This document shows positions 1 to 64,000 of a DNA stretch of 64,000 nt, piece after piece (positions within the stretch are counted from its first letter, which is position 1; every line of letters begins with the position of its first letter). The DNA is taken from IMG/VR virus record IMGVR_UViG_3300017739_000002; one strand, 5' to 3'. The position numbers were made by a program, and so were the translations under genes. This DNA comes from an uncultured virus (IMG/VR IMGVR_UViG_3300017739_000002). Its lineage: Duplodnaviria > Heunggongvirae > Uroviricota > Caudoviricetes. The notes under the pieces are model-generated. The model saw nothing but the letters and a program-made list of their open reading frames with translations. It was not told where the DNA came from and searched no databases.

Positions 1-319
1 CCGCTATAAGAATAGTTTGATCAGGATTAAACATTGCATACCATAATAAGTATCCTGCCGCACAGGTACTTTTACCTGTTTGTCGTGCAAGCATACTAAC
101 ACTATATCTAAAATCATGATATGTATCTACTAGATCAACCTGATAAGGATATAATCCAAACTTCATTCTACCCTGTACTGGGTGTTGAATATAACAATAA
201 TTCATAAGGAAGTATTTTGGATCTTTCATACAAAGAGCCAATTCAGTTAACTGGTGTTCAGTGAACTTCTCCTTTTTATACGGAGTTTTAGTTAATTTTG
301 TATCTACTGTACCTGCCAT
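1..319 (-). CDS. gp17: Terminase large subunit, N-terminal part (runs off window)
   Basis: Absent from ORF track. Hand translation MAGTVDTKLTKTPYKK...CMKDPKYFLMNYCYIQHPVQG...LYPYQ...MLARQTGKSTCAAGYLLWYAMF shows the T4 gp17 adenine-binding YQ motif and Walker A (RQxGKS/T). Confidence 0.95.
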   Translation of the reverse strand, partial: MAGTVDTKLTKTPYKKEKFTEHQLTELALCMKDPKYFLMNYCYIQHPVQGRMKFGLYPYQVDLVDTYHDFRYSVSMLARQTGKSTCAAGYLLWYAMFNPDQTILIA

Positions 320-320
320 A

Positions 321-1013
321 TTAGTATTTACCAAAAGCCCATTGACGTTCTTTACACCACCAACATTCACCACAATGCGTAGTCATCCAACTAGGAGTAT
401 CTTTATTATGCCTACTTTCCTGTTCACAACTTCGTGTAAATGGAAAAAGTTTATCCATCATTTCAAAATGATTATAAAGATATGCTATAAAGCGTTTATC
501 AATATTCATCCATGGTTGCCAACGCAATACTTCAGGAGATAGGTTTCTATATGGTGGTCTGCCATGTCCTTCGTCCCTTGCTTCAAATCTACCTTCACGT
601 AAATGTTCTACATCTACAGATGGGTTTTGTGTTGTGCCTAGTATTGCTACTGTTGTTCCATGTATCTTTGTAATTAGTTTTTCAGTTTCGTTAAGTTCTT
701 GCCTACGTTGATCATCTGTAAAATATGTGTAGTGACTTTTTATAAGTTCAGTACCTGTAAGTTCTAATACTTTATCTAAGACTGTAGTTGCCCATTTTGC
801 ATTATACCAACCTTTTACAACGTTTGCACATGTTATAACATGTATTTCAGCATCAGGTATATGCTTCTCACAATATTTAATTAGCATCCATAATAATATT
901 GCACTATCCGCCCCTCCTGAAATATTAATTACTAATTTTCTGTGGGGAGCAGGAATATAAAATTCTACAGACTGACTATAAGAGTCAGTATAAACGTCAA
1001 TAGGTCTTTCCAT
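321..1013 (-). CDS. QueC-like PP-loop ATPase (7-cyano-7-deazaguanine synthase family)
   Basis: SGGADS PP-loop and C-terminal Zn-site pattern TRSC...HCGECWWCKER. Start moved to ATG 1013 because the longer ORF runs through a promoter and terminator. Confidence 0.75.
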   Translation of the reverse strand: MERPIDVYTDSYSQSVEFYIPAPHRKLVINISGGADSAILLWMLIKYCEKHIPDAEIHVITCANVVKGWYNAKWATTVLDKVLELTGTELIKSHYTYFTDDQRRQELNETEKLITKIHGTTVAILGTTQNPSVDVEHLREGRFEARDEGHGRPPYRNLSPEVLRWQPWMNIDKRFIAYLYNHFEMMDKLFPFTRSCEQESRHNKDTPSWMTTHCGECWWCKERQWAFGKY

Positions 1014-1030
1014 GTGTGTATTTATAGGAG

Positions 1031-1062
1031 AAAAAACCCGTGAAAATATCACGGGTCTTTTT
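1031..1062 (-). terminator. Intrinsic terminator (possibly bidirectional)
   Basis: CCCGTGA-AAATA-TCACGGG stem flanked by A6 and T-rich tracts, just after the 1067..2749 stop. Confidence 0.8.
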
Positions 1063-1066
1063 AATT

Positions 1067-2749
1067 TTACTTGTCTTTATGAGCGTTGTACTTTGCTTTC
1101 ATACCTTTTACGCTATGATTCTCATTCACGTTAATTTTAAGGTCTTGTGCATCTAAGTAACGCTTAAGGCTTAGATTTACTGCCTGTGCAAAATCATCAT
1201 TTGCATCACCTGCATGTTTTGTTGGCTCTGTTTCGCCTACACCTGCAGGAGTGTTTGCCCACTCATCTAACTTTTTGTTAATTGCTTCTTCAGATAATCC
1301 TGAATTTTTAAGTAAGTTAATAAGTTGTGTAGTGTCCATTGTTGGTGCCTCTGCTACAACTTCTTCATCTGTTTCTGCAGATTCTTTCTTAACTTTATAC
1401 TTTTTGCCATCTACTTCAAACTCATCTTTACCGGCTTTTCTTGCTTTTTCTAGTTCGCCTGAAAATTCGTTTCCTTCATTTGGCTCTTCGTCAATTTCTT
1501 TTTTTGCTTCATCGATAGATTCATCTGTTTCTTCTTTATCATCAGATTTTTTCTTTTTCTTATCGTGATAGTCTTTTAAGCCTTTTGGCATTTCGCCTTC
1601 ATCGACTTTTTCATCTTCATGTACGCTTGGATCATCACACTTTGGATCATCACAACCGCACTTTTCTTCAAGTGTTTCCTCTGCAACCGGAGCCTTCTGA
1701 ACTCCAGCAATCTTAAGGATTCTATCTAGTTCTTCCATCATTCTTGACTCCTGTTTAGTTTCTTCTTCACCTTCTAGATGTGCCATACCATCGTCTTGCA
1801 TGCCTTGTTCACTAAATGAAACTGGTGTGCCAATGATACCACTGATTTCCTCTTCGAATCCACTATCTGTATAGATAGTCCATGGACCTTCGTGTTTTAC
1901 TGAAACACTCATATATCCATCTTCGTCTGTATTAATTGTAATATCGTGTACATATATTTTGTATGTTACTTCTTCGCCACGCTTTTCACCTTGCCAAATA
2001 CTGTCGCCTGCAAGATCAATGTTTTTGTTGACTTCAATTACTCTTCTGCCTTCAGCTTCAGTTACTGACTCATCAGTACCGCCAAACCATCCAAGTTCTC
2101 TAAGTGTTTTCATAACCTTTGTCTTAACTGCTTTGTCTTCACCACCAGCATATTTAATGAAAAGTTCTTTTACTTGCTCGTCTGTTGCAGGATCTTCCTC
2201 TTCAATTTTATCTAAAATTCTGTTTGCCTTGTACATTGCTTCGCCACCTTTGCCACCTACATATCCTGTAGATGTTTTAGTGCCTTTTAATTCACCTGGC
2301 CTGTCTGTTTTAATAGTATATCCTGGTTCTAATTCAATTTCTGCTTCTTTCATTGGTGGCATATCATTGTGCCTACGGAAGTCTGATACAAAGTCTTTAA
2401 TTGTATCACCGTCTAGATAGCGAATTAATTCATCTAGTACAATACTATGTGAACCCAGTTCTTCAATCAAGTCTAAAATTGGATCTGCAGAATCGCCTAC
2501 TGCTTCTTCAACATTTTCTGGTACAATTTTATGACTTCTTGCAGATACACCCTGCAATGCCATAATTGCTTTTTCAAATGTAACAATTTGATCAGTTAAA
2601 TCACCTGTACCTGTTCCTTGTGAATCCAGTTCTACTAGTTTTTGTACTTTTCCTTTTAAAGTTGAAACAAGAGAATCAATCTCGCCCAATGTGGCGTGCT
2701 TCTGTTCATCCATTTCATCTTCTTTAATTACTTTTTTAAGTTCTCTCAT
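1067..2749 (-). CDS. Acidic hypothetical protein, probable internal head protein
   Basis: 560 aa, very E/D-rich, many hydrophobic-x-E sites typical of gp21 substrates; lies in a late operon upstream of terminase. Confidence 0.5.
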   Translation of the reverse strand: MRELKKVIKEDEMDEQKHATLGEIDSLVSTLKGKVQKLVELDSQGTGTGDLTDQIVTFEKAIMALQGVSARSHKIVPENVEEAVGDSADPILDLIEELGSHSIVLDELIRYLDGDTIKDFVSDFRRHNDMPPMKEAEIELEPGYTIKTDRPGELKGTKTSTGYVGGKGGEAMYKANRILDKIEEEDPATDEQVKELFIKYAGGEDKAVKTKVMKTLRELGWFGGTDESVTEAEGRRVIEVNKNIDLAGDSIWQGEKRGEEVTYKIYVHDITINTDEDGYMSVSVKHEGPWTIYTDSGFEEEISGIIGTPVSFSEQGMQDDGMAHLEGEEETKQESRMMEELDRILKIAGVQKAPVAEETLEEKCGCDDPKCDDPSVHEDEKVDEGEMPKGLKDYHDKKKKKSDDKEETDESIDEAKKEIDEEPNEGNEFSGELEKARKAGKDEFEVDGKKYKVKKESAETDEEVVAEAPTMDTTQLINLLKNSGLSEEAINKKLDEWANTPAGVGETEPTKHAGDANDDFAQAVNLSLKRYLDAQDLKINVNENHSVKGMKAKYNAHKDK

Positions 2750-3252
2750 TTTTTGTCCTCCTTTTCCTTATCTTTACGTAAGGATAGAAGCTCTTGTACA
2801 AATTTAGAGTTGTATTTGTCACCATAATAATCTTCTGCTTTAATTTTTTCGGCCTCGGAGTAATCGCCATCTTCTAGCATAGATCCAGCTTCTTTTGGTT
2901 CGCTTGTACTTGCTTGTTCCTGCTGTTCTAAAGGTTCCATATCACTACGTACCTTCATGACTGCATCTCCCAGTCCAAGTAATGCTTTTAATTCTTCTTG
3001 AATTTGATACGCACTGGCTGGTCGCTCAGTGGTAAATTCTATAACATGAACTTCATGTCCACGTGCCTGTGGGAAATCATAAGGAGCACTTTGTAGCATT
3101 AATCTTTTAGGTGCTTGTACAGTTTTCACTTCATACTTTGCTAAATGTCTTTCGATACGATCTACTGATTCGTTATCAATCTCATTTATAAGTTTGATGC
3201 GATAAGTGTAATCTCTTTTTGATTCCGTTAAATATTGTTTAAATGTTTTCAT
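2746..3252 (-). CDS. Hypothetical protein with T4 capsid-targeting-like N-terminus
   Basis: Starts MKTFKQYLTE; late-promoter-like GATAAATA at 3282..3275. Confidence 0.55.
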   Translation of the reverse strand: MKTFKQYLTESKRDYTYRIKLINEIDNESVDRIERHLAKYEVKTVQAPKRLMLQSAPYDFPQARGHEVHVIEFTTERPASAYQIQEELKALLGLGDAVMKVRSDMEPLEQQEQASTSEPKEAGSMLEDGDYSEAEKIKAEDYYGDKYNSKFVQELLSLRKDKEKEDKK

Positions 3253-3273
3253 TATACAACTCCGAACTTATAA

Positions 3274-3798
3274 TTATTTATCATTTTCTTTCATCTTTTG
3301 CATGATAGAATCAAGCATTGAAGCTCTATCGCCGATAAATTCACCTTGAATTTCAGTAGGTTCATCACCTGCTTCCTTCATATCTAATTTGCGTTCATCT
3401 AAATCTAACTTTGCTTTACGCATTTGAAGCTCAATCATCTTTAGTTTCTTATCCATTTTATGTTGTTTTGCTGTTAAGGCCGCTGTAAGCATTTTACTAG
3501 CACTATCAAATATAGGAGCCGCATGTCTATCTTCTACGTTTTTACCAAGATCACACAAATCTTCAAAAGTAGTCATTGCTTTTGTAGCATATTCATCCAT
3601 TTCCCTATCAAGTTCTTCTAATCCAATCACAGCAGGAAGTGAACCATCAATACGTTCTGTCATGTCCAGTTTACCCTGAACAAGAGCAATTTCTTCTTGT
3701 GATTCCTCTACTGTTGGTAAAGTTTCCTCTATTTCATCTGGGATTTTTACATCTTCAATAGGTGGTAATCCTAATTCTTCTTCTAATCTTTTTGTCAT
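3274..3798 (-). CDS. Helical protein, possible terminase small subunit
   Basis: 174 aa, coiled-coil-like central region, in the gp4-to-gp17 block; size and position only, no diagnostic motif. Confidence 0.4.
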   Translation of the reverse strand: MTKRLEEELGLPPIEDVKIPDEIEETLPTVEESQEEIALVQGKLDMTERIDGSLPAVIGLEELDREMDEYATKAMTTFEDLCDLGKNVEDRHAAPIFDSASKMLTAALTAKQHKMDKKLKMIELQMRKAKLDLDERKLDMKEAGDEPTEIQGEFIGDRASMLDSIMQKMKENDK

Positions 3799-4235
3799 TT
3801 CTTTCTCTGCTGTGGTTTATTATATATTTCTTTTTCAGTAATTACACGAAAACCTAAGCCTTGATTCTTACACCATGCTCTGGCGGCTTCCCATTTTGCT
3901 TGGTTTACTACTGCGGCCGCCTTCTGTTGCATGCCACGTGCTTCACCAAGTATTTGTCCACTTGGTTTTACTTCAATCATTTCTGCTTTTCTATTTTTAT
4001 TTTTATCTTCATATACCATTAAAAAATCTGGTACATACGTAGTTTGCTTACCTGTAAGTGGATGTCTGTATGGTATTCTGTGTGTCTCGCTACCCCAAGC
4101 AATTACATTTGGATGTGCGTCTGCCATTCGCATAACGGCAAGTTCCCAACCACTTCTGTAACGTGGAGTTCTTTTGCCTACATATTTTGTAGGATTTGTA
4201 GGTGTAAACATACCTTGTTGAAACTTCTTTGCCAT
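3795..4235 (-). CDS. gp4: Head completion nuclease (TnsA-like)
   Basis: F.P.NP.KY.G...YRSGWE...WGSE...IPY...YVPDF...IEVKP...NQAKWEAA...F.VITE signature of T4 gp4. Confidence 0.93.
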   Translation of the reverse strand: MAKKFQQGMFTPTNPTKYVGKRTPRYRSGWELAVMRMADAHPNVIAWGSETHRIPYRHPLTGKQTTYVPDFLMVYEDKNKNRKAEMIEVKPSGQILGEARGMQQKAAAVVNQAKWEAARAWCKNQGLGFRVITEKEIYNKPQQRKK

Positions 4236-4248
4236 AGTAGTATTTAGT

Positions 4249-4935
4249 TTAAATGACTGGCGGTGTTTCTAGAGCTTCTTTAATTTGTGTTCTTAATTCA
4301 GTTGCTAGTCCTGGATCACTTTTTACGTGATATCCTTCATATTGTATTTGTAATGTATATTGAATTGGACCGCTATCACCATAATCTAGTGTATCACCAT
4401 CTATATTACTGATTATAGGATTTCTTAAAATGATTACGTTAGCGTCTCTTGATGTATTGAACCTTACAATTTTTAAACTTGTAAAGTAATATCTAGAATT
4501 ACGTAGTACAAAACCTGTATTACTTGTACCTGAACCGCTAAAGTTTTCAGATACTATATCCTCTGTAAATTTAGCAGAACTATTTCCCATCAATCCTGCG
4601 TAGTAATATTCAGAAGCATTTTTAAGAAAACGTTCTACTTGTGCATCTCTATCATCATAGACACGCATACTAACAGGAGAATAATCTATACCTGTCTGTA
4701 TCAAACGTTTTTTATTATATTGATTTTGTGCTGAAACTCTAGAAGTATGTCCTGGCATTGATACGCTTTGAATCCTTGCCATTGGTATGGTAGAAACGGA
4801 GCCGCTTTCAGCGCCTCCGATTTCCCATAAACACATAAACTGGAACTTGGTCCTAGGAAACAACGGCTGTACTGCATTAGATCCTGTGTTTACTCCATAA
4901 ACATCGGTTGCAATGTCACCTAGAAACTTTCCCAT
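4249..4935 (-). CDS. Tail tube-fold paralog (gp19/gp54-like)
   Basis: PRTKFQF, QYNKKRLIQTGIDYSPVSMRVYDD, LDYGDSGPIQYTLQIQYE parallel the motifs of the adjacent tube protein. Confidence 0.7.
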   Translation of the reverse strand: MGKFLGDIATDVYGVNTGSNAVQPLFPRTKFQFMCLWEIGGAESGSVSTIPMARIQSVSMPGHTSRVSAQNQYNKKRLIQTGIDYSPVSMRVYDDRDAQVERFLKNASEYYYAGLMGNSSAKFTEDIVSENFSGSGTSNTGFVLRNSRYYFTSLKIVRFNTSRDANVIILRNPIISNIDGDTLDYGDSGPIQYTLQIQYEGYHVKSDPGLATELRTQIKEALETPPVI

Positions 4936-4951
4936 TTGTTCCTATCCTAGA

Positions 4952-5581
4952 TTACTGAGCGCCGTCAGTTGTTGCTGAGGATTCTCCGCCTGCAACAATA
5001 CCAGCATTAGTTAGTTCGTCTATTGCTGATTGTAAAATTGTGTGGCTTGCGTTATCGTAACGGATAGTTGCTGTTACCTGAACCATATCACTTGTGGAGT
5101 AGTTAAGGTCACCATACTGAATACTTGGAATAAAGCAACCAACTAGTTCCCATTTATCAAGTACTGCGGCACCGTTACTATCATTATCAAATGAACCATC
5201 AAGTGTTATAATTGACATTTTAAATTTGTAGTCTGCACCAGATTTTGCAGATGCTTGTGTAGAGTGGTTAACTTGCTTTGATAGCTGATGGTCTAACGAT
5301 TTAATGACGTTACCATCCATGTCGTCACGTAACACAAGTGTGATGTCTGACCAAGTATGCTTACCAGCCAAACGAATCTTTGAGTTATATGTATCTAATG
5401 TAATGTCTTCATGATCTAGTTGTGGACGAGTGACACTAATAACATTTGTTGTTACAAGTGGCATTCCATCACCACCACTGCCCATGCCTTCAAACTCTAC
5501 CTTGAAACGATATTGTAGTTTCGGCATAAGTGTAGCAGAAGCATTATCAGTAGGTACACCAAAATTTGTAATTACAGCCAT
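4952..5581 (-). CDS. gp19: Tail tube protein
   Basis: PKLQYRF, LAGKHTWSDITLVLRDD, WELVGCF, YGDLNYS...RYD typical of gp19; AGGAG SD; lies downstream of the sheath gene. Confidence 0.9.
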   Translation of the reverse strand: MAVITNFGVPTDNASATLMPKLQYRFKVEFEGMGSGGDGMPLVTTNVISVTRPQLDHEDITLDTYNSKIRLAGKHTWSDITLVLRDDMDGNVIKSLDHQLSKQVNHSTQASAKSGADYKFKMSIITLDGSFDNDSNGAAVLDKWELVGCFIPSIQYGDLNYSTSDMVQVTATIRYDNASHTILQSAIDELTNAGIVAGGESSATTDGAQ

Positions 5582-5603
5582 TTTAATCTCCTTTTAGAAT
5601 AAA

Positions 5604-5638
5604 TTCTTGCTATCTGTATTTATGCCAAATAGCAAGAA
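5604..5638 (-). promoter_or_regulatory. Late promoter CATAAATA (5624..5617) inside a 10-bp inverted repeat
   Basis: TTCTTGCTAT-15 nt-ATAGCAAGAA with the T4-type late promoter in the loop, upstream of gp19. Confidence 0.65.
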
Positions 5639-5646
5639 AATTTCAT

Positions 5647-6318
5647 TTAATTTCTTTGACAGTTAATGCCTTTAATATCCTGTGGCGGCTGTGCAAAAGG
5701 CAGTACATCTAGTAACCATTGAGTACTGATTGCTAGGTTTTCCTTTTGTGAGTTGCCAGTTTCACCACGACTGTATAGATGAATACCACATGCTAAATGC
5801 ACTGTACCATCTTTAAAGCAGAAACCACTGTGGATTTTGCGTGTATTGACCGCATACCAACGACGTGGTTCGAATTTTACTAGTTTTCCATCGTGGATAA
5901 ACGTAAATTCATTTTGATTGCAGTTGTTCGCCCAGCAAATAAGACGTAGGCTATCGCCTAATATTTCGCCAGTTGGCTTGACGGACTTCCACTTATCTCT
6001 GTGAGGGAATAGATAGTCTCCACTATCATAAAGCATACAACCTACTTCTGTTGCATTCTCCGGTAAACCCCAACCTTCTGGGACAAAGTTATATTCCCAA
6101 CCACCCTTAGGACCATTTTCAGGACCTTTAAGTTGATTATCTTTAGTTGGTCTTTGTCTCTTAATTAATTCTGGTCTGCTGTTAAACTCAATACACTGAT
6201 CAATTACATTTTCTGGTACCCATGCATCAAGCTCAATAATGTCGCCTGCACTCTGGAATAACCATGTAGTAGTCATGTAAGGAACTTCTTTAGACTGAAT
6301 ATCTGTGAACATGTCCAT
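5647..6318 (-). CDS. 2OG-Fe(II) oxygenase-like protein (AspH/prolyl-hydroxylase-like)
   Basis: YLFPHRD (HxD) and distal VNTRKIHSG His; GGAG SD before ATG 6318 (ORF extends to 6366). Confidence 0.65.
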   Translation of the reverse strand: MDMFTDIQSKEVPYMTTTWLFQSAGDIIELDAWVPENVIDQCIEFNSRPELIKRQRPTKDNQLKGPENGPKGGWEYNFVPEGWGLPENATEVGCMLYDSGDYLFPHRDKWKSVKPTGEILGDSLRLICWANNCNQNEFTFIHDGKLVKFEPRRWYAVNTRKIHSGFCFKDGTVHLACGIHLYSRGETGNSQKENLAISTQWLLDVLPFAQPPQDIKGINCQRN

Positions 6319-6392
6319 ATTTGAACTCCATTTTATTTTAACGTTAAAAAAGGCATATTGCCTCATACGTATTTATGTAAATCAGTCATAAT

Positions 6393-6423
6393 AAAAGCGG
6401 GCAGTTAATTAAATGCCCGCTTT
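6393..6423 (-). terminator. Intrinsic terminator after sheath gene
   Basis: AAAGCGGGCA...TGCCCGCTTT stem followed by a T-rich tract on the minus strand. Confidence 0.8.
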
Positions 6424-6435
6424 AATTAGTTTTTA

Positions 6436-8904
6436 TTAGCTAAGTTCGCCTGTATTAACAATACGGATTGGAATGTAAATAAATTCTGCCGCTTTTGTTG
6501 GCTCAATAGCCACATCAATGTATAACTCGTTTGCGTCAATTCTTGCAGGTGTGTTGTTTGATGTATCACAAACTACTGCAAAGTCGTATACGCCACGCTG
6601 TGTAAGGATATTTGATAAGAATCCATCAAATGTTGCCTTAGCATTACGTCTTGTATTTGCATCATTTGGCTCAAACAAGTATGGTCTGCCAATAACTGCA
6701 AAGCGTTCTCTTAGATACGCTGTTAGACGTGCAACGTTAACACGATCAAGAGCACTTGCACTTGCCGCTAGAGTTTTCTGTCCAAACAACATAATGCCTT
6801 CGCCAGGGAATCTAGCAATAGGATTTAGTTTGTTTTGGTACATTGCATCTCTGTCGCCCTGTGTTAGAGCTACTGGAACAAATTCGCCTTCTGAATTTAA
6901 GTGTCCAACGTTTGTTGCGTTTTGTACGATACCACGTGTTAGACCTGCTGGAGCAAACCACTGGAATGCTACCTGGTCGTTGTATGCATATGAATAAAGT
7001 ACACTATGTGATGCTGGAGCAATTACATTTTTACCACTAATTGGGTCGCTTGTAAGCACACTTGGATAGTATGTTGCACCGTATGTATTGCTACTTACTA
7101 GTCCAGCCTCGCCGTTTGCTACTGCATTTGTACCTTGTACCCATGCAATGGACTCTGTTGGAGTTAAACGGAATGGTGAGTCAACAATTACAAATGCAGT
7201 TTCATTTCTGTCACTGTTTAATGTAAACATTTCGTCTGCCATTTCAGGATAACCTGGAGTTGCAATTAAACGGAACTGGATTGTTTCTTCACGTAGTTTT
7301 GTACTTGCCGCTGATGCTTGCATCTTTGCAACAATTACTGCTCTTTGAGCATGTCTACCAAAAGAACCTGATCCGTTAGGTTGATTTCCTGCCGCATTAC
7401 GCCATTTCCATGTAGTTGATAGTCCTGAATCATATACTCTTACAGTATTACCACTACGGTTCATGTTAATTGCTGTTGTGCCTGATGGATAAATTAATGG
7501 ATTAGGTCCATTTGCAAGTACTGCGCCACTTGCTACAAAAGTACCACCTGCGTTTGCCTGACTTGTAATGTCACCAAATACAACACCGTCACTTGTAGAT
7601 TGATCTGAATTGTCTTTAGCAACCCAAGATGTGCCGTTATGTCTGTAAATTACAGGATAACCTGCCGCATCTGTATCAACCCAATAGTCACCGTCTGCTA
7701 GTGCATTTCCGCCTGAATCCTGTGAAGGTGCCGCAGAACCGTACTGTACGTCTTCGACTTTTTGCCATTTTTGTACGCCACTGTCTACTGCTACTTCATA
7801 AACATCTAATTCATTTAGATCTGGATCAAACCAATATGTACCATTTACTGGATTACCTACTGGTTCTGTAGTTGAAACACTCATTGTATAACCACCAGTT
7901 GCAGTTGTGCTTGATGTTGAAATATCATCAAACTCATCATTTGCAGAATCGTAACGTTTAATTGTTACAATACCTGTATTTGTTGCTGTTGGTGATACTG
8001 CAAGCCAAATATCGCCTTCTTCTAGATCGCGGACCGCGCCTGCAGAGCCGTCATGATTTTTATCTGTAATAATTCCTGTTGGAACTACGCCTGAATCGTT
8101 TGCATATACTGGTGTTTGCTTTGTGAATGAACCACTTGCAGTTGTGTATAATGCAATATATGGATCTAAACCTGATCCTGGAACTGTTGTTTTAATCCAA
8201 ATATCATTTGTAGTTGGACTTGCTGGTGCTGTGTAGTGTGGCTCAAAACTAACGTCTACTGTTGTATAGTTAGCATCAAGTAGTGTCCATGCACCACTTA
8301 CACCTTTGTAATAATAAAGTTGTGTGTCGTTTGCGTCATTAACAATTTCAACTAGGAAAGTATCATCAACTACTGCCGCAGTTGCTGAACCAGCAGTAGC
8401 AACGATTTCTACTGTTGGTGTTTGTACTTCCCACTGGCTTGAAGCTGAGTATTGATGAATACCAAAACTAGAAGCAGTTGGATTTAGCCAATATGTGTTA
8501 TTGTCCGCAGGACCTGTTGGTGCAGTTGAACTTGGACGAAGTGATGTTAGATCAACGTCTGCTCGCATAATATATGCGGCTGATGCTTGACCTAAAAAAC
8601 TGTATGCGGCCATAAGACCGTATTCATTTGTTTCGTCGCCTTGTTGAACTGTACCAGATACTTGTCTAATATCAACGTTACCAAAATACTGTGTAAGTTC
8701 ACGTTGTGAAGTTACTAGTACAGGTGAACCTGAATTAGTTGATTTTGTGAATTTTGCAATTCCATCAGTTTCTGTACCAGTTGGATCTGTCTTGTCACTA
8801 CCAGTTGCTATAAACAACATTGGGACAGTACCAGCGCCGGCTGGGCCATAAACTGACTCGTCTGTTACTGAAACCTGTACGCCAGGTGAAACAAGATTTG
8901 CCAT
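6436..8904 (-). CDS. gp18: Tail sheath protein with large insertion domain
   Basis: MANLVSPGVQVSVTDES start; C-terminal WFAPAGLTRG, LNPI, GQKTL, LDRVNVARL, FEPND, VVCDTSNNTP, IEPTKAAEFIYI. SD GAGGAG; late promoter GATAAATA 8957..8950. Confidence 0.97.
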   Translation of the reverse strand: MANLVSPGVQVSVTDESVYGPAGAGTVPMLFIATGSDKTDPTGTETDGIAKFTKSTNSGSPVLVTSQRELTQYFGNVDIRQVSGTVQQGDETNEYGLMAAYSFLGQASAAYIMRADVDLTSLRPSSTAPTGPADNNTYWLNPTASSFGIHQYSASSQWEVQTPTVEIVATAGSATAAVVDDTFLVEIVNDANDTQLYYYKGVSGAWTLLDANYTTVDVSFEPHYTAPASPTTNDIWIKTTVPGSGLDPYIALYTTASGSFTKQTPVYANDSGVVPTGIITDKNHDGSAGAVRDLEEGDIWLAVSPTATNTGIVTIKRYDSANDEFDDISTSSTTATGGYTMSVSTTEPVGNPVNGTYWFDPDLNELDVYEVAVDSGVQKWQKVEDVQYGSAAPSQDSGGNALADGDYWVDTDAAGYPVIYRHNGTSWVAKDNSDQSTSDGVVFGDITSQANAGGTFVASGAVLANGPNPLIYPSGTTAINMNRSGNTVRVYDSGLSTTWKWRNAAGNQPNGSGSFGRHAQRAVIVAKMQASAASTKLREETIQFRLIATPGYPEMADEMFTLNSDRNETAFVIVDSPFRLTPTESIAWVQGTNAVANGEAGLVSSNTYGATYYPSVLTSDPISGKNVIAPASHSVLYSYAYNDQVAFQWFAPAGLTRGIVQNATNVGHLNSEGEFVPVALTQGDRDAMYQNKLNPIARFPGEGIMLFGQKTLAASASALDRVNVARLTAYLRERFAVIGRPYLFEPNDANTRRNAKATFDGFLSNILTQRGVYDFAVVCDTSNNTPARIDANELYIDVAIEPTKAAEFIYIPIRIVNTGELS

Positions 8905-8999
8905 TTGGAGTTCTCCTCTCATTATTAGAACATAATGTTCTTATATGAATATTTATCGGATTACCCAAATAGAGTGCTGATATAGAATTATGTGTAGTT

Positions 9000-9629
9000 T
9001 TAATTTAGTTTGGAAAGTGTTTCGACTTGAAAGGCGTCGAAAGTGCCTGTGTTGTTTAGTTCAACATCAAAATCCCACCCTGCCCAACTCCATTCACTTG
9101 CATGTACTTCGGGGAATACAACGTTCATTGAATTGTTTGGTTCTTTATTAGTTTTATTTTGATTGACATTACATGCAGTTGCCCACCATAAAGGCTTATC
9201 ATGTCTCCAGACTACGGCAGTAGTACCGCCTAATTTTTTAATAATTTTAAGTTCATTAAAAAATCTACAGTCTGAAATTACTACATTTTTTGTTGCCATC
9301 TCAACTTGCCTTTCACAGGCGGCAACCCAAATGTCTGGATGGAAATGTGTACGCAATACATCAGTACCAACATACTGTAATGCATAACGTGGAGTAAAGT
9401 TAGGAATATCTAAACGTTTGCTCCACCATTCATCTGGCATTTCTCTAAATGCTCTACTTTCAGGTGTGTTTCCTTCTAGAAGAATTCTATCCCAACCAAA
9501 AATACTTGCACACGCATCTTTCAATACACCTGCAAAACTGATTCTTTGATATCCTTCCGCAATAAGAAAACCTGCGGCGGAGTCTTTACCATGGCCAATA
9601 AGGCCACAAATGCCAATAACTTTTTTCAT
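9000..9629 (-). CDS. gp1: Deoxynucleoside monophosphate kinase
   Basis: GICGLIGHGKD P-loop, SFAGVLKD, TPRYALQYVGT, VISDCRF.NE, HASE motifs. Confidence 0.92.
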   Translation of the reverse strand: MKKVIGICGLIGHGKDSAAGFLIAEGYQRISFAGVLKDACASIFGWDRILLEGNTPESRAFREMPDEWWSKRLDIPNFTPRYALQYVGTDVLRTHFHPDIWVAACERQVEMATKNVVISDCRFFNELKIIKKLGGTTAVVWRHDKPLWWATACNVNQNKTNKEPNNSMNVVFPEVHASEWSWAGWDFDVELNNTGTFDAFQVETLSKLN

Positions 9630-9635
9630 GTGTTT

Positions 9636-9664
9636 ATTATACTAAGAAATTTTAAGTTTGTCAA
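9636..9664 (-). promoter_or_regulatory. Consensus sigma70 (early) promoter for dNMP kinase
   Basis: TTGACA (9664..9659), 17-nt spacer, TATAAT (9641..9636). Confidence 0.85.
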
Positions 9665-10398
9665 CCGATAACAAATGTTAGCGGAGTACTTCCTTCATTA
9701 TAAAGTGTAAGTTCTGTTTCTAATTTGTCTATATCTTGTTGAGCATCAGTACGTAACTGATCTGCGTTCATTGTAGTACCACCTTGTGGTCCTGCAATCT
9801 GTGTAAACTTACCACGTGCTTCTGCAAGCATCAATCTTACATGAGCAAATGCATAGTCTTTTAACCAAGGAGACGCATATGTATCTTCTAATAAGTTTTC
9901 TTCAGGTCTATACATATAAACATGCAATACTACATCATCTTCTGCTTTTATCATTCTTTGTAAAAACAGACGTTTGGATTGCGGTCTCCAAGTAAACATA
10001 AGTTCTGCACCAAATAGTCTACCCATTGTTTCTCTATACTGATGTAAGAAATCAAACATTGTTAAGCCACCAGGTCTATGGGCTCCTAACATATATGTAT
10101 TAAGGTAAGCCGCCTGGAAAGGTTCAATGTCATTACCAGTTCCACTGCTAACACCAGTTGTACGTCTGTAAATGTCTTTTACTTCCATTATTTCATTTGG
10201 TAAAGTATATTCGTTTTGCTCTTTTTGTAAAGTTAGCATAACAAAAGATTCTTCAACTGCATTTTCTGCCCTTTGGCGATACTTTGCAATACTTTTTTCA
10301 ATGGCTAATTCGTAATGTTCAGGATCAAGCTCTACGTCAACCATTTGGCCGCCTAGTCTTAGTTCCATTTCTTTGATTAATTTAGATCTCATACTCAT
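9661..10398 (-). CDS. gp13: Neck protein
   Basis: LRLGGQMVDVEL..., WLKDYA.A....AEARGKF...PQGGTTMNA, C-terminal FVIG; late promoter AATAAATA 10423..10416. Confidence 0.88.
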   Translation of the reverse strand: MSMRSKLIKEMELRLGGQMVDVELDPEHYELAIEKSIAKYRQRAENAVEESFVMLTLQKEQNEYTLPNEIMEVKDIYRRTTGVSSGTGNDIEPFQAAYLNTYMLGAHRPGGLTMFDFLHQYRETMGRLFGAELMFTWRPQSKRLFLQRMIKAEDDVVLHVYMYRPEENLLEDTYASPWLKDYAFAHVRLMLAEARGKFTQIAGPQGGTTMNADQLRTDAQQDIDKLETELTLYNEGSTPLTFVIG

Positions 10399-10408
10399 TG
10401 GTGTACCT

Positions 10409-10735
10409 CTACTTGTATTTATTACAGAAGTGTAGGCAGACATCACTTGGGTTACTAATCCAGCCTGGATAATATATATTTTCTTGATATTGTTTGTGTT
10501 TTGCTATATCTTCTAATGTATGATGGTTTAAACTATTCCAATTTGGATTATCTACAAGACTTTGTTCATAGTTTTTATCTCTAACTGGTACTTCGTCAGC
10601 AATATTACGTTCACCATATATACTTGCATAATGACAACATGGAAATACCTGCATACTACTATCCAAGTAAAATCCTCTTAGTGTTTCACTATGACAAAAA
10701 CAGTCTACTTTGCAATTCTTGTCTTGTTCGCTCAT
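10409..10735 (-). CDS. Stand-alone SPASM/twitch-like Fe-S domain protein
   Basis: C...FYLDSSMQVFPCC...NSLNHHTLEDI...CLHFC matches the SPASM/twitch pattern; overlaps the radical SAM gene. Confidence 0.65.
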   Translation of the reverse strand: MSEQDKNCKVDCFCHSETLRGFYLDSSMQVFPCCHYASIYGERNIADEVPVRDKNYEQSLVDNPNWNSLNHHTLEDIAKHKQYQENIYYPGWISNPSDVCLHFCNKYK

Positions 10736-11303
10736 CTACTTGTCCATATATGCCATTAGGCCATTTAAAATTTATAGGGATATTATTACTATCTGCAAAT
10801 TCTTTTGCATCATCTGCTTGGTGTACGTTCCAATCAAATATTAAAAAATCCCATGTACCTTTGCCACCATGTAAAAACCATGTAGTCATATTTTCCCATG
10901 ATTTTTTAAAGTTTACACCTTCTCTATATTTCCAATTTACATCATGTGTAATTCCATCAATACTCCAAGTAATTTTCAGTCTTTTATTTTTACTATTCAG
11001 TGCATAAAAATCTGCATTTCTTAAACCACCATTTGTATTAATACTAACGTAACCAATATTAGATAGACGTGTAATAAAATCCTGAATACGAGGATGCATC
11101 ATTGGATCACCATATTCACCACATAAGTCATAGGTAATGCCTAGATCTACTGTTTTTTCAACAATAGCATCTAGTTCGCTATCAGTCATATGTTTAAGGA
11201 CAAGCCAAGGTACAGTTTCACCAGTTTCAGTGACTGTACGTCGGCATGTCCTACACTTTGCTTGACAATAATTTGTTATATTAAGTTCTAAACTGTAATC
11301 CAT
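10689..11303 (-). CDS. Radical SAM enzyme (core domain only)
   Basis: CQAKCRTC (CxxxCxxC), GEYGDPMMHP, INTNGG, WSIDG, YREGVNF, NVHQ motifs. Confidence 0.9.
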   Translation of the reverse strand: MDYSLELNITNYCQAKCRTCRRTVTETGETVPWLVLKHMTDSELDAIVEKTVDLGITYDLCGEYGDPMMHPRIQDFITRLSNIGYVSINTNGGLRNADFYALNSKNKRLKITWSIDGITHDVNWKYREGVNFKKSWENMTTWFLHGGKGTWDFLIFDWNVHQADDAKEFADSNNIPINFKWPNGIYGQVDERTRQELQSRLFLS

Positions 11304-11304
11304 G

Positions 11305-12570
11305 CTACTTGTATATAGCAAGAATCACCGTTTCTTTGTTAAATCTACCATTCAACTTTGTGTCTGTAGTTTTAAGAGACTCAAACTGCTTAGTTGCCCT
11401 AATCTTTGTTGTCTTTTTAAACATACTAAGTTGCTCTTGAGGTTTACGTAGTGTTTTCTGTAAACTACTTGCTTCATCATAGTTAACAAGACTTGTACCT
11501 TTAACTGCAAAGCCATCACTATCTGTAGAAATATAAATTCCCAACTTACGATTCTTACAGTTGAACACAATACATGCTACTGCACCTATAATCTTTTCAG
11601 GTGGTTCACTAGCAATACCATGATCTGTATCACTTACTTTGTATTGCAACTTCTTAACCTTATCAGCCGCACTCTTTTCTTTTATTTTACGTGGCTTACG
11701 TTGCGATTTGCTCTCTGCAATAACAATATCACAAGCATCCATAATCTTTTTGTAAAGTAATAGTGCCGCCTTCTTTTGATTATTATCATAGTGTTCATAA
11801 CCTTCAGCAAGTTGTGACCACATATCTGCTTCATGTTCATCCATACGTTTTAGTTGACCCGCATTTGGTATGTTATTAAGCAATACCATTTCATCATAAA
11901 TTCCTTCATAAAAAAGTTTTATAATTCTTGCATGGTTTGCTTTTGTGCCTACACGTCTAAATGTACGTACAGGATCAAACTTTTTAACTATAGCAGGATC
12001 TGGATTAGTAATCCATTCATCAACTACTTCTTCAATATCCTTTGTCATTGCAAAAGCAGTATCTCGCATAACTTCTTGAATTGTGGGTTTGTAAAGGTTA
12101 CCAAGTCTAGCCTTTTCAGCCTTATCTTTTGCTTCTTTTTCTTCTACAAGCAATTTACCTTGTGCAATAGATTCATCTATTTTAGATTTCATATATTCAC
12201 TTAAAGGATGTACGTTACCGCCTGTACCAGGAAGTGTTTGCCAATAGTCATCTTCTTTCTGATTGAAATCTGGCATACCATTAAGTAGTAGTTTTGCATA
12301 GATACCAATATACACACCTACATGTGTTGCCGCCTTATAACAACGTACATCATTTTTATTATAGCCATTTTGTAGCATCCATGTATGTGTATGTACATGC
12401 ATATCTGCAGGTTTTGTTAAGGTATAATATTGATCAATAGCATGACGTTTAATTGTATGAAATTTTTTGCCGTCCCAAGTTTCCCAACCAGTCCAATCTT
12501 GATCTTGAAATCCTGTTTTGCGATTCACTCGCTGTTTTCTAGATTTACGTGGTATCTTCTTTAAAGCCAT
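11305..12570 (-). CDS. Conserved phage hypothetical protein (early)
   Basis: Long basic ORF with AAGGAG SD before ATG 12570, preceded by a sigma70 promoter. Confidence 0.6.
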   Translation of the reverse strand: MALKKIPRKSRKQRVNRKTGFQDQDWTGWETWDGKKFHTIKRHAIDQYYTLTKPADMHVHTHTWMLQNGYNKNDVRCYKAATHVGVYIGIYAKLLLNGMPDFNQKEDDYWQTLPGTGGNVHPLSEYMKSKIDESIAQGKLLVEEKEAKDKAEKARLGNLYKPTIQEVMRDTAFAMTKDIEEVVDEWITNPDPAIVKKFDPVRTFRRVGTKANHARIIKLFYEGIYDEMVLLNNIPNAGQLKRMDEHEADMWSQLAEGYEHYDNNQKKAALLLYKKIMDACDIVIAESKSQRKPRKIKEKSAADKVKKLQYKVSDTDHGIASEPPEKIIGAVACIVFNCKNRKLGIYISTDSDGFAVKGTSLVNYDEASSLQKTLRKPQEQLSMFKKTTKIRATKQFESLKTTDTKLNGRFNKETVILAIYK

Positions 12571-12604
12571 AACAAACTCCTTAAACATTTGCAATTATGT
12601 ACTT

Positions 12605-12644
12605 ATAATAAACTCTTCCTAAAGTCTTGTCAAGTGCATAAATA
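12605..12644. promoter_or_regulatory. Back-to-back promoters: sigma70 leftward, late rightward
   Basis: Minus strand TTGACA (12633..12628)-17 nt-TATTAT (12610..12605); plus strand CATAAATA 12637..12644 before gp14. Confidence 0.8.
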
Positions 12645-12662
12645 CAATATAAGGAACATTCT

Positions 12663-13724
12663 ATGCCAAGACTGAGTTTATACAAGCCCTATAAAAGCAA
12701 CGACTACAAATTTATGGACTGGAATATCCGTGAGCAGTTCGATATTGGTGGTACAGCAATACATGTACACAAGTACTTAGGTCCAAAACCACAATATGAC
12801 CTTGAAGATCCGAGTGAACCGAACTATGGTAGTGGCTTAGAGACAGATAAAAATGGAAATGAAGTAAATCCATTTGGGCAAATTAACGAAACAAACATTC
12901 AAGACTTGCTATTCATGGAAAACAGAGATCGCAAGTACGATCCTGACATATATGAACTAAGAGGCGTATATAATGTCAGTGATAATGACTTTGATCTAAC
13001 CCAATTTGGTTTATTCCTTACAAACGATACATTGTTTATTACATTTCATATGAATGACATGGTAGAGCGTTTAGGTAGAAGACTAATGCCTGGAGACGTA
13101 CTAGAATTACCACATTTACGTGATGATTTATTGCTATCATATGAAAGAGATGCTATTAACAAATTTTATGTTGTGCAAGATGCCGCCAGAGGAAGTGAAG
13201 GCTTTAGCCAAACATGGTTCCCACACATTTGGCGTGTAAAGGTTGCACCACTAACAGATACACAAGAATATGCAGATATATTAGGTTCTGCAGATGATCC
13301 GGATTCACTTAAAAACGATATTTCTACATATCAAACAGAAATTAACATAAGTGATGCTATAGTTGAATCAGCTGAACAGGCAAATCCAACAAACTTACCA
13401 CTTACTGAACACTTATTTGGAAGAGACGAAAGTGATCCAACATATGAGCATGGAGAAACATTAGAACAGGGAGATCAATTCCCGGTTAATCCAAATGATG
13501 GAGAGTACTTTATAAGAACAGACTTCAAACCACAAAGATTGTTTGTGTTTAGAGGAAGTAGATGGCATAGACTGTATGATAATGTCATGGAGAAAACATG
13601 GAGCGATAGAACTTACAATGCCGCAGAATTTATCAACAATGACGACACAACAGTTGTTGGTAACCAAGAAACTCCGGAAAAAGTGCCATTGTCAAAAGTT
13701 ATTAAGCCTAAGGAAGACTTTTAA
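12663..13724 (+). CDS. gp14: Neck protein
   Basis: DLLFMENRDRKY, FDLTQFGLFL, F...MVERLGRRLMPGDVLELP resembles gp14 and directly precedes gp15. Confidence 0.8.
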   Translation: MPRLSLYKPYKSNDYKFMDWNIREQFDIGGTAIHVHKYLGPKPQYDLEDPSEPNYGSGLETDKNGNEVNPFGQINETNIQDLLFMENRDRKYDPDIYELRGVYNVSDNDFDLTQFGLFLTNDTLFITFHMNDMVERLGRRLMPGDVLELPHLRDDLLLSYERDAINKFYVVQDAARGSEGFSQTWFPHIWRVKVAPLTDTQEYADILGSADDPDSLKNDISTYQTEINISDAIVESAEQANPTNLPLTEHLFGRDESDPTYEHGETLEQGDQFPVNPNDGEYFIRTDFKPQRLFVFRGSRWHRLYDNVMEKTWSDRTYNAAEFINNDDTTVVGNQETPEKVPLSKVIKPKEDF

Positions 13725-15088
13725 TGCCAGTAAAACAACAATTCTTTTATGACAAACAAATTAGACGCTACATACAACAGTTTATAAGACTGTTCAGTGG
13801 ATTTAGTGTGCAAATGGGCCACAGTGATGACAAATTACCTATTTTTCATAGTGTGCCTGTGAGATATGGTGACATAAATCGTATGGCGGCTCATATTCAA
13901 CGTGAAAATTCGGAAAACATGACAAATACAGTTCCATTTATAAGTTGTTATGTTAATAATGTTGATATGGCACCTGAAAGAAGACAATATCAGGGTAATG
14001 TAGAAAAGGTACAAGTATTTGAAAAGAAATATGACGAGTCTTCACAAGAGTATCTTAACGAAGTAGGTAATAGATACACTATTGAGCGACATCAGCCAGT
14101 ACCTTACTTTATGGATATGAATTGTGATATATGGACTAGTAATACTGACCAGAAATTACAGTTACTTGAACAGATTATGGTTTTATTCAATCCAACACTA
14201 AACATCAGAACAACTAATAATCCTTTTGACTGGACATCACTAAGTTATGTTGAAATGACTAATACAACATGGAGTAGTAGAAGTGTTGGAAGTACTATTG
14301 ATGATATGATTGATGTTGCTACATTAACATTTAGAATGCCAATACTTATAACACCACCAGCAAAAGTAAAACAACAAAAACTTATCTATAATATAATTAG
14401 TGAACTATATAGTTTAGATGATGAAAACTTAGATTCATTTAAACGTAAAGATTCATTTGACAAAACAACATTACAGTACACTATTGTTACATTTGAAGAT
14501 AGAAAGTTAAAATTCGACAATAACAATGCAAGTTTGCTTAATAAAAATGGTTCAAAACTAAATGACAGTGGTAACACATTAGACTGGAGTGAAGAACTCA
14601 GACCTTTTGGAGAATTACGAGAAGGTATAAGTCAAATTAGACTACGCAAGTCTAGTGACCCAAGTGATAAAGCAAATGATATTATTGGTAGGATTGAATT
14701 CGATCCAAATGATGTAAACTTATTAAAAGTTACTGTTGATACTGCTACTTTGCCAACAAATACACTTTCAAACATTGATGGAATTTTAAATCCAAGTGCA
14801 TCTTTTCCAGGAGATGGTAATGTACCAGCGGCGGCATTAGGTCAACGTTATCTTATTACTAATGCTACACCAATTAACACAAACTGGACAAACGTAGTGG
14901 CAAACAAAAACGATATTGTAGAATATAACGGTACTGCATGGGTTGTATCCTTTGACAGTCAAAACAATAACAATCAACAGTATGTCCTAAACAATGCAAC
15001 CTTAGATCAATTTGAATGGAATGGCACAGAATGGTTTAACGCATTTGAAGGAATATACAAACCAGGATTTTGGCGACTATACCTATAA
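13724..15088 (+). CDS. gp15: Tail terminator / sheath stabilizer
   Basis: FFYDKQIRRYI..F, VPVRYG, PVPY...IW...DQKLQLLEQI...FNP motifs of gp15, plus a C-terminal extension. Confidence 0.88.
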   Translation: MPVKQQFFYDKQIRRYIQQFIRLFSGFSVQMGHSDDKLPIFHSVPVRYGDINRMAAHIQRENSENMTNTVPFISCYVNNVDMAPERRQYQGNVEKVQVFEKKYDESSQEYLNEVGNRYTIERHQPVPYFMDMNCDIWTSNTDQKLQLLEQIMVLFNPTLNIRTTNNPFDWTSLSYVEMTNTTWSSRSVGSTIDDMIDVATLTFRMPILITPPAKVKQQKLIYNIISELYSLDDENLDSFKRKDSFDKTTLQYTIVTFEDRKLKFDNNNASLLNKNGSKLNDSGNTLDWSEELRPFGELREGISQIRLRKSSDPSDKANDIIGRIEFDPNDVNLLKVTVDTATLPTNTLSNIDGILNPSASFPGDGNVPAAALGQRYLITNATPINTNWTNVVANKNDIVEYNGTAWVVSFDSQNNNNQQYVLNNATLDQFEWNGTEWFNAFEGIYKPGFWRLYL

Positions 15089-15549
15089 TGATAAAAGCAA
15101 GTGGATGTCTATTTTTATCGGTGGACACCGGGCGTGTATTGCTCCAACAACGGAGCGGTAGCGTAAACCACCCACGAACCTGGGCGTTTTTTGGCGGCAA
15201 GGCTGAAAAGTATGAGCGACCTATACAAACATTACTACGTGAATGTGAAGAAGAGCTAGGCGTACTGCCTGATATCAATAAAGTATTTCCACTTAACCAA
15301 TTTATAAGCCCAGATAAAAAGTTTGAATACAATACTTTTGTAATAGCAGTATTTGAAGAATTTATTCCTATGTTGAATAATGAAAGTGAAGGTTATGCTT
15401 GGGTAAGAATAGGTAATTGGCCACGTCCATTACACCCTGGTGTAAAGGCACAGTTATATAATAGAGAACTAATTAAGAAAGTAAAAACCATCCTTGATAC
15501 TTGTACAAAGGATGGTCCTAATTGGTTAGATGATTTTTACAGTGATTAA
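15088..15549 (+). CDS. Nudix hydrolase
   Basis: Nudix box GGKAEKYERPIQTLLRECEEELG; TAATG coupling to gp15. Confidence 0.9.
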   Translation: MIKASGCLFLSVDTGRVLLQQRSGSVNHPRTWAFFGGKAEKYERPIQTLLRECEEELGVLPDINKVFPLNQFISPDKKFEYNTFVIAVFEEFIPMLNNESEGYAWVRIGNWPRPLHPGVKAQLYNRELIKKVKTILDTCTKDGPNWLDDFYSD

Positions 15550-16643
15550 GTAATCTTTTTCTTCATGCTTTCTACAAACATTTCCCTTAACCATTCAAAA
15601 TCATTAATTTTATTTAATGCGTCTATGTTATCTTTATTTTCTTGACCATAGGCTTTGCCTTCTAATGCACCCTTAATACAATACCGTCCGAAACGTTCGC
15701 CATTATCAATAGTACACCATGCTTCTAAACGTGCATCTGTTTCTGCTTGTTTTTGGTTAGGGTTAACACTTGATGCTAACTTAACACACTCTCTAAATGC
15801 ACTACGCCATGTACGATAAGGGTCTTTATTAAATCTTGTTATGTTTGATATATCTGCTACTGGTTGATAAAAACTTACACCAGTAGTAAAGTCAGGAAGA
15901 ACGTGTCCCATCTCCATTAACTGTTTTTTAGGAAATAATTTCACTGCACCATATCCATATTCTAGGTCATTGATTGGATTACGAGCTGACCATACGTATG
16001 TGGTGTTACTTCTTTTACTCATTGGTGGTATATAATCAAATTTAAAATCGTCCATGATGTCTGCGTCTGCATCAACAATATAAACCATTTCACTTTTTGC
16101 CATTTCACCCACTTTTTTATGTGCATTAGCAATTCCTTCAACATTTTTAACATGTTGAACTTCAGGAAAGTCTGCCTTTAGTTTTGCAAAGTTTCTATCT
16201 GCTTCAGCTTCATGGAAACTAATCATAAAAATGTCAAAATCTGCGTCATGATGTGATCCATGAATTTTATTTTTTACTACACCATAACTAAATCCACTTG
16301 TTGGTACAAGTTTGATATCTCCCCAACGTACTGCTCTTTTGCTTCTACGTCCTACTCTGGGAAATGCGTGTATTAAGTTTTTACCTAAATCTGATGGTCT
16401 ATAATGCCACGGAAAGTTTGATGTTATATTTGCGCCTTCTGTATGAATCCATACCATAGGTGCTTCATCCTTATATTCGAATGCTATCGTTAATAGTTCG
16501 GATTCATCAGTAACATTATGTTCTGTTGCACACACTGGATAACTATCAAAAATATACTTTTTAAGTCTATCAAATGGTGTAATTACACTCTGTCCTTTGA
16601 AGCCCAATAAATCTGTTTTTGTTAAATTAGTGTTTCCAATCAT
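15546..16643 (-). CDS. GT-A fold glycosyltransferase-like protein
   Basis: VYIVDADA (DxD), VEGIANAH, YGYGAVKLFP, WRSAFRECVKL; the N-terminal half looks like a degenerate copy of the same fold. Start ATG 16643 is likely. Confidence 0.65.
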   Translation of the reverse strand: MIGNTNLTKTDLLGFKGQSVITPFDRLKKYIFDSYPVCATEHNVTDESELLTIAFEYKDEAPMVWIHTEGANITSNFPWHYRPSDLGKNLIHAFPRVGRRSKRAVRWGDIKLVPTSGFSYGVVKNKIHGSHHDADFDIFMISFHEAEADRNFAKLKADFPEVQHVKNVEGIANAHKKVGEMAKSEMVYIVDADADIMDDFKFDYIPPMSKRSNTTYVWSARNPINDLEYGYGAVKLFPKKQLMEMGHVLPDFTTGVSFYQPVADISNITRFNKDPYRTWRSAFRECVKLASSVNPNQKQAETDARLEAWCTIDNGERFGRYCIKGALEGKAYGQENKDNIDALNKINDFEWLREMFVESMKKKIT

Positions 16644-17310
16644 TAGTGTCTTCCAATTTGTAATTTTTTGTTCCAATATGAGCAATCATTTGGCTTGCTT
16701 CATTGTCAATAAGAATATCGTATCCTTTGTCTTTAAGTTTTTTGCAAAAGTATATATCTTCGCCTACTAAATTTGTATAATCTTCATTCCATTCTACGCA
16801 GAAGTAAGGTGATTCTATTTCTTTAAATACATTTGTATTTACTAACATACAACCTAACCCTACTGCAAAAACATTGCCGATTCCTGTTTTATTATAAAGC
16901 CTATCCTCTAAATCTCCTTCACTTGTAAAAGCAACGGGATATAATGGTTCAACTCTTGTACTATAATTACATGCTACAATATCTTTTCCATGCGTAAGTA
17001 ATCTTGTTAGTATATCTGCAGGAAATTTCATATCTGAATCTAACCATAATATATGTGTTGGGTTAGTTTCAAGAGCTTCTATAACTAATTGTTGTCTTTG
17101 CATTGCGACTTCGCTTCCAATGTTATAATGCAGGCTGATCTTTAGATTAGTCTCGCCACACTTTTTCATGAGCATAGCAAGACTATAACTAAAGCCCGCC
17201 GTTACATTATCACGCACAGGAACGCAAATTGCAACACGGACATTTTTATCTATTTTATGATAAAAGTTGGGTACGTCTACCAAGTTAGTCTTCGAGGATA
17301 TCTGTACCAA
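16627..17310 (-). CDS. Glycosyltransferase family 2-like protein
   Basis: VAICVP, HILWLDSDM (DxD), GLGCMLV, GEDIYFC, HIG. Confidence 0.85.
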   Translation of the reverse strand: MVQISSKTNLVDVPNFYHKIDKNVRVAICVPVRDNVTAGFSYSLAMLMKKCGETNLKISLHYNIGSEVAMQRQQLVIEALETNPTHILWLDSDMKFPADILTRLLTHGKDIVACNYSTRVEPLYPVAFTSEGDLEDRLYNKTGIGNVFAVGLGCMLVNTNVFKEIESPYFCVEWNEDYTNLVGEDIYFCKKLKDKGYDILIDNEASQMIAHIGTKNYKLEDTNDWKH

Positions 17311-17704
17311 GTTCTGCTTCGATTTCTCTCACAGATTCGTTTAGGGACTTAGCAAGTGCTACCGCACTCTTTACACATGCCTCAAATGCCTCATCTTTAA
17401 GACTTGCCATGTACTGCATATGTTCAGGTTGTACTTTACCAATAGTAAGTATGTCAATAGCCGCCATACGAGCTAATCTATCTACCCAATATTGTTCTTC
17501 TGTTTCTTCAATGTTAGCAATCAAAGCATCTACGTCATTGTCTTTTGCAAAGTCATCATAAATTGCTTGAATTACTGGTAGGTCTGGATGGTTTCCGGCT
17601 GTTGCAGATTCCAATTCCAGTTTTATCGCTTGTGCTTTCCTCTCCATAGTACTATGGGAGCCTAGCATGAATGTTTCTATTTCGAAACGTGTACGAATAC
17701 TCAT
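17285..17704 (-). CDS. Hypothetical protein, first gene of the glycosyltransferase operon
   Basis: AGGAG SD; 139 aa helical ORF overlapping the GT gene. Confidence 0.65.
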   Translation of the reverse strand: MSIRTRFEIETFMLGSHSTMERKAQAIKLELESATAGNHPDLPVIQAIYDDFAKDNDVDALIANIEETEEQYWVDRLARMAAIDILTIGKVQPEHMQYMASLKDEAFEACVKSAVALAKSLNESVREIEAELGTDILED

Positions 17705-17735
17705 ATTCTTTTTCTCCTGTGATGATAATGTATGT

Positions 17736-17790
17736 ATTATACATGAAATATAGGTGTTGTCAATAAAAATATTAACAACACCTATTTATA
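17736..17790 (-). promoter_or_regulatory. Tandem late (TATAAATA 17790..17783) and sigma70 (TTGACA 17763..17758, 16 nt, TATAAT 17741..17736) promoters overlapping a 16-bp inverted repeat
   Basis: Motifs read directly; inverted repeat ATAGGTGTTGTCAATA-AAAA-TATTAACAACACCTAT at 17750..17785. Confidence 0.7.
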
Positions 17791-17797
17791 TGTTGAA

Positions 17798-17983
17798 TTA
17801 TGGGCTAGATCCTGTAGAGTTAGGATTCTGCCATCCACCAAATGTTGCACTAAGCGAAATGCTAGTTGTAACTGAAGGTGAGATATAGTTACCTAAGTCT
17901 AGTAGTGAAGTCGTCCCTGATAATCCGAAATAATCTCTAACTGTGCCGATCGAGATTGTAGCACCTGTTGCTGGTAATGCCAT
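17798..17983 (-). CDS. Small Ser/Thr-rich virion or fiber-associated protein
   Basis: 61 aa MALPATGATISIGTVRDYFG..., AGGAG SD, late promoter CATAAATA near 18011-18018, follows the fiber genes. Confidence 0.6.
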   Translation of the reverse strand: MALPATGATISIGTVRDYFGLSGTTSLLDLGNYISPSVTTSISLSATFGGWQNPNSTGSSP

Positions 17984-18035
17984 TTCTAACTCCTATATTG
18001 TATACTTATTATTTATGCACCTTGGGTTCTATTCT

Positions 18036-18836
18036 CTATGTAACAATCTTAAAACCGCTAACTTCAATTTCATCATTTTCGTCTAACAAACCAATGTTAA
18101 ATGTAACATCAGTTCCACTTACTGAAAATTCATCTGGTCTTAATAGCTGTCTGTTTAAGAAAATATTAAACTGCTTTGCATTAGTTAAATCACTAAATGT
18201 AATTGTTACTGTTGCTGATGCGTTTGTTGTTGCGTCAGTGTTAGTTACTACATACACTGAGCCATGGAAACTTGTGAAGTCACTTGAAGATAACCCATCA
18301 CCGGCTCCTGTTTGTGTTGCTAGAGCAATCCAGTTGCCACCATGTGCATAATAAGCAAGGCCTGTTGCATGTACATGAGCAAACATACCATGATATGTTG
18401 TCGCATTTGGCAAATCAACTAGGTTATCATACTTGTTAGCAAATAATACTTTATTGCCTGCCAGGTCTAAATCTGCACCTTCTATTTCTGTTCTTGCTCT
18501 AGTATTTGTATAATATAAGTTTGTTGAACCTTCAGCTAGTGCATCAGTATTTGATAATGCTCCGCCAGTTACTGCTCCTGTAACATACGCCTGTGTTGCT
18601 AGTGTGCCATCTTCGTCGGGTAAAATAATATCTCTATCTGCTGTAACTGATGTGGCTTGAAGTTTTGCTTCAAAGTCATCAGGTACTGTGCCTTCAAAGA
18701 TTAACTTTGTGCCTTGTTTAATCCAAATATGTTGATCAGGATAAAATACAATATCCGAACCCACGGCACTAGTAATCTTTGTATCATTACCAGTATCTAA
18801 ATCAATTAGTGTATGATTCCCATGTTTAAAAGCCAT
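18036..18836 (-). CDS. Fiber/decoration protein
   Basis: Shares FEG...DR.I.LPD..GT and TD.L.EGS.NLYYT..R modules with neighbouring fibers and a C-terminal domain with 23420..27955. Confidence 0.65.
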   Translation of the reverse strand: MAFKHGNHTLIDLDTGNDTKITSAVGSDIVFYPDQHIWIKQGTKLIFEGTVPDDFEAKLQATSVTADRDIILPDEDGTLATQAYVTGAVTGGALSNTDALAEGSTNLYYTNTRARTEIEGADLDLAGNKVLFANKYDNLVDLPNATTYHGMFAHVHATGLAYYAHGGNWIALATQTGAGDGLSSSDFTSFHGSVYVVTNTDATTNASATVTITFSDLTNAKQFNIFLNRQLLRPDEFSVSGTDVTFNIGLLDENDEIEVSGFKIVT

Positions 18837-18837
18837 A

Positions 18838-21321
18838 CTATTTCCCCTTTAAAATATTTATCTCTTCTTGTTGTGCGTCAACCTTAGCACTTAATTCTTT
18901 AACTGCTTCAATAAGGAGAGCTGTAAGTCTATCATACTTCACTGCTTTTGTACCATCTTCTCTATCAGTAACGATTTCAGGTAAAACTTTTTCCACTTCC
19001 TGTGCAATTACACCTACATCTTCTTTTTCTACGTAAGAATGTTTTTCAATATATTCATCTTTCCAGTCGTAATGTACACCTCTTATTTTATTAACTTTAT
19101 CTAATGCATTTTCAATGTTAACAATGTTTTCTTTTAAATTAATATCCGAACTGTAATACGCTGTAACATCACCAGTTGCATATATATCTCCAGATACATG
19201 TAACTTAGCGGCCGCTCCTGTATTTCCTATACCAACATTACCATTTGATTCAACACAGATCCTATGCGTAGTAGTAACATCATCATAAGCCATGTAAAAC
19301 TTGCCATCACCTACACCCATGGAATATCTAGTGTCAGTACTTCCTGCACCATCGCCCCTAAGATGTAGAACAGCATAGCCACCGTCGCCATCAATAGCAA
19401 CTTCTGTATTTCCATACGTAGAGGATGACCAATTAGCATCTGCTGGTGTAGATGTTCCAAAACCTACATGACCATCACCCGTAAGAACTATTTGATTTGT
19501 ATTTCTGTCACCATCGGTTCTTATTTTTAATAACTGGCCATCGTTAGTATAAGTAGGATTAGCTTGAATTATACTTGTTGTAGCACCTGACTGATCATAC
19601 GAAAATTCTAAACCAAGAGAAGCTCCACTACCGCCCACTCGTAAAGTGCCATCTTGTGTATTTGACCTAACATGCAAAGTAGATAGTGGACTTTCAGTTC
19701 CAATACCAACATTACCACCGCTTGCAATGGATAATCTATTGTTTCCACCTGTTGATAACTCTATATTATTAGCATCTACTACAAATTGTTTGTACGCACT
19801 ATTATCTCTATCGTATGAAATTAAATACGCACCTTCGCCTTGAGTTCTGCCACTAGTTACATAATGTACTTCTAAACCTTTACCTGCACTAGGACTAGAT
19901 GCGGCACCACTATTGTAAATTCTAGTGTATCCTGTATCTAACGTAGTTTGAGGAGATGTTGTACCAATACCTACATTACCACTACCGTCTGCTAAAACTA
20001 CTGTACCAGTAGCATCAGGTAAGGTAATTGTTCTGTCTGTTGTTGGATCTGCTACTGTAAGAGTTGTCTCAGCAGTATCGTTTGTGGCTCCTTCAAACTT
20101 CAATGTCATATCTTCAGTAAGAAGTATTCCATTTTCATTCATTCTTGTTATAATTTTATTTGAACCGTTTGCTCTAACCCAAAATTCTAATGTTCCATCT
20201 TCAGATCCGTTTGAAACATCTGCTATTTTACCTTTAATTTGTGCATAATTTCTTGTAGTTCCTGTATTACTTTTACCTGAAAACTTTAAACAACCAATAT
20301 AGTCTGCACTACTAGGTGATGCATTATTCCTAAATAAATCTAAACTAGGGCCTTCTGAATTTGATGCTGTAGTATCGGTAATATCAATACCAGTAGCTGT
20401 TGTTTCAAATATAGCTGAGTTGTTGTAATATAATGTCTGTCCTGCACCAGAATTAGTTTGTATACTAGTTTTTGTACCATCAGCATTTTGAAAATATGTT
20501 GTGCCTGAACGTAAGAATAAACTTCCTTCACCTGCATCATCTATATAACTATCTGAACCATCATGATAAATCTGTAAATCTGAACCTGTACCAAATATGG
20601 CTTTGTCGCTGTCACCAAATTTTATGTCGTTTCCATTAGTTTCTAAATCGCCACCTAATTGAGGTGTAGTATCTTCAGAAACATTGTTAATTGATATGGC
20701 TTGTACTCTAGCAGTTGTGTGGTATAAATTACTTGAACCTTCTGATACTGTATCTGTATTTCCTTGTGTAAATGTTAATACACCACTTGTACTATTATAT
20801 GATAACTGTGTTGAAGCTTCACTAATAGCGGCTCTTACTCTAGCAGTTGTATGGTATAAATTATTACCTTCAGTTAAATTATCTGTTGTCTTCGTTCCTA
20901 GCCTAGTGTCCCATCTAGCATCAGTATAATATAAATTACTTGAACCTTCTGAAAGACTATCAGTATCGTGATTAGATAGACTTGACACTGTGCCTGTTAC
21001 ATCACCAGTTAAATCACCAGTTACATCACCTGTAACATCGCCAGTTAATGCACCAATAAAGGTACTTGCTTTTATATCTGAATATGCAGATATAGGTATG
21101 TTTCCATCTGTGGCACCTGTATGAGCTGTTGAAACAAGAGCAAACTGGTCTTCACTTTCGTCCCATATTACTGCAACATTTGTAAGTGAACCACGTTCTA
21201 ATATTAAACCAATGTCAGATGAATTTGTGCCTGTCTCATCACCGTTTAGTGCGATAAGTGGATCATTAAATGCGGTTGCATCCGAATTAATGTTACTTAC
21301 CTGTATTTTCCTAAAACTCAT
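18838..21321 (-). CDS. Tail fiber with C-terminal S74 intramolecular chaperone
   Basis: GNVGIGT repeats; C-terminal SSDINLKENI...GVIAQEVEKVLPE...VKYDRLTALLIEAVKEL coiled coil. Confidence 0.9.
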   Translation of the reverse strand: MSFRKIQVSNINSDATAFNDPLIALNGDETGTNSSDIGLILERGSLTNVAVIWDESEDQFALVSTAHTGATDGNIPISAYSDIKASTFIGALTGDVTGDVTGDLTGDVTGTVSSLSNHDTDSLSEGSSNLYYTDARWDTRLGTKTTDNLTEGNNLYHTTARVRAAISEASTQLSYNSTSGVLTFTQGNTDTVSEGSSNLYHTTARVQAISINNVSEDTTPQLGGDLETNGNDIKFGDSDKAIFGTGSDLQIYHDGSDSYIDDAGEGSLFLRSGTTYFQNADGTKTSIQTNSGAGQTLYYNNSAIFETTATGIDITDTTASNSEGPSLDLFRNNASPSSADYIGCLKFSGKSNTGTTRNYAQIKGKIADVSNGSEDGTLEFWVRANGSNKIITRMNENGILLTEDMTLKFEGATNDTAETTLTVADPTTDRTITLPDATGTVVLADGSGNVGIGTTSPQTTLDTGYTRIYNSGAASSPSAGKGLEVHYVTSGRTQGEGAYLISYDRDNSAYKQFVVDANNIELSTGGNNRLSIASGGNVGIGTESPLSTLHVRSNTQDGTLRVGGSGASLGLEFSYDQSGATTSIIQANPTYTNDGQLLKIRTDGDRNTNQIVLTGDGHVGFGTSTPADANWSSSTYGNTEVAIDGDGGYAVLHLRGDGAGSTDTRYSMGVGDGKFYMAYDDVTTTHRICVESNGNVGIGNTGAAAKLHVSGDIYATGDVTAYYSSDINLKENIVNIENALDKVNKIRGVHYDWKDEYIEKHSYVEKEDVGVIAQEVEKVLPEIVTDREDGTKAVKYDRLTALLIEAVKELSAKVDAQQEEINILKGK

Positions 21322-21362
21322 AGCAATACCTTCTCTGCTTTAATGTATTTATGCTATTTCAT

Positions 21363-21393
21363 AAAAAAAGAGCAGGGCGAACCCTGCTCTTTT
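21363..21393 (-). terminator. Intrinsic terminator
   Basis: Minus strand GAGCAGGG-TTCG-CCCTGCTC followed by T7. Confidence 0.9.
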
Positions 21394-21408
21394 AATGTGT
21401 AGTTTAGA

Positions 21409-23325
21409 TTACTCTTTTTCTAATATAGCATCAATCTGTGCTTGCATTTTCTTGATGGTTTCTTTCATATTATCCATCTTTTCATCGTTTGCAGTGATTG
21501 TTTTATTAGTTTCTGCCAGTGCAGAACTTAGCTCTTTGATTGCATTGATTGCTAGACCCATCATGTTACCATAAGCAACACTTAGATATCCATCTTCATC
21601 TTCAATGACTGCTTCTGGTAATACTTTTTGTACATGCTGAGCAATTACACCAGTTTTTCTTCCGATTACATTGCCTTCCTTGTCTTCCATGTCATATGTA
21701 AAACCGTCAAGGTCATTAACTTTTGCCATTGCATTTTCAATTAGCTGAACATTACTCTTAAGTCTTTCATCTGAATATGCTGTAATATCACTATCAGCAA
21801 CAATGCTACCAGACACATCAATACCACTTGTTGTTACACGTAGTCTTTCAGTTCCGTTTACTACTGCTACTGTATGTGAGTTGTTACTCCATGCAATATA
21901 GTCATTTGCATCTCTACCAACATAGTTACTTGTTAGAATTGCGCCTGCTCCAGCATTTAGACCTGTACAGTTAATATTTGCACTACCATCTCTATATACA
22001 AGAGTATTTGCACTTGCGGCTGTAGTTGCGTTTGATGTTACTGTAAATGTAGCACCTTCTGCACCTGCAGAACCACTTAGACCATTACCTGCTACTGCAC
22101 CTGCGGCAACATAGTTACCTGCTGTATGTGTACCAAGTGTAACAGCATCTGCGGCTGGAGTCACAGTAATTGTTGGGTTACTTGAACCGTTAAAGGACAC
22201 GGAACCGTCTACTGAACCATCAATAGTAAATGTTCTAGATGTTTGCCATCTTGAAGCAGTAGATGCGTTAGCATCAATATCACCGCCACCAAGAGAAACG
22301 TTAGAACCACTAGCACTCAATGTAGCACCACCTAGTTTAATTGTAGAACCACTTAGAAATAGGTCACGGAATTTCAAATCATCTGAACCTAAGTCATATG
22401 TTTCGTCTGCGGCTGGTAAAATGTGTCCAGCTTTGATTGTTTCTGTACCTGTTGTCCATTCATCATCAGTTTCGTTCCATATAAAGGATACGTTTGTTGA
22501 TGTGCCACGTTCAATTTCAATACCACCATTTTCACTTGGTGCGCCTGTTTCATCACTATTAAGTGTAATTGTGCTATCACCAATGTTAACAACGTTTGAG
22601 TTGACTGTTGTAGTTGTACCACTAACTGTTAGGTTTCCGCCGATTGTTGCGTTACCTGTTGTAGTTAATGTAGTAGCCGCCACTGTTGATGCTGAACTAG
22701 CACCAATTGGTGTACCATCAATAGCACCACCGTTAATGTCAGCAGTTGTGATTGTTGCTGTACCACCTGATACGCTGATACCATTGGCCGCTGTAATTAA
22801 ACCGTCTGCACTAATTGCGCCTGCGGCTGAAATTGTAACACCAGTGGAACCATATCCATCACCAATTGTAATTGAACCGTCTACTACTGCATTACCATCC
22901 ATGCTAAAGTCACCATCAGCACTAATTGTAACACCAGTTGATCCGTAACCACCACCGATTGTTGTTTGTCCGCCAATTGTAATTTGTGCTGAAATATCAA
23001 CGTTTGCGTTAATATCAACAGCATCATCCATACGAACTGAGTCTTTAAAACGTACTGCATCTGTAAACTTCATTGGAAAACTTGCGTCATCCGCGTCAGT
23101 TGCCGCACCGTCTGTGGTTTTAACTTGTGCCGCCAAAATAGACACGTTACGTTCTAGATCAGCAATACGTCTTAGGTTTGATTTACTACCTGTGAAGACG
23201 ATATCTGTAGAGCCTTCGTTACCGGTAAATTCTGTTAGTGTACCGGCGTCATTATATTTGTATTTCTTGTCACGCTCAAGAGCTGTCGAGCTCGTTGCGC
23301 CACCTGTTCTCAGTTTTCTTGCCAT
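21409..23325 (-). CDS. Tail fiber with C-terminal S74 intramolecular chaperone
   Basis: G/S/T-rich body; YSDERLKSNV...GVIAQHVQKVLPEAV...SVAYGNMMGLAINAIKEL. Confidence 0.9.
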   Translation of the reverse strand: MARKLRTGGATSSTALERDKKYKYNDAGTLTEFTGNEGSTDIVFTGSKSNLRRIADLERNVSILAAQVKTTDGAATDADDASFPMKFTDAVRFKDSVRMDDAVDINANVDISAQITIGGQTTIGGGYGSTGVTISADGDFSMDGNAVVDGSITIGDGYGSTGVTISAAGAISADGLITAANGISVSGGTATITTADINGGAIDGTPIGASSASTVAATTLTTTGNATIGGNLTVSGTTTTVNSNVVNIGDSTITLNSDETGAPSENGGIEIERGTSTNVSFIWNETDDEWTTGTETIKAGHILPAADETYDLGSDDLKFRDLFLSGSTIKLGGATLSASGSNVSLGGGDIDANASTASRWQTSRTFTIDGSVDGSVSFNGSSNPTITVTPAADAVTLGTHTAGNYVAAGAVAGNGLSGSAGAEGATFTVTSNATTAASANTLVYRDGSANINCTGLNAGAGAILTSNYVGRDANDYIAWSNNSHTVAVVNGTERLRVTTSGIDVSGSIVADSDITAYSDERLKSNVQLIENAMAKVNDLDGFTYDMEDKEGNVIGRKTGVIAQHVQKVLPEAVIEDEDGYLSVAYGNMMGLAINAIKELSSALAETNKTITANDEKMDNMKETIKKMQAQIDAILEKE

Positions 23326-23379
23326 TTTCTTTCCCCTTTGGTTAAACTACCACGAGCTAGTAACTCTGTTACAGCAACA

Positions 23380-23405
23380 TGTAGGAGGAATGGCTTCCTC
23401 CTACA
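23380..23405. other. Intergenic perfect 11-bp hairpin without U-tract
   Basis: TGTAGGAGGAA-TGGC-TTCCTCCTACA between two fiber genes. Confidence 0.7.
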
Positions 23406-23419
23406 CTTGGATAGTTATA

Positions 23420-26400
23420 TTATGCGTTGGCGTGCTTTAAGCCAACTACTTCGATTTCGTCGTTCTCGTCTAGGACGCCTGCTACGATTGTCACTGTGCT
23501 ACCGCTTACGCTATATTCATCTGTTGGGCGTAGTAATACCCTGTTTAGGAATATTTGGTAAGTTAACGCTGTGGCTAGATCTGTAAATGTTAGATCAATT
23601 GTTCCACTTGCGTTATTGGTTGCTTGTGTGCCACTAATTACTTGGTCTGCACTGTGGAAGTGTACAAAGTCACTTACATCAGCTAGAGAACCATGTAGGT
23701 TTGTAGCATGTACGTCAGCAAACTTAGCTGAAGAACTACCAAGGTCATGTGTATTATCTGCACTTGGAATAATGTCCGAAGCAACGTCTGCATTAAACGT
23801 AACAGTATCAGAGTCTGCATCACCTAGTTCAATGTTACCACCGGCAACAATGTTACCACTTGCATAGATGTTACCTACAACATCTAGAGCTTGTGATGGT
23901 GTTGCTGTACCAATACCAACTCTTCCGTTTGTTACATCAACAACAAAGTCGTTAGTGTTAACAGCAAAGTCCTGAGTATTGTCTAAGTTAGCTGAACTAA
24001 ACGTTGGAACACTTGCTGTGGATGTTGCAATAACAACCGCTTGTGTACCTGTAGGCATTGCACTTTGGAATGTAATGTTTGTTCCAGAAATGTTATATGA
24101 ACCGTCTGAGCCGTCATATACGTCCTGGATAACACCACCAACATAAACAGTTGAGTTTGCTTCTGTTGCTGTAAATCCTAATGCGTGTGTAGTTGTAGAA
24201 CCATCACCATCAAGAGTAATACGGTTTGTACTACCAAATACCACTGTTGCTGGATCAACTAGTTCAACACCCGTTGCATCTGACTTAACTTGGATTAGGT
24301 ACTCTGCTTTACCAGTAAATGTACTGTCGTCCATGTCTGTAAGATTTAGTAGGCTAAAGAACTTATCGCCTGGTTCAAATTTACTTGCACCGTTGTTCCA
24401 TACTAGCACTTGTCCGTTAGTTGGCGCCGCTGTTGCAGTGTCAACATCACTTAGAGCATTAATACTATGGTTTGCAAGACTACTTACTGTACCTGTTACA
24501 TCACCTGTTACATCACCTGTAAGATCGCCTACAAAGCCACCGTTACCTGTAATTGCACCAGTAAATGTTGATGTTGAAGTTACCGCTAGTGTACCACCAA
24601 CTGTAGCGTTGTTTGTAATTGCGGCTGAAGCTGAGTTCATTGCACCAGTAATAGTGTTGTTACCACCAATAGTAACGTTACCACTAAACGCACCAGTTGT
24701 TGCTCCTGTAAGAGCACCACTTGTGAATTGTGCTGTACCGTCTGTAACTATGTTAGCAGTAACCGTTGCGTTTACAGTTACGCCAGTAAATGTAGCCGCG
24801 GCTGGTGTTGTTGCACCAATTGTACCATCAACATTACCTGTTACATTACCAGTTACGTTACCAGTTACATTACCAGTTACGTTACCTGTAACATCACCAG
24901 TTAAATCACCAGTTACATCACCTGTTACGTTACCTGTTAAATCACCAGTTACATCACCTGTTACGTTACCTGTTAGGTTACCTGTAACATCACCAGTTAC
25001 ATCACCAGTTAGATCACCTTCAAATCCTGCCGCTACAAAAGTTTCAGAACCTACTGTCCATTTATCAGTTGTTTCGTTCCAGATTAGTGTCTTGTTTGTG
25101 TCTGTACCACGTTCGATTTCGATACCACCGTTTTGTGAAGCGGCACCTGTTTCATCGCTGTTTAGTACAATAATGTTATCACCAATGTTTACTGTATTGG
25201 AGTTAACTGTTGTTGTAGTACCATTAACTGTTAAGTCTCCAGTAACAATAACGTTTCCAGATGCTGTAACTGTTGTTGCAGTAATATCATCTGTTGTTAA
25301 TGTACCGTCAACTTGAACGTTGTTAAATTGTACGTCATCACCTGTACCAACTGCTTGTCCAACTGCAAATGTAACTTTGTCTGAAGCCGCTGAAACTGTT
25401 GTTGTTACACCAGTACCGCCTTCAAATTCTAGTCCATCTGTTGCAAGGTTAATTGAATCAGATCCACTATCGCCAGTAATATCTAGGGTTGCACCTAGTG
25501 TTACGGATGAAGCAGATGTAAGTCTACCCTGTTGGTCAACTGTAATAACAGATGCCTGTGTAGCACTACCATATGTGCCTGGTGTTACTGCTGTGTTATC
25601 AAGTGTTAGTGTCGCTGTATCCGAAGTTACTGCTGAAGTAATACCTGTACCACCTGCAATAGTTAGTGTATCTGTACCAATATCAATTGTGTCAGAACCA
25701 CTATCACCTGCTACTGTCATTTGTGTAGTTGGCGAGGTTGTTGTAACTGCTGTTACAAGACCTTTTGAGTTAACAGTTACGACTGGAATCGCTGTACCAC
25801 TACCATAAGCACCTGCTGTAACACCACTGTTTGCTAGTGTTGCTGTTGCACTTACGTTACCAGAACCGTTAACACTTGTTAGTGTTGCTGTAACATCACC
25901 TGTTAAGGATAGGTCACGTGCAGTCTGCCATGCTGTTGCAGTTGTTGAGTTACCTGTTACATCACCTGTAACATCACCAGTTAGATCACCAGTCACATCA
26001 CCTGTTACATCACCTGTTACGTTACCAGTTAAGTTACCAGTTACGTTACCTGTAATAGTAGATGAAGCATTAAGTGTAGTTACACTTGCCGCCGCTGGAG
26101 TTCCACCACCGAGAATACCATCAACATTACCTGTTACATTACCAGTTAAGTTACCAGTTACGTTACCAGTTACGTTACCTGTTAGTGCTGAAGTAACACC
26201 ACCAAATGTAACTGCGTCTGTTGTACCAACTGCCTGACCAATTGCTATTGTGACTAGGTCATTAGTTGCATCAATAGATGTTGTAACACCTGTTCCACCT
26301 GTAAAGTCAATTGTATCAGAGGATGTGTCGATTGCGTCGGAACCACTATCAGCTTGGATGTTTAATGAAACACCTGGAGTTGCTGTGGTTACGTTTGTAA

Positions 26401-27955
26401 TACGACCATAACCGTCGATTGTTAGTACTGGTACTGCTGTTGAGCTACCTACTGAACCTGATACACCACTAATTGTGCTTAGGTCTACAGTTGCCGCTCC
26501 ACCTTCTGCTGTACCGTTTGTTACAACAATGTTGGTATTACCAGCATCTGCAATAGATTGTACATAGTTACCTGTTGTGTCTGTACCTAGTGCTACGCTA
26601 TCAGCGCCAACTGTTAGAGCAACGTTAGAAACGTTTGCACTACCGTCAAAGCTGAATGAACCAGTTACGTCACCGCCACCGAAAGTTACTGTACGAGCTG
26701 TTGCTAATGCACTTGCTGTGTCAGCGTTACCTGTTACATCACCAGTTACATCACCAGTTACATTACCGGTTAAATCACCAGTTACATCACCAGTTACATC
26801 ACCTGTAACATCACCAGTTACGTTACCTGTAACATTACCTGTTACATCACCTGTTACTGCACCAGTAAATGTTGCATCTGAACCATTTGTTCCAGATTCA
26901 AGAACTTTACTTGTACCGTTGTTTGCGTAAATGTCACCAGTTAAATCACCAGTAAACATAGCCGCACTAACTGCCGCCATGTTAAGGTCTGCCGCTACCC
27001 ATGCAGAACCATCATATACTTCTGCTGACCAACGATCATTTGTTTCATCCCATACGAATCTAGCATTCTCGCTAGTTCCACGTTCAATTTCAATACCAGC
27101 GTTCTCTGTAGGAGCGCCAGTTACATCATTGTTTAGTACAATAATGTTGTCGCCAAGCTCAATAGTGTTTGAGTTGACTGTTGTAGTTGTGCCGGAAACT
27201 GTTAAGTTACCGCCAATAGTTACGTTACCTGTTGTATCAACTGTAGTAGCAGTAATTGCCGCCGCTGAGTTTGCACCAATGATAGTGCCGTCAATAGCAC
27301 CGCCATTAACGTCAACTGTTGCAAATGTTGATGTGCCAGCTGATGTGATATTACCTGTAACATCACCAGTTAAGTCACCAGTAGCCATACCTGTAGAAGC
27401 ATTAATAGTAAAGTTGTTATTAATGTTCAGGTCTAAACTTAATCCTACAGATGTAAAGTTGGCCGCGGCTGGTGTAGTTCCACCAATCGTACCATCAACG
27501 TTACCTGTTACATTACCTGTTACGTTACCTGTGACATTACCAGTCAAATCACCAGTTACATCACCAGTTACATCACCAGTTAAATCTGATGTTACACCAG
27601 CAAACGTTACTGTGTCTGTTGTTGCCACTGCTTGCCCAATACTGAACGCACCGCTACTAACTGTAACACCTGTTCCACCTGAAGCGTATGAATCAAACGC
27701 ACTATTATGACGTGCAGTTGTAAAATACAAATTCGACGAACCTTCGGACATATTGTCAGATGTGCCCGATCCTAGGAGGTCCGTTAGTGTAATCTTAGCG
27801 AGGCTAGATCCACTATCGTCGAAAATAATCAGTTGGTCAGCTGTTAAATCAGCACCAGATACGGCAGTTTGAGAACTAATTGAAGTTGCCGCTAACTTTA
27901 CGTTGGTAACCGCTGAGTTAGCAATAGCAGGGGTTTTAATTTGTCTAAAAGCCAT
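23420..27955 (-). CDS. Long repetitive tail fiber (1511 aa)
   Basis: Many (V/L)TG(N/D) tetrapeptide runs, duplicated VNSN..IGD...LNSD...GIEIERGT modules and YGS...PV.TVD..GR.T repeats; late promoter TATAAATA 28048..28041. Confidence 0.85.
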   Translation of the reverse strand: MAFRQIKTPAIANSAVTNVKLAATSISSQTAVSGADLTADQLIIFDDSGSSLAKITLTDLLGSGTSDNMSEGSSNLYFTTARHNSAFDSYASGGTGVTVSSGAFSIGQAVATTDTVTFAGVTSDLTGDVTGDVTGDLTGNVTGNVTGNVTGNVDGTIGGTTPAAANFTSVGLSLDLNINNNFTINASTGMATGDLTGDVTGNITSAGTSTFATVDVNGGAIDGTIIGANSAAAITATTVDTTGNVTIGGNLTVSGTTTTVNSNTIELGDNIIVLNNDVTGAPTENAGIEIERGTSENARFVWDETNDRWSAEVYDGSAWVAADLNMAAVSAAMFTGDLTGDIYANNGTSKVLESGTNGSDATFTGAVTGDVTGNVTGNVTGDVTGDVTGDVTGDLTGNVTGDVTGDVTGNADTASALATARTVTFGGGDVTGSFSFDGSANVSNVALTVGADSVALGTDTTGNYVQSIADAGNTNIVVTNGTAEGGAATVDLSTISGVSGSVGSSTAVPVLTIDGYGRITNVTTATPGVSLNIQADSGSDAIDTSSDTIDFTGGTGVTTSIDATNDLVTIAIGQAVGTTDAVTFGGVTSALTGNVTGNVTGNLTGNVTGNVDGILGGGTPAAASVTTLNASSTITGNVTGNLTGNVTGDVTGDVTGDLTGDVTGDVTGNSTTATAWQTARDLSLTGDVTATLTSVNGSGNVSATATLANSGVTAGAYGSGTAIPVVTVNSKGLVTAVTTTSPTTQMTVAGDSGSDTIDIGTDTLTIAGGTGITSAVTSDTATLTLDNTAVTPGTYGSATQASVITVDQQGRLTSASSVTLGATLDITGDSGSDSINLATDGLEFEGGTGVTTTVSAASDKVTFAVGQAVGTGDDVQFNNVQVDGTLTTDDITATTVTASGNVIVTGDLTVNGTTTTVNSNTVNIGDNIIVLNSDETGAASQNGGIEIERGTDTNKTLIWNETTDKWTVGSETFVAAGFEGDLTGDVTGDVTGNLTGNVTGDVTGDLTGNVTGDVTGDLTGDVTGNVTGNVTGNVTGNVTGNVDGTIGATTPAAATFTGVTVNATVTANIVTDGTAQFTSGALTGATTGAFSGNVTIGGNNTITGAMNSASAAITNNATVGGTLAVTSTSTFTGAITGNGGFVGDLTGDVTGDVTGTVSSLANHSINALSDVDTATAAPTNGQVLVWNNGASKFEPGDKFFSLLNLTDMDDSTFTGKAEYLIQVKSDATGVELVDPATVVFGSTNRITLDGDGSTTTHALGFTATEANSTVYVGGVIQDVYDGSDGSYNISGTNITFQSAMPTGTQAVVIATSTASVPTFSSANLDNTQDFAVNTNDFVVDVTNGRVGIGTATPSQALDVVGNIYASGNIVAGGNIELGDADSDTVTFNADVASDIIPSADNTHDLGSSSAKFADVHATNLHGSLADVSDFVHFHSADQVISGTQATNNASGTIDLTFTDLATALTYQIFLNRVLLRPTDEYSVSGSTVTIVAGVLDENDEIEVVGLKHANA
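24826..25020 (-). repeat. 12-nt-period coding repeat encoding (V/L)TG(N/D) units
   Basis: About 16 tandem units such as accagttacatc/acctgttacgtt; similar runs near 25950-26185, 26728-26860 and 27500-27590. Confidence 0.85.
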
Positions 27956-28076
27956 TTTTTGATCTCCAAATCAAATATCGATATTTGATTTCCTATATTG
28001 AATAGGAAATTGCCCAAGGAATCATACCTCGAGCTAAACGTATTTATAGGTTAATTTGGGGAGTTAAGTACTTTTA

Positions 28077-29375
28077 TTATACTGGAAAATAACGTATATC
28101 AATGCTATGTCCTGCGTTTGGTGCCGTAGGAAATTGTAACGTTGTACCTGTTATTGAATATTGATTAGGACGTTTTACTACACCATTTACAATTACAAGA
28201 ACGCTACTAGTATTGTGTCCTGAATCAATAGTATAGTCTGTAGTACTACCATCTCCGGTATACAATGCACTTGTGTAAGTTAAATTGAGTGCCTGATTTG
28301 TAATACTTCCTGCTAATGGAGAAACTGCTGTTGCGTGAGCAGATCTATGTTTAACGTATAATTCTGAACCAGTATCCATAGCACCATTTGTGCTAATTAC
28401 AGCACCACTTAATGTAAAGTTTTCGCCAACGCCTGGACGCTGAATAACACCATCTACATAAACATCAATTGATTCAACATCAGCAGGTGTTGTAGAAAGT
28501 GTAAAGTTTATAGTTGTACCATCACCAGTAAAAATCTCATGACCTGGAATAGTTCCAGTTATTAAACTATCTTCAAAAGTAAAATTACCATTACCATCAG
28601 TTGTTAATACTTGTTGATTTGTGCCATCTGTTATTCCTAAATCTGTAAGATCACTAGGAATATTTGCTGTACTAAATGTAATTCTATTATTTGCTACATC
28701 TGCTGTTACTTGTATTGAGCCATCTGCAACAACTTCTAATGTATCACCACCACTTGCTGTAAGCGTATCTGGTGTTGGATCTGTTGGGCTTGTATATACA
28801 TCAACAACATTAAACACATTTGTTTGGGCACCAATTGTACCTACACCAAACGAACCCGTATAAACTGCACCAGTAATGTAAACACTTTTGCCAGTAAAAT
28901 TAACACCGTTAGGTAAATTATCACCAATAAAATGCAATACACCGGACTGGTAATCAAAGAACCATTCGTCATTGTTACCAGAACCGGTAGTAAAGACTTT
29001 ATTAGAAATACTAATGGCGCCTGCAGGATCACCACTAGTATGAATGTAGACGCTAACCAGATACGTACTACCAAATTCTGGTGGAATCCAGTCTGTTGTG
29101 TCTGTTTTCCATGTACGATTTGCTGAGGCTGTTACGTCATTGGTACATTCAACTGGATTACTACTTCCATACACTGTAACTTCACTTGTACTAGTACCTG
29201 GCAATGTAGCAGGAATACTTCCGGCCTGTTGCCAAACTTTGTCACCTCTTAATAGTAGCGGACTTGCTATAGCTTCGTTAGCGGCAAGTTTATTAGCGTT
29301 GGTGTCAGTCTTAGAAACACCAAAGCCAACTTTCTTAAACAAGTAATCAAGTTTTTGATTATCGGAAATAGCCAT
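28077..29375 (-). CDS. Virion structural protein
   Basis: Two FTGDG.T..FT...V.V.V.GV..RP...G..L.F modules at the C-terminus; WFFDYQSGVLHF. Confidence 0.65.
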   Translation of the reverse strand: MAISDNQKLDYLFKKVGFGVSKTDTNANKLAANEAIASPLLLRGDKVWQQAGSIPATLPGTSTSEVTVYGSSNPVECTNDVTASANRTWKTDTTDWIPPEFGSTYLVSVYIHTSGDPAGAISISNKVFTTGSGNNDEWFFDYQSGVLHFIGDNLPNGVNFTGKSVYITGAVYTGSFGVGTIGAQTNVFNVVDVYTSPTDPTPDTLTASGGDTLEVVADGSIQVTADVANNRITFSTANIPSDLTDLGITDGTNQQVLTTDGNGNFTFEDSLITGTIPGHEIFTGDGTTINFTLSTTPADVESIDVYVDGVIQRPGVGENFTLSGAVISTNGAMDTGSELYVKHRSAHATAVSPLAGSITNQALNLTYTSALYTGDGSTTDYTIDSGHNTSSVLVIVNGVVKRPNQYSITGTTLQFPTAPNAGHSIDIRYFPV

Positions 29376-32300
29376 TAGCTTGCTTCTCCGATGCTTATAC
29401 TATTAATTGAGTCTCCGCTATCAAGAGCTACTCTTACTAATACAACATTACCTGTAGCATTGGACATGTTTTCACTACCAAGTGTCATTGTGTATGTACT
29501 GTTGATACTTTGACCAAACGGTACCACGTCTGCACCTGTGCTTGCACACCCATCACTTCCATTTCCTCCACTTCCAGTGTTACTGCCCGGAACGCCTGCA
29601 CCTGCATATTGAGTACCAGTGTCCAACCAACCATTTAGGCCACTTGCACTATCAATACCTGTTCCTGGTGAAGCAATCCACATACCTGCAATACCTGTTG
29701 AAGAGTTAATAGCAATGTCGAAGTTTGCAACAACTTGTCTACGAAACGCAAAGGTAAAATACTGTGTTCCAGTATCTCCGGATCTGTCTGGACCTGCAGG
29801 TAAGAAACCACTTGATAGGTTCGTTGTAAAGTGTTGTAAGAGACCCCACCTTATAGTTGCTTCCCTAGTTCCGCTTACCGAAACTGCGCCTGTAAATGTG
29901 TTGTTAGTATAGAAGTTAGTACTTCCAGTGAATGATGGTGTATCAGTTGTTTCACTTAAGAAATCTGCAATACGTACTCCGTCGTCAGTGAAGTTGCCGT
30001 TTCCTAACGAATTCGCTACGGGTATTGCTGTTTCAGATACACCGCTAGGACTTGCTGTGTGTACTTGTACTTTTGTTCCTGCAATTTCTTGATAAGAACT
30101 TGTACCTACTACGTTGCTAATCCTAAACTTTAAAGTCTCAACAGTAGAAACTGAGCTACCTGTAAGACTTAAACTTATATCTCCTAGTGCATATGGGCTA
30201 CTGACATCCTTACCTGTATTGGCATTTGGTATGCCTCCTGTAAGGAATGGTGTAGTACCTTCTATATCTGAATAACTTTTATTTTGTGTATTCACAGCAG
30301 ATTGTGATCTGCCTTCTGAGTTTGTACCACTTGCAATCTCGAATATGCTAGTTGAATTTCTGTATGCCTGGCCGATCCAATTATAGACTTCAGCACCACC
30401 TATTGTTAAAGTAGGACTGCCTGAATTATAATATGGAATACCAGAAATATATCTATATGTTCCTGCGTTGTTTTCTGTAAGAGTTGCACCAGTTAAATCT
30501 AATGTTGGTGAAGTTGTTATATCATCTCTTACAATGGTTACATAGTTTGTGTTACCAGTTGTTGAATGTTCTATACGAGCATCATTAACACCAACAGGTA
30601 AACCTGATAGTGTTTTTGCAATTCTGGAATCAAACGTTTGATAAAAACCTGTTGGATATGTTGAACTGCTAACTGTATCGTTTGCATCTCTCTGATCGCT
30701 TACTACCAATGCATTATTTGTTCCATTTTCATTTAATGCTGTAGTAAATGATTGTGAGCCATCTGTTGTACCATTAATATTAACACTTACAGTTCCTGAT
30801 GTACCATCATAAGCATTTCCTGCTGTGGTACTATCAATAGTGCCTGTATTTGCATAGCGTCTAACTGTACTTTGATTTAAATTTGCGCCTGCTGATACTG
30901 GATTTGTTGCACTATTATCGGTAAATCCATGTGCAAGATAAGGTGAGCTACCTTCAGCACTATCACTTAGTTGGATAGTTTTTGAACTTAATCCTGATGG
31001 AGCACTTGGTACAGCGTTTACTTGAAATACAAGACTATCTGTATCTGTCTGTGCAGTAATGTCTGGAGTACCATTTGCTGTAAAATTAAGTGTATAATTG
31101 CCAGGAGTTACTCCTGTAAAATCATGTGTTATTATTTGGTTAATAGTACCTGGACTTGTTCCATCTTCTGTTACTGTATCATTTGTACTACCGTCATTCC
31201 AATTATACACATAGTCGTCTGCATTTTGTGTGCTATTAGTAACTTGTACTAAAGCATGATTTACACCATCATATGTTGTACCATCATATACATCAAACTG
31301 ATTATCGCCTGATCTATCACTTACTCTAGTTGCTGTGCCTGAAATTGAGGCACGTACATCTGGCTCCAAATGCACTGTAAAGTTTGTTGTAGTAAACGGG
31401 CTATTTGCATGATCTGTTATAAGTTGTAAATTACCTGTATAGTCTCTTGGTGTACCGTTTGCTTGTTCACTATTTGTAAGTTGATATCTATGTGTAATTG
31501 TACGTCCATGATCTCCGTTTGAATTTGAGCCTGCGTTTACGTATTGTGTATCGCCATCTCCAAACGTATACAGATATCTATTGCCATATGTTGAATAACT
31601 TCCTACTGTATTTTCTGTATTATTTGTAAATGTAACAGTCAATCCACTTCCTGACTGTTCGTTAATTCCTGTAGTTAAATTAAGAGCAACTTCTGGGGTG
31701 TGGTCATCATAAATTTTATAAACAGCATCATCATCTGTTGGTGTGGTTCCTGGTGTTGCTGTTGTATGACTATCAAGTGTTAGTGTAACGGTTCTTTGCA
31801 CTTCTTGTTCTGTGCTAAGAGCAAACGTGTGAGCTAAACGTCCTCCGCCGACACCGCCTGCTACACTATCAGAGCTAATTACGTCATCAGATGATCCATC
31901 GCCCCATTCCCAAGTATATTGGATAGTTGCACCACTTGTATTTGTGGTTGTATTTTCAAAATAAATTGTATCGCCATCGTCCCATTGAGTAATTGGCGAA
32001 CCTCCTGTTGGTGCGGAATAAGCCGCAAAACTAACAACAGGTGTTGCTGTAAAGATTGTAACAAAGGCAGTTTTTTCTTCGCTTGCTGTACTACCTGTAC
32101 CAGCACCTGAATTATTAAAAGCCTCAACATTTACTGTAAATGGAGAGCCAGTGTTACTTGAATATGTATGTGTTGGAGTGCTATCTGATGTTGCTGTATC
32201 GGTTGTGCCATCGCCCCAGTCAATTGTATATCTATTTGCGTTACCTACAGCAGAAATATTTAATGTTACTGCTAAACCAGCACCACCAACAAGTGGTGAA

Positions 32301-32644
32301 CCAGTAAAGTCTACTTCTTTTACAAAAGTATTGTTGCGAATATTTTCTATTGTTTCATTAAGATCATCAATGGCATCTGTAATTGTTGTTCCTGTTGTAA
32401 AAGTTTGTAGAGCACCATCTGTTGTGAGACTTCCATCTGTTGGAGTTCCTAAAGTTAAGTTACCACCACTTCCTGATTGAGCATCGACATATGCCTTTGT
32501 TGCTAAATCCTGTGCGTCAACAGGGTCTGTTGCATTTTTAACAATTTTTGCAGACACATCAATGTTATTAGATGAACCTGCATCTAATTTTAAGTCGGCG
32601 TCAGCTTTGATTTTGTCTGAGTTGTGGTTGATATTAATTGGCAA
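29375..32644 (-). CDS. PKD-domain virion structural protein
   Basis: Repeated PKD signatures (YTIDWGDG, YTWEWGDG, YTFGDG, YNWNDG...H.Y/F); DAQDLATKAYVD fiber motif; TTG start with AAGGA SD. Confidence 0.8.
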   Translation of the reverse strand: MPININHNSDKIKADADLKLDAGSSNNIDVSAKIVKNATDPVDAQDLATKAYVDAQSGSGGNLTLGTPTDGSLTTDGALQTFTTGTTITDAIDDLNETIENIRNNTFVKEVDFTGSPLVGGAGLAVTLNISAVGNANRYTIDWGDGTTDTATSDSTPTHTYSSNTGSPFTVNVEAFNNSGAGTGSTASEEKTAFVTIFTATPVVSFAAYSAPTGGSPITQWDDGDTIYFENTTTNTSGATIQYTWEWGDGSSDDVISSDSVAGGVGGGRLAHTFALSTEQEVQRTVTLTLDSHTTATPGTTPTDDDAVYKIYDDHTPEVALNLTTGINEQSGSGLTVTFTNNTENTVGSYSTYGNRYLYTFGDGDTQYVNAGSNSNGDHGRTITHRYQLTNSEQANGTPRDYTGNLQLITDHANSPFTTTNFTVHLEPDVRASISGTATRVSDRSGDNQFDVYDGTTYDGVNHALVQVTNSTQNADDYVYNWNDGSTNDTVTEDGTSPGTINQIITHDFTGVTPGNYTLNFTANGTPDITAQTDTDSLVFQVNAVPSAPSGLSSKTIQLSDSAEGSSPYLAHGFTDNSATNPVSAGANLNQSTVRRYANTGTIDSTTAGNAYDGTSGTVSVNINGTTDGSQSFTTALNENGTNNALVVSDQRDANDTVSSSTYPTGFYQTFDSRIAKTLSGLPVGVNDARIEHSTTGNTNYVTIVRDDITTSPTLDLTGATLTENNAGTYRYISGIPYYNSGSPTLTIGGAEVYNWIGQAYRNSTSIFEIASGTNSEGRSQSAVNTQNKSYSDIEGTTPFLTGGIPNANTGKDVSSPYALGDISLSLTGSSVSTVETLKFRISNVVGTSSYQEIAGTKVQVHTASPSGVSETAIPVANSLGNGNFTDDGVRIADFLSETTDTPSFTGSTNFYTNNTFTGAVSVSGTREATIRWGLLQHFTTNLSSGFLPAGPDRSGDTGTQYFTFAFRRQVVANFDIAINSSTGIAGMWIASPGTGIDSASGLNGWLDTGTQYAGAGVPGSNTGSGGNGSDGCASTGADVVPFGQSINSTYTMTLGSENMSNATGNVVLVRVALDSGDSINSISIGEAS

Positions 32645-32712
32645 CTTTTCACTTCCTTTACAACTTTTTTATAGTCTCTTACTAATGTATTTAGTTAAAA
32701 ATACAGTTTTGA

Positions 32713-33381
32713 CTACAATGTCACTGATGCCCTATTGACAGCAATGATTGACCAACCAGCAGTGTCATCTACATATAACAATGTAGCCGTTTCACCCTGA
32801 GTGGTAAATGTAATTGAAGCGAATCCGTTAGGAGTAGCTGGTGTTACTACTACCGGAGCGCCTGGTGCCGCAGTTGATACAAACATTTTAATTTGACCTG
32901 CTGTTCCGTTTGCTAACGTCATTGCGGCAGGTGTGCTTGCGTCAATCATATCAACTGATTTAGTTAAACTCGCTGTTGCAGTACTGCTAGTAACAAAAGA
33001 ATTTAAAAATACTTTGTCTACATGTAATTCATTCCACGAACTAGCTGGACTACCTAAATCAAATGTGTCTGTTGTTGATGGTAACACATCACTATTAATA
33101 TTTGCATTAAGTGAAAGACTTCCTCCTGAACTACCAAGTGTAACAATATCACCATCTGCAACAAATGTGCCTGCTGTATATAAGTTACCTCCGATTACTG
33201 CACCGCCTTGTACATTTAAGGCCGCATCTGCTTCGGAGTGGTTGGCTGGTAGATTGTTTAAGTCAACATCATCTGCATTGTCAATAGTAAGTTTACCAAT
33301 ATTACTTGATGTAGAGGTTGCTTGTTTAATTGCTCCAAGAACATGCAATTCTCCTCCATCTGGTTTAATTACTGATGCCAT
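32713..33381 (-). CDS. Virion structural/decoration protein
   Basis: LPSTTDTFDLGS...W fiber motif and C-terminal TLANGTAGQIK...GW domain; own late promoter (CATAAATA 33414..33407) after the gp23 terminator. Confidence 0.6.
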   Translation of the reverse strand: MASVIKPDGGELHVLGAIKQATSTSSNIGKLTIDNADDVDLNNLPANHSEADAALNVQGGAVIGGNLYTAGTFVADGDIVTLGSSGGSLSLNANINSDVLPSTTDTFDLGSPASSWNELHVDKVFLNSFVTSSTATASLTKSVDMIDASTPAAMTLANGTAGQIKMFVSTAAPGAPVVVTPATPNGFASITFTTQGETATLLYVDDTAGWSIIAVNRASVTL

Positions 33382-33428
33382 AATAATCTCCAATATATTA
33401 TAGTATTATTTATGCTTAATCAGCTCAT

Positions 33429-33457
33429 AAAAAAAGGGAGGAAAAATCCTCCCTTTT
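33429..33457 (-). terminator. Intrinsic terminator after major capsid gene
   Basis: AAAAGGGAGGA...TCCTCCCTTTT stem with T7 on the minus strand. Confidence 0.88.
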
Positions 33458-33474
33458 CTGTGTAAGAATAATTC

Positions 33475-34638
33475 TTACTGGAAGCTAAGGTTACCGCTGT
33501 TAACGCCAATCTTGCTTAGGTAGTCTGCCGCGTTACCAAGGGATGAAGCTTGGTTTGTTAGCTCTACATAGCCATAACGTGTCATAAATGATACTACTGG
33601 CTCAAATGTAGCTGGATCTAGTACTGTTCCAGAAGACATTAGTGGGATATATGGGCAGTAGAAAGCGGCCGCATCCATCTCACCATCACCTTTGTATCCA
33701 ACGATGATGTCTGTGCTATCTGAAGCATACTGGTCAACGAACACACGCATTGTACCGTTTAGTGTACCTACGAATTTTGTGTTTGTTGGTGCTTCAAATG
33801 GTCCTTCAGTTGTTCTTGCGAACGCTGAAGTTGTAGCACTCTGTAGTACTGTTAGAATTGTTGGGCTAACAACAGCATAGTTACCTGCGCCACGTCTTGT
33901 ACGTGAAGCGATTAGGTTTGCTGATCTGTTGATTAGAACTGCTAGAGCCGCATGTTCGTCACCAACGAATGTTGCTTGACCAGAAACACCAGCCTGGTTA
34001 TATGTATCAGTTGCTGTACCAGCAAGTGTACGTAGGCTTGTTAGGATTTCTTGGTCGATTTCTGCTGTAATCTCTTGGGCTAGTGCTTGCATGATTTCAG
34101 CTTCAACGTCTAGTCCGTGCATTGAGTTGGCATCTTGTGCCGCTTCGAATGTCCAACGTGCAGATAGCTTACGTGTTTTAGCTTCTACAGTTTGCTTTAG
34201 GACTTGGATGCTCATCTTACGGCCAGCTTCTGCTTCTAGAGCAGATGTTGTAGTTGCTGTGCCTGCTGTGGCATCACCTGAGTAACCTTTTGCAATAGCA
34301 AATGGTGATAGTGCTTCATCACCTGCGTTTACGCCGCCAGCTGTTTGGCTGTAACGTACACGTAGAGTGTGAATCTGGCCTACTGGACCAGTCATTGGCT
34401 GAACACCAACAAGTTCGTTTGCGATAACTGTTGGCATCACACGACGGATTACTGGTAAGATAACTTTATTTAAAGTTGCAATGTTGCCAGCCATTGTAGA
34501 ACCGCTTGCCGCGGCTTCTTGAAGATACTGTTTTGTATTTTCAAGAGTTGACTCCATTACTGCTTTTTTGTTGCCTTCCAAACCGTCAGTTAGAGCGTCT
34601 TTTGTAACGTTCCAATTTTCAAATAATGCTTGTGACAT
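33475..34638 (-). CDS. gp23: Major capsid protein
   Basis: LPVIRRVMP..IA.ELVGVQPMTGPVGQI, VEAKTRKLSARWTFEAAQD, AFYCPYIPL, TFEPVVSFMTRYG. Confidence 0.98.
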   Translation of the reverse strand: MSQALFENWNVTKDALTDGLEGNKKAVMESTLENTKQYLQEAAASGSTMAGNIATLNKVILPVIRRVMPTVIANELVGVQPMTGPVGQIHTLRVRYSQTAGGVNAGDEALSPFAIAKGYSGDATAGTATTTSALEAEAGRKMSIQVLKQTVEAKTRKLSARWTFEAAQDANSMHGLDVEAEIMQALAQEITAEIDQEILTSLRTLAGTATDTYNQAGVSGQATFVGDEHAALAVLINRSANLIASRTRRGAGNYAVVSPTILTVLQSATTSAFARTTEGPFEAPTNTKFVGTLNGTMRVFVDQYASDSTDIIVGYKGDGEMDAAAFYCPYIPLMSSGTVLDPATFEPVVSFMTRYGYVELTNQASSLGNAADYLSKIGVNSGNLSFQ

Positions 34639-34656
34639 TTTGGTATCTCCTGATTA

Positions 34657-35754
34657 TTAATTAAGACCCGCTAATTTGCGGAGGTTAATTATTTCGGCTT
34701 CACTATCAGTATCCTGACGCTGTGCCTTGTTTCCTGTAATCTCAGTCTTCTGAGATTCATTTAGGGTTTGTGATCTCTTATCTGCTTTAGAGTCAGACTC
34801 TAAAATAGTTGGCAAATACTTGTTGTACTGTACTTTCAACTTTTCAGTTGCTACAGACTCAAGTAGGTTACCCATAAGGTCACGCTTGTCTTTTGCAAGA
34901 GGCCCTAGTAGTTCAGCAAGAACTTCAGCTCTCTCGTTTGCTTCAACGATACGAGATGTTTTCTTCTCTGCTTTATTAACCATTTCCTCTTTCTCGGCAA
35001 CTTGCTGACGTGATTCTTCAAGTTGTGCTTTAACTTTTTCAAGTTCTTTGGTAACTTCCGAAACTGTACTGCCTTCTGCTAATTCCGAACTCATAAACTC
35101 TGCCGCGAAAGTTTCGAAGATCTTACGACCAAACATATTTTCTTTCGCCTGCTGAATGTCCTCTTTAAGCATGCCTAGCTCTGTCTTTAATGTAGATTCT
35201 ACAATATTTGACAATTTATCGCTTGCTTTAGATATGAAATTCTTTTTAGCTTCAGCAATTATTTCTTTACCTTCTTTCACTAGACGAACCTTTTCTTTAT
35301 TAAGGTCCTTTTTGTCTTCATGAAATTCATTAAGTTCTGTTGTTAGTTGCTCCATTACGAAGTCTTCTAACTTCTCGAAGTTTCCTTCTTGTAATTTACG
35401 ATCATCACGTAGTTCTGAAATCTCTTTTTTAAGAGTTTCCATTACAAACTGATCTAGAAGTTTTGCATGTTCCATCATTTTAGATTGATAATCAATCTTG
35501 GCGGCTACTGCATCACGCTTGTCTTCTGAGAATTCTTTAAGTTCTTTTGTAATCGTGTCAGTTAGCATCGCATCTAGTGCTTCCACCATCTGGTCTTTAT
35601 CTGCGTCATAACGATTAGCGAACTCTTCTCTTAGGTCTGCTGTGATTTCTTCACGTGCTTCTGCCAATTTGGCTTCCCACGCTTCAGAAAGTGTAGTGCG
35701 TACTTCTTCGGAAAGAACTTCTGAACTTAGGAGTTGTTCTATTGCTGTTGCCAT
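34657..35754 (-). CDS. gp22: Prohead scaffold protein
   Basis: Coiled-coil E/K-rich protein between gp21 and gp23; LSEE.R..L.EAWE N-terminus. Confidence 0.85.
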   Translation of the reverse strand: MATAIEQLLSSEVLSEEVRTTLSEAWEAKLAEAREEITADLREEFANRYDADKDQMVEALDAMLTDTITKELKEFSEDKRDAVAAKIDYQSKMMEHAKLLDQFVMETLKKEISELRDDRKLQEGNFEKLEDFVMEQLTTELNEFHEDKKDLNKEKVRLVKEGKEIIAEAKKNFISKASDKLSNIVESTLKTELGMLKEDIQQAKENMFGRKIFETFAAEFMSSELAEGSTVSEVTKELEKVKAQLEESRQQVAEKEEMVNKAEKKTSRIVEANERAEVLAELLGPLAKDKRDLMGNLLESVATEKLKVQYNKYLPTILESDSKADKRSQTLNESQKTEITGNKAQRQDTDSEAEIINLRKLAGLN

Positions 35755-36386
35755 TACTTTCTCCTAATGTCTAGGTTGTCAATAAGTTTAAGTACCTCTT
35801 CCTGGAGATACTTTTGTGCTTTTGTATCATTGTTTGTGGCATTTGCGACATCCATCAAAACGTTTCCACGCTTGCCATTCATGATTGCCTCATAAATGGG
35901 ATTAGGATATGCATCTGGTGCACTTGGGTTAGCAACGATATCTACAGTTTGTATTTCAAAACCTTTAACAATACCGTCTCCACCGACTTCACCGCTACCT
36001 CTACTTGATACGCCTAGCTTTGCACCGCACTCCAATAGGGTTTTACAAATATTTCCCATTGGGGTAGGTAATAGTTTTAAGCGTCCATGACCATCGTCAC
36101 CGTTCATCCACATTCTTTCAATTAAATGTGAAACACGATCTAGATTTACTTGTAAATCTTCCGGATGGTCTGCTTCGCCTAATACCGAAAAACCCTCGCT
36201 AATTCTTTTAGTAATGCTTTCAACAGCATTTGCTATTTCCTTGCCAGGGTATATTCTTTGATTCTGGTTACGTTGGTTAGCTTGTACGAAAATGCCTTCC
36301 ATGTATAGATCCTTGCCGCCTTGACCATTGTCTTTGGCTTCGGTTACAATACCTGCTTGGTCGTATGAAAGTCTTTCAATAAGCAT
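35754..36386 (-). CDS. gp21: Prohead protease
   Basis: LYMEGIFVQ...NQNQRIY, LGEADHP, VSH, TPMG, LGVSSRGSG, DIVANPSAPDAY. Confidence 0.97.
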   Translation of the reverse strand: MLIERLSYDQAGIVTEAKDNGQGGKDLYMEGIFVQANQRNQNQRIYPGKEIANAVESITKRISEGFSVLGEADHPEDLQVNLDRVSHLIERMWMNGDDGHGRLKLLPTPMGNICKTLLECGAKLGVSSRGSGEVGGDGIVKGFEIQTVDIVANPSAPDAYPNPIYEAIMNGKRGNVLMDVANATNNDTKAQKYLQEEVLKLIDNLDIRRK

Positions 36387-36389
36387 TTT

Positions 36390-37262
36390 TTACTCCGCCT
36401 TACCTTTTTTCTCAGCACCATGGCCTCGAGTTTCAGGTTTTAGCTTTGCACCATCACCAGGATGGGTAATACCCATGTCTTTTGCTGTTGCTACTTTAAC
36501 TGGAGCAGGATTTTTTGTGTCTGTACTTACTGGTCCACCGTTTGATTCGATGTCATCAGTACCTGGTCCAACTGGTGATGCTTTTCCGTCATCGCCTGCT
36601 GGCATATCCACTGGGTGTACAGCTTTATCCTTGCCAATTTTTTGCAGTTCAGCGGCTTCGTCTAGCTTTTCGTCATCGTCATCAGCTGATTCCTCAACTT
36701 CTTCATCTGACTCGTCTAGCTCTTCGTCCTTTGCTTCTTCTAAATCATCTTCAGATTCGAAAGCGACAGCTTCTTCAGCTGGCTCTTCGTCACCCATGAT
36801 TTCTGCAAATGTAGCTTTTAGGTCGTTTAATGCATCTTCAACTGAAGCAAATTCAGCTTCAATCTTGTCGTCTGCATCTCCGTCCATATCCATTTCTTCT
36901 GCGTCGTCGGCTTCATCGCCTTCTTCGCCTTCGTCGTCAGTTGCTAGTTCCATTTCTGCATCCATATCTGCATCCATGTCCATTTCTGGCTCGTCATCAT
37001 CCTCGCCAAATGCTTCTTCAGACTCAATTTCTGACTCGTCTGTCTCTAGGTCATCTAGGAAATCGCCGGATTCTTCATCGCCGAATTCCTCATCTAGTTC
37101 AGTTTCTACATCGTCTTCAACGATTTCGTCCTGTTCTACTAGATCAGCCCAGATATCACGTGCCTTTTCTACGAAAGCCTCGTGTAGGAGGTCCGAAGCC
37201 TTTGCTTCGTCGCCATTTACAAGAGACTCAATAACTTTAGTATAACGATCTTGAGCACTCAT
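36390..37262 (-). CDS. Highly acidic prohead core protein (gp67-like position)
   Basis: Extremely D/E-rich; sits between portal and gp21; AAGGAG SD. Confidence 0.6.
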   Translation of the reverse strand: MSAQDRYTKVIESLVNGDEAKASDLLHEAFVEKARDIWADLVEQDEIVEDDVETELDEEFGDEESGDFLDDLETDESEIESEEAFGEDDDEPEMDMDADMDAEMELATDDEGEEGDEADDAEEMDMDGDADDKIEAEFASVEDALNDLKATFAEIMGDEEPAEEAVAFESEDDLEEAKDEELDESDEEVEESADDDDEKLDEAAELQKIGKDKAVHPVDMPAGDDGKASPVGPGTDDIESNGGPVSTDTKNPAPVKVATAKDMGITHPGDGAKLKPETRGHGAEKKGKAE

Positions 37263-37372
37263 TTTAAATCTCCTTATAGGTTATAACACTTATATTTAAG
37301 ATGTCTTACTTCAGAGTAATAGTTAATGCGAATAAAACCGCATTTTTAATAAAATACTGAATTATTTCGGTA

Positions 37373-37573
37373 TTATTCTGCAGAACCAGTATTAGCAGAG
37401 TACATTTGTTTGTAGTTGCCAACTTGTTCTATATGATCAGCTTTTGCCATTTCACGCATAGCTCTCATTTTATTTAGATGTTCTAGCGTTAATTTAGGGC
37501 GTCTAGTATCATCAAGTTCCCACTTATGACTCTCATCACCCTCTGCTGTCTGTGCTAGTTCATTAAACCTCAT
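37373..37573 (-). CDS. Small conserved head-region protein
   Basis: MRFNELAQTAE...DTRRPKLTLEHLNKMR; GGAGGTG SD overlapping the portal end. Confidence 0.6.
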   Translation of the reverse strand: MRFNELAQTAEGDESHKWELDDTRRPKLTLEHLNKMRAMREMAKADHIEQVGNYKQMYSANTGSAE

Positions 37574-39230
37574 CATCACCTCCCGGATCATCAGGTACTG
37601 GACTATCTGATGTAGTCACTCCACCCTCATCTCCTACTTCACCTTCTTCAGGATTCGCATCATCTACTGGTGTAGGAGTAAATCCTTCTATATCTCCGCC
37701 TCTAACACCCAATCCGCCTAATGCATTCTGGGCATCAAAGTCTTGAGTATTCATATCGTTGTTCTCAGCTCTCCACATCATTTCATTTTCAACTAATTCA
37801 TCTTCCTGTAATCCAAGATATTTCTTCAGGATAAACCTTCTGCTTAGATACGGAACACCCTCAAGGTTGCTGAATAGTTGAGCTCTTTGTGAATCTAGTT
37901 CAATATCTCTATATTGACTAAAGCTCTGTGGTTCTGTAAACGCTAAATCAAATAAACTACTAGGTACATCAACACCACGGAATTTAAGAAACATTTTAAA
38001 TTCTTTATCTAATACTGATTGTAGTATTGCTTGAATACGTTCTACATATTTTGAGAATCTATATTCTTGAATTAATGCAGTACCCACTCTACCGTCCTGA
38101 TATGTTGCAGTTCCATCATCTGGTCCTGTTGGAAGATATGAACTAGGTATTCTTAAACCTCTTAAAAGTTTATTATTAAAATATTTTAAATCGTCAATTT
38201 CACCTAAATTATCACCACCCTGTAATACATCAACTTTGGAACCTCTACCTTCTGCTGTTTGTGCAAAAAAGTAATCTTCCATAATTGATAGTGGATTATA
38301 GGCGGCATCCATTACGTTTGTACCACCACCTGTTTTATTAGGAATACGAGTTTGATGTACTTCGTTTTTAACACGTTCTACAAATGCCATTGCTTTATGA
38401 GATGGCATATTACCTACATCAATATAGAACACACGTCTTTCAGGTGCTCGTTGTACACGGTAGATAATAATTGAATCTTCTAAAAGTTCTTTCTGTTTGT
38501 AAACTTTAAATACGCTTTCTAGTATACTATTACCAAAAGGCCAGTTTACATTCATGCCATCGCTCAATGCCATGTGTACAACGTGTTTACTATCAACTGC
38601 ATACTCTGTGTTATTTTGATTATAACCACCATGATATACACCTGCATTAGATTTTGCTGGTGTAGTATACCCTGATGTTCCATTTGCTGTTGTATTTTGT
38701 AATTTACGTGTATCTACAGCAACCATATCCTGTAAATTTAATGCAATATTTTTTACAATATACTGATCAATCTCTTTTCCAGCACTTTCATTTACAATAG
38801 CACTGCTTACATCTTCTGGATTTACCCAATACAATTTAAATGTTTCGGGATCACGTAAAAAGAATTGATCACCATATTTAATTGCAGATCTCATTATGCC
38901 AAATGCACGTCTGTGTAATTCGTTTAGGTTACTCCACTGCCTTAGTGAAGTTCCCAATGCTTGCACTTCTGCTTCTGTAGCATCATTATTATACTTAATT
39001 CTGAACGGAAGTTCCGTATCAGAGTCTTCTTGTGTTCCGAATTCAGCGATTGTATCTAGAGCACCGTTAATTTCAGCGTCCATATCCATTTGGTCATACT
39101 GTGTATAACGCTCTACTCTGTTCGGTTGACCAGAATACACTTCAGGCAACCAGCTCTGCCAGCGATTTGCTTTCGCACGGCTTGTACTAGTGTCAGTATC
39201 GTATCTGGTAAAATGTTTTTTCCAACTCAT
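37563..39230 (-). CDS. gp20: Portal protein
   Basis: LLEDSIIIYRVQRAPERRVFYIDVGNMP, MEDYFF...EGRGSKV..L.GG.NLGEIDDLKYF...LRIPSSYL. Confidence 0.98.
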   Translation of the reverse strand: MSWKKHFTRYDTDTSTSRAKANRWQSWLPEVYSGQPNRVERYTQYDQMDMDAEINGALDTIAEFGTQEDSDTELPFRIKYNNDATEAEVQALGTSLRQWSNLNELHRRAFGIMRSAIKYGDQFFLRDPETFKLYWVNPEDVSSAIVNESAGKEIDQYIVKNIALNLQDMVAVDTRKLQNTTANGTSGYTTPAKSNAGVYHGGYNQNNTEYAVDSKHVVHMALSDGMNVNWPFGNSILESVFKVYKQKELLEDSIIIYRVQRAPERRVFYIDVGNMPSHKAMAFVERVKNEVHQTRIPNKTGGGTNVMDAAYNPLSIMEDYFFAQTAEGRGSKVDVLQGGDNLGEIDDLKYFNNKLLRGLRIPSSYLPTGPDDGTATYQDGRVGTALIQEYRFSKYVERIQAILQSVLDKEFKMFLKFRGVDVPSSLFDLAFTEPQSFSQYRDIELDSQRAQLFSNLEGVPYLSRRFILKKYLGLQEDELVENEMMWRAENNDMNTQDFDAQNALGGLGVRGGDIEGFTPTPVDDANPEEGEVGDEGGVTTSDSPVPDDPGGDDEV

Positions 39231-39256
39231 GAGTTTTTCCTATATTATAATGTTAT

Positions 39257-41830
39257 TTATTCATATTCGGCAGACAATCGAACAGTTTGCTTGGCCTGTT
39301 GGAACGTCATATTCTTTAATGCTGTTTTAAATTGTCTAATAACTTCAGGCAGTTCTCCGTCTTCACCTTGTATCATATTTGCCATGTATTCGCCCGGTGC
39401 TTCGCCATCTGGACCTAGTGTTAAATCTTGTGGTTTTGTAAGACCTGCATTTTCGTTTTCAGCAGTAACAGCCCTTGATGTCACACCATCAGCAGTAGTC
39501 ATTGATTCAGCAGTTATAGATAACCCTTGTCCAACATTATAAGAAGCTTCAACAAAGGAACCACCAACGTCTCCACCGCCAAGGGCGCCGCCTATTGAAC
39601 TAACACGAACATTTCCAGACGCAATTTCCTGACCAATTTGTTTACCATTAAACATATGTACAGTAACACTTGCACCGGCGGCTTCTGTATTATACATTTC
39701 CATATAATCACCCTTGCTAAATGTTCTTCTCGTGTAACCTTGTATTGTCGGACTTTGATTATACAACACATTTCCGTCTTTGTCAACAAAATTCGTACCT
39801 CCACCATCACTAATCAATTGGTAACCATCTGGATAGTAGTCTATTCTTGTTCCGTCGTCTTTTACGTCTGATTTAATTGCATCGCCAAGATTACGTGCCA
39901 TTTGGTTAATGGTTTTAACATAAGAAGGCATATCTGTAATAAGCATTTCTGGACCTTCTTCACCAACAAGTGCCATTTCATTAGAACCTAAATATCCACC
40001 AATAAACCTTTGCTTCACTGATCCATCTTCATTATGTGAATTTCCATACTGCCTTATCCAATTACGTTTACTATGTCCAGACTTTGGCATAGGCATTACT
40101 GGTACAGGTGCTTTATCCATTGACTCTAATTCTGCTTGTGCGTCAATTCTTTCTGCTACAGTACCAGACTTAATTAATTCTTCTAATTTTTTTCTTTTTT
40201 CTGTTTCTGTTTCTGGTTCTCCAGTTGATGATGATAGGTCGTCTGCTATATTTTTAATCAGTCTTGACATATCAACCATGTTTGGAGTCAATGCCTCTTG
40301 TGCTTGTAACATTAAAGAAGCCGCACTGTTAACTGCTTGTGTTACCCCGCCCTGTGCTTTTAATTGTTCACCTGTCTTTTTCTCTAGTTCTGCCATTTCT
40401 GTATCTGACATGGTTGCAAGTTTTTTATTTGCGTTTTGGAATCCAGTAAGTCCATTGTTAAGATCTAGAATAAGCCCACCAACGTTTTTATCAGTTCTCA
40501 TAATAGAACCTTTTTGTACTTCAAGGTTGGCTATTCCTCGTAGTATTTCTTTTCTCGTCATCTGTACAGAAGGATCAATAATACCATCCTGTAATTTTTG
40601 CAAAAATTCTGCTCCACCTTCTACAGAATTAAATGCCTGTATGACATCTCGATCCTGTTTGGTAGTACCAAATGTAAACTTGCCATTTGTTTCAAAGTTT
40701 TGTTGTGCCCTTGTAATCATTGACTCCATCATTGGACCAATTTTACCTAATCCGCCTTCAGCGGCTGGTAACTTGCCCAATAAATTAAAAGTTGATTTTA
40801 ATGCAACAATATTATCTGCAACTTGACTTCCCATGCTTTCTCTGATTCGCTGGTTAGGTCCTGCAAAATCTGCATCACTTACTGCTTCGAATGATGAATC
40901 AATTAATTGTTTTCTATTAAATGCTGTCGCGGCCGCTAATGAAGAATTTTCAAGCATTAACTGCTGATATCCTGTTTGTAGACCTGCTCCGCCATTTGCT
41001 AATAGTGTATCTGTCTGTCCTGTTAAACGCATTACATCAATATACTGTGCATATGTGTCCATCATTTCTTGACTTGTTTGTCCAAAGTCACCATATGCAT
41101 CATTTGCTCTGTTTAAAGTATTAAACGATTCAGCAAATACAACACTACCTTTAGATATACCATTTCCTAGTGACTGTACTGCTCTTCCGTATTTGTTAAT
41201 AGTTTTGGACATTGCGCCATAACTAACGCCAGCCTGATAACTAACTTCTCTTATATGTTGGAAAGATTGAGCAGAATCCATAAAGATTGCACCACTATCA
41301 ATCATAGTAGCCTGTGCTTCTGCAAACTGTTCAATCTTGGCAGATAAAAAACCGCCATATGCAAACAATGCATTTGTTGCTATTCCAGAACCTTTAACTA
41401 ATCTACCTGCCCATTCCTCGTTTATAAACTTAAACTTTTGGAGCATCTTTTCAGCAGTACCACCTTTTGCATTTGCATTGGCTACAGTATCTTTCATCTG
41501 CTTTGCCATATTAGTCATACTTGAAAGTGGTTTACTTGTGTCTCCCAATTGGTTAATAATATTGGTAGCTCTGCCTACAATGTTTCTTGCTACATCACCT
41601 ATTGTTTGTGCTTGATTATAGGCACTTTCTCTTTCAACTGATTTAAGTTCACTTGTTGCCTGCTCTAATCCTTTAATATCATCAGCAGTAACATTCATTG
41701 CTTTGATTACAATATTTCTAGCCGCATCATTACTATTAATGACACTTACTAAACTTTGTAAAGTAGATTCTTTTGCCCATTCAGGAATGGTTACTAATTC
41801 ACCACCAATAGGTATCTGTAGGTCAGCCAT
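39257..41830 (-). CDS. Tape-measure-like protein (paralog B)
   Basis: 857 aa, helical and A/G/Q-rich; GG...ALVGEEGPEM motif common near TMP C-termini; N-terminus resembles the neighbouring gene. Confidence 0.6.
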   Translation of the reverse strand: MADLQIPIGGELVTIPEWAKESTLQSLVSVINSNDAARNIVIKAMNVTADDIKGLEQATSELKSVERESAYNQAQTIGDVARNIVGRATNIINQLGDTSKPLSSMTNMAKQMKDTVANANAKGGTAEKMLQKFKFINEEWAGRLVKGSGIATNALFAYGGFLSAKIEQFAEAQATMIDSGAIFMDSAQSFQHIREVSYQAGVSYGAMSKTINKYGRAVQSLGNGISKGSVVFAESFNTLNRANDAYGDFGQTSQEMMDTYAQYIDVMRLTGQTDTLLANGGAGLQTGYQQLMLENSSLAAATAFNRKQLIDSSFEAVSDADFAGPNQRIRESMGSQVADNIVALKSTFNLLGKLPAAEGGLGKIGPMMESMITRAQQNFETNGKFTFGTTKQDRDVIQAFNSVEGGAEFLQKLQDGIIDPSVQMTRKEILRGIANLEVQKGSIMRTDKNVGGLILDLNNGLTGFQNANKKLATMSDTEMAELEKKTGEQLKAQGGVTQAVNSAASLMLQAQEALTPNMVDMSRLIKNIADDLSSSTGEPETETEKRKKLEELIKSGTVAERIDAQAELESMDKAPVPVMPMPKSGHSKRNWIRQYGNSHNEDGSVKQRFIGGYLGSNEMALVGEEGPEMLITDMPSYVKTINQMARNLGDAIKSDVKDDGTRIDYYPDGYQLISDGGGTNFVDKDGNVLYNQSPTIQGYTRRTFSKGDYMEMYNTEAAGASVTVHMFNGKQIGQEIASGNVRVSSIGGALGGGDVGGSFVEASYNVGQGLSITAESMTTADGVTSRAVTAENENAGLTKPQDLTLGPDGEAPGEYMANMIQGEDGELPEVIRQFKTALKNMTFQQAKQTVRLSAEYE

Positions 41831-44565
41831 TAGTTAGCCTCCAATATGGTGTTTGTTCTATTCTGTTGTGTTATTGCTACCATTTCTGCTAACTCTTTTT
41901 TCAACTTTTCTATTATTGCTGAACTTTTTTCTCTGCCTTTGGTTTCTCTACCAAAGTATTCATTTACACCAGAATTACTTCTATCAATTCTAGACTGTTC
42001 AGCGGCAATAGTTTTATTGATTTCATCCATTCTCGTTTTTGATGTGTCATCAGGAGTGACACTATTGTTACTTGTATTTAAGCTCTGATTACTGTCTGTA
42101 ACATTGGCAGTTTGTATAGTTGTTTCTTTTTTAGTAATCTTTTCATCTTGTGCCGCTTGTATTTCCTGTAGTCTTTTTAGATATGGATTTGCTTCAGGGC
42201 GTGTCGCCATAATTAGTCCACTATCCTGTGCTTGTGCAAATCCTGCACTTGCATTCCATCTTGTGCTACCACCTTTATCTGTACCAACTATATCAAAGTG
42301 TCCTCTATGTTTACCCATATAATCATGATCAGCACTGCCTGCTCTTCCACCCAATGCGAAAAATGCTTCAGTAAATTGTAAAAATTTAGGGTGTGTATAA
42401 GGAATCAAATGGTCACCTAATCTAAGTTGTAAATCAGCAGACATTCCACCGTCATGTCTTTCAGATCCTGTACGTACTGCTTGTCCATCTAAAAAGTATT
42501 TTTTGCCTTTTCGGTCTTTATTTTTTGTAGATGCTTTCCATTCATCTAATGGCATTTGCCCACCACTTGTAACTTCAACTCTTAAATTAGGATCTGTAAC
42601 TATGGCGGCGTTTTTAAGTATTGTGACTAATGCCTCTGCTAATGGGCCTTTTCTAATGGCCGCTGTTTTGTTTTGTATCTGGTGTACACGATCACCTGGC
42701 CTAACTGGTGGCACTTCAGCAGGTGCCATTTCAATAGTAGGATCTCTACTAGGTGCAGGGCCTGTTAATGTTGTTTTAGATCCTGTACCCAGTCTATCAG
42801 AAACTACCTGGTCATCAGATATTGTAACTCCTGTGTATGGATCAAATACACCACCATATCCACCTTCACTTGCTATTATCTCTTGTCCTTCTTTTGTACC
42901 AGGTGCTACTCTATACTCATTCATTTTGGCTAGTTCTTCACTTGCACTTGTAACATTTGGTGGTTTTATAACACCTGCTTCAACTAAAAACTTTTTAAAT
43001 CTTGCCAATTCGTCTGTAGTAGATGCAAATATTCCACCAAGGTTTTCATACCCTGGAACAATTTTATGCTGTAACATTCGCATACCAACTTTTGTTGCTT
43101 CCACTGCTTCTACACTATTATCTGCTTCTTCAGTTTTGGCATCAGCAAGATCTACTCTTTTCTGTATAGCATCACTTGTTGATTCAACAAACGCATCTGG
43201 AATAACTTCGGCCGCATTTTTTAACCTAAGTACTGAATCCAATGTTGCGTCTCCCACAGCAGGAGCATTTGGAATTTCACGAGCAAGTCTAACAAATTCT
43301 TTAAATCTATTTGCAACTTCAACCCTATTGGAACCATCTTTAAGTGATTCAACTAATGACACATAGGATTTTGTTACTTCTGTACCACCTAATGCTAGTA
43401 TTTCGTTAATTTCTTGAGGTACTGACATTAAAACATTATCAGTTGTTGGCAACATACGAACAAATCCTGTTAGTGTTTGGTCCATGCCATCTGCTAAATC
43501 AGGTAACATCTCCTTAAACAATCCATTAAGGAAATCTGCGTTAAGTTGCATTTGAACCGTTACACCTTCACCATATTTTTCTTCAAGTATGGCTTTGTTT
43601 CGCAACAAGTTGCCTTTCATTTCATCTCTACCCTGAGCATCTAAACCAGAGTTAATTAATTGTTCTCTATTAATGCCTGTCATTTCAGCCATTGCTAAAG
43701 CAATCTTTTGTGTATCTTCAAATGTTTTTGTAATTCGCCTACGGGTTGGTATATTAAGTTCACTCATTTCACCCTGTTCAAAGAACATTTTAGTGACATT
43801 ACCCATCTCTTTTATGAACTGTGTTCCTACTAATCCAAATTGATTAAACCCTTGATCGTTTCTACTTGCACTTGCTAGGTTACCCACGAAGTTGTTGAAG
43901 TATAATGAATTGTCTGCTAGACTTCCTTCACCGTTGACAAATACATGTCGCATACCATCAAGCCCTTTTAGCATTTCAGAAACACTCATACCCATATTTG
44001 CGGCGGCGCCACGCATTTCAGTAGCACCAGGTAAACCTCTATCAAACATCATGCCATATTCAAGCATTGCTCTTAGATTTTTCTCTTGTGCCATAATTAT
44101 AGGTGCTAGGGCTCCACTAAAAGCCGCCATGCCTGCGATGCCTTTACCGGCATATTGTGCAGTAGTACCAGCAACTCTAGCACCAGTTGCATACTTGTTA
44201 ACAAACAACTTACCAAAGTCAGATACGGCTTCACCAGCACCAGCCATAGCACGGCCACCTATTTCTGCTATTTCACCAAAACCTCTAATTGGATCTACAG
44301 CTCTAGCACCGCCTATAGAGTTGACTTCTTTTTGAACACCATTTAAGAATCTATCAATTCTTGTTTGTGTACGTTTTTTCTGTCCTATAAAATCTTCTAT
44401 GTTTACTTGGACTTGTTTCATACCTAATTTTTTAGCAATTCGATTGACTTCGCCCATATGGCTTTGAAGACTACGACCTTCCATTCGAACAATGCTCATT
44501 AATGTGTCGTCAGTAGCCCACTTGGGCAACATTTCAATAAGATTTAAAAATTCGTTACTGTCCAA
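41830..44565 (-). CDS. Tape-measure-like protein (paralog A) with LAS/M15-type peptidase domain
   Basis: 911 aa helical body; VTSGG...GSERHDGGMSADL (H-x6-D)...GHFDI; TTG start; divergent from gp26. Confidence 0.6.
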   Translation of the reverse strand: MDSNEFLNLIEMLPKWATDDTLMSIVRMEGRSLQSHMGEVNRIAKKLGMKQVQVNIEDFIGQKKRTQTRIDRFLNGVQKEVNSIGGARAVDPIRGFGEIAEIGGRAMAGAGEAVSDFGKLFVNKYATGARVAGTTAQYAGKGIAGMAAFSGALAPIIMAQEKNLRAMLEYGMMFDRGLPGATEMRGAAANMGMSVSEMLKGLDGMRHVFVNGEGSLADNSLYFNNFVGNLASASRNDQGFNQFGLVGTQFIKEMGNVTKMFFEQGEMSELNIPTRRRITKTFEDTQKIALAMAEMTGINREQLINSGLDAQGRDEMKGNLLRNKAILEEKYGEGVTVQMQLNADFLNGLFKEMLPDLADGMDQTLTGFVRMLPTTDNVLMSVPQEINEILALGGTEVTKSYVSLVESLKDGSNRVEVANRFKEFVRLAREIPNAPAVGDATLDSVLRLKNAAEVIPDAFVESTSDAIQKRVDLADAKTEEADNSVEAVEATKVGMRMLQHKIVPGYENLGGIFASTTDELARFKKFLVEAGVIKPPNVTSASEELAKMNEYRVAPGTKEGQEIIASEGGYGGVFDPYTGVTISDDQVVSDRLGTGSKTTLTGPAPSRDPTIEMAPAEVPPVRPGDRVHQIQNKTAAIRKGPLAEALVTILKNAAIVTDPNLRVEVTSGGQMPLDEWKASTKNKDRKGKKYFLDGQAVRTGSERHDGGMSADLQLRLGDHLIPYTHPKFLQFTEAFFALGGRAGSADHDYMGKHRGHFDIVGTDKGGSTRWNASAGFAQAQDSGLIMATRPEANPYLKRLQEIQAAQDEKITKKETTIQTANVTDSNQSLNTSNNSVTPDDTSKTRMDEINKTIAAEQSRIDRSNSGVNEYFGRETKGREKSSAIIEKLKKELAEMVAITQQNRTNTILEAN

Positions 44566-44641
44566 AATTAAGTACCTATTTAATGCATAAATACAAATGG
44601 ATGCATTTATATATAATGTATTTATTTGGAGAAAACACCCT

Positions 44642-45490
44642 ATGACAGCGAATCCCTTAATTGCGGCATATAAAAAGCCCGCATTATACGTTGCCTTACC
44701 CAGTAAGGGTAAATGGTACGATCCTAAACCAAAATTAAGTGTAGATGGCGAACTTGCTGTATATGCTATGAGTGCAAGAGATGAATTAATTACTAAAACA
44801 CCTGATGCACTGTTTAATGGCGAGGCTACAGTGGCACTAATTGAAAGTTGTTGCCCTGATATTCCTGAGCCAAGACAGATGCCAGTGAATGATCTATTAG
44901 TTGTATTATTGGCTATTAGACAAGCAAGTTATGGTAATGAACTATCAATTGACATTAAATGTACAAATGAAGAGTGTAGACATGTTAATCAGATGGCAGT
45001 AGACGGTAACATACTGTTAAGCCGTGTACAGGATAACAAGCACGAAACATTAATTAAACTTGAAAATGGTTTTGGATTAGAACTTACTCCGTACACTATC
45101 GAAGATAGGACTAGATTACAGATACAGCAGGTAAAACAACAGGCTATTGTACAACAATTAATTAATGCTGAAGCATCAGGCGAAGAAGACTTACAGGAAC
45201 AATTTGGTAAAACATTTGTGGAAGTTGCAGAGCTAAGTGTTGAGCTAGTTGCACGTTGTATTAGCACAGTTCATTTACCTGATAAAGATTCAGATCCTAT
45301 TACAGAATACCAAGATATTTACGATTGGTTAAAAATTATCACAAAGAAAGACTATGATCAAATACGTGAGCGTGTTGAACAACTTAGTGAAAACAACATT
45401 GACACCATAATGGATGCCCAATGTGCAGAATGTGGTAAGCCTTTTAAAACTAATATTGAGTTAGATATCGCGGGTTTTTTCGCAGGTTGA
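44642..45490 (+). CDS. gp26: Baseplate hub assembly chaperone
   Basis: LPSKGKWY, M.ARDE, D...LLAIR.ASYG, CxxxxC and C-terminal CAECG...FF; GGAG SD before ATG 44642. Confidence 0.85.
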   Translation: MTANPLIAAYKKPALYVALPSKGKWYDPKPKLSVDGELAVYAMSARDELITKTPDALFNGEATVALIESCCPDIPEPRQMPVNDLLVVLLAIRQASYGNELSIDIKCTNEECRHVNQMAVDGNILLSRVQDNKHETLIKLENGFGLELTPYTIEDRTRLQIQQVKQQAIVQQLINAEASGEEDLQEQFGKTFVEVAELSVELVARCISTVHLPDKDSDPITEYQDIYDWLKIITKKDYDQIRERVEQLSENNIDTIMDAQCAECGKPFKTNIELDIAGFFAG

Positions 45491-45506
45491 TAGCCACTAG
45501 TCAGCC
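45472..45506 (+). promoter_or_regulatory. Candidate -1 programmed ribosomal frameshift signal
   Basis: In-frame heptamers G GGT TTT (45472..45478) and T TTT TTC (45475..45481), then hairpin GGTTGATAG-CCA-CTAGTCAGCC (45485..45506). Confidence 0.6.
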
Positions 45507-45726
45507 GACGGAGATTAAACAAATTGTTGAACGTTATGATTTAGAACGTGAGGGCATTGAAGCAAACCTATTAGATTTAGTTTTGTATAGTGGAGGTGCT
45601 ACTACATGGACAGAGCTTATGTGCATGCCAATTTCCTCTGTCAGATTGATGACTGAAAGAATGAATAAAAAGACTGAAGAAGCAAACATGGCACAACAAA
45701 AGGCTAGGGCTTCTCGAGGCCGGTAA
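45487..45726 (+). CDS. Small gp51-like / tail chaperone T-like ORF
   Basis: G..TW.EL..MP...R motif; lies in the -1 frame of gp26; only a TTG start without a spaced SD. Confidence 0.6.
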   Translation: MIATSQPTEIKQIVERYDLEREGIEANLLDLVLYSGGATTWTELMCMPISSVRLMTERMNKKTEEANMAQQKARASRGR

Positions 45727-46156
45727 TTAATTTGTAATATTCTGCAGGCCAGCTATTATAATAATTTGTGCTATGTAAATAATCACGCTTATCTAGAATG
45801 TCTTTTTTCAACTGTATAAAAATACAATTAGTAAAATTCCTAACAAAATGTCCTGACTTATTTGTGCTTGTAAAGAAGAACAGATCGGAAAATTCCTTCT
45901 GCATGTCCTCTGCTAAAGCCTCAAGATCGTAAGACAATTCACCATCACCCATCCAAGCAATACCTATTTCATAACGTTCTCTATCAAACGTTCTAAGCAT
46001 TTCCTTTTGATTTGAACGGGCATCAATGAACTGGATTAGATCCATCATTCTTGCTCTACGTGCAAAGGGACATATAGGGAAACCGTCATCTTTCTTCGCT
46101 TCCACCTCTTTCTCTGTCCAGATCAGAAAGGTGCTTACGAATGTATCGAAGTTCAT
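45704..46156 (-). CDS. DUF1415-like hypothetical protein
   Basis: W....VE...FPICPFA..AR N-terminus and YYNSW C-terminus; late-like GATAAATA at 46277..46270. Confidence 0.55.
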   Translation of the reverse strand: MNFDTFVSTFLIWTEKEVEAKKDDGFPICPFARRARMMDLIQFIDARSNQKEMLRTFDRERYEIGIAWMGDGELSYDLEALAEDMQKEFSDLFFFTSTNKSGHFVRNFTNCIFIQLKKDILDKRDYLHSTNYYNSWPAEYYKLITGLEKP

Positions 46157-46289
46157 AATATTTCTTTCAGTGTTATTAACAGATGTTCTTCAAACATCAC
46201 ATCTTCATATCACTTCGTGATATTCGATGTATATTTCGAATCGGTTAATATATCTATTGTGGTTATAGTTATTTATCGACTAATATTAT

Positions 46290-46623
46290 AACGGCTTTTT
46301 CGCCGAGTGTTTCATTCACACTTAGCCTGATACGGCCAAGTGTGAAAAATGAATACAAGGTTTTTCGCCTCGGAATCACCCACATTATCATAGTAAAACC
46401 TTATTATAGGGAGTCGCGGTTATGCGATACGACTTTACTCACTGCTGAACAACGCAGAAACATCCTTTGCCATGATAACGACTAAGGACTATCCGTGAGT
46501 TCCAATCTGTCAGGAGAGCTCACTCATTGTTTAAATTATGCACGCCAGAATCTGAACACAGGTGTCTGTGAACTCAAAGCGGATCGAGCCATCCCGATCA
46601 AACTGAGCATGTAGGGTTCTGTA
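46290..46623 (-). ncRNA. Putative large structured non-coding RNA of unknown class
   Basis: ORF-free, visibly GC-richer than flanking intergenic DNA, at least 8 stems with G-U pairs on the minus strand, a long-range closing helix and a possible pseudoknot. Confidence 0.6.
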
Positions 46624-47049
46624 TTAGCCGTTAAGTTGTTGTTTGATTATGCCTTTGCCGTGTACTTTTACTTGAATAATGCCATTGTAGTAGTCGTTTG
46701 ATTCTAGTACTTTTCTTGAGAATTGTTCACGTGCCTCTAGGTAACTACATTCTGATTTGGAGTTACAATAATATAATATTTCTCGGGTAAATTTGTCTGT
46801 GCCTAATTGTTCTACGTCTGTGTTTAATTCATCATTTGAGCCATAGTAAGTTTGCCAATCTGATTCTACTTTATATCGTCTTTTGTTTTTTCTGCCTTTG
46901 AGTGGTGGTCTTGATCTGCTAAATCTTGCCAGTTTTTTGCCTATGTATTTTCTATCATTTGTAGTATTGGTTATTAAGTAGACAAAGCCTACACATTCTT
47001 CTGGGAGTTCCAATACTTCTTTGCCATTGTAAAGCCAATTATTCGCCAA
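46624..47049 (-). CDS. Short GIY-YIG endonuclease (Seg-like catalytic domain only)
   Basis: GFVYLITN...KYIGKK, ESDWQTYYGS, FTREIL, LEAREQ, YYN motifs; 141 aa. Confidence 0.85.
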   Translation of the reverse strand: MANNWLYNGKEVLELPEECVGFVYLITNTTNDRKYIGKKLARFSRSRPPLKGRKNKRRYKVESDWQTYYGSNDELNTDVEQLGTDKFTREILYYCNSKSECSYLEAREQFSRKVLESNDYYNGIIQVKVHGKGIIKQQLNG

Positions 47050-47263
47050 AACTTCTTTTTAATTCCTGTATCATATCAATCCCTAACTCCTGTTTAACTT
47101 TCCTACTATCGTAGTCAGGAGTTTTTACAAACAAATCTTCCTCAGGCATGCTGAGTGTGATTGTGCTTGGAGCCATTGATACAGAAGGGATTGTAACTGT
47201 ATCATATGTACCTAATGTAACATCATTTGTATTGATTGAGATGTAATCGTCATCATCATGCAT
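47039..47263 (-). CDS. Small hypothetical protein
   Basis: 74 aa, overlapping both gp46 and the GIY-YIG gene in an operon-like way. Confidence 0.5.
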   Translation of the reverse strand: MHDDDDYISINTNDVTLGTYDTVTIPSVSMAPSTITLSMPEEDLFVKTPDYDSRKVKQELGIDMIQELKRSFGE

Positions 47264-49025
47264 CTACTATCTCTACCTCTGTGTTAAACGTTGTAAAGCC
47301 GTTTTCTTTTGTAACCTGTAGTACACTATTAACACGACCAACAAGTTCATCACGATGAGAGATAAGCAGAATATTTTTATGTCTATCACGTTCCATCTTC
47401 TTCAATACACCTAACGCACTTTCAACGCCAATGGTATCCATACCACTGTCAACTAGTTCGTCAATACATACAAGATTAATAGGATGATTCATACTTTCAA
47501 ATACATCACGGAATGCCCAACTAAGTCCTAATATAAGTCTGTTGCGTTCACCACGTGATAAGTTGTCAAAATCTAAATCCTGTCCTAACTGTACAATACT
47601 AACTGTTAAGTCACTTTGGAACTGCACCTCATGTGGCAGTCCTAGTCTAGTTATATAGTACTCAAGACGTGTGTTTAAAAACTGTAGATTTTGTTCAATA
47701 ATACGTCTACGAATAAAACTGTCTTTGCTGGTTAGTAGTTTTAACAAAAAGTCCTGATGATCTTTCAGTTCTGTTAATCTGTTAGCTTCTGTCCAGTCTA
47801 TGTTTTGTAAGCCAGTTTCTTTTAAACTTTGTATTTGATCCTCATAAGGATCATCTGCATTCTCTTTTTCTTGAATACTGCTTTCTAACGCTCCTAGTTT
47901 TGTTTGATGCTCGTATGCTTCACTTAATGTATCGTAGTGTAGTGTAGGGGCATCGCCCAATTCACCTAGTTCATTTAAGGCGCTCTTATATTCATTTAGC
48001 ATTTCGCTCTCAGAAGCAAGATGCCTTACCGATTCTTCTACTAATTCTGTCTTTTGAGCAATCATTTTCTCATGTTGCTCGTCATGAATCTCTTGTCCAC
48101 ATGCATAACACTTATGATCTAGTGTAGTATCCAAGTCTGCTTGTGCTTTGTCTTTACGTTTTTGTTCACGTTGAATGCTTGTGTCTAGTCTAGCAATTTC
48201 ACTATTAAGTGTTTCAATTTGTGTACGTTTGTTATTAAATTCTTCAAACAATGCATGTGCTTGTATTTCAGCATCAATATCTACTTGTTGTAGTGTAAGT
48301 AAGTCTGTCTGTAAGTCCTTGATATCATTGACTTTTTTATCAGCCCATACTTTTTTACGTCTTTCCATATCTTTAATACTATTTGCAATGCGTTCATTTG
48401 CTTCCTCATTAGCACGGATACGGTGTGTTTCTTCTTGTATTGCGTCTTTTGTGTTACGTACACGCTCTTTAAGTATTTCAGCCTTTTCACTAAGTTGTGT
48501 AATACCCAGTAGTTGCTCAATCATATCCTTCTGATCGTTTGCCCTCATACTTAGGAAAGGTTCTGTGTATGTATTAAGTGCAACAATATGTTTGAACATG
48601 TTGTGCGTCATACCAAGTATATTCTCAATTACTGCTTGGCTTTCTCTACCTTCACCCTGCATTTCATCTGTGTTTGCTTGATCAGTATTATTAACCATGA
48701 ACTTAAACACATTGGGTTTACGTCCACGTTCAATTTTATATGCTATACCATCTTTCTCAAAGTCAACAGTAACCATCATTTGTTTGTTGTTGGTTTTGTT
48801 TACCAAGTTATCTTTACGAATATTATATAGTGCATTGCCATATAACGCATAACTTAATGCGTTAATGATTGTTGTTTTTCCTGTGCCATTACGAGATCCA
48901 TCACCACCCAGATCCATATTATTACCTAACACAAGTGTCAGTCCAGCATGATCAAATGTTACAGCCTGTGTAACATTACCCACACTCATAAAGTTTTTTA
49001 CAGTGATATTTTTTATGTTTAGCAT
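47256..49025 (-). CDS. gp46: Recombination endonuclease ATPase subunit (Rad50/SbcC-like)
   Basis: KNFMSVGN, NGTGKTT Walker A, CYACGQ zinc hook, LSRGE signature, IDELVDSGMD Walker B/D-loop, ISH. Confidence 0.96.
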   Translation of the reverse strand: MLNIKNITVKNFMSVGNVTQAVTFDHAGLTLVLGNNMDLGGDGSRNGTGKTTIINALSYALYGNALYNIRKDNLVNKTNNKQMMVTVDFEKDGIAYKIERGRKPNVFKFMVNNTDQANTDEMQGEGRESQAVIENILGMTHNMFKHIVALNTYTEPFLSMRANDQKDMIEQLLGITQLSEKAEILKERVRNTKDAIQEETHRIRANEEANERIANSIKDMERRKKVWADKKVNDIKDLQTDLLTLQQVDIDAEIQAHALFEEFNNKRTQIETLNSEIARLDTSIQREQKRKDKAQADLDTTLDHKCYACGQEIHDEQHEKMIAQKTELVEESVRHLASESEMLNEYKSALNELGELGDAPTLHYDTLSEAYEHQTKLGALESSIQEKENADDPYEDQIQSLKETGLQNIDWTEANRLTELKDHQDFLLKLLTSKDSFIRRRIIEQNLQFLNTRLEYYITRLGLPHEVQFQSDLTVSIVQLGQDLDFDNLSRGERNRLILGLSWAFRDVFESMNHPINLVCIDELVDSGMDTIGVESALGVLKKMERDRHKNILLISHRDELVGRVNSVLQVTKENGFTTFNTEVEIVDA

Positions 49026-50044
49026 TATAGACTATTATATATTTCTATTAGTTGGGAGTTTTTGATTGTAGGAGAATCAATTGCTTGTAGTTGGTTTAGT
49101 ACAATTTGATCTACGTTTTCAACTTGTATATCATTATTTGTATTCCAATCTGTAGCATGTTCTTCTTTCTTTGCTGGCATGAGTGCAATCTCACGCAAGT
49201 CATACTGTTGTGCAAACGTTTCTTTAATATAGTTTGCTTCTTCATATGTAATACCTACATCAAGTGTTACCCTACAGTGTGTTTTACTTGATAGTATTTT
49301 TTCAGGATTGTCAATAAGTTTACTTAAAGGTATTGTTCTATACTTTGGTGCATCTGGCCATTGTACAAATTCAGGTTGTCCTCCCCATTCTAAAAACATA
49401 AGACCACGTTCATCGTCCCATGCATCTGAGTAATTGTGTGGGAAGGCATTGCCTGTGTAAATGACGTTGCCATCTTGCTGTCGTTTGTGGAAGTGTCCGG
49501 AAAATACAAATTCTGGTTTTCTGAGATCATCAGCTTTTAGCCCATGTCCTAGATCAGGCATTTGTACCATTGCGTTCATATAGAACGAGGGGAGTTCAAA
49601 ATGGCCAAACATGTATCGACATTCCACATGTTTTAATTTTTTCCATTCATCATCAACTAACCACGGCACTATGGCAACGTCGTCTTTGACAAGTATATCA
49701 TCTGTAACAACATGAATATTATCATATTCATCTGCCATTGGAATACTATGGATCTCTCGCTTCTCACGATAATATAAATCGTGATTACCCATAATCATAT
49801 ATACTTCGTCAAAACTTTCACTCAACCGACGTAAGTTACTTACTGTATAGTTGAGTGTAGATACATTGATTGTCGCCCTATGATGATGCCAATCTCCCAT
49901 GAATATACACTTACGTATACCACGTTCATGGGCCTGGTTAATCATCCATATAATAAAATCTTCACAGTCTTTGTTATGAAAGCGACTATTATTCTTCATA
50001 CCAAAGTGAATGTCTGTAAAGACCACTACTTTATCGAATAGCAA
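49025..50044 (-). CDS. gp47: Recombination endonuclease nuclease subunit (Mre11/SbcD-like)
   Basis: DIHFG, GDW, GNHD, GHFE, SGHFH phosphoesterase motifs. Confidence 0.96.
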   Translation of the reverse strand: MLFDKVVVFTDIHFGMKNNSRFHNKDCEDFIIWMINQAHERGIRKCIFMGDWHHHRATINVSTLNYTVSNLRRLSESFDEVYMIMGNHDLYYREKREIHSIPMADEYDNIHVVTDDILVKDDVAIVPWLVDDEWKKLKHVECRYMFGHFELPSFYMNAMVQMPDLGHGLKADDLRKPEFVFSGHFHKRQQDGNVIYTGNAFPHNYSDAWDDERGLMFLEWGGQPEFVQWPDAPKYRTIPLSKLIDNPEKILSSKTHCRVTLDVGITYEEANYIKETFAQQYDLREIALMPAKKEEHATDWNTNNDIQVENVDQIVLNQLQAIDSPTIKNSQLIEIYNSL

Positions 50045-50047
50045 ATC

Positions 50048-50884
50048 TTATTCCTTATTTGGGTTTGTGGCTTGCCTTGCTTCCCACTCTGCATTAAATG
50101 TTCGTGTAAAACTAGGGTTAAGTCCTTCTTCTTCTAATAAGTCGTCTCTGATGTTTTGATTACGTTTTTCTAAATTGAGAACACGGGTAAAACTGTTATT
50201 AACAGCCGCCGTATAATATGCAAATGGGTTTTGACTCTTAGCTTCGTTAAATTGTAATCCAATTTGACTTAACTGAAGAATAGCCTGCCCACGCATCTCA
50301 TCCACATACGTATATCCACGCCAGTTACCACGCATACTGTATCTATGGCATAGCATTAGATACATTTTTGCTAACTTATCGTTTGTCTTACCATGTGTAA
50401 CACAGAAATGACCATCTGTCAAGTCTCCTTTCCAGTGGCTCCGTACTACTTCTTTCCAGTTATTACCAACAAGTGCATAATGCTTAAATGGTGGGAAGTT
50501 TACCTTTGTATGGTGATCTGCCTCGGTTTTGGGTGTGTTCTTCCTATCTTCTCTAGGAATATGTTCATATGTATTGACTCTCATTACAAGTTCTTTTTCA
50601 GTAATTGTATTAGGGTCAATAGCAAATTCAGCGGCTCTTGGTTTACGTTTTTTATCCCATAATCCCTTCTCCCACTGTAATACTGCTTCTTCATGTGCTA
50701 ATTTTTGTAATCTTGATGCTCTATTCTGTTTTGCTTCTTCAATTCTATCGTTTGTTATTTCTTCAACATTATCTAATATTAAATCATAAAAATAATAATT
50801 GTCATCATCACAGTAGCAATAGGTCATCTTAGACTTGTGTATTTCTAACAACATGTCTCTATTGTTTAGGTAATTTCTTGCCAT
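50048..50884 (-). CDS. gp55: Late-transcription sigma factor
   Basis: YLNNRDML N-terminus; NWRGYTYVDEM...F...KSQNPFAYYT....NSF.R....EK; adjacent to gp47 as in T4-like phages. Confidence 0.9.
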   Translation of the reverse strand: MARNYLNNRDMLLEIHKSKMTYCYCDDDNYYFYDLILDNVEEITNDRIEEAKQNRASRLQKLAHEEAVLQWEKGLWDKKRKPRAAEFAIDPNTITEKELVMRVNTYEHIPREDRKNTPKTEADHHTKVNFPPFKHYALVGNNWKEVVRSHWKGDLTDGHFCVTHGKTNDKLAKMYLMLCHRYSMRGNWRGYTYVDEMRGQAILQLSQIGLQFNEAKSQNPFAYYTAAVNNSFTRVLNLEKRNQNIRDDLLEEEGLNPSFTRTFNAEWEARQATNPNKE

Positions 50885-50910
50885 TGCTATTCCTTATCTG
50901 TACACCTTAC

Positions 50911-50961
50911 ATTGTATACGCTAAGTTATTGATTGTCAAGCACTTTTCTTGAGTATAAATA
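50911..50961. promoter_or_regulatory. Back-to-back promoters: sigma70 leftward (gp55 operon), late rightward
   Basis: Minus TTGACA (50939..50934)-17 nt-TACAAT (50916..50911); plus TATAAATA 50954..50961. Confidence 0.82.
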
Positions 50962-50978
50962 CAATATAGGAGAACGAA

Positions 50979-51587
50979 ATGCGATATTCCGATTTATTAA
51001 CCGAAGCAACCACAAATCGTGTCACTGTTTTTTATGGTGGTAGATTTCAACCCATGCATAAAGGACATTTTGCATTATACCAGAGTTTAGCACAACGCTT
51101 TGGTGCTGACAATGTATTTATCGCCTCCACTTTTGGGCAAAAGCAACAGGCTATGCATAAGTCTGGTGACTTTACTACTGATCCTTTTACGTTTGAAGAA
51201 AAGGCAAGTATTGCAAATGAAATGTTTGGTATTCCAACTGACAAGTTTGTAAACACACTACCTTATAGACCTGAACAGGTAAAAGTAGGGAGAAGTGATT
51301 CAGAATATGCATTAGTACTTGCATTTAGTGAAAAAGACGCAGGACGTCTTAAATCTGGAGGTGTACTTGCACCATTACCAGATGACACAAGCAAATTACA
51401 GACACCAGATGAGAATCGTGTATACTTTGTAACAATGCCAGTAAATGAAGGTGGCATGAGTGCAACAGATTTTCGTCAAACAATGGCAAGTGAAAAACCT
51501 GAAGCAGAAAAGAAAAAAGTGTTCCAAGCGTTTTTTGGTCAAATGAATGAACGTGTATTTAAGTTTATTGAAAATAGGTTAACATAA
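50979..51587 (+). CDS. HxGH nucleotidyltransferase (cytidylyltransferase-like)
   Basis: GGRFQPMHKGH, PFTFEEK, GMSAT motifs. Confidence 0.8.
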   Translation: MRYSDLLTEATTNRVTVFYGGRFQPMHKGHFALYQSLAQRFGADNVFIASTFGQKQQAMHKSGDFTTDPFTFEEKASIANEMFGIPTDKFVNTLPYRPEQVKVGRSDSEYALVLAFSEKDAGRLKSGGVLAPLPDDTSKLQTPDENRVYFVTMPVNEGGMSATDFRQTMASEKPEAEKKKVFQAFFGQMNERVFKFIENRLT

Positions 51588-53479
51588 TGGCAGATACATA
51601 TCCTCAGGGTAAAACCACCGTAACTAAGAAAAAGGTAGTAGGTACTATTTCAGGCCTTAACATGTACACTGTTAAGAAAGAAGATCCTGCGTACCGTGAT
51701 ATAAAAGCCAAATTAGTTGCTAAAAGATTAAAACGTTCAGGTATTGATGTACGTACAAAAGATAATCCTGATGGCAGAATGATTCCAACAGGATATACAA
51801 CACGAGGCGATATTCGTCTAGTAGATTCCCAAAACACATCACCTGACTATCCTGACGGTAAGCCATATGATTATCCAAAAAGCCGTAGTATTCCTGGACA
51901 CAGTTATCTTAAAAGAAGGCGTGATGAAGGCTATATTGACACTGTTGCCACAGGTAGATATAGATCCGGAATCATCGAAGGAACAATTGAACCTGTTGAA
52001 TCAGCCAAAGGATCTACCTATAATGTAGAGAAAAAAGAAGTTTCAGTAGAAGTAGAGGTGAAGAATACAGGTGCCGCAAAAACTGACCAACGTGGCGGAC
52101 AAGGCACAAGTGATGATAATAAGGATGCTATAGCCGCCGCAGAAGAAGAAAATGCTATAGCAAGTGGAAGTTCACTTGATGGTTCAGGTGGAGCACACAT
52201 ACCTTCTGGAGGAATTACTCCAAGACAACAGGACGCACTTTCTGGTAGAGGAGAATTTGCTCCTGACTCAGAATTTGAAGCACCACCAGGCTCACAGTAC
52301 GAATCGCAAATCGATGTAGAAAAGGATCCGAATAGAGCACCAGTATTGGTGTTTAATGAACTTGATGAGGCGGGCCAAAGAATACCTAATACAGGTGGCA
52401 TTAAATATCTCACAAAAGAAGAGGCGATAAAATTAAATGAAGAAGGTTTAATTAAAGACAGTTTACTTGAAGATCATATAAAAATAATTGATGCTCAGAA
52501 CAAACTAGCTGATAAAGGTGAGTTTCCATTTGATAGAGAGAAATATATTATTACACCTGATGGTAAATTAATACCTAAGAACAATGTATCTAAAGATGCA
52601 GATGGTAATTATAGAGATATTACAACTGGCAGTGCATTCACAGGATTCGATGGTGAAAATGTCACTAAAGAAGAAGTAACAAATCAACCAAGAGGACCAA
52701 GAGTAAAACAAAGTATTGCTGGTGTACCTGGAGAACATAAAGTTAGACTATATACAAAAAATCCTTCATGGTTAGAAAAAACATTAGAAACATTAAAAAA
52801 GACTGGCAACGGAATTGTATTTCCATATACGCCAACAATAAACGTCAATCATAGTGCAAACTATGGAACATATGATATTAATCAAAGCGTTGAACAACCA
52901 CACTTTTATAGTATGACTCCTAATGTGTCACTTCAGCTGACTGCTGTATTCACAGCAAACACTCTAACAGAAGCAGAGTATATGCTTGCATGTATGCATT
53001 TTTTACGCACAGCAACTAAGAGCGATTTCGGGGCATATAACAATGGACTTAGAAGAACTGATGCAGGCACACCGCCTCCCGTTCTAGTTTTTAATGGTTA
53101 TGGAACAGAAATGTTTAACAATATTCCTGTAATTGTTAGAAGTGTAAACTTTACTTTACCTGAAGATGTAGATTACGTTTCAATACAAACACAAGCGGCA
53201 CAATTTTTGGAAGGTGGATTTGTAGACGTAACTAACCTAGATGCAAATGGTAATAATATACAAAATGAATTACAAACTCAGGATAATGCCGGTGGCGATA
53301 TAACTGAATCTTTTGAAAAACAACCAGACGTTAATATTCCAGCTGAGTCATCAACAGTACCAACAAGTATATTGTTTAGTATTGACCTTGCACCACAGCA
53401 TCCACCTGGCCAGTTACGTGACGAGTGGAACTTTAAAGACTATGCGTCAGGAGACTTATTGAGGAAAGGTTATATCTAA
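51587..53479 (+). CDS. Baseplate tube-initiator (gp48/gp54-like) with long N-terminal extension
   Basis: C-terminal IVFPYTPTI...HFLRTATK...PPPVLVFNGYG...NIPVIVRSVNFTLPEDVDY tube-fold domain, followed by a gp53-like gene. Confidence 0.65.
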   Translation: MADTYPQGKTTVTKKKVVGTISGLNMYTVKKEDPAYRDIKAKLVAKRLKRSGIDVRTKDNPDGRMIPTGYTTRGDIRLVDSQNTSPDYPDGKPYDYPKSRSIPGHSYLKRRRDEGYIDTVATGRYRSGIIEGTIEPVESAKGSTYNVEKKEVSVEVEVKNTGAAKTDQRGGQGTSDDNKDAIAAAEEENAIASGSSLDGSGGAHIPSGGITPRQQDALSGRGEFAPDSEFEAPPGSQYESQIDVEKDPNRAPVLVFNELDEAGQRIPNTGGIKYLTKEEAIKLNEEGLIKDSLLEDHIKIIDAQNKLADKGEFPFDREKYIITPDGKLIPKNNVSKDADGNYRDITTGSAFTGFDGENVTKEEVTNQPRGPRVKQSIAGVPGEHKVRLYTKNPSWLEKTLETLKKTGNGIVFPYTPTINVNHSANYGTYDINQSVEQPHFYSMTPNVSLQLTAVFTANTLTEAEYMLACMHFLRTATKSDFGAYNNGLRRTDAGTPPPVLVFNGYGTEMFNNIPVIVRSVNFTLPEDVDYVSIQTQAAQFLEGGFVDVTNLDANGNNIQNELQTQDNAGGDITESFEKQPDVNIPAESSTVPTSILFSIDLAPQHPPGQLRDEWNFKDYASGDLLRKGYI

Positions 53480-53766
53480 TGACAACAATTTATAGACCTG
53501 ATAGTAATTTCAGAAATAACAGAATTGTTAATGGTAAATATCTCAGTATAACAGATGAACTTGTTTCTAACAAAGCAGATGTAGTTACAAGCCCTCTGAT
53601 TGTTGAAGCAAAATACGACCAAAGACCAGATGTTCTAGCAAACGATCTTTATGGAAATTCAAGACTTTGGTGGGTGTTTGCAGAATTTAATCAAGACAAA
53701 TTAGTTGATCCTATCCTAGATCTAAAAGCAGGTATGGAACTTCAAGTTCCAGAAAAATTCTCATAA
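53479..53766 (+). CDS. gp53: Baseplate wedge LysM-like protein
   Basis: RPDVLANDLYGNSRLWWVFAEFN...DP..DL..G..L.VP. Confidence 0.85.
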   Translation: MTTIYRPDSNFRNNRIVNGKYLSITDELVSNKADVVTSPLIVEAKYDQRPDVLANDLYGNSRLWWVFAEFNQDKLVDPILDLKAGMELQVPEKFS

Positions 53767-55613
53767 TGTACAAAACAAATATAAATGGAAATTGGAACAG
53801 TAGTGTTAACCTTGCTGGATATAAACTTACGTTATATCTTGTTAAGAAACCATTGTGGAATTCACCAGATGCTCTTGCTAACGATAGTGGATCTATCCAA
53901 AAAGGTGATGCAATTATTATTGCAGAGACTGGTGCAACTACAGTTTTTAGTATAGACAATGTAAACCTAACAACATTTATTAGAGGTGGACAAAAGAACG
54001 TAGATGCATCTACGGGTGTTGTACAGTTTCAATTACAAGAAGTATTAGGATTTAATTTTCTTGATAAAATTTTAGCAGTATCATCTATATTTGGATTTTC
54101 TACAATAGCAAGTGCAAATTATGTATTAAAGGTAGAGTTTGTAGGTAGAGATCCTGAAACTGATTTACGTGTGCAGTATCCTAATATTTTCCTTTATAGT
54201 TTAGTATTTCAGGAGATACAAGCAAGTGTTTCTGAATCAGGAACAACATATGATATAATTGCACTTAACAATCAACGTATGGCAAAATATCAATCAAGTG
54301 TTTATACAAATGTTGAAATTCAAGATTTCACTACCGTTGCAGATTTTATTAAAGCAACAGAACGTGCATGTAACAAATATGAAGAAGACATGAGCAAGCA
54401 GGATCAAGGTAATCCACAGCCAAGAAAGCATTGGAAAATTAAATTAGCACCTGAACTTGCTGGTATTGAACGAGAAGCCGTAACTGCTGACACTCGTGTT
54501 GATCATGGATTGAGAGTAGCGGCTGGTATGGCCCGCTCATCAGTAGCATCAATAAACTTAGCAGAGAGTCCAATGCAAGGTACAGGTGATACTGGTACTG
54601 CTACAAAAATGACACAAAATGAAAAAGGTACTCGTGATGCTATTATAAATCAAAACACAAACGTTGCTGATTATTTAGAAGTTATGATTACACGAAACAG
54701 TCCAGTGTTTAATCAGTATTCAGCAAAACAGAAAAAATTAATTGGACAGGTACCAATAATTAGAGCAAGTACAGAAGTAAAACAACTTGACAAGAATGAT
54801 CCTAGAACTAACACTCCAGAAGTTGAGATTACAATTACAGTAGGTTTATTCAGAGATTCAACACACCCTGATGTAGACGCAAAGAAACAAGAAGAACACA
54901 TTACAAATAAACAAAAACAGCAGACTTATGCTTCAGCAATATCTGAGAGTATTGTTAAAAAATACTTTTGGTTATACTCAGGACAAAATACTGAAGTCAT
55001 GGGTTTTGATCTAAATGTAAATAACACATTTTTTATTGCACAAGATCCTAACCAAGGACAAAATTATCCTGAAACAAGTCAAATGAAAGTGCCTAGTCAA
55101 CCACTTCGTGCAACAACTATTGCACCTGGACAACGTGCATTCCTAAGTCAAATAGAAGTAGATCGTATTCCTATTGAACGTGTACAGTATGGTGTTGAAG
55201 CAACAGGTAGTAAAGCACAGAATACAAATGAAGAAACTGGTACTGCATTAGATGCGATGCATGATAGAAATATGGCAAGGCGTGAAGAAGACTTCTTAAA
55301 TATGACATTAGAAATTAAAGGTGATCCATTCTGGATGGGTACAGGTACTACTATCTCAGGTACTGAAGTACAACTCCAGGACTTACAAAACTCTACAATC
55401 TATATTGCCTTTCTAACTTATAGACCAGAAGAAAGTGTTGCATATACAGAAAATCAAAGAAGAGGTGGGTTGGATACTGCGGCAAGTGGAATATATGAAG
55501 TTTTTAAAGCAGATCAAAAATTAGCAGGCGGACAGTTTACACAGACGTTATCATGTATTAGGAATAGAAACTTTAGTACATACCTAATGCAAAATGAACT
55601 GGAGAATTTATAA
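53766..55613 (+). CDS. Baseplate hub protein (gp27-like)
   Basis: Between gp53 and gp5; C-terminal LEIKGDPFW...SGIYEV......GGQFTQTL. Confidence 0.65.
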   Translation: MYKTNINGNWNSSVNLAGYKLTLYLVKKPLWNSPDALANDSGSIQKGDAIIIAETGATTVFSIDNVNLTTFIRGGQKNVDASTGVVQFQLQEVLGFNFLDKILAVSSIFGFSTIASANYVLKVEFVGRDPETDLRVQYPNIFLYSLVFQEIQASVSESGTTYDIIALNNQRMAKYQSSVYTNVEIQDFTTVADFIKATERACNKYEEDMSKQDQGNPQPRKHWKIKLAPELAGIEREAVTADTRVDHGLRVAAGMARSSVASINLAESPMQGTGDTGTATKMTQNEKGTRDAIINQNTNVADYLEVMITRNSPVFNQYSAKQKKLIGQVPIIRASTEVKQLDKNDPRTNTPEVEITITVGLFRDSTHPDVDAKKQEEHITNKQKQQTYASAISESIVKKYFWLYSGQNTEVMGFDLNVNNTFFIAQDPNQGQNYPETSQMKVPSQPLRATTIAPGQRAFLSQIEVDRIPIERVQYGVEATGSKAQNTNEETGTALDAMHDRNMARREEDFLNMTLEIKGDPFWMGTGTTISGTEVQLQDLQNSTIYIAFLTYRPEESVAYTENQRRGGLDTAASGIYEVFKADQKLAGGQFTQTLSCIRNRNFSTYLMQNELENL

Positions 55614-56830
55614 TGGCATATCAAAGTACAAATAGTAGAACACCTGAGAAAGTTAAACAGGGTGGACTTGGTGGAGTTAATCTTCTAAACGGTGTATATG
55701 TTGGCACAGTAGTTGCCAATGATGATTCAATTTACACTGGTAGAATTAAAGTACACTTTCCTGAATTTGGTTCAGGTGGTGCGCCATATCATGTTTTATT
55801 AGTTACACCATTTGGAGGTTACACAAGTCCTAAAGAAGCAAGTGGTGATCCAACACAGTATGGTGCAGATGAGTCAGTAGAGGGTGGTGCTCCAAAAAGT
55901 TACGGCATGTGGCCACAACCACCGGCTATAGGTACAGAAGTTATATGTGCATTTACATCAAGACATAATGTTGGATACCTCTTAGGAAGTGCTATAGGTA
56001 TTGATAGAAACCATATGATGGGCGGTAAAGCAAGTGCATTAAACTATGCACAACAAGGCACCATTTTACCAGTATCTGAAAAAAATCCTTATGATCAAAA
56101 CGATCCAGATACTAAACCAGCTGATCCAACAGGAAGCCAAAAACTAATTGATCAAGGATTAGAAAACGACTTTGTACGTGGACATAGTATGAGCAGTGCA
56201 AGACGTGAGTCACCTAGTAGAGTTTTCGGACTTACAACATCTGATGGCCATGTTATTTCAATGGACGATGGTGATGCAGAAGGTAATAGTAAAAATATTA
56301 GAATACGCACCAGAGGCGGAGCCCAAGTATTAATGGATGATGCAACACAAATTGTATTCATTACAAATCATAATGGTAATGCATATATTGAAATGGACGC
56401 TGATGGTAGAATAGATGTATATAGTCAAAAAGATATAAGTTATCATGCTGAAGGTGATTTTAATCTTCATGCTAAAGGTAATATTAACATGCAGGCAGAC
56501 AACGGTGTACAAATTAAAAGTATTGGTGCAGACGGAATTAAAGTTGAAGCAACTGCTGGCGACTATGATTTATTTGCCGCTAAAGATTTTAAATTTGAAG
56601 CAGGACAAAATGGAAATATGATTGCGGCCGGTAACTATAAAGAACAGGCAGGACGTATTGATATGAATGGTCCTGCACCAACACCAGCAACTAAAATTGA
56701 AATGAATCAATTAGTTGAAAACACAAATGTACTTGAAAGTGCAGGTACTAGAGTGCCAGAGCACCATCCGTGGAAAGGTGCTACAGGAGTACAAGAGAAA
56801 TTTAATGTTGCAAAAGGTAATACAAACTAA
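55613..56830 (+). CDS. gp5: Baseplate central spike, gp5/VgrG-like OB-fold plus beta-helix
   Basis: GTVVANDD...GRIKV..P, P.IGTEV...F, GH.I.MDD, IRIRTRGG, beta-helix repeats; no internal lysozyme domain. Confidence 0.85.
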   Translation: MAYQSTNSRTPEKVKQGGLGGVNLLNGVYVGTVVANDDSIYTGRIKVHFPEFGSGGAPYHVLLVTPFGGYTSPKEASGDPTQYGADESVEGGAPKSYGMWPQPPAIGTEVICAFTSRHNVGYLLGSAIGIDRNHMMGGKASALNYAQQGTILPVSEKNPYDQNDPDTKPADPTGSQKLIDQGLENDFVRGHSMSSARRESPSRVFGLTTSDGHVISMDDGDAEGNSKNIRIRTRGGAQVLMDDATQIVFITNHNGNAYIEMDADGRIDVYSQKDISYHAEGDFNLHAKGNINMQADNGVQIKSIGADGIKVEATAGDYDLFAAKDFKFEAGQNGNMIAAGNYKEQAGRIDMNGPAPTPATKIEMNQLVENTNVLESAGTRVPEHHPWKGATGVQEKFNVAKGNTN

Positions 56831-57555
56831 TGGAATTTAAACTCTCTTCAATACTTACAGAACAGGATCTAATAGAATTTGACTTATACACAAAAAAGTC
56901 TGAGTCAATGGTTGATGATCTTAAGGATTTAAAAAACCTTGAAGCAAGTTCACAACTTATTAATTTTTTAATCCGAGAACAGGAATGGCAAGGATATCAA
57001 TATGGCAGTGGACTTGTAATTGGATATGGTACATCAGAAAAAATTAATGATATTGGACTTACAGAATCTGAAGCGTTTAGTTTTTGGATAGATAAATTTA
57101 AGTTCACAGAAAGAAAATTTAAAGGTATACTTGGAAACATTTCTCAGTTGACACAGACACAATATGATGCTATGCTTAGTTTATATTATCACACTGGAGA
57201 TATTTTTAGTGTAGGAACAGCATCACGCAAGTTTCAAATACAACAATACATTGAAACAAGACAATGGCAATGGTATGCTTCTGCACTAATATTAAGTGGC
57301 TTTCAACGCAACATTAGGCAGGGTGAAGCCAAGATAATGATGCTTGGTGATTACGGTAGAAATAAAGATAGAAGTATAATTAAGGCTGAGGGTATTCAAA
57401 AGATAAGACAATTATATCCTAACAGATTTATAAACGACATAGCAAAAGAACAAGCAGAGTATGTTTACTATGCAGAAACCAAAAGGTTTCTGCCCAAAAT
57501 GACACAAACAAGAATGAGGCGTATAGTGGCACTATACCAGGAGAACAATGCCTAA
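56830..57555 (+). CDS. GH24 lysozyme-like baseplate protein
   Basis: S.QLINFLIRE.E...IGYG...LTESEA...LTQTQYDAMLSLYY..G...R..EA pattern of phage lysozymes. Confidence 0.65.
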   Translation: MEFKLSSILTEQDLIEFDLYTKKSESMVDDLKDLKNLEASSQLINFLIREQEWQGYQYGSGLVIGYGTSEKINDIGLTESEAFSFWIDKFKFTERKFKGILGNISQLTQTQYDAMLSLYYHTGDIFSVGTASRKFQIQQYIETRQWQWYASALILSGFQRNIRQGEAKIMMLGDYGRNKDRSIIKAEGIQKIRQLYPNRFINDIAKEQAEYVYYAETKRFLPKMTQTRMRRIVALYQENNA

Positions 57556-58174
57556 ATTAGATAGTATAGAAGCTGTAAAAGAACATTTTGATTGGGCTCC
57601 TTACAGCAAAGAGCGTTGGGCTACACATAACTTATCAAGCCTAAACTTAATTCCATTTGTAAATGAAAGAAATCCAAAACTAGTAATTGATATTGGTTGT
57701 GGTAAAAATAATTTTAAAGGACTAATTCCTAATCTAATTGGATTAGATGTTTCAGATTATCCTGAAGCAGATTTTAATATGTCACTTGAAGAAGTTTATA
57801 ATAGGAATATTTTCCAACATGAATGTGCTGATGTTGTTATGGCATTGGGCAGTCTAAATTTTGGAACGTTTGATAATATCATTAGTCAGTTCGGAATGGC
57901 AATTGACTGGGTAAAGCCTGGCGGTATTTTTATTGTAAGAGTAAGATTACATTTAGATAAAGAAGAAGCATTATATGCACGAGGCCACCAACAACATAAT
58001 TGGAATTGGAAAAACGTAGACGAGATGCATGAGGCTTACAAAGATAAAGTAGAATATTTGATTGAACCAGCAACAGAAAAAGCGGCTGGTGGATTACCTG
58101 AAGAGAAACATGGAGAGCCAGACTTTGGTAGACCTCCAGTAGATTTAGCAGTATGGACCTGGATTAAAAAATGA
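57548..58174 (+). CDS. Class I SAM-dependent methyltransferase
   Basis: VIDIGCG motif I, GLD, DVVMALGSLNF, VKPGG. Confidence 0.85.
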   Translation: MPKLDSIEAVKEHFDWAPYSKERWATHNLSSLNLIPFVNERNPKLVIDIGCGKNNFKGLIPNLIGLDVSDYPEADFNMSLEEVYNRNIFQHECADVVMALGSLNFGTFDNIISQFGMAIDWVKPGGIFIVRVRLHLDKEEALYARGHQQHNWNWKNVDEMHEAYKDKVEYLIEPATEKAAGGLPEEKHGEPDFGRPPVDLAVWTWIKK

Positions 58175-58719
58175 GCAAACCAGTATTGTTACTAAATGCT
58201 GATGCACAACCTGTAAGCCTATGTCCGCTTAGTACAATTAGCTGGCAACTTGCAATCAAAGTCTATTTTTTAGACAAAGTAAGAATACTTGAGAGCTATG
58301 ATGAGTTAGTGCGTAGTGCAAACTTCAGTATGCAAAAACCCAGTATTGTTATGCTAAAGCGTTATCACAAACTGCCTGTATCAGCAAAGTTTTCACGTAG
58401 AAATATGTTTATACGTGATAAGTTCACCTGTCAATATTGTTTAGAAGAGTTTCCACAGCAGGAACTCACCGTGGATCATGTTCTCCCCCGGTACTTGGGC
58501 GGGGTAAGTAGTTGGGAAAACTGCACTACTGCCTGTAAGACCTGCAACTGGAACAAAGGCAACAAGTTGGAACGCCCTAAAGTAAAGCCTATAAAGCCAA
58601 CATATCACGAATTAAACCATAAATTTAAAAATATCCCCATACATATATCAGATCTATCCTGGAAAACTTATATTAGTTGGCCAGATGAATTAATTATTGT
58701 CAAAAACAAAGCCGCCTAA
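58171..58719 (+). CDS. HNH endonuclease (McrA-like)
   Basis: VLLLNAD..P, RDKFTCQYC, LTVDHVLPR..GG..SWEN..TACKTCN..KG. Confidence 0.93.
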   Translation: MSKPVLLLNADAQPVSLCPLSTISWQLAIKVYFLDKVRILESYDELVRSANFSMQKPSIVMLKRYHKLPVSAKFSRRNMFIRDKFTCQYCLEEFPQQELTVDHVLPRYLGGVSSWENCTTACKTCNWNKGNKLERPKVKPIKPTYHELNHKFKNIPIHISDLSWKTYISWPDELIIVKNKAA

Positions 58720-58735
58720 ATAGGGCGGTTTTTTT
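58708..58735 (+). terminator. Intrinsic terminator
   Basis: GCCGCC...GGCGGT followed by a T-tract, then late promoter TATAAATA 58737..58744. Confidence 0.85.
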
Positions 58736-58749
58736 GTATAAATATTAGT

Positions 58750-59124
58750 ATGGAAAAAATTTACGGATATAGCACGATTGACCAGTCCATGACGCCTAAA
58801 CAACTCACAGGAGTTGCATTAGCAAAGCGTGACCTTGAGAATCACTTCCAGATTCGCAAAGGAGAGAAGTGGACAAATCCAAACTTTGGTAGTATGCTAC
58901 CATTTTATGTCATGGAACCCCTTGATAATATCACAGTTGACTTAGTCAAGCAGGATGTTCTTGATGTAATCAGTTATGATCCACGTTTCAGTATTGAGAA
59001 GAATACAATTTTAGTTGACTTTGACGAATCAAAGATTGAGGTAAATGCGACACTAAACTACATACCCACTTCAACACCAGTAGTACTGGAACTTAAATTT
59101 GATAGAGAATTTGAGGAACTATAA
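58750..59124 (+). CDS. gp25: Baseplate wedge subunit
   Basis: DL.NHF.IRKGEK..NPNFGS....VMEPL...DPR. Confidence 0.92.
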   Translation: MEKIYGYSTIDQSMTPKQLTGVALAKRDLENHFQIRKGEKWTNPNFGSMLPFYVMEPLDNITVDLVKQDVLDVISYDPRFSIEKNTILVDFDESKIEVNATLNYIPTSTPVVLELKFDREFEEL

Positions 59125-62100
59125 TGGCACAGGCACAACGACAAACCAAACTGTTTGCGGCTGAAGATTATACAGCGGTATATGAATCATACATAAATGC
59201 AAACTTACAGGCATATGATTTTGATACGATACGTGATAGCATGGTATCATACATCAGAGAAAACTATCCAGAAAGTTACAATGACTGGGTAGAGTCAGCA
59301 GAATTTGTAAGCCTATTAGACGTTGTCGCACGTTTTGGTCATGCCCTTGCCTTCCGAATTGATATTAATGCTCGTAATAACTTTATCAGCACAGCAGAAA
59401 GAACAGACTCTGTTTATAAACTTGCAAACTTCTTAGGCTATACACCAAGAAGAAATACAACAGCAAGTGGTTTTGTAAAAGTTGTTTCAGTCAAAACAAA
59501 TGAAGATATAATTGGAAATAACGGTACAACTTTATCTGGGCAAGAGTTTAACTTTGAAAATAGTACATCAGCAGATAATTTAGATAACTTTATTAATATT
59601 ATGAATGCTGTATTTGCAAGCACAAATCCATTTGGCTCACCACGCAAACAGGTTACAGTTGATAATGTTGTAAACCAGTTTTACAACTTCAACAATACAG
59701 AAAACCAAGTTGCTTTTAATTTTACTGGTATAGCACAAGGCACACAAACTACATTTAATGCATATAGTTCAGATTACAATACAGACACATTACGCTATGA
59801 AGAAAAGTCTCCTGATCCACAAAGTGCTTTTAGTATCCTATATAAAAATGATGGGCAGGGTGTATTAAGTAATAATACAGGTTTCTTCTTTGGCTTAAAA
59901 GAAGGCAACTTAGACTTTCAAGACTTTAATGTACAAGATGCAGTTAGTGGTATCACACTTGATGTAGACGCAGAGAATATAAACCAAACAGACGTTTGGG
60001 TACAAACCATTAATCAAGATGGAACAGTAATTAAAAACTGGACTAAGGTTAATGAAGTATTTGGAACAAATGTTATATTCAATAATCTTTCAAATGGAAT
60101 AAGAGATATCTTTAGTGTAAAGTCATTAGTAGACAATAGAATAAGCATACAGTTTGCAGACAGTTCATTTGGCAACTTACCTAACGGAATTATAAGAGTA
60201 TGGTTTAGATCAAGCCTTGACGAAACATATACGTTACGTCCCGATGACATTGGCCTAAAGCGTATTAACATGACATACAAAGGTGCTGACAACAATACAT
60301 ATACAGCAACATTTGTTGTTCAACTTAAGAGTACAGTGAACAGTGCAAGTAGTGCAGAGAGTATAGATGACATAAGAGTCTCAGCACCACAAAGTTATGC
60401 AAGCCAGAATAGAATGATTACAGCAAGTGACTATAACGGTTTTCTCGGTAGCACTAGTGATAACATGAAAAAAATTAAGGCTGTGAATAGAACGCACAGT
60501 GGCTTTAGTAGATATGTGGACTTAAAAGACCCAACAGGTGCATATAGTAATTTAAGATTATTTGGAACTGATGGAAAGTTATATAGTTGCAATAAAAGAA
60601 AGACAACCATTGCAAGTGATATATCTGCGGCACAAGTTTTTGATTCTTATATCAAAAGGTTTGTAAGTGATGATGAGCTCATTAATTTATATTACAATAA
60701 ATTTGCAACTACATTTGTAGATCTAAAATCCACATACAGTTTAAATTCATTTAGCTGGGCACAAAGTACACAGTATCCACTTACAGGATATTTTCTAAAT
60801 GGTACAACAATTCATGGTGTTGGTGAAAATCAATCTTCATATTTGCAACTAATTAGAACTGGTGCTATGCTAAAGTTTACATATGGTGGCACAGAGTATT
60901 GGGCACAAGTAAAAAGAATTTATAATAATGGATTAGGTGTTGATAATACAAGTGGTGATCCTACAGGTATTACACCTGATGATCAGGGTGCAATTAGCCT
61001 TGATGTAGCAATACCTTCAAACGCAACACTGGAAACAATTTACCCAGCAATAAGCAGACAGTTTACAAAAACAGAACGCAATACTGTAATTGATTATATA
61101 AAAGCAAAACAAACTTTTGCATTAAAGTATGACTACATTAATAATGCGTGGGAAATAGTAGAGCGTAGTCCACTACCAACAGGTAGCAATATAACATTTC
61201 CAACAGAGTTTAGTACAAATCTTAATGTAACTGCAGGACAATATATTACTGGACTTGAATATAAAATACAAAGTCTAGGTAATACAGACTTTACATTAAT
61301 TGGTGCTGGTGCAAATACTGTAGGCACAAACTTCATAGCAACTGGTCCAGGTACTGGTACTGGTGTTGCAAGTAGCACAAAAGATAATAACTGGCTTATA
61401 CATATAAGTTATGAATCAAGTAACAATGTTGATAAGTGGTCAATCGTACAGCGAGTATTAAGATACGAACTTACAACTGATCAAATGGAATTTAGTAATA
61501 TTACAAATGAATTCTTTATGGACGGCGAATCACGCAAGAAGAAAAGAGATAAAGTATTAGTTACTGACACATCAACAGCAGGATTTCCAAGTACAACATT
61601 TTACATTTGGGGATATGATTTTAAAACTGATGGTGATAAGTCAGGTGTATATGATCCTACAAAAGTTATCCTTGCAAGTGTTGATGCAGATGATAATGAT
61701 AGACCAGATAATCCTGAAGCGTTTTCAGATGTAGTTGGCACAAATGAAATAGACATTGATATTGATAATGATGGTGACTTGGATACTGTGTTTGGTAAAG
61801 AAAATTTAAGATATGAATGGACACATGTTCCTGATCATAATGAACTTATTGATCCATCATTTACAAACTTAATTGATGTGTTTACATTATCAACAACATA
61901 TGATACAAAGTTTAGAGCTTACCTCAAAGATACAACAGGCCAAGCTGGTATGCCAGTAGCAGATACAGTTACAAGTTTACGTAGTGCCTTTGATGATCAA
62001 ACAGAGCGTAAAGCAATGAGTGATAGTATTGTATACAGGCCTGCAAACTATAAAGTTATATTTGGTCCTAAATCGGATACAGAGTTTAGAGCTAAGTTTA

Positions 62101-62432
62101 GAATTATTAAAATGGCAGGCGTAAAGTTTACAGATAATGAAATCAAAAACCAAGTTGTAAATGTAATTGAAGAATATTTTAATCCTGCTAATTGGGAGTT
62201 CGGTGAAAGTTTTTACTTCACAGAACTTGCGGCTTATGTACATAAAGAACTTGCAGGTGTAATTAGTAGTTTTGTAATTGTTCCATTAGGCACAAATGCA
62301 GTATTTGGTGATCTATTCCAGATTACTCCATTCAAAGATCAGCTACTTATTCCTGACATAAGTATTACTGACATTGATATTATTTCAGGCCTGACACAGG
62401 CAAATATTAACTTAGCACAGGGCTCTTATTAA
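59124..62432 (+). CDS. gp6: Baseplate wedge subunit
   Basis: DFDTIRDSM..Y....YPE.YND..ESAE, F..TA....SV..LA..LGYTP, FAD..FG.LP, ESIDDIR..AP..YASQNRMITASDY. Confidence 0.92.
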   Translation: MAQAQRQTKLFAAEDYTAVYESYINANLQAYDFDTIRDSMVSYIRENYPESYNDWVESAEFVSLLDVVARFGHALAFRIDINARNNFISTAERTDSVYKLANFLGYTPRRNTTASGFVKVVSVKTNEDIIGNNGTTLSGQEFNFENSTSADNLDNFINIMNAVFASTNPFGSPRKQVTVDNVVNQFYNFNNTENQVAFNFTGIAQGTQTTFNAYSSDYNTDTLRYEEKSPDPQSAFSILYKNDGQGVLSNNTGFFFGLKEGNLDFQDFNVQDAVSGITLDVDAENINQTDVWVQTINQDGTVIKNWTKVNEVFGTNVIFNNLSNGIRDIFSVKSLVDNRISIQFADSSFGNLPNGIIRVWFRSSLDETYTLRPDDIGLKRINMTYKGADNNTYTATFVVQLKSTVNSASSAESIDDIRVSAPQSYASQNRMITASDYNGFLGSTSDNMKKIKAVNRTHSGFSRYVDLKDPTGAYSNLRLFGTDGKLYSCNKRKTTIASDISAAQVFDSYIKRFVSDDELINLYYNKFATTFVDLKSTYSLNSFSWAQSTQYPLTGYFLNGTTIHGVGENQSSYLQLIRTGAMLKFTYGGTEYWAQVKRIYNNGLGVDNTSGDPTGITPDDQGAISLDVAIPSNATLETIYPAISRQFTKTERNTVIDYIKAKQTFALKYDYINNAWEIVERSPLPTGSNITFPTEFSTNLNVTAGQYITGLEYKIQSLGNTDFTLIGAGANTVGTNFIATGPGTGTGVASSTKDNNWLIHISYESSNNVDKWSIVQRVLRYELTTDQMEFSNITNEFFMDGESRKKKRDKVLVTDTSTAGFPSTTFYIWGYDFKTDGDKSGVYDPTKVILASVDADDNDRPDNPEAFSDVVGTNEIDIDIDNDGDLDTVFGKENLRYEWTHVPDHNELIDPSFTNLIDVFTLSTTYDTKFRAYLKDTTGQAGMPVADTVTSLRSAFDDQTERKAMSDSIVYRPANYKVIFGPKSDTEFRAKFRIIKMAGVKFTDNEIKNQVVNVIEEYFNPANWEFGESFYFTELAAYVHKELAGVISSFVIVPLGTNAVFGDLFQITPFKDQLLIPDISITDIDIISGLTQANINLAQGSY

Positions 62433-64000
62433 TGGCCGATTATAAAGATTACAAGAGCTCTAAAACCAAAAAGAGCAAGAACAAAAGAAAGATTGGTAAC
62501 TACCCTACAGTAAATGTAAAGAGTAGTGATTACCTCCCATTCGCCTTTCAAACTAGAATTAATAAGCAGTGGCTTGATAGTACATTTGATCAACTAGTAT
62601 CTAAAGGTATGCTAGAAGATATTGATGCTTATGTTGGTGATAAGTCAGGCAAGTCTAGAACTGAAACAGAACAAACAAAATACTTAGATACAAAAAATAA
62701 TAATGTACAACTTTCTCCTACAATCGTTAGTGATACACGTATTACATTTGACGATGTGGCCCAGGCAGTTGAACAATACTTCGATGACTATAATTATAAT
62801 TCGGCATACACTACCCAGGGTTATGTATATCAGCCGCCAATTGATGTAGATAAGTTTTTTAACTTTACAAGTTACTATTGGGTTCCAAACTTACCTGTAT
62901 ATGAAAGTGATAATACAAATGGCACAGCAACATATGCAGTAGATCCTATTACAGATATTAACGGAAAAGTAACACATACATTTGTAGATGATAATAACAG
63001 TTTTGATTTAGAAGACGGAATGCGTATTAAGTTAGAACTGGGTTATGGTTCTTTAAGCAACAACATTTATCTTGTAACAGGTGTTGGCAAGGAAATTAAC
63101 TTACGTCTTTACAATGAGCAACGTACAGTTTTTGGTACTACTAATAAACGCCCATACCCTATTTGGACAGATGAAAATACTTACACAAATCATACAAAAG
63201 GATATTGGGATAGTATAGATGTATTGGATATTACCTACAAAAAAGGCAATATAGCAGACGCACGTGGTAACTCACCTATTACAATAATGCAAGCATACAA
63301 TGCAGATTTAGCAGATCCAAATACTAATACTGCACCTGCATTATGGTTTTACTCTGGTAATGACAGAAAGATTTACCTAGCGAATGGTATGGTAGTAAGG
63401 TTTGGCACGGGTTGGCCCGGATTAACAACAGAAGAACAACATTCAATATACTGGGTAGAAGTTGATACAAGTGGCAATGTAATATTCAAAGATATTATTA
63501 GGGCATCAGTTTCAGGAACTGAAATTACACAGGAAGTAGTAACAACAAATAGAACACCAGATAAAATAGCAAAAGCTCAATCCTACTTAGAACATACATG
63601 GGATAGTAATACAAATTGGGATACATGGTATACACCAACAGCATTAAAAGATTATATTGTTATTAACAGAGATGATCCTATTGCTACAGCATGGAGTAGA
63701 TCCAATCACTGGATTCACAGAGATACAATTTTTAAATTGGCAGACATGAATCCATTTATGGATGCAGAAAATTTCACTACTCTTGATAATCAAGCAAAGC
63801 GTCCTATCATTGAATTTGAAGGTGGTATACATCTTATCAAACATAGTAATGATAGCACAGTACAGAAATTTCAAGGACCTATAGACTTTATATTAAGAGA
63901 TGCAAGTCTAGCAAGTCAACTACAAAATGGCACAACCTACATAGTAGAAAATGTTGCAACATCATACACACGTGATGCCACACAAAGTACAGATCCAGTT
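62432..64000 (+). CDS. Large baseplate/virion protein, N-terminal part (runs off window; gp7-like position)
   Basis: Absent from ORF track. TAATG-coupled to gp6; hand translation MADYKDYKSSK...YLPFAFQTRINKQWLDSTFDQLVS...PPIDVDKFFNFTSYYW appears open to the window end. Confidence 0.75.
   Translation, partial: MADYKDYKSSKTKKSKNKRKIGNYPTVNVKSSDYLPFAFQTRINKQWLDSTFDQLVSKGMLEDIDAYVGDKSGKSRTETEQTKYLDTKNNNVQLSPTIVSDTRITFDDVAQAVEQYFDDYNYNSAYTTQGYVYQPPIDVDKFFNFTSYYWVPNLPVYESDNTNGTATYAVDPITDINGKVTHTFVDDNNSFDLEDGMRIKLELGYGSLSNNIYLVTGVGKEINLRLYNEQRTVFGTTNKRPYPIWTDENTYTNHTKGYWDSIDVLDITYKKGNIADARGNSPITIMQAYNADLADPNTNTAPALWFYSGNDRKIYLANGMVVRFGTGWPGLTTEEQHSIYWVEVDTSGNVIFKDIIRASVSGTEITQEVVTTNRTPDKIAKAQSYLEHTWDSNTNWDTWYTPTALKDYIVINRDDPIATAWSRSNHWIHRDTIFKLADMNPFMDAENFTTLDNQAKRPIIEFEGGIHLIKHSNDSTVQKFQGPIDFILRDASLASQLQNGTTYIVENVATSYTRDATQSTDPV

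What the first reader, a model, noticed from the sequence alone, without database searches (positions are those of the whole stretch)
46290..47049. Minimal GIY-YIG nuclease followed immediately by a ~330-nt highly structured non-coding element: candidate nuclease-RNA system
The largest ORF-free gap in the window starts at the stop of a 141-aa GIY-YIG protein that lacks the C-terminal DNA-binding domains of Seg/I-TevI homing enzymes. Minus-strand stems seen: GATCGGG/CTCGATC (46599..46582) within GCTCA/TGAGT; CACAG/CTGTG (46570..46557); GTGAG/CTCAC (46523..46495); TCCTT-GTCGT/ATGGC-AAGGA (46488..46463); CTGC/GCAG; an AGTAAA/TTTACT junction enclosing GTCG/CGAC and CCT/AGG; and a 13-bp TTCACACTTGGCC/GGCTAAGTGTGAA hairpin (46346..46315) flanked by two GGCGAAAAA-loop hairpins. 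Long-range pairings: ACCCTACAT (46617..46609) with ATGTGGGT (46385..46378), and CGTTATCATG (46480..46471) with TATGATAATG (46392..46383), a pseudoknot or alternative fold. Mismatches mostly resolve as G-U on this strand, supporting an RNA co-transcribed with the gp55-47-46-GIY-YIG early operon. I do not recognise it as tRNA, tmRNA, RNase P or an intron. Inference: an undescribed ncRNA that may scaffold or guide the nuclease (by analogy to HEARO/omegaRNA with HNH/IscB), or a ribozyme or replication-priming RNA.
Basis: partly seen in the sequence, partly recalled or inferred. Interest (0 to 1): 0.85.

Follow-up and report, generated by a model that had tools for sequence, protein, structure and literature searches.

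The report
Large structured RNA of jumbo phages
The gap after the small nuclease gene encodes a real, roughly 440-base folded non-coding RNA that is conserved in hundreds of uncultured aquatic giant phages, and part of it was already catalogued in relatives as an RNA motif of unknown function.

Summary
The 467-nt gap (46157-46623, minus strand) is non-coding, conserved and folds into many helices that covary across relatives, including a pseudoknot.

It is not wholly undescribed. In sister clades the stretch just 5' of the same core is Rfam RF01718, Polynucleobacter-1 RNA, a 2010 candidate RNA of unknown function. The window's own copy does not hit that model.

It is a single-copy gene of uncultured aquatic jumbo phages. 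It sits after gp47-gp46 and a small nuclease gene.

Linkage to a nuclease gene is very strong: 72 of 73 loci chosen by an RNA motif. But near-identical RNAs follow either a GIY-YIG or an unrelated PDDEXK nuclease. The GIY-YIG gene is inverted in 9 loci, and its homologs occur without the RNA. A guide or scaffold role is therefore unlikely.

It is not a 5' leader either, since the next gene is often convergent.

An unexplained 3' module carries two boxes that are identical within a genome and differ between lineages.

Best reading: a trans-acting RNP-type phage RNA. Its biochemical role is unknown.

The parts
46624..47049 (-). 141-aa protein consisting only of a SegE-type GIY-YIG catalytic domain. 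It occupies the 'nuclease slot' between gp46 and the RNA.
   Evidence: Pfam PF19835 E 2.2e-36 over residues 5-125. PHROG 447 E 5e-41. 331 relatives in IMG/VR. No solved-structure relative at E<=1.
46182..46623 (-). The whole structured non-coding RNA, about 440 nt. The 5' end is not mapped; it abuts the nuclease stop codon. The 3' end is taken as the terminal hairpin.
   Evidence: Conserved at 68-78% identity in relatives with no conserved ORF. Covariation. nhmmer finds it in 113 of 200 loci.
46538..46610 (-). 5' domain. Closing helix P1 (ATGC/GCAT) encloses hairpin P2 (46599-46582) and helix P3 (46581-46578 with 46546-46543), which carries the variable hairpin P4 (46570-46557).
   Evidence: P1 inner 3 pairs 90.3% paired with GC/AU/UA exchanges; P2 97.7%; P3 100%; P4 75.5%. 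Not matched by RF01718.
46377..46529 (-). Conserved core (model R1). It holds P5 with internal loop CUC/A, P6, P7, and a three-way junction P10/P8/P9. The P8 loop is nearly invariant. The P6 loop (46478-46473) pairs with 46390-46385 to form a pseudoknot.
   Evidence: Model R1 has 157 positions and 36 bp. Full-length matches in 65 of 95 sources and 81 of 100 sources. Over 51 diverse sequences 86.3% of cells pair, against 32-46% slid. The pseudoknot is 82.4% paired with 6 of 6 pairs covarying.
46292..46383 (-). 3' module: two direct-repeat units flanking a near-invariant 13-bp hairpin (46346-46315). Box A GGCGAAAAA is at 46369-46361 and box B GGCGAAAAA at 46304-46296.
   Evidence: Both boxes located (2 matches in the window; 0.26 expected). 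Within-genome identity and between-lineage divergence of the boxes. Hairpin 96.3% paired.
46230..46291 (-). A+T-rich variable linker. It holds an ATAAATA word (46276-46270) that resembles the T4-type late promoter.
   Evidence: Alignment A2 columns 440-550. The word is conserved in the window's clade only. The promoter reading rests on recalled knowledge of T4 late promoters and was not tested.
46182..46229 (-). Terminal module. A hairpin with a conserved GA/GAA internal loop (46229-46200) is followed by a closing hairpin (46198-46182).
   Evidence: Outer and inner helices 97.0% and 90.9% paired, with changes on both sides at 10 of 11 pairs. The same module ends the RNA in loci where the next gene is convergent. 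The last hairpin is misregistered in that alignment (40%).
45704..46156 (-). 150-aa ORF of unknown function downstream of the RNA. It is present only in the window's clade.
   Evidence: No Pfam family. 15 relatives in IMG/VR. Absent downstream of the RNA in most other clades.
47256..50044 (-). gp46 (SbcC/Rad50-like, 47256-49025) and gp47 (SbcD/Mre11-like, 49025-50044), upstream anchors of the conserved locus.
   Evidence: PHROG 77 E 7e-104 for gp46. Synteny. Best cultured relatives are the jumbo phages PA5oct, Phosso and Atu_ph07 at 44-49% identity.

Best explanation
The gap encodes a single-copy, roughly 440-nt structured non-coding RNA gene of an uncultured marine jumbo myovirus. It is a divergent member of a large modular RNA family.

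**Architecture.** The RNA has four parts:
- a 5' domain, which in sister clades is the Rfam motif RF01718 (Polynucleobacter-1 RNA);
- a conserved core with a pseudoknot;
- a 3' module of two direct-repeat units around a conserved hairpin;
- a terminal hairpin module.

**Shown here.**
- The RNA-level structure and its strand.
- The family relationship.
- The constant position after gp47-gp46 and a small nuclease gene.
- Independence from which nuclease family fills that slot.
- The absence of a co-directional downstream gene in many members.

**Inferred.**
- It is made early, together with the nuclease gene or from its own sigma-70-like promoter where one is visible.
- It works in trans as a folded RNA in a ribonucleoprotein.
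- The conserved core is the scaffold.
- The two repeat units, each 'helix strand, GUGAC, short spacer, box', are two binding sites for one partner that co-evolves with the lineage. The partner would be a protein, or less likely another nucleic acid.

The nuclease next door is most simply a neighbour. It is either the phage's recombination or resolvase-type nuclease in a conserved gp47-gp46 module, or an exchangeable homing-type cassette beside a conserved gene. It is probably not the RNA's enzymatic partner. The biochemical role of the RNA in infection is not known.

The confidence given covers the whole statement. The 'what it is' part I hold at about 0.9, the trans-acting RNP mechanism at well under 0.5.
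For: **Structure.**
- 86.8% of 2613 cells pair, against 35-45% in slid controls. 52 pairs show changes on both sides, against 21-29. 0 of 500 shuffles reach the score. This is on a sequence-only alignment of 31 relatives.
- 86.3% pair, against 32-46%, over 51 diverse sequences.
- The pseudoknot covaries at 6 of 6 pairs.
- No conserved ORF.

**Family.**
- RF01718 hits at 63-118 bits lie directly 5' of the R1 core in 5 of 11 sister loci, and in 4 of 20 further loci.
- The R1 core lies 45-65 nt 3' of a Polynucleobacter-1 word, on the same strand, in 52 of 80 loci chosen by that word alone.

**Genome.**
- gp46 is closest to jumbo phages.
- One copy in a 328-kb record with terminal repeats and in a 345-kb record, 100% and 99% complete.

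**Independence from the nuclease type.**
- A PDDEXK_15 nuclease (E 1.6e-23) replaces GIY-YIG.
- The RNA stays 93.5% identical over 491 nt and the gp46 side 94.7% over 863 nt.
- The GIY-YIG gene is inverted in 9 loci.

**Not a leader.**
- A convergent baseplate-hub gene follows the RNA directly in many loci.
- The terminal module is present there too.

**Own promoter in some clades.** TTGACA-17-TATAAT-like sites at 10-12 of 12 matches, at a constant 263-317 nt before the core in 8 of 73 loci. Similar sites were seen by eye in the inverted-nuclease loci.

**Repeat boxes.**
- Mean longest shared word 7.37 nt, against 5.23 +/- 0.16 in permuted pairs (38 sequences).
- 7.32 nt, against 5.37 +/- 0.15, with 53 of 62 loci sharing 7 nt or more.
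Against: **Expression.** No direct evidence of a discrete transcript. Four RNA libraries gave only short contigs at depth 2-8 over parts of the RNA and of the nuclease gene. These cannot show ends or strand, and could be DNA carry-over.

**Partner.** No partner protein or RNA was identified. No consistent intramolecular complement of the boxes was found in 31 sequences. There is no other copy or complement of the window's box in the 64-kb window.

**Nuclease linkage.** The adjacency is far tighter than for other neighbours. The nuclease is directly upstream in 72 of 73 loci, while the distance from gp46 to the RNA motif varies from about 0.6 to 2.3 kb. Pure neighbourhood does not obviously predict this.

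**Promoter.** A sigma-70-like promoter is not general: 9 of 73 upstream regions against 8 of 68 control regions reach 10 of 12 matches.

**Core.** The core is not universal. Four loci (L025, L043, L044, L047) have another core with the same 3' module. The scaffold idea is therefore incomplete.
Confidence: 0.55

Rival explanations
1. Nuclease-RNA system. The RNA is the specificity, scaffold or regulatory subunit of the small nuclease encoded just upstream. That nuclease lacks any DNA-binding domain. The twin boxes would act as short guides, or the RNA would control or be processed by the nuclease.
For: - A nuclease gene lies directly upstream of the RNA in 72 of 73 loci chosen by an RNA motif (68 GIY-YIG, 4 PDDEXK). 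Other genes are inserted between gp46 and the nuclease but rarely between nuclease and RNA.
- Both nucleases are bare catalytic domains of 141 and 172-181 aa.
- The boxes are the only lineage-variable yet internally matched segments.
- Recalled precedent: the HEARO RNA proved to be the omegaRNA of IscB.
Against: - Two unrelated folds occupy the slot while the RNA stays 93.5% identical.
- The GIY-YIG gene is inverted in 9 loci, and in L012 it is separated from the RNA by four genes.
- GIY-YIG homologs occur with no R1 core nearby in at least 8 loci. The whole Melnitz genome has none.
- The boxes are only 7-10 nt, duplicated and internal.
- No complement of the window's box occurs in the 64-kb window.
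Confidence: 0.12
2. Cis-acting mRNA element. The RNA would be a structured 3' end that stabilises, terminates or directs processing of the gp47-gp46-nuclease transcript. In the window's clade it could instead be a 5' leader regulating the 150-aa gene. Weinberg et al. 2010 listed RF01718 as probably cis-regulatory.
For: - The RNA starts at the nuclease stop codon in the window and in the RF01718 clade.
- The terminal module ends about 25 nt before the 150-aa start codon in the window.
- The table row for Polynucleobacter-1 in PMC2864571 reads 'cis-reg: y' (passage seen).
Against: - Many members have no co-directional gene after the RNA.
- Downstream genes differ between clades.
- Where the nuclease is inverted the RNA cannot be its 3' UTR, and promoter-like sites precede it.
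- About 440 nt with a pseudoknot and near-invariant loops is far more than known stabilisers or terminators need. This last point is inference.
Confidence: 0.12
3. DNA-level or replication element. The locus would be an origin or a recombination hot spot. The transcript would serve as a structured primer or R-loop RNA, and the repeats would be protein-binding iterons. Alternatively the conserved RNA gene is the homing target that keeps endonuclease cassettes beside it.
For: - Repeats are identical within a genome and differ between lineages, as iterons do.
- CTAAYAY words lie at 10-11-nt spacing 5' of the RNA in the window's clade.
- An A+T-rich linker is present.
- The locus sits beside recombination genes, and a nuclease ORF is cleanly swapped in one close pair of loci.
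- In the cultured relative Phosso, an unannotated 1-kb gap between a resolvase gene and an RNase HI gene lies at the syntenic place.
Against: - Compensatory changes and fixed G-U pairs on one strand show selection on RNA structure, not on duplex DNA.
- The nuclease is nearly always present and diverges about as much as gp46 (51-69% against 47-75% identity). That fits a vertically inherited gene better than a sporadic homing cassette.
- No origin assay or skew signal was tested.
Confidence: 0.1

Closest known systems
Rfam RF01718, Polynucleobacter-1 RNA (Weinberg et al. 2010, PMC2864571; function unknown)
   Same: In sister clades RF01718 is the 5' domain of the same RNA. It lies directly 5' of the R1 core that the window also has. 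The locus is the same: nuclease gene, RNA, then baseplate hub. The 3' half of the RF01718 model is a closing helix around two hairpins, like the window's P1/P2/P3-P4 domain.
   Different: The window's copy does not match the model, even at E<=10. The window lacks the three 5' hairpins of RF01718. The Rfam model is 141 nt and stops where the core begins, so it covers less than a third of the RNA. The published taxa are Burkholderiales and fresh-water or estuary samples. The members found here lie on viral contigs of up to 345 kb.
HEARO / omegaRNA of IscB, and reRNA of TnpB (RNA-guided nucleases)
   Same: A large structured RNA with a pseudoknot lies consistently beside a small nuclease ORF.
   Different: No Rfam match. 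No terminal guide of 16 nt or more; the variable parts are two identical internal boxes of 7-10 nt. The nuclease family is interchangeable without change in the RNA. The properties of omegaRNA and reRNA are recalled, not from a call.
Large 'ornate' bacterial and phage RNAs of unknown function (GOLLD, ROOL, OLE, raiA)
   Same: A long, multi-domain, covarying non-coding RNA carried by phages, with no known function and no obvious cis target.
   Different: No sequence or structure match to those Rfam families. It is shorter than GOLLD or ROOL (sizes recalled). It is not near tRNA genes; none are in the window. Multimer formation was not tested.
Free-standing GIY-YIG homing endonucleases of T4-type phages (SegA-G, e.g. 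SegE)
   Same: The catalytic domain is of the SegE type. The gene sits between conserved genes, occurs in both orientations, and is exchanged for another nuclease at the same site.
   Different: It has no DNA-binding domain: 141 aa for a 123-position domain model. It is almost always present rather than sporadic. No homing site was tested.

Membership tests
Rfam RF01718 Polynucleobacter-1 RNA | Match to the Rfam covariance model at or above the gathering score (37 bits) | tested here: not met
   No hit in the window at gathering, nor at E<=10 in 46100-46700. Sister loci score 63-118 bits.
Rfam RF01718 Polynucleobacter-1 RNA | Homology of the RNA as a whole: same core, same 3' module, same locus | tested here: met
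   The R1 model, built from the window's clade, finds the core 45-65 nt 3' of the Polynucleobacter-1 word in 52 of 80 loci. The 3' module is shared. The synteny is shared.
Rfam RF01718 Polynucleobacter-1 RNA | Model architecture: three 5' hairpins, then a closing helix around two hairpins | tested here: inconclusive
   The window has only a closing helix, P1, around P2 and P3/P4. The nuclease stop codon abuts it, leaving no room for the three 5' hairpins.
HEARO/omegaRNA-type guide RNA of a nuclease | A lineage-variable guide segment of about 16 nt or more at one end of a conserved scaffold | tested here: not met
   The variable segments are two identical internal boxes of 7-10 nt. No complement occurs in the 64-kb window.
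HEARO/omegaRNA-type guide RNA of a nuclease | One cognate nuclease family that co-varies with the RNA | tested here: not met
   GIY-YIG and PDDEXK_15 alternate upstream of RNAs 86-94% identical. GIY-YIG homologs occur without the RNA.
HEARO/omegaRNA-type guide RNA of a nuclease | Physical RNP and RNA-dependent cleavage | not testable with these tools
   Needs pull-down and cleavage assays.
Group I intron carrying a GIY-YIG homing endonuclease | Match to group I intron models and interruption of a host gene | tested here: not met
   No Rfam intron hit. The flanks are separate complete ORFs, and the RNA often ends at a convergent gene.
tmRNA (one- or two-piece), tRNA | tRNA-like domain and tag frame, as detected by ARAGORN or Rfam | tested here: not met
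   ARAGORN finds 0 genes in the window. No Rfam tmRNA hit. Two-piece tmRNAs are known in Melnitz-like phages (PMC9004378, passages seen), but at another locus.
Riboswitch or cis-regulatory 5' leader | Lies upstream of a co-directional regulated gene in most members | tested here: not met
   The next gene is a convergent baseplate-hub gene 560-730 nt after the motif in many loci. The terminal module abuts it.
Free-standing homing endonuclease cassette (for the GIY-YIG gene) | Sporadic presence, DNA-binding domain, cleavage of the empty allele | tested here: inconclusive
   Cassette-like swap and inversion are seen. However, it is present in 68 of 73 loci and has no DNA-binding domain. Cleavage is not testable here.

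The most novel reading that the evidence does not exclude
Aquatic jumbo phages would carry an RNA-programmed nuclease module. The roughly 440-nt RNA would be the targeting or regulatory subunit that recruits interchangeable bare catalytic nucleases (GIY-YIG or PDDEXK) encoded next to it. The twin lineage-specific boxes beside the conserved hairpin would set specificity. This would be a new kind of RNA-guided or RNA-gated DNA or RNA cleavage, unrelated to Cas9, IscB or TnpB.
Probability: 0.08. Interest if true: 0.92.

Novelty: new variant of a known kind. Interest (0 to 1): 0.62.

Why it matters
**New points about a catalogued motif.** A motif listed in 2010 as a 141-nt candidate RNA of fresh-water bacteria turns out to be the first third of a modular RNA. 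The window's copy spans about 440 nt.
- The RNA has a pseudoknotted core and an unusual repeat module.
- It is carried as a single-copy gene by uncultured marine and fresh-water jumbo phages.
- It almost always lies beside a small nuclease gene.

**Why that is worth study.** As recalled from the field, long complex-folded RNAs with no known function are few, and have often proved to be ribozymes or key RNP components.

**What this work provides.**
- Boundaries and a tested secondary structure with a pseudoknot.
- A covariance-model core.
- Hundreds of natural variants.
- A concrete unexplained feature to test: the twin boxes that match within a genome and differ between lineages.
- Tests that bear on the attractive 'guide RNA for a minimal nuclease' idea and make it unlikely.

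Tried and rejected
- **Known RNA families.** Rfam over the window gave 0 hits at gathering. At E<=10 there were only four chance matches outside the core. ARAGORN found nothing.
- **Coding potential.** The longest ORFs in the homologous gap of 11 relatives are 36-80 aa, on different strands and frames. The 40-aa ORF at 46269-46391 is not conserved.
- **Intramolecular partner of the boxes.** No position is consistently complementary in 31 sequences.
- **Bacterial genomes.** R1 found no real match in the 100 of 121 loci searched; there was one 21-nt partial at E 0.079. The Polynucleobacter chromosome that holds the RF01718 seed could not be fetched.
- **Cultured phages.** There was no blastn match of the RNA from three clades among 50,697 records; one search matched only the nuclease gene. 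R1 found nothing in Melnitz. It gave only E 0.21 at the syntenic place in PA5oct and nothing convincing in Atu_ph07 or Phosso. The PA5oct paper's four ncRNAs lie elsewhere (PMC7318152, passages seen).
- **Expression.** Contigs of four RNA libraries cover parts of the RNA at depth 2-8. They show no ends or strand, and DNA carry-over is possible. Uncovered parts carry no meaning.
- **Own promoter.** It is not general: 9 of 73 upstream regions against 8 of 68 controls.
- **Earlier scan notes.** None exist for this place or sequence.
- **Literature.**
  - 'Polynucleobacter-1' occurs in 1 paper of the library. The searches found no description of this RNA.
  - Fremin et al. 2023 (PMC10690425; abstract and section 2.1 read) predicted 8,495 short RNAs of 29-151 nt from IMG/VR. 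These may include pieces of this one. Their alignment archives could not be searched.
- **PA5oct and Phosso gaps.** They are syntenic, but homology is not shown.
Full report
**1. What is in the window**

The minus strand reads as follows:
- gp47 (49025-50044)
- gp46 (47256-49025)
- a 74-aa ORF
- a 141-aa protein (46624-47049)
- a 467-nt gap (46157-46623)
- a 150-aa ORF (45704-46156)

A baseplate-hub gene converges from the plus strand.

The 141-aa protein is only a SegE-type GIY-YIG catalytic domain (Pfam PF19835, E 2e-36, residues 5-125 of a 123-position model). It has no relative among solved structures at E<=1.

The gap is the largest ORF-free stretch for ORFs of 80 aa or more. An apparent larger gap near 62.4 kb is an ORF that runs off the window.

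gp46 is closest, at 44-49% identity, to the jumbo phages PA5oct, Phosso and Atu_ph07. The nearest held record is a 70-kb fragment rated 19% complete. The window therefore comes from an uncultured marine jumbo myovirus, not from a classical T4-like phage.

**2. Is the structure real?**

*One sequence.* The minus strand folds at z -4.73 (0 of 100 shuffles as good). The plus strand gives z -2.93.

*Relatives.* They came from three searches of IMG/VR:
- 331 relatives of the nuclease, of which 80 were kept;
- 15 relatives of the 150-aa ORF;
- 106 stretches carrying the hairpin word.

A profile of the gap found 113 of the 200 loci then held, giving 82 distinct sequences. The gap has no conserved ORF.

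*Counts on a MAFFT-only alignment of 31 non-redundant sequences (A2), using 89 pairs I named.*
- 86.8% of 2613 cells pair, against 35.2-45.3% when 3' partners are slid.
- 52 pairs show changes on both sides, against 21-29 in the slid controls.
- The covariation score is 0.339, against 0.061-0.100.
- 0 of 500 shuffles reach the observed values.

- P2, 97.7%
- P5, 100%
- P6, 94-95%
- P7, 91.9%
- P8, 98.9%
- P9, 92.5%
- P10, 79.4%
- the 13-bp hairpin, 96.3%

The P6 loop pairs with the tail after P10 (46478-46473 with 46390-46385). It is 82.4% paired, with changes on both sides at 6 of 6 pairs.

Two proposals fail:
- the long-range ACCCTACAT/ATGTGGGT (42.1%);
- GCTCA/TGAGT (60.6%, against 67.7% slid by one column).

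A covarying ATGC/GCAT helix (P1) closes the 5' domain instead.

*Strand.* Many positions are fixed G-U pairs. They would be A-C mismatches on the other strand. The structure is therefore read on the minus strand, the strand of the flanking genes.

**3. Extent and modules**

The RNA is longer than the 330 nt proposed. After an A+T-rich linker comes a hairpin with a conserved GA/GAA internal loop (46229-46200). Its outer and inner helices are 97.0% and 90.9% paired. A closing hairpin follows (46198-46182). It is misregistered in that alignment (40%).

The same terminal module ends the RNA in clades that lack the linker, and in clades where the next gene is convergent. I therefore place the RNA at about 46623-46182.

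Its parts are:
- a 5' domain, 46610-46538;
- a core, 46529-46377;
- a 3' module, 46383-46292;
- a linker;
- a terminal module.

**4. A wider family, and a known name**

A covariance model of the core (R1, 157 positions, 36 pairs) found full-length matches in:
- 65 of 95 sources, including 55 of the 80 loci chosen only by the nuclease;
- 81 of 100 sources.

On 51 diverse matches the modelled pairs hold: 86.3% paired against 31.9-46.1% slid, and covariation score 0.590 against 0.045-0.128. That alignment is fitted to the model, so it leans towards the structure. The pseudoknot was not in the model. It is 63.4% paired there, and by eye it is present in distant members.

Running Rfam on sister loci gave the key result. 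RF01718, Polynucleobacter-1 RNA, hits at 63-118 bits (gathering score 37). The hits lie immediately 5' of the R1 core in 5 of 11 loci and in 4 of 20 more. One of the latter has a PDDEXK gene upstream.

In 52 of the 80 loci fetched with flanks, R1 matches 45-65 nt further 3' on the same strand.

RF01718 was published as a candidate RNA of Burkholderiales and fresh-water or estuary samples. It had 16 representatives and was marked as probably cis-regulatory (Weinberg et al. 2010, PMC2864571; I saw the table row and a passage of the seed alignment). Its 141-nt model stops where the core begins. It is therefore the 5' domain of this much longer RNA.

The window's own 5' domain is not recognised by the model. 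It lacks the three 5' hairpins.

The family is modular.
- L022 and L079 combine a window-type 5' domain with a 3' module like that of the RF01718 clade.
- L025, L043, L044 and L047 keep the 3' module but have another core. L025 also keeps the window-type 5' domain.

Complete records of 328 kb (terminal repeats, 100% complete) and 345 kb (99% complete) each hold one copy.

No cultured phage among 50,697 records matches the RNA by blastn.

**5. The nuclease question**

*For a link.* Take the loci chosen by the RNA word alone that have at least 1500 nt of upstream flank. Of these 73 loci:
- 68 have the GIY-YIG gene directly upstream on the same strand;
- 4 have a PDDEXK gene there;
- 1 has neither.

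In the same set the distance from gp46 to the RNA motif ranges from about 0.6 to 2.3 kb.

*Against a functional partnership.*
- In 8 of the 82 distinct sequences the slot shows no GIY-YIG match. The six examined hold a 172-181-aa ORF instead. The one scanned is a PDDEXK_15 nuclease (PF24608, E 1.6e-23).
- L173 (PDDEXK) and L158 (GIY-YIG) share 93.5% identity over 491 nt of RNA and 94.7% over 863 nt on the gp46 side. The nuclease ORF between them is cleanly replaced.
- In 9 loci the RNA lies on the strand opposite to the GIY-YIG gene, in a divergent arrangement. In L012 four genes lie between them.
- GIY-YIG homologs occur without any R1 core. This holds for at least eight loci of one clade and for the whole Melnitz genome.

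An RNA shaped to bind one protein fold would not be expected to stay unchanged when that fold is swapped for an unrelated one.

*Simplest readings of the neighbour.*
- It may be the phage's recombination or resolvase-type nuclease, held in a gp47-gp46 module. PA5oct and Phosso have resolvase genes near gp46.
- It may be an exchangeable homing-type cassette beside a conserved gene.

I cannot decide between these. The tightness of the adjacency remains only partly explained.

**6. Not a leader**

In many loci a convergent baseplate-hub gene begins 560-730 nt after the motif, right after the terminal module. Downstream co-directional genes differ between clades. The cis-regulatory label of 2010 therefore does not fit the family as a whole.

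Some clades show a strong sigma-70-like site at a fixed distance: 8 of 73 loci at 263-317 nt before the core. The inverted-nuclease loci show such sites by eye. This is not general (9 of 73 upstream regions against 8 of 68 controls). In the window the RNA is probably co-transcribed with the nuclease gene. That last point is inference.

**7. The unexplained 3' module**

The near-invariant hairpin (46346-46315) is flanked by two direct-repeat units. Each unit is a helix 3' strand, a GUGAC-like word, a short spacer and a 'box'.

In the window both boxes read GGCGAAAAA (46369-46361 and 46304-46296). These are the only two copies on either strand in 64 kb.

The boxes match each other within a genome but differ between lineages.
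- Mean longest shared word 7.37 nt, against 5.23 +/- 0.16 for permuted pairs (38 sequences).
- Mean 7.32 nt, against 5.37 +/- 0.15, with 53 of 62 loci sharing 7 nt or more.

No position within the RNA is consistently complementary to them.

Two identical sites that drift together point to one co-evolving partner. I infer tandem binding sites, but no partner is known.

**8. Expression**

Four RNA libraries hold short contigs at depth 2-8 over 46170-46409, 46466-46644 and 46509-46703, and over the nuclease gene. This is weak. It shows neither strand nor ends, and it does not exclude DNA carry-over.

**9. Verdict**

The RNA is real, complex and nuclease-linked. It belongs to an extended form of a known candidate family, and the guide or scaffold idea is unlikely.
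- My best explanation is a trans-acting RNP-type phage RNA. I hold the 'what it is' part at about 0.9 and the mechanism at well under 0.5.

**Limits**
- No full-length model could be calibrated here.
- The Polynucleobacter seed locus could not be fetched.
- The alignment archives of Fremin et al. 2023 (PMC10690425) could not be searched. Short pieces of this RNA may already be listed there.
- What I say about HEARO/omegaRNA, T4 late promoters, and the sizes of GOLLD and ROOL is recalled, not from a call.

Noticed in passing
L173:1627-2172 (also L160, L095, L125, L117, L155); compare L158: Closely related phages differ by a clean ORF-for-ORF swap of the GIY-YIG gene for a 172-181-aa ORF between gp46 and the RNA. 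The one scanned, L173, is a PDDEXK_15 nuclease. In the RF01718 clade L341, L345, L376 and L378 also have the PDDEXK form.
   Followed up: partly
L004-L008, L012, L013, L015, L016: In these loci the GIY-YIG gene is inverted relative to gp46 and the RNA. In L007 and L016 a radical-SAM-like ORF rides with it. In L012 four extra ORFs do.
   Followed up: partly
window 46609-46635 (-); L067:3415-3560: Words of the form CTAAYAY recur at 10-11-nt spacing just 5' of the RNA: 3 copies in the window, up to 5 or 6 in L067-type loci. L067-type loci also have a sigma-70-like site and a short hairpin further upstream. A helical-repeat spacing suggests a DNA-level binding array.
   Followed up: no
L025, L043, L044, L047 (about 330 nt after the GIY-YIG stop): A variant RNA with a different core matches neither R1 nor RF01718. 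It keeps the same 3' box-hairpin-box module. L025 also keeps the window-type 5' domain.
   Followed up: no
L203:7055-8531 (PA5oct, record 75.7-77.2 kb); L205:7410-8425 (Phosso): The cultured jumbo relative PA5oct keeps the synteny (gp55, gp47, gp46, a resolvase gene), followed by a stretch with few or no convincing genes before a 150-aa gene. Phosso has an unannotated 1-kb gap between a resolvase gene and an RNase HI gene. R1 gives only E 0.21 at L203:7688-7845, overlapping an annotated 39-aa ORF.
   Followed up: partly
window 46270-46276 (-): An ATAAATA word, like a T4-type late promoter, is conserved 20-30 nt after box B in the window's clade. If it is used, the terminal module and the 150-aa gene would also be transcribed late on their own.
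   Followed up: no
window 45704-46156 (-): The 150-aa ORF has no Pfam or NCBIfam family. It occurs only in the window's clade. As far as I recall, an N-terminal CPFA word resembles YqcI/YcgG-type proteins; this was not tested.
   Followed up: no
window 46701-46729 (-), inside the GIY-YIG gene: A TGAACA-17-TAGAAT site lies about 80-105 nt before the nuclease stop codon. The same or a near-identical site (mostly AGAACA-17-TAGAAT) recurs at the same place in many relatives. Its conservation may simply reflect the protein sequence.
   Followed up: no
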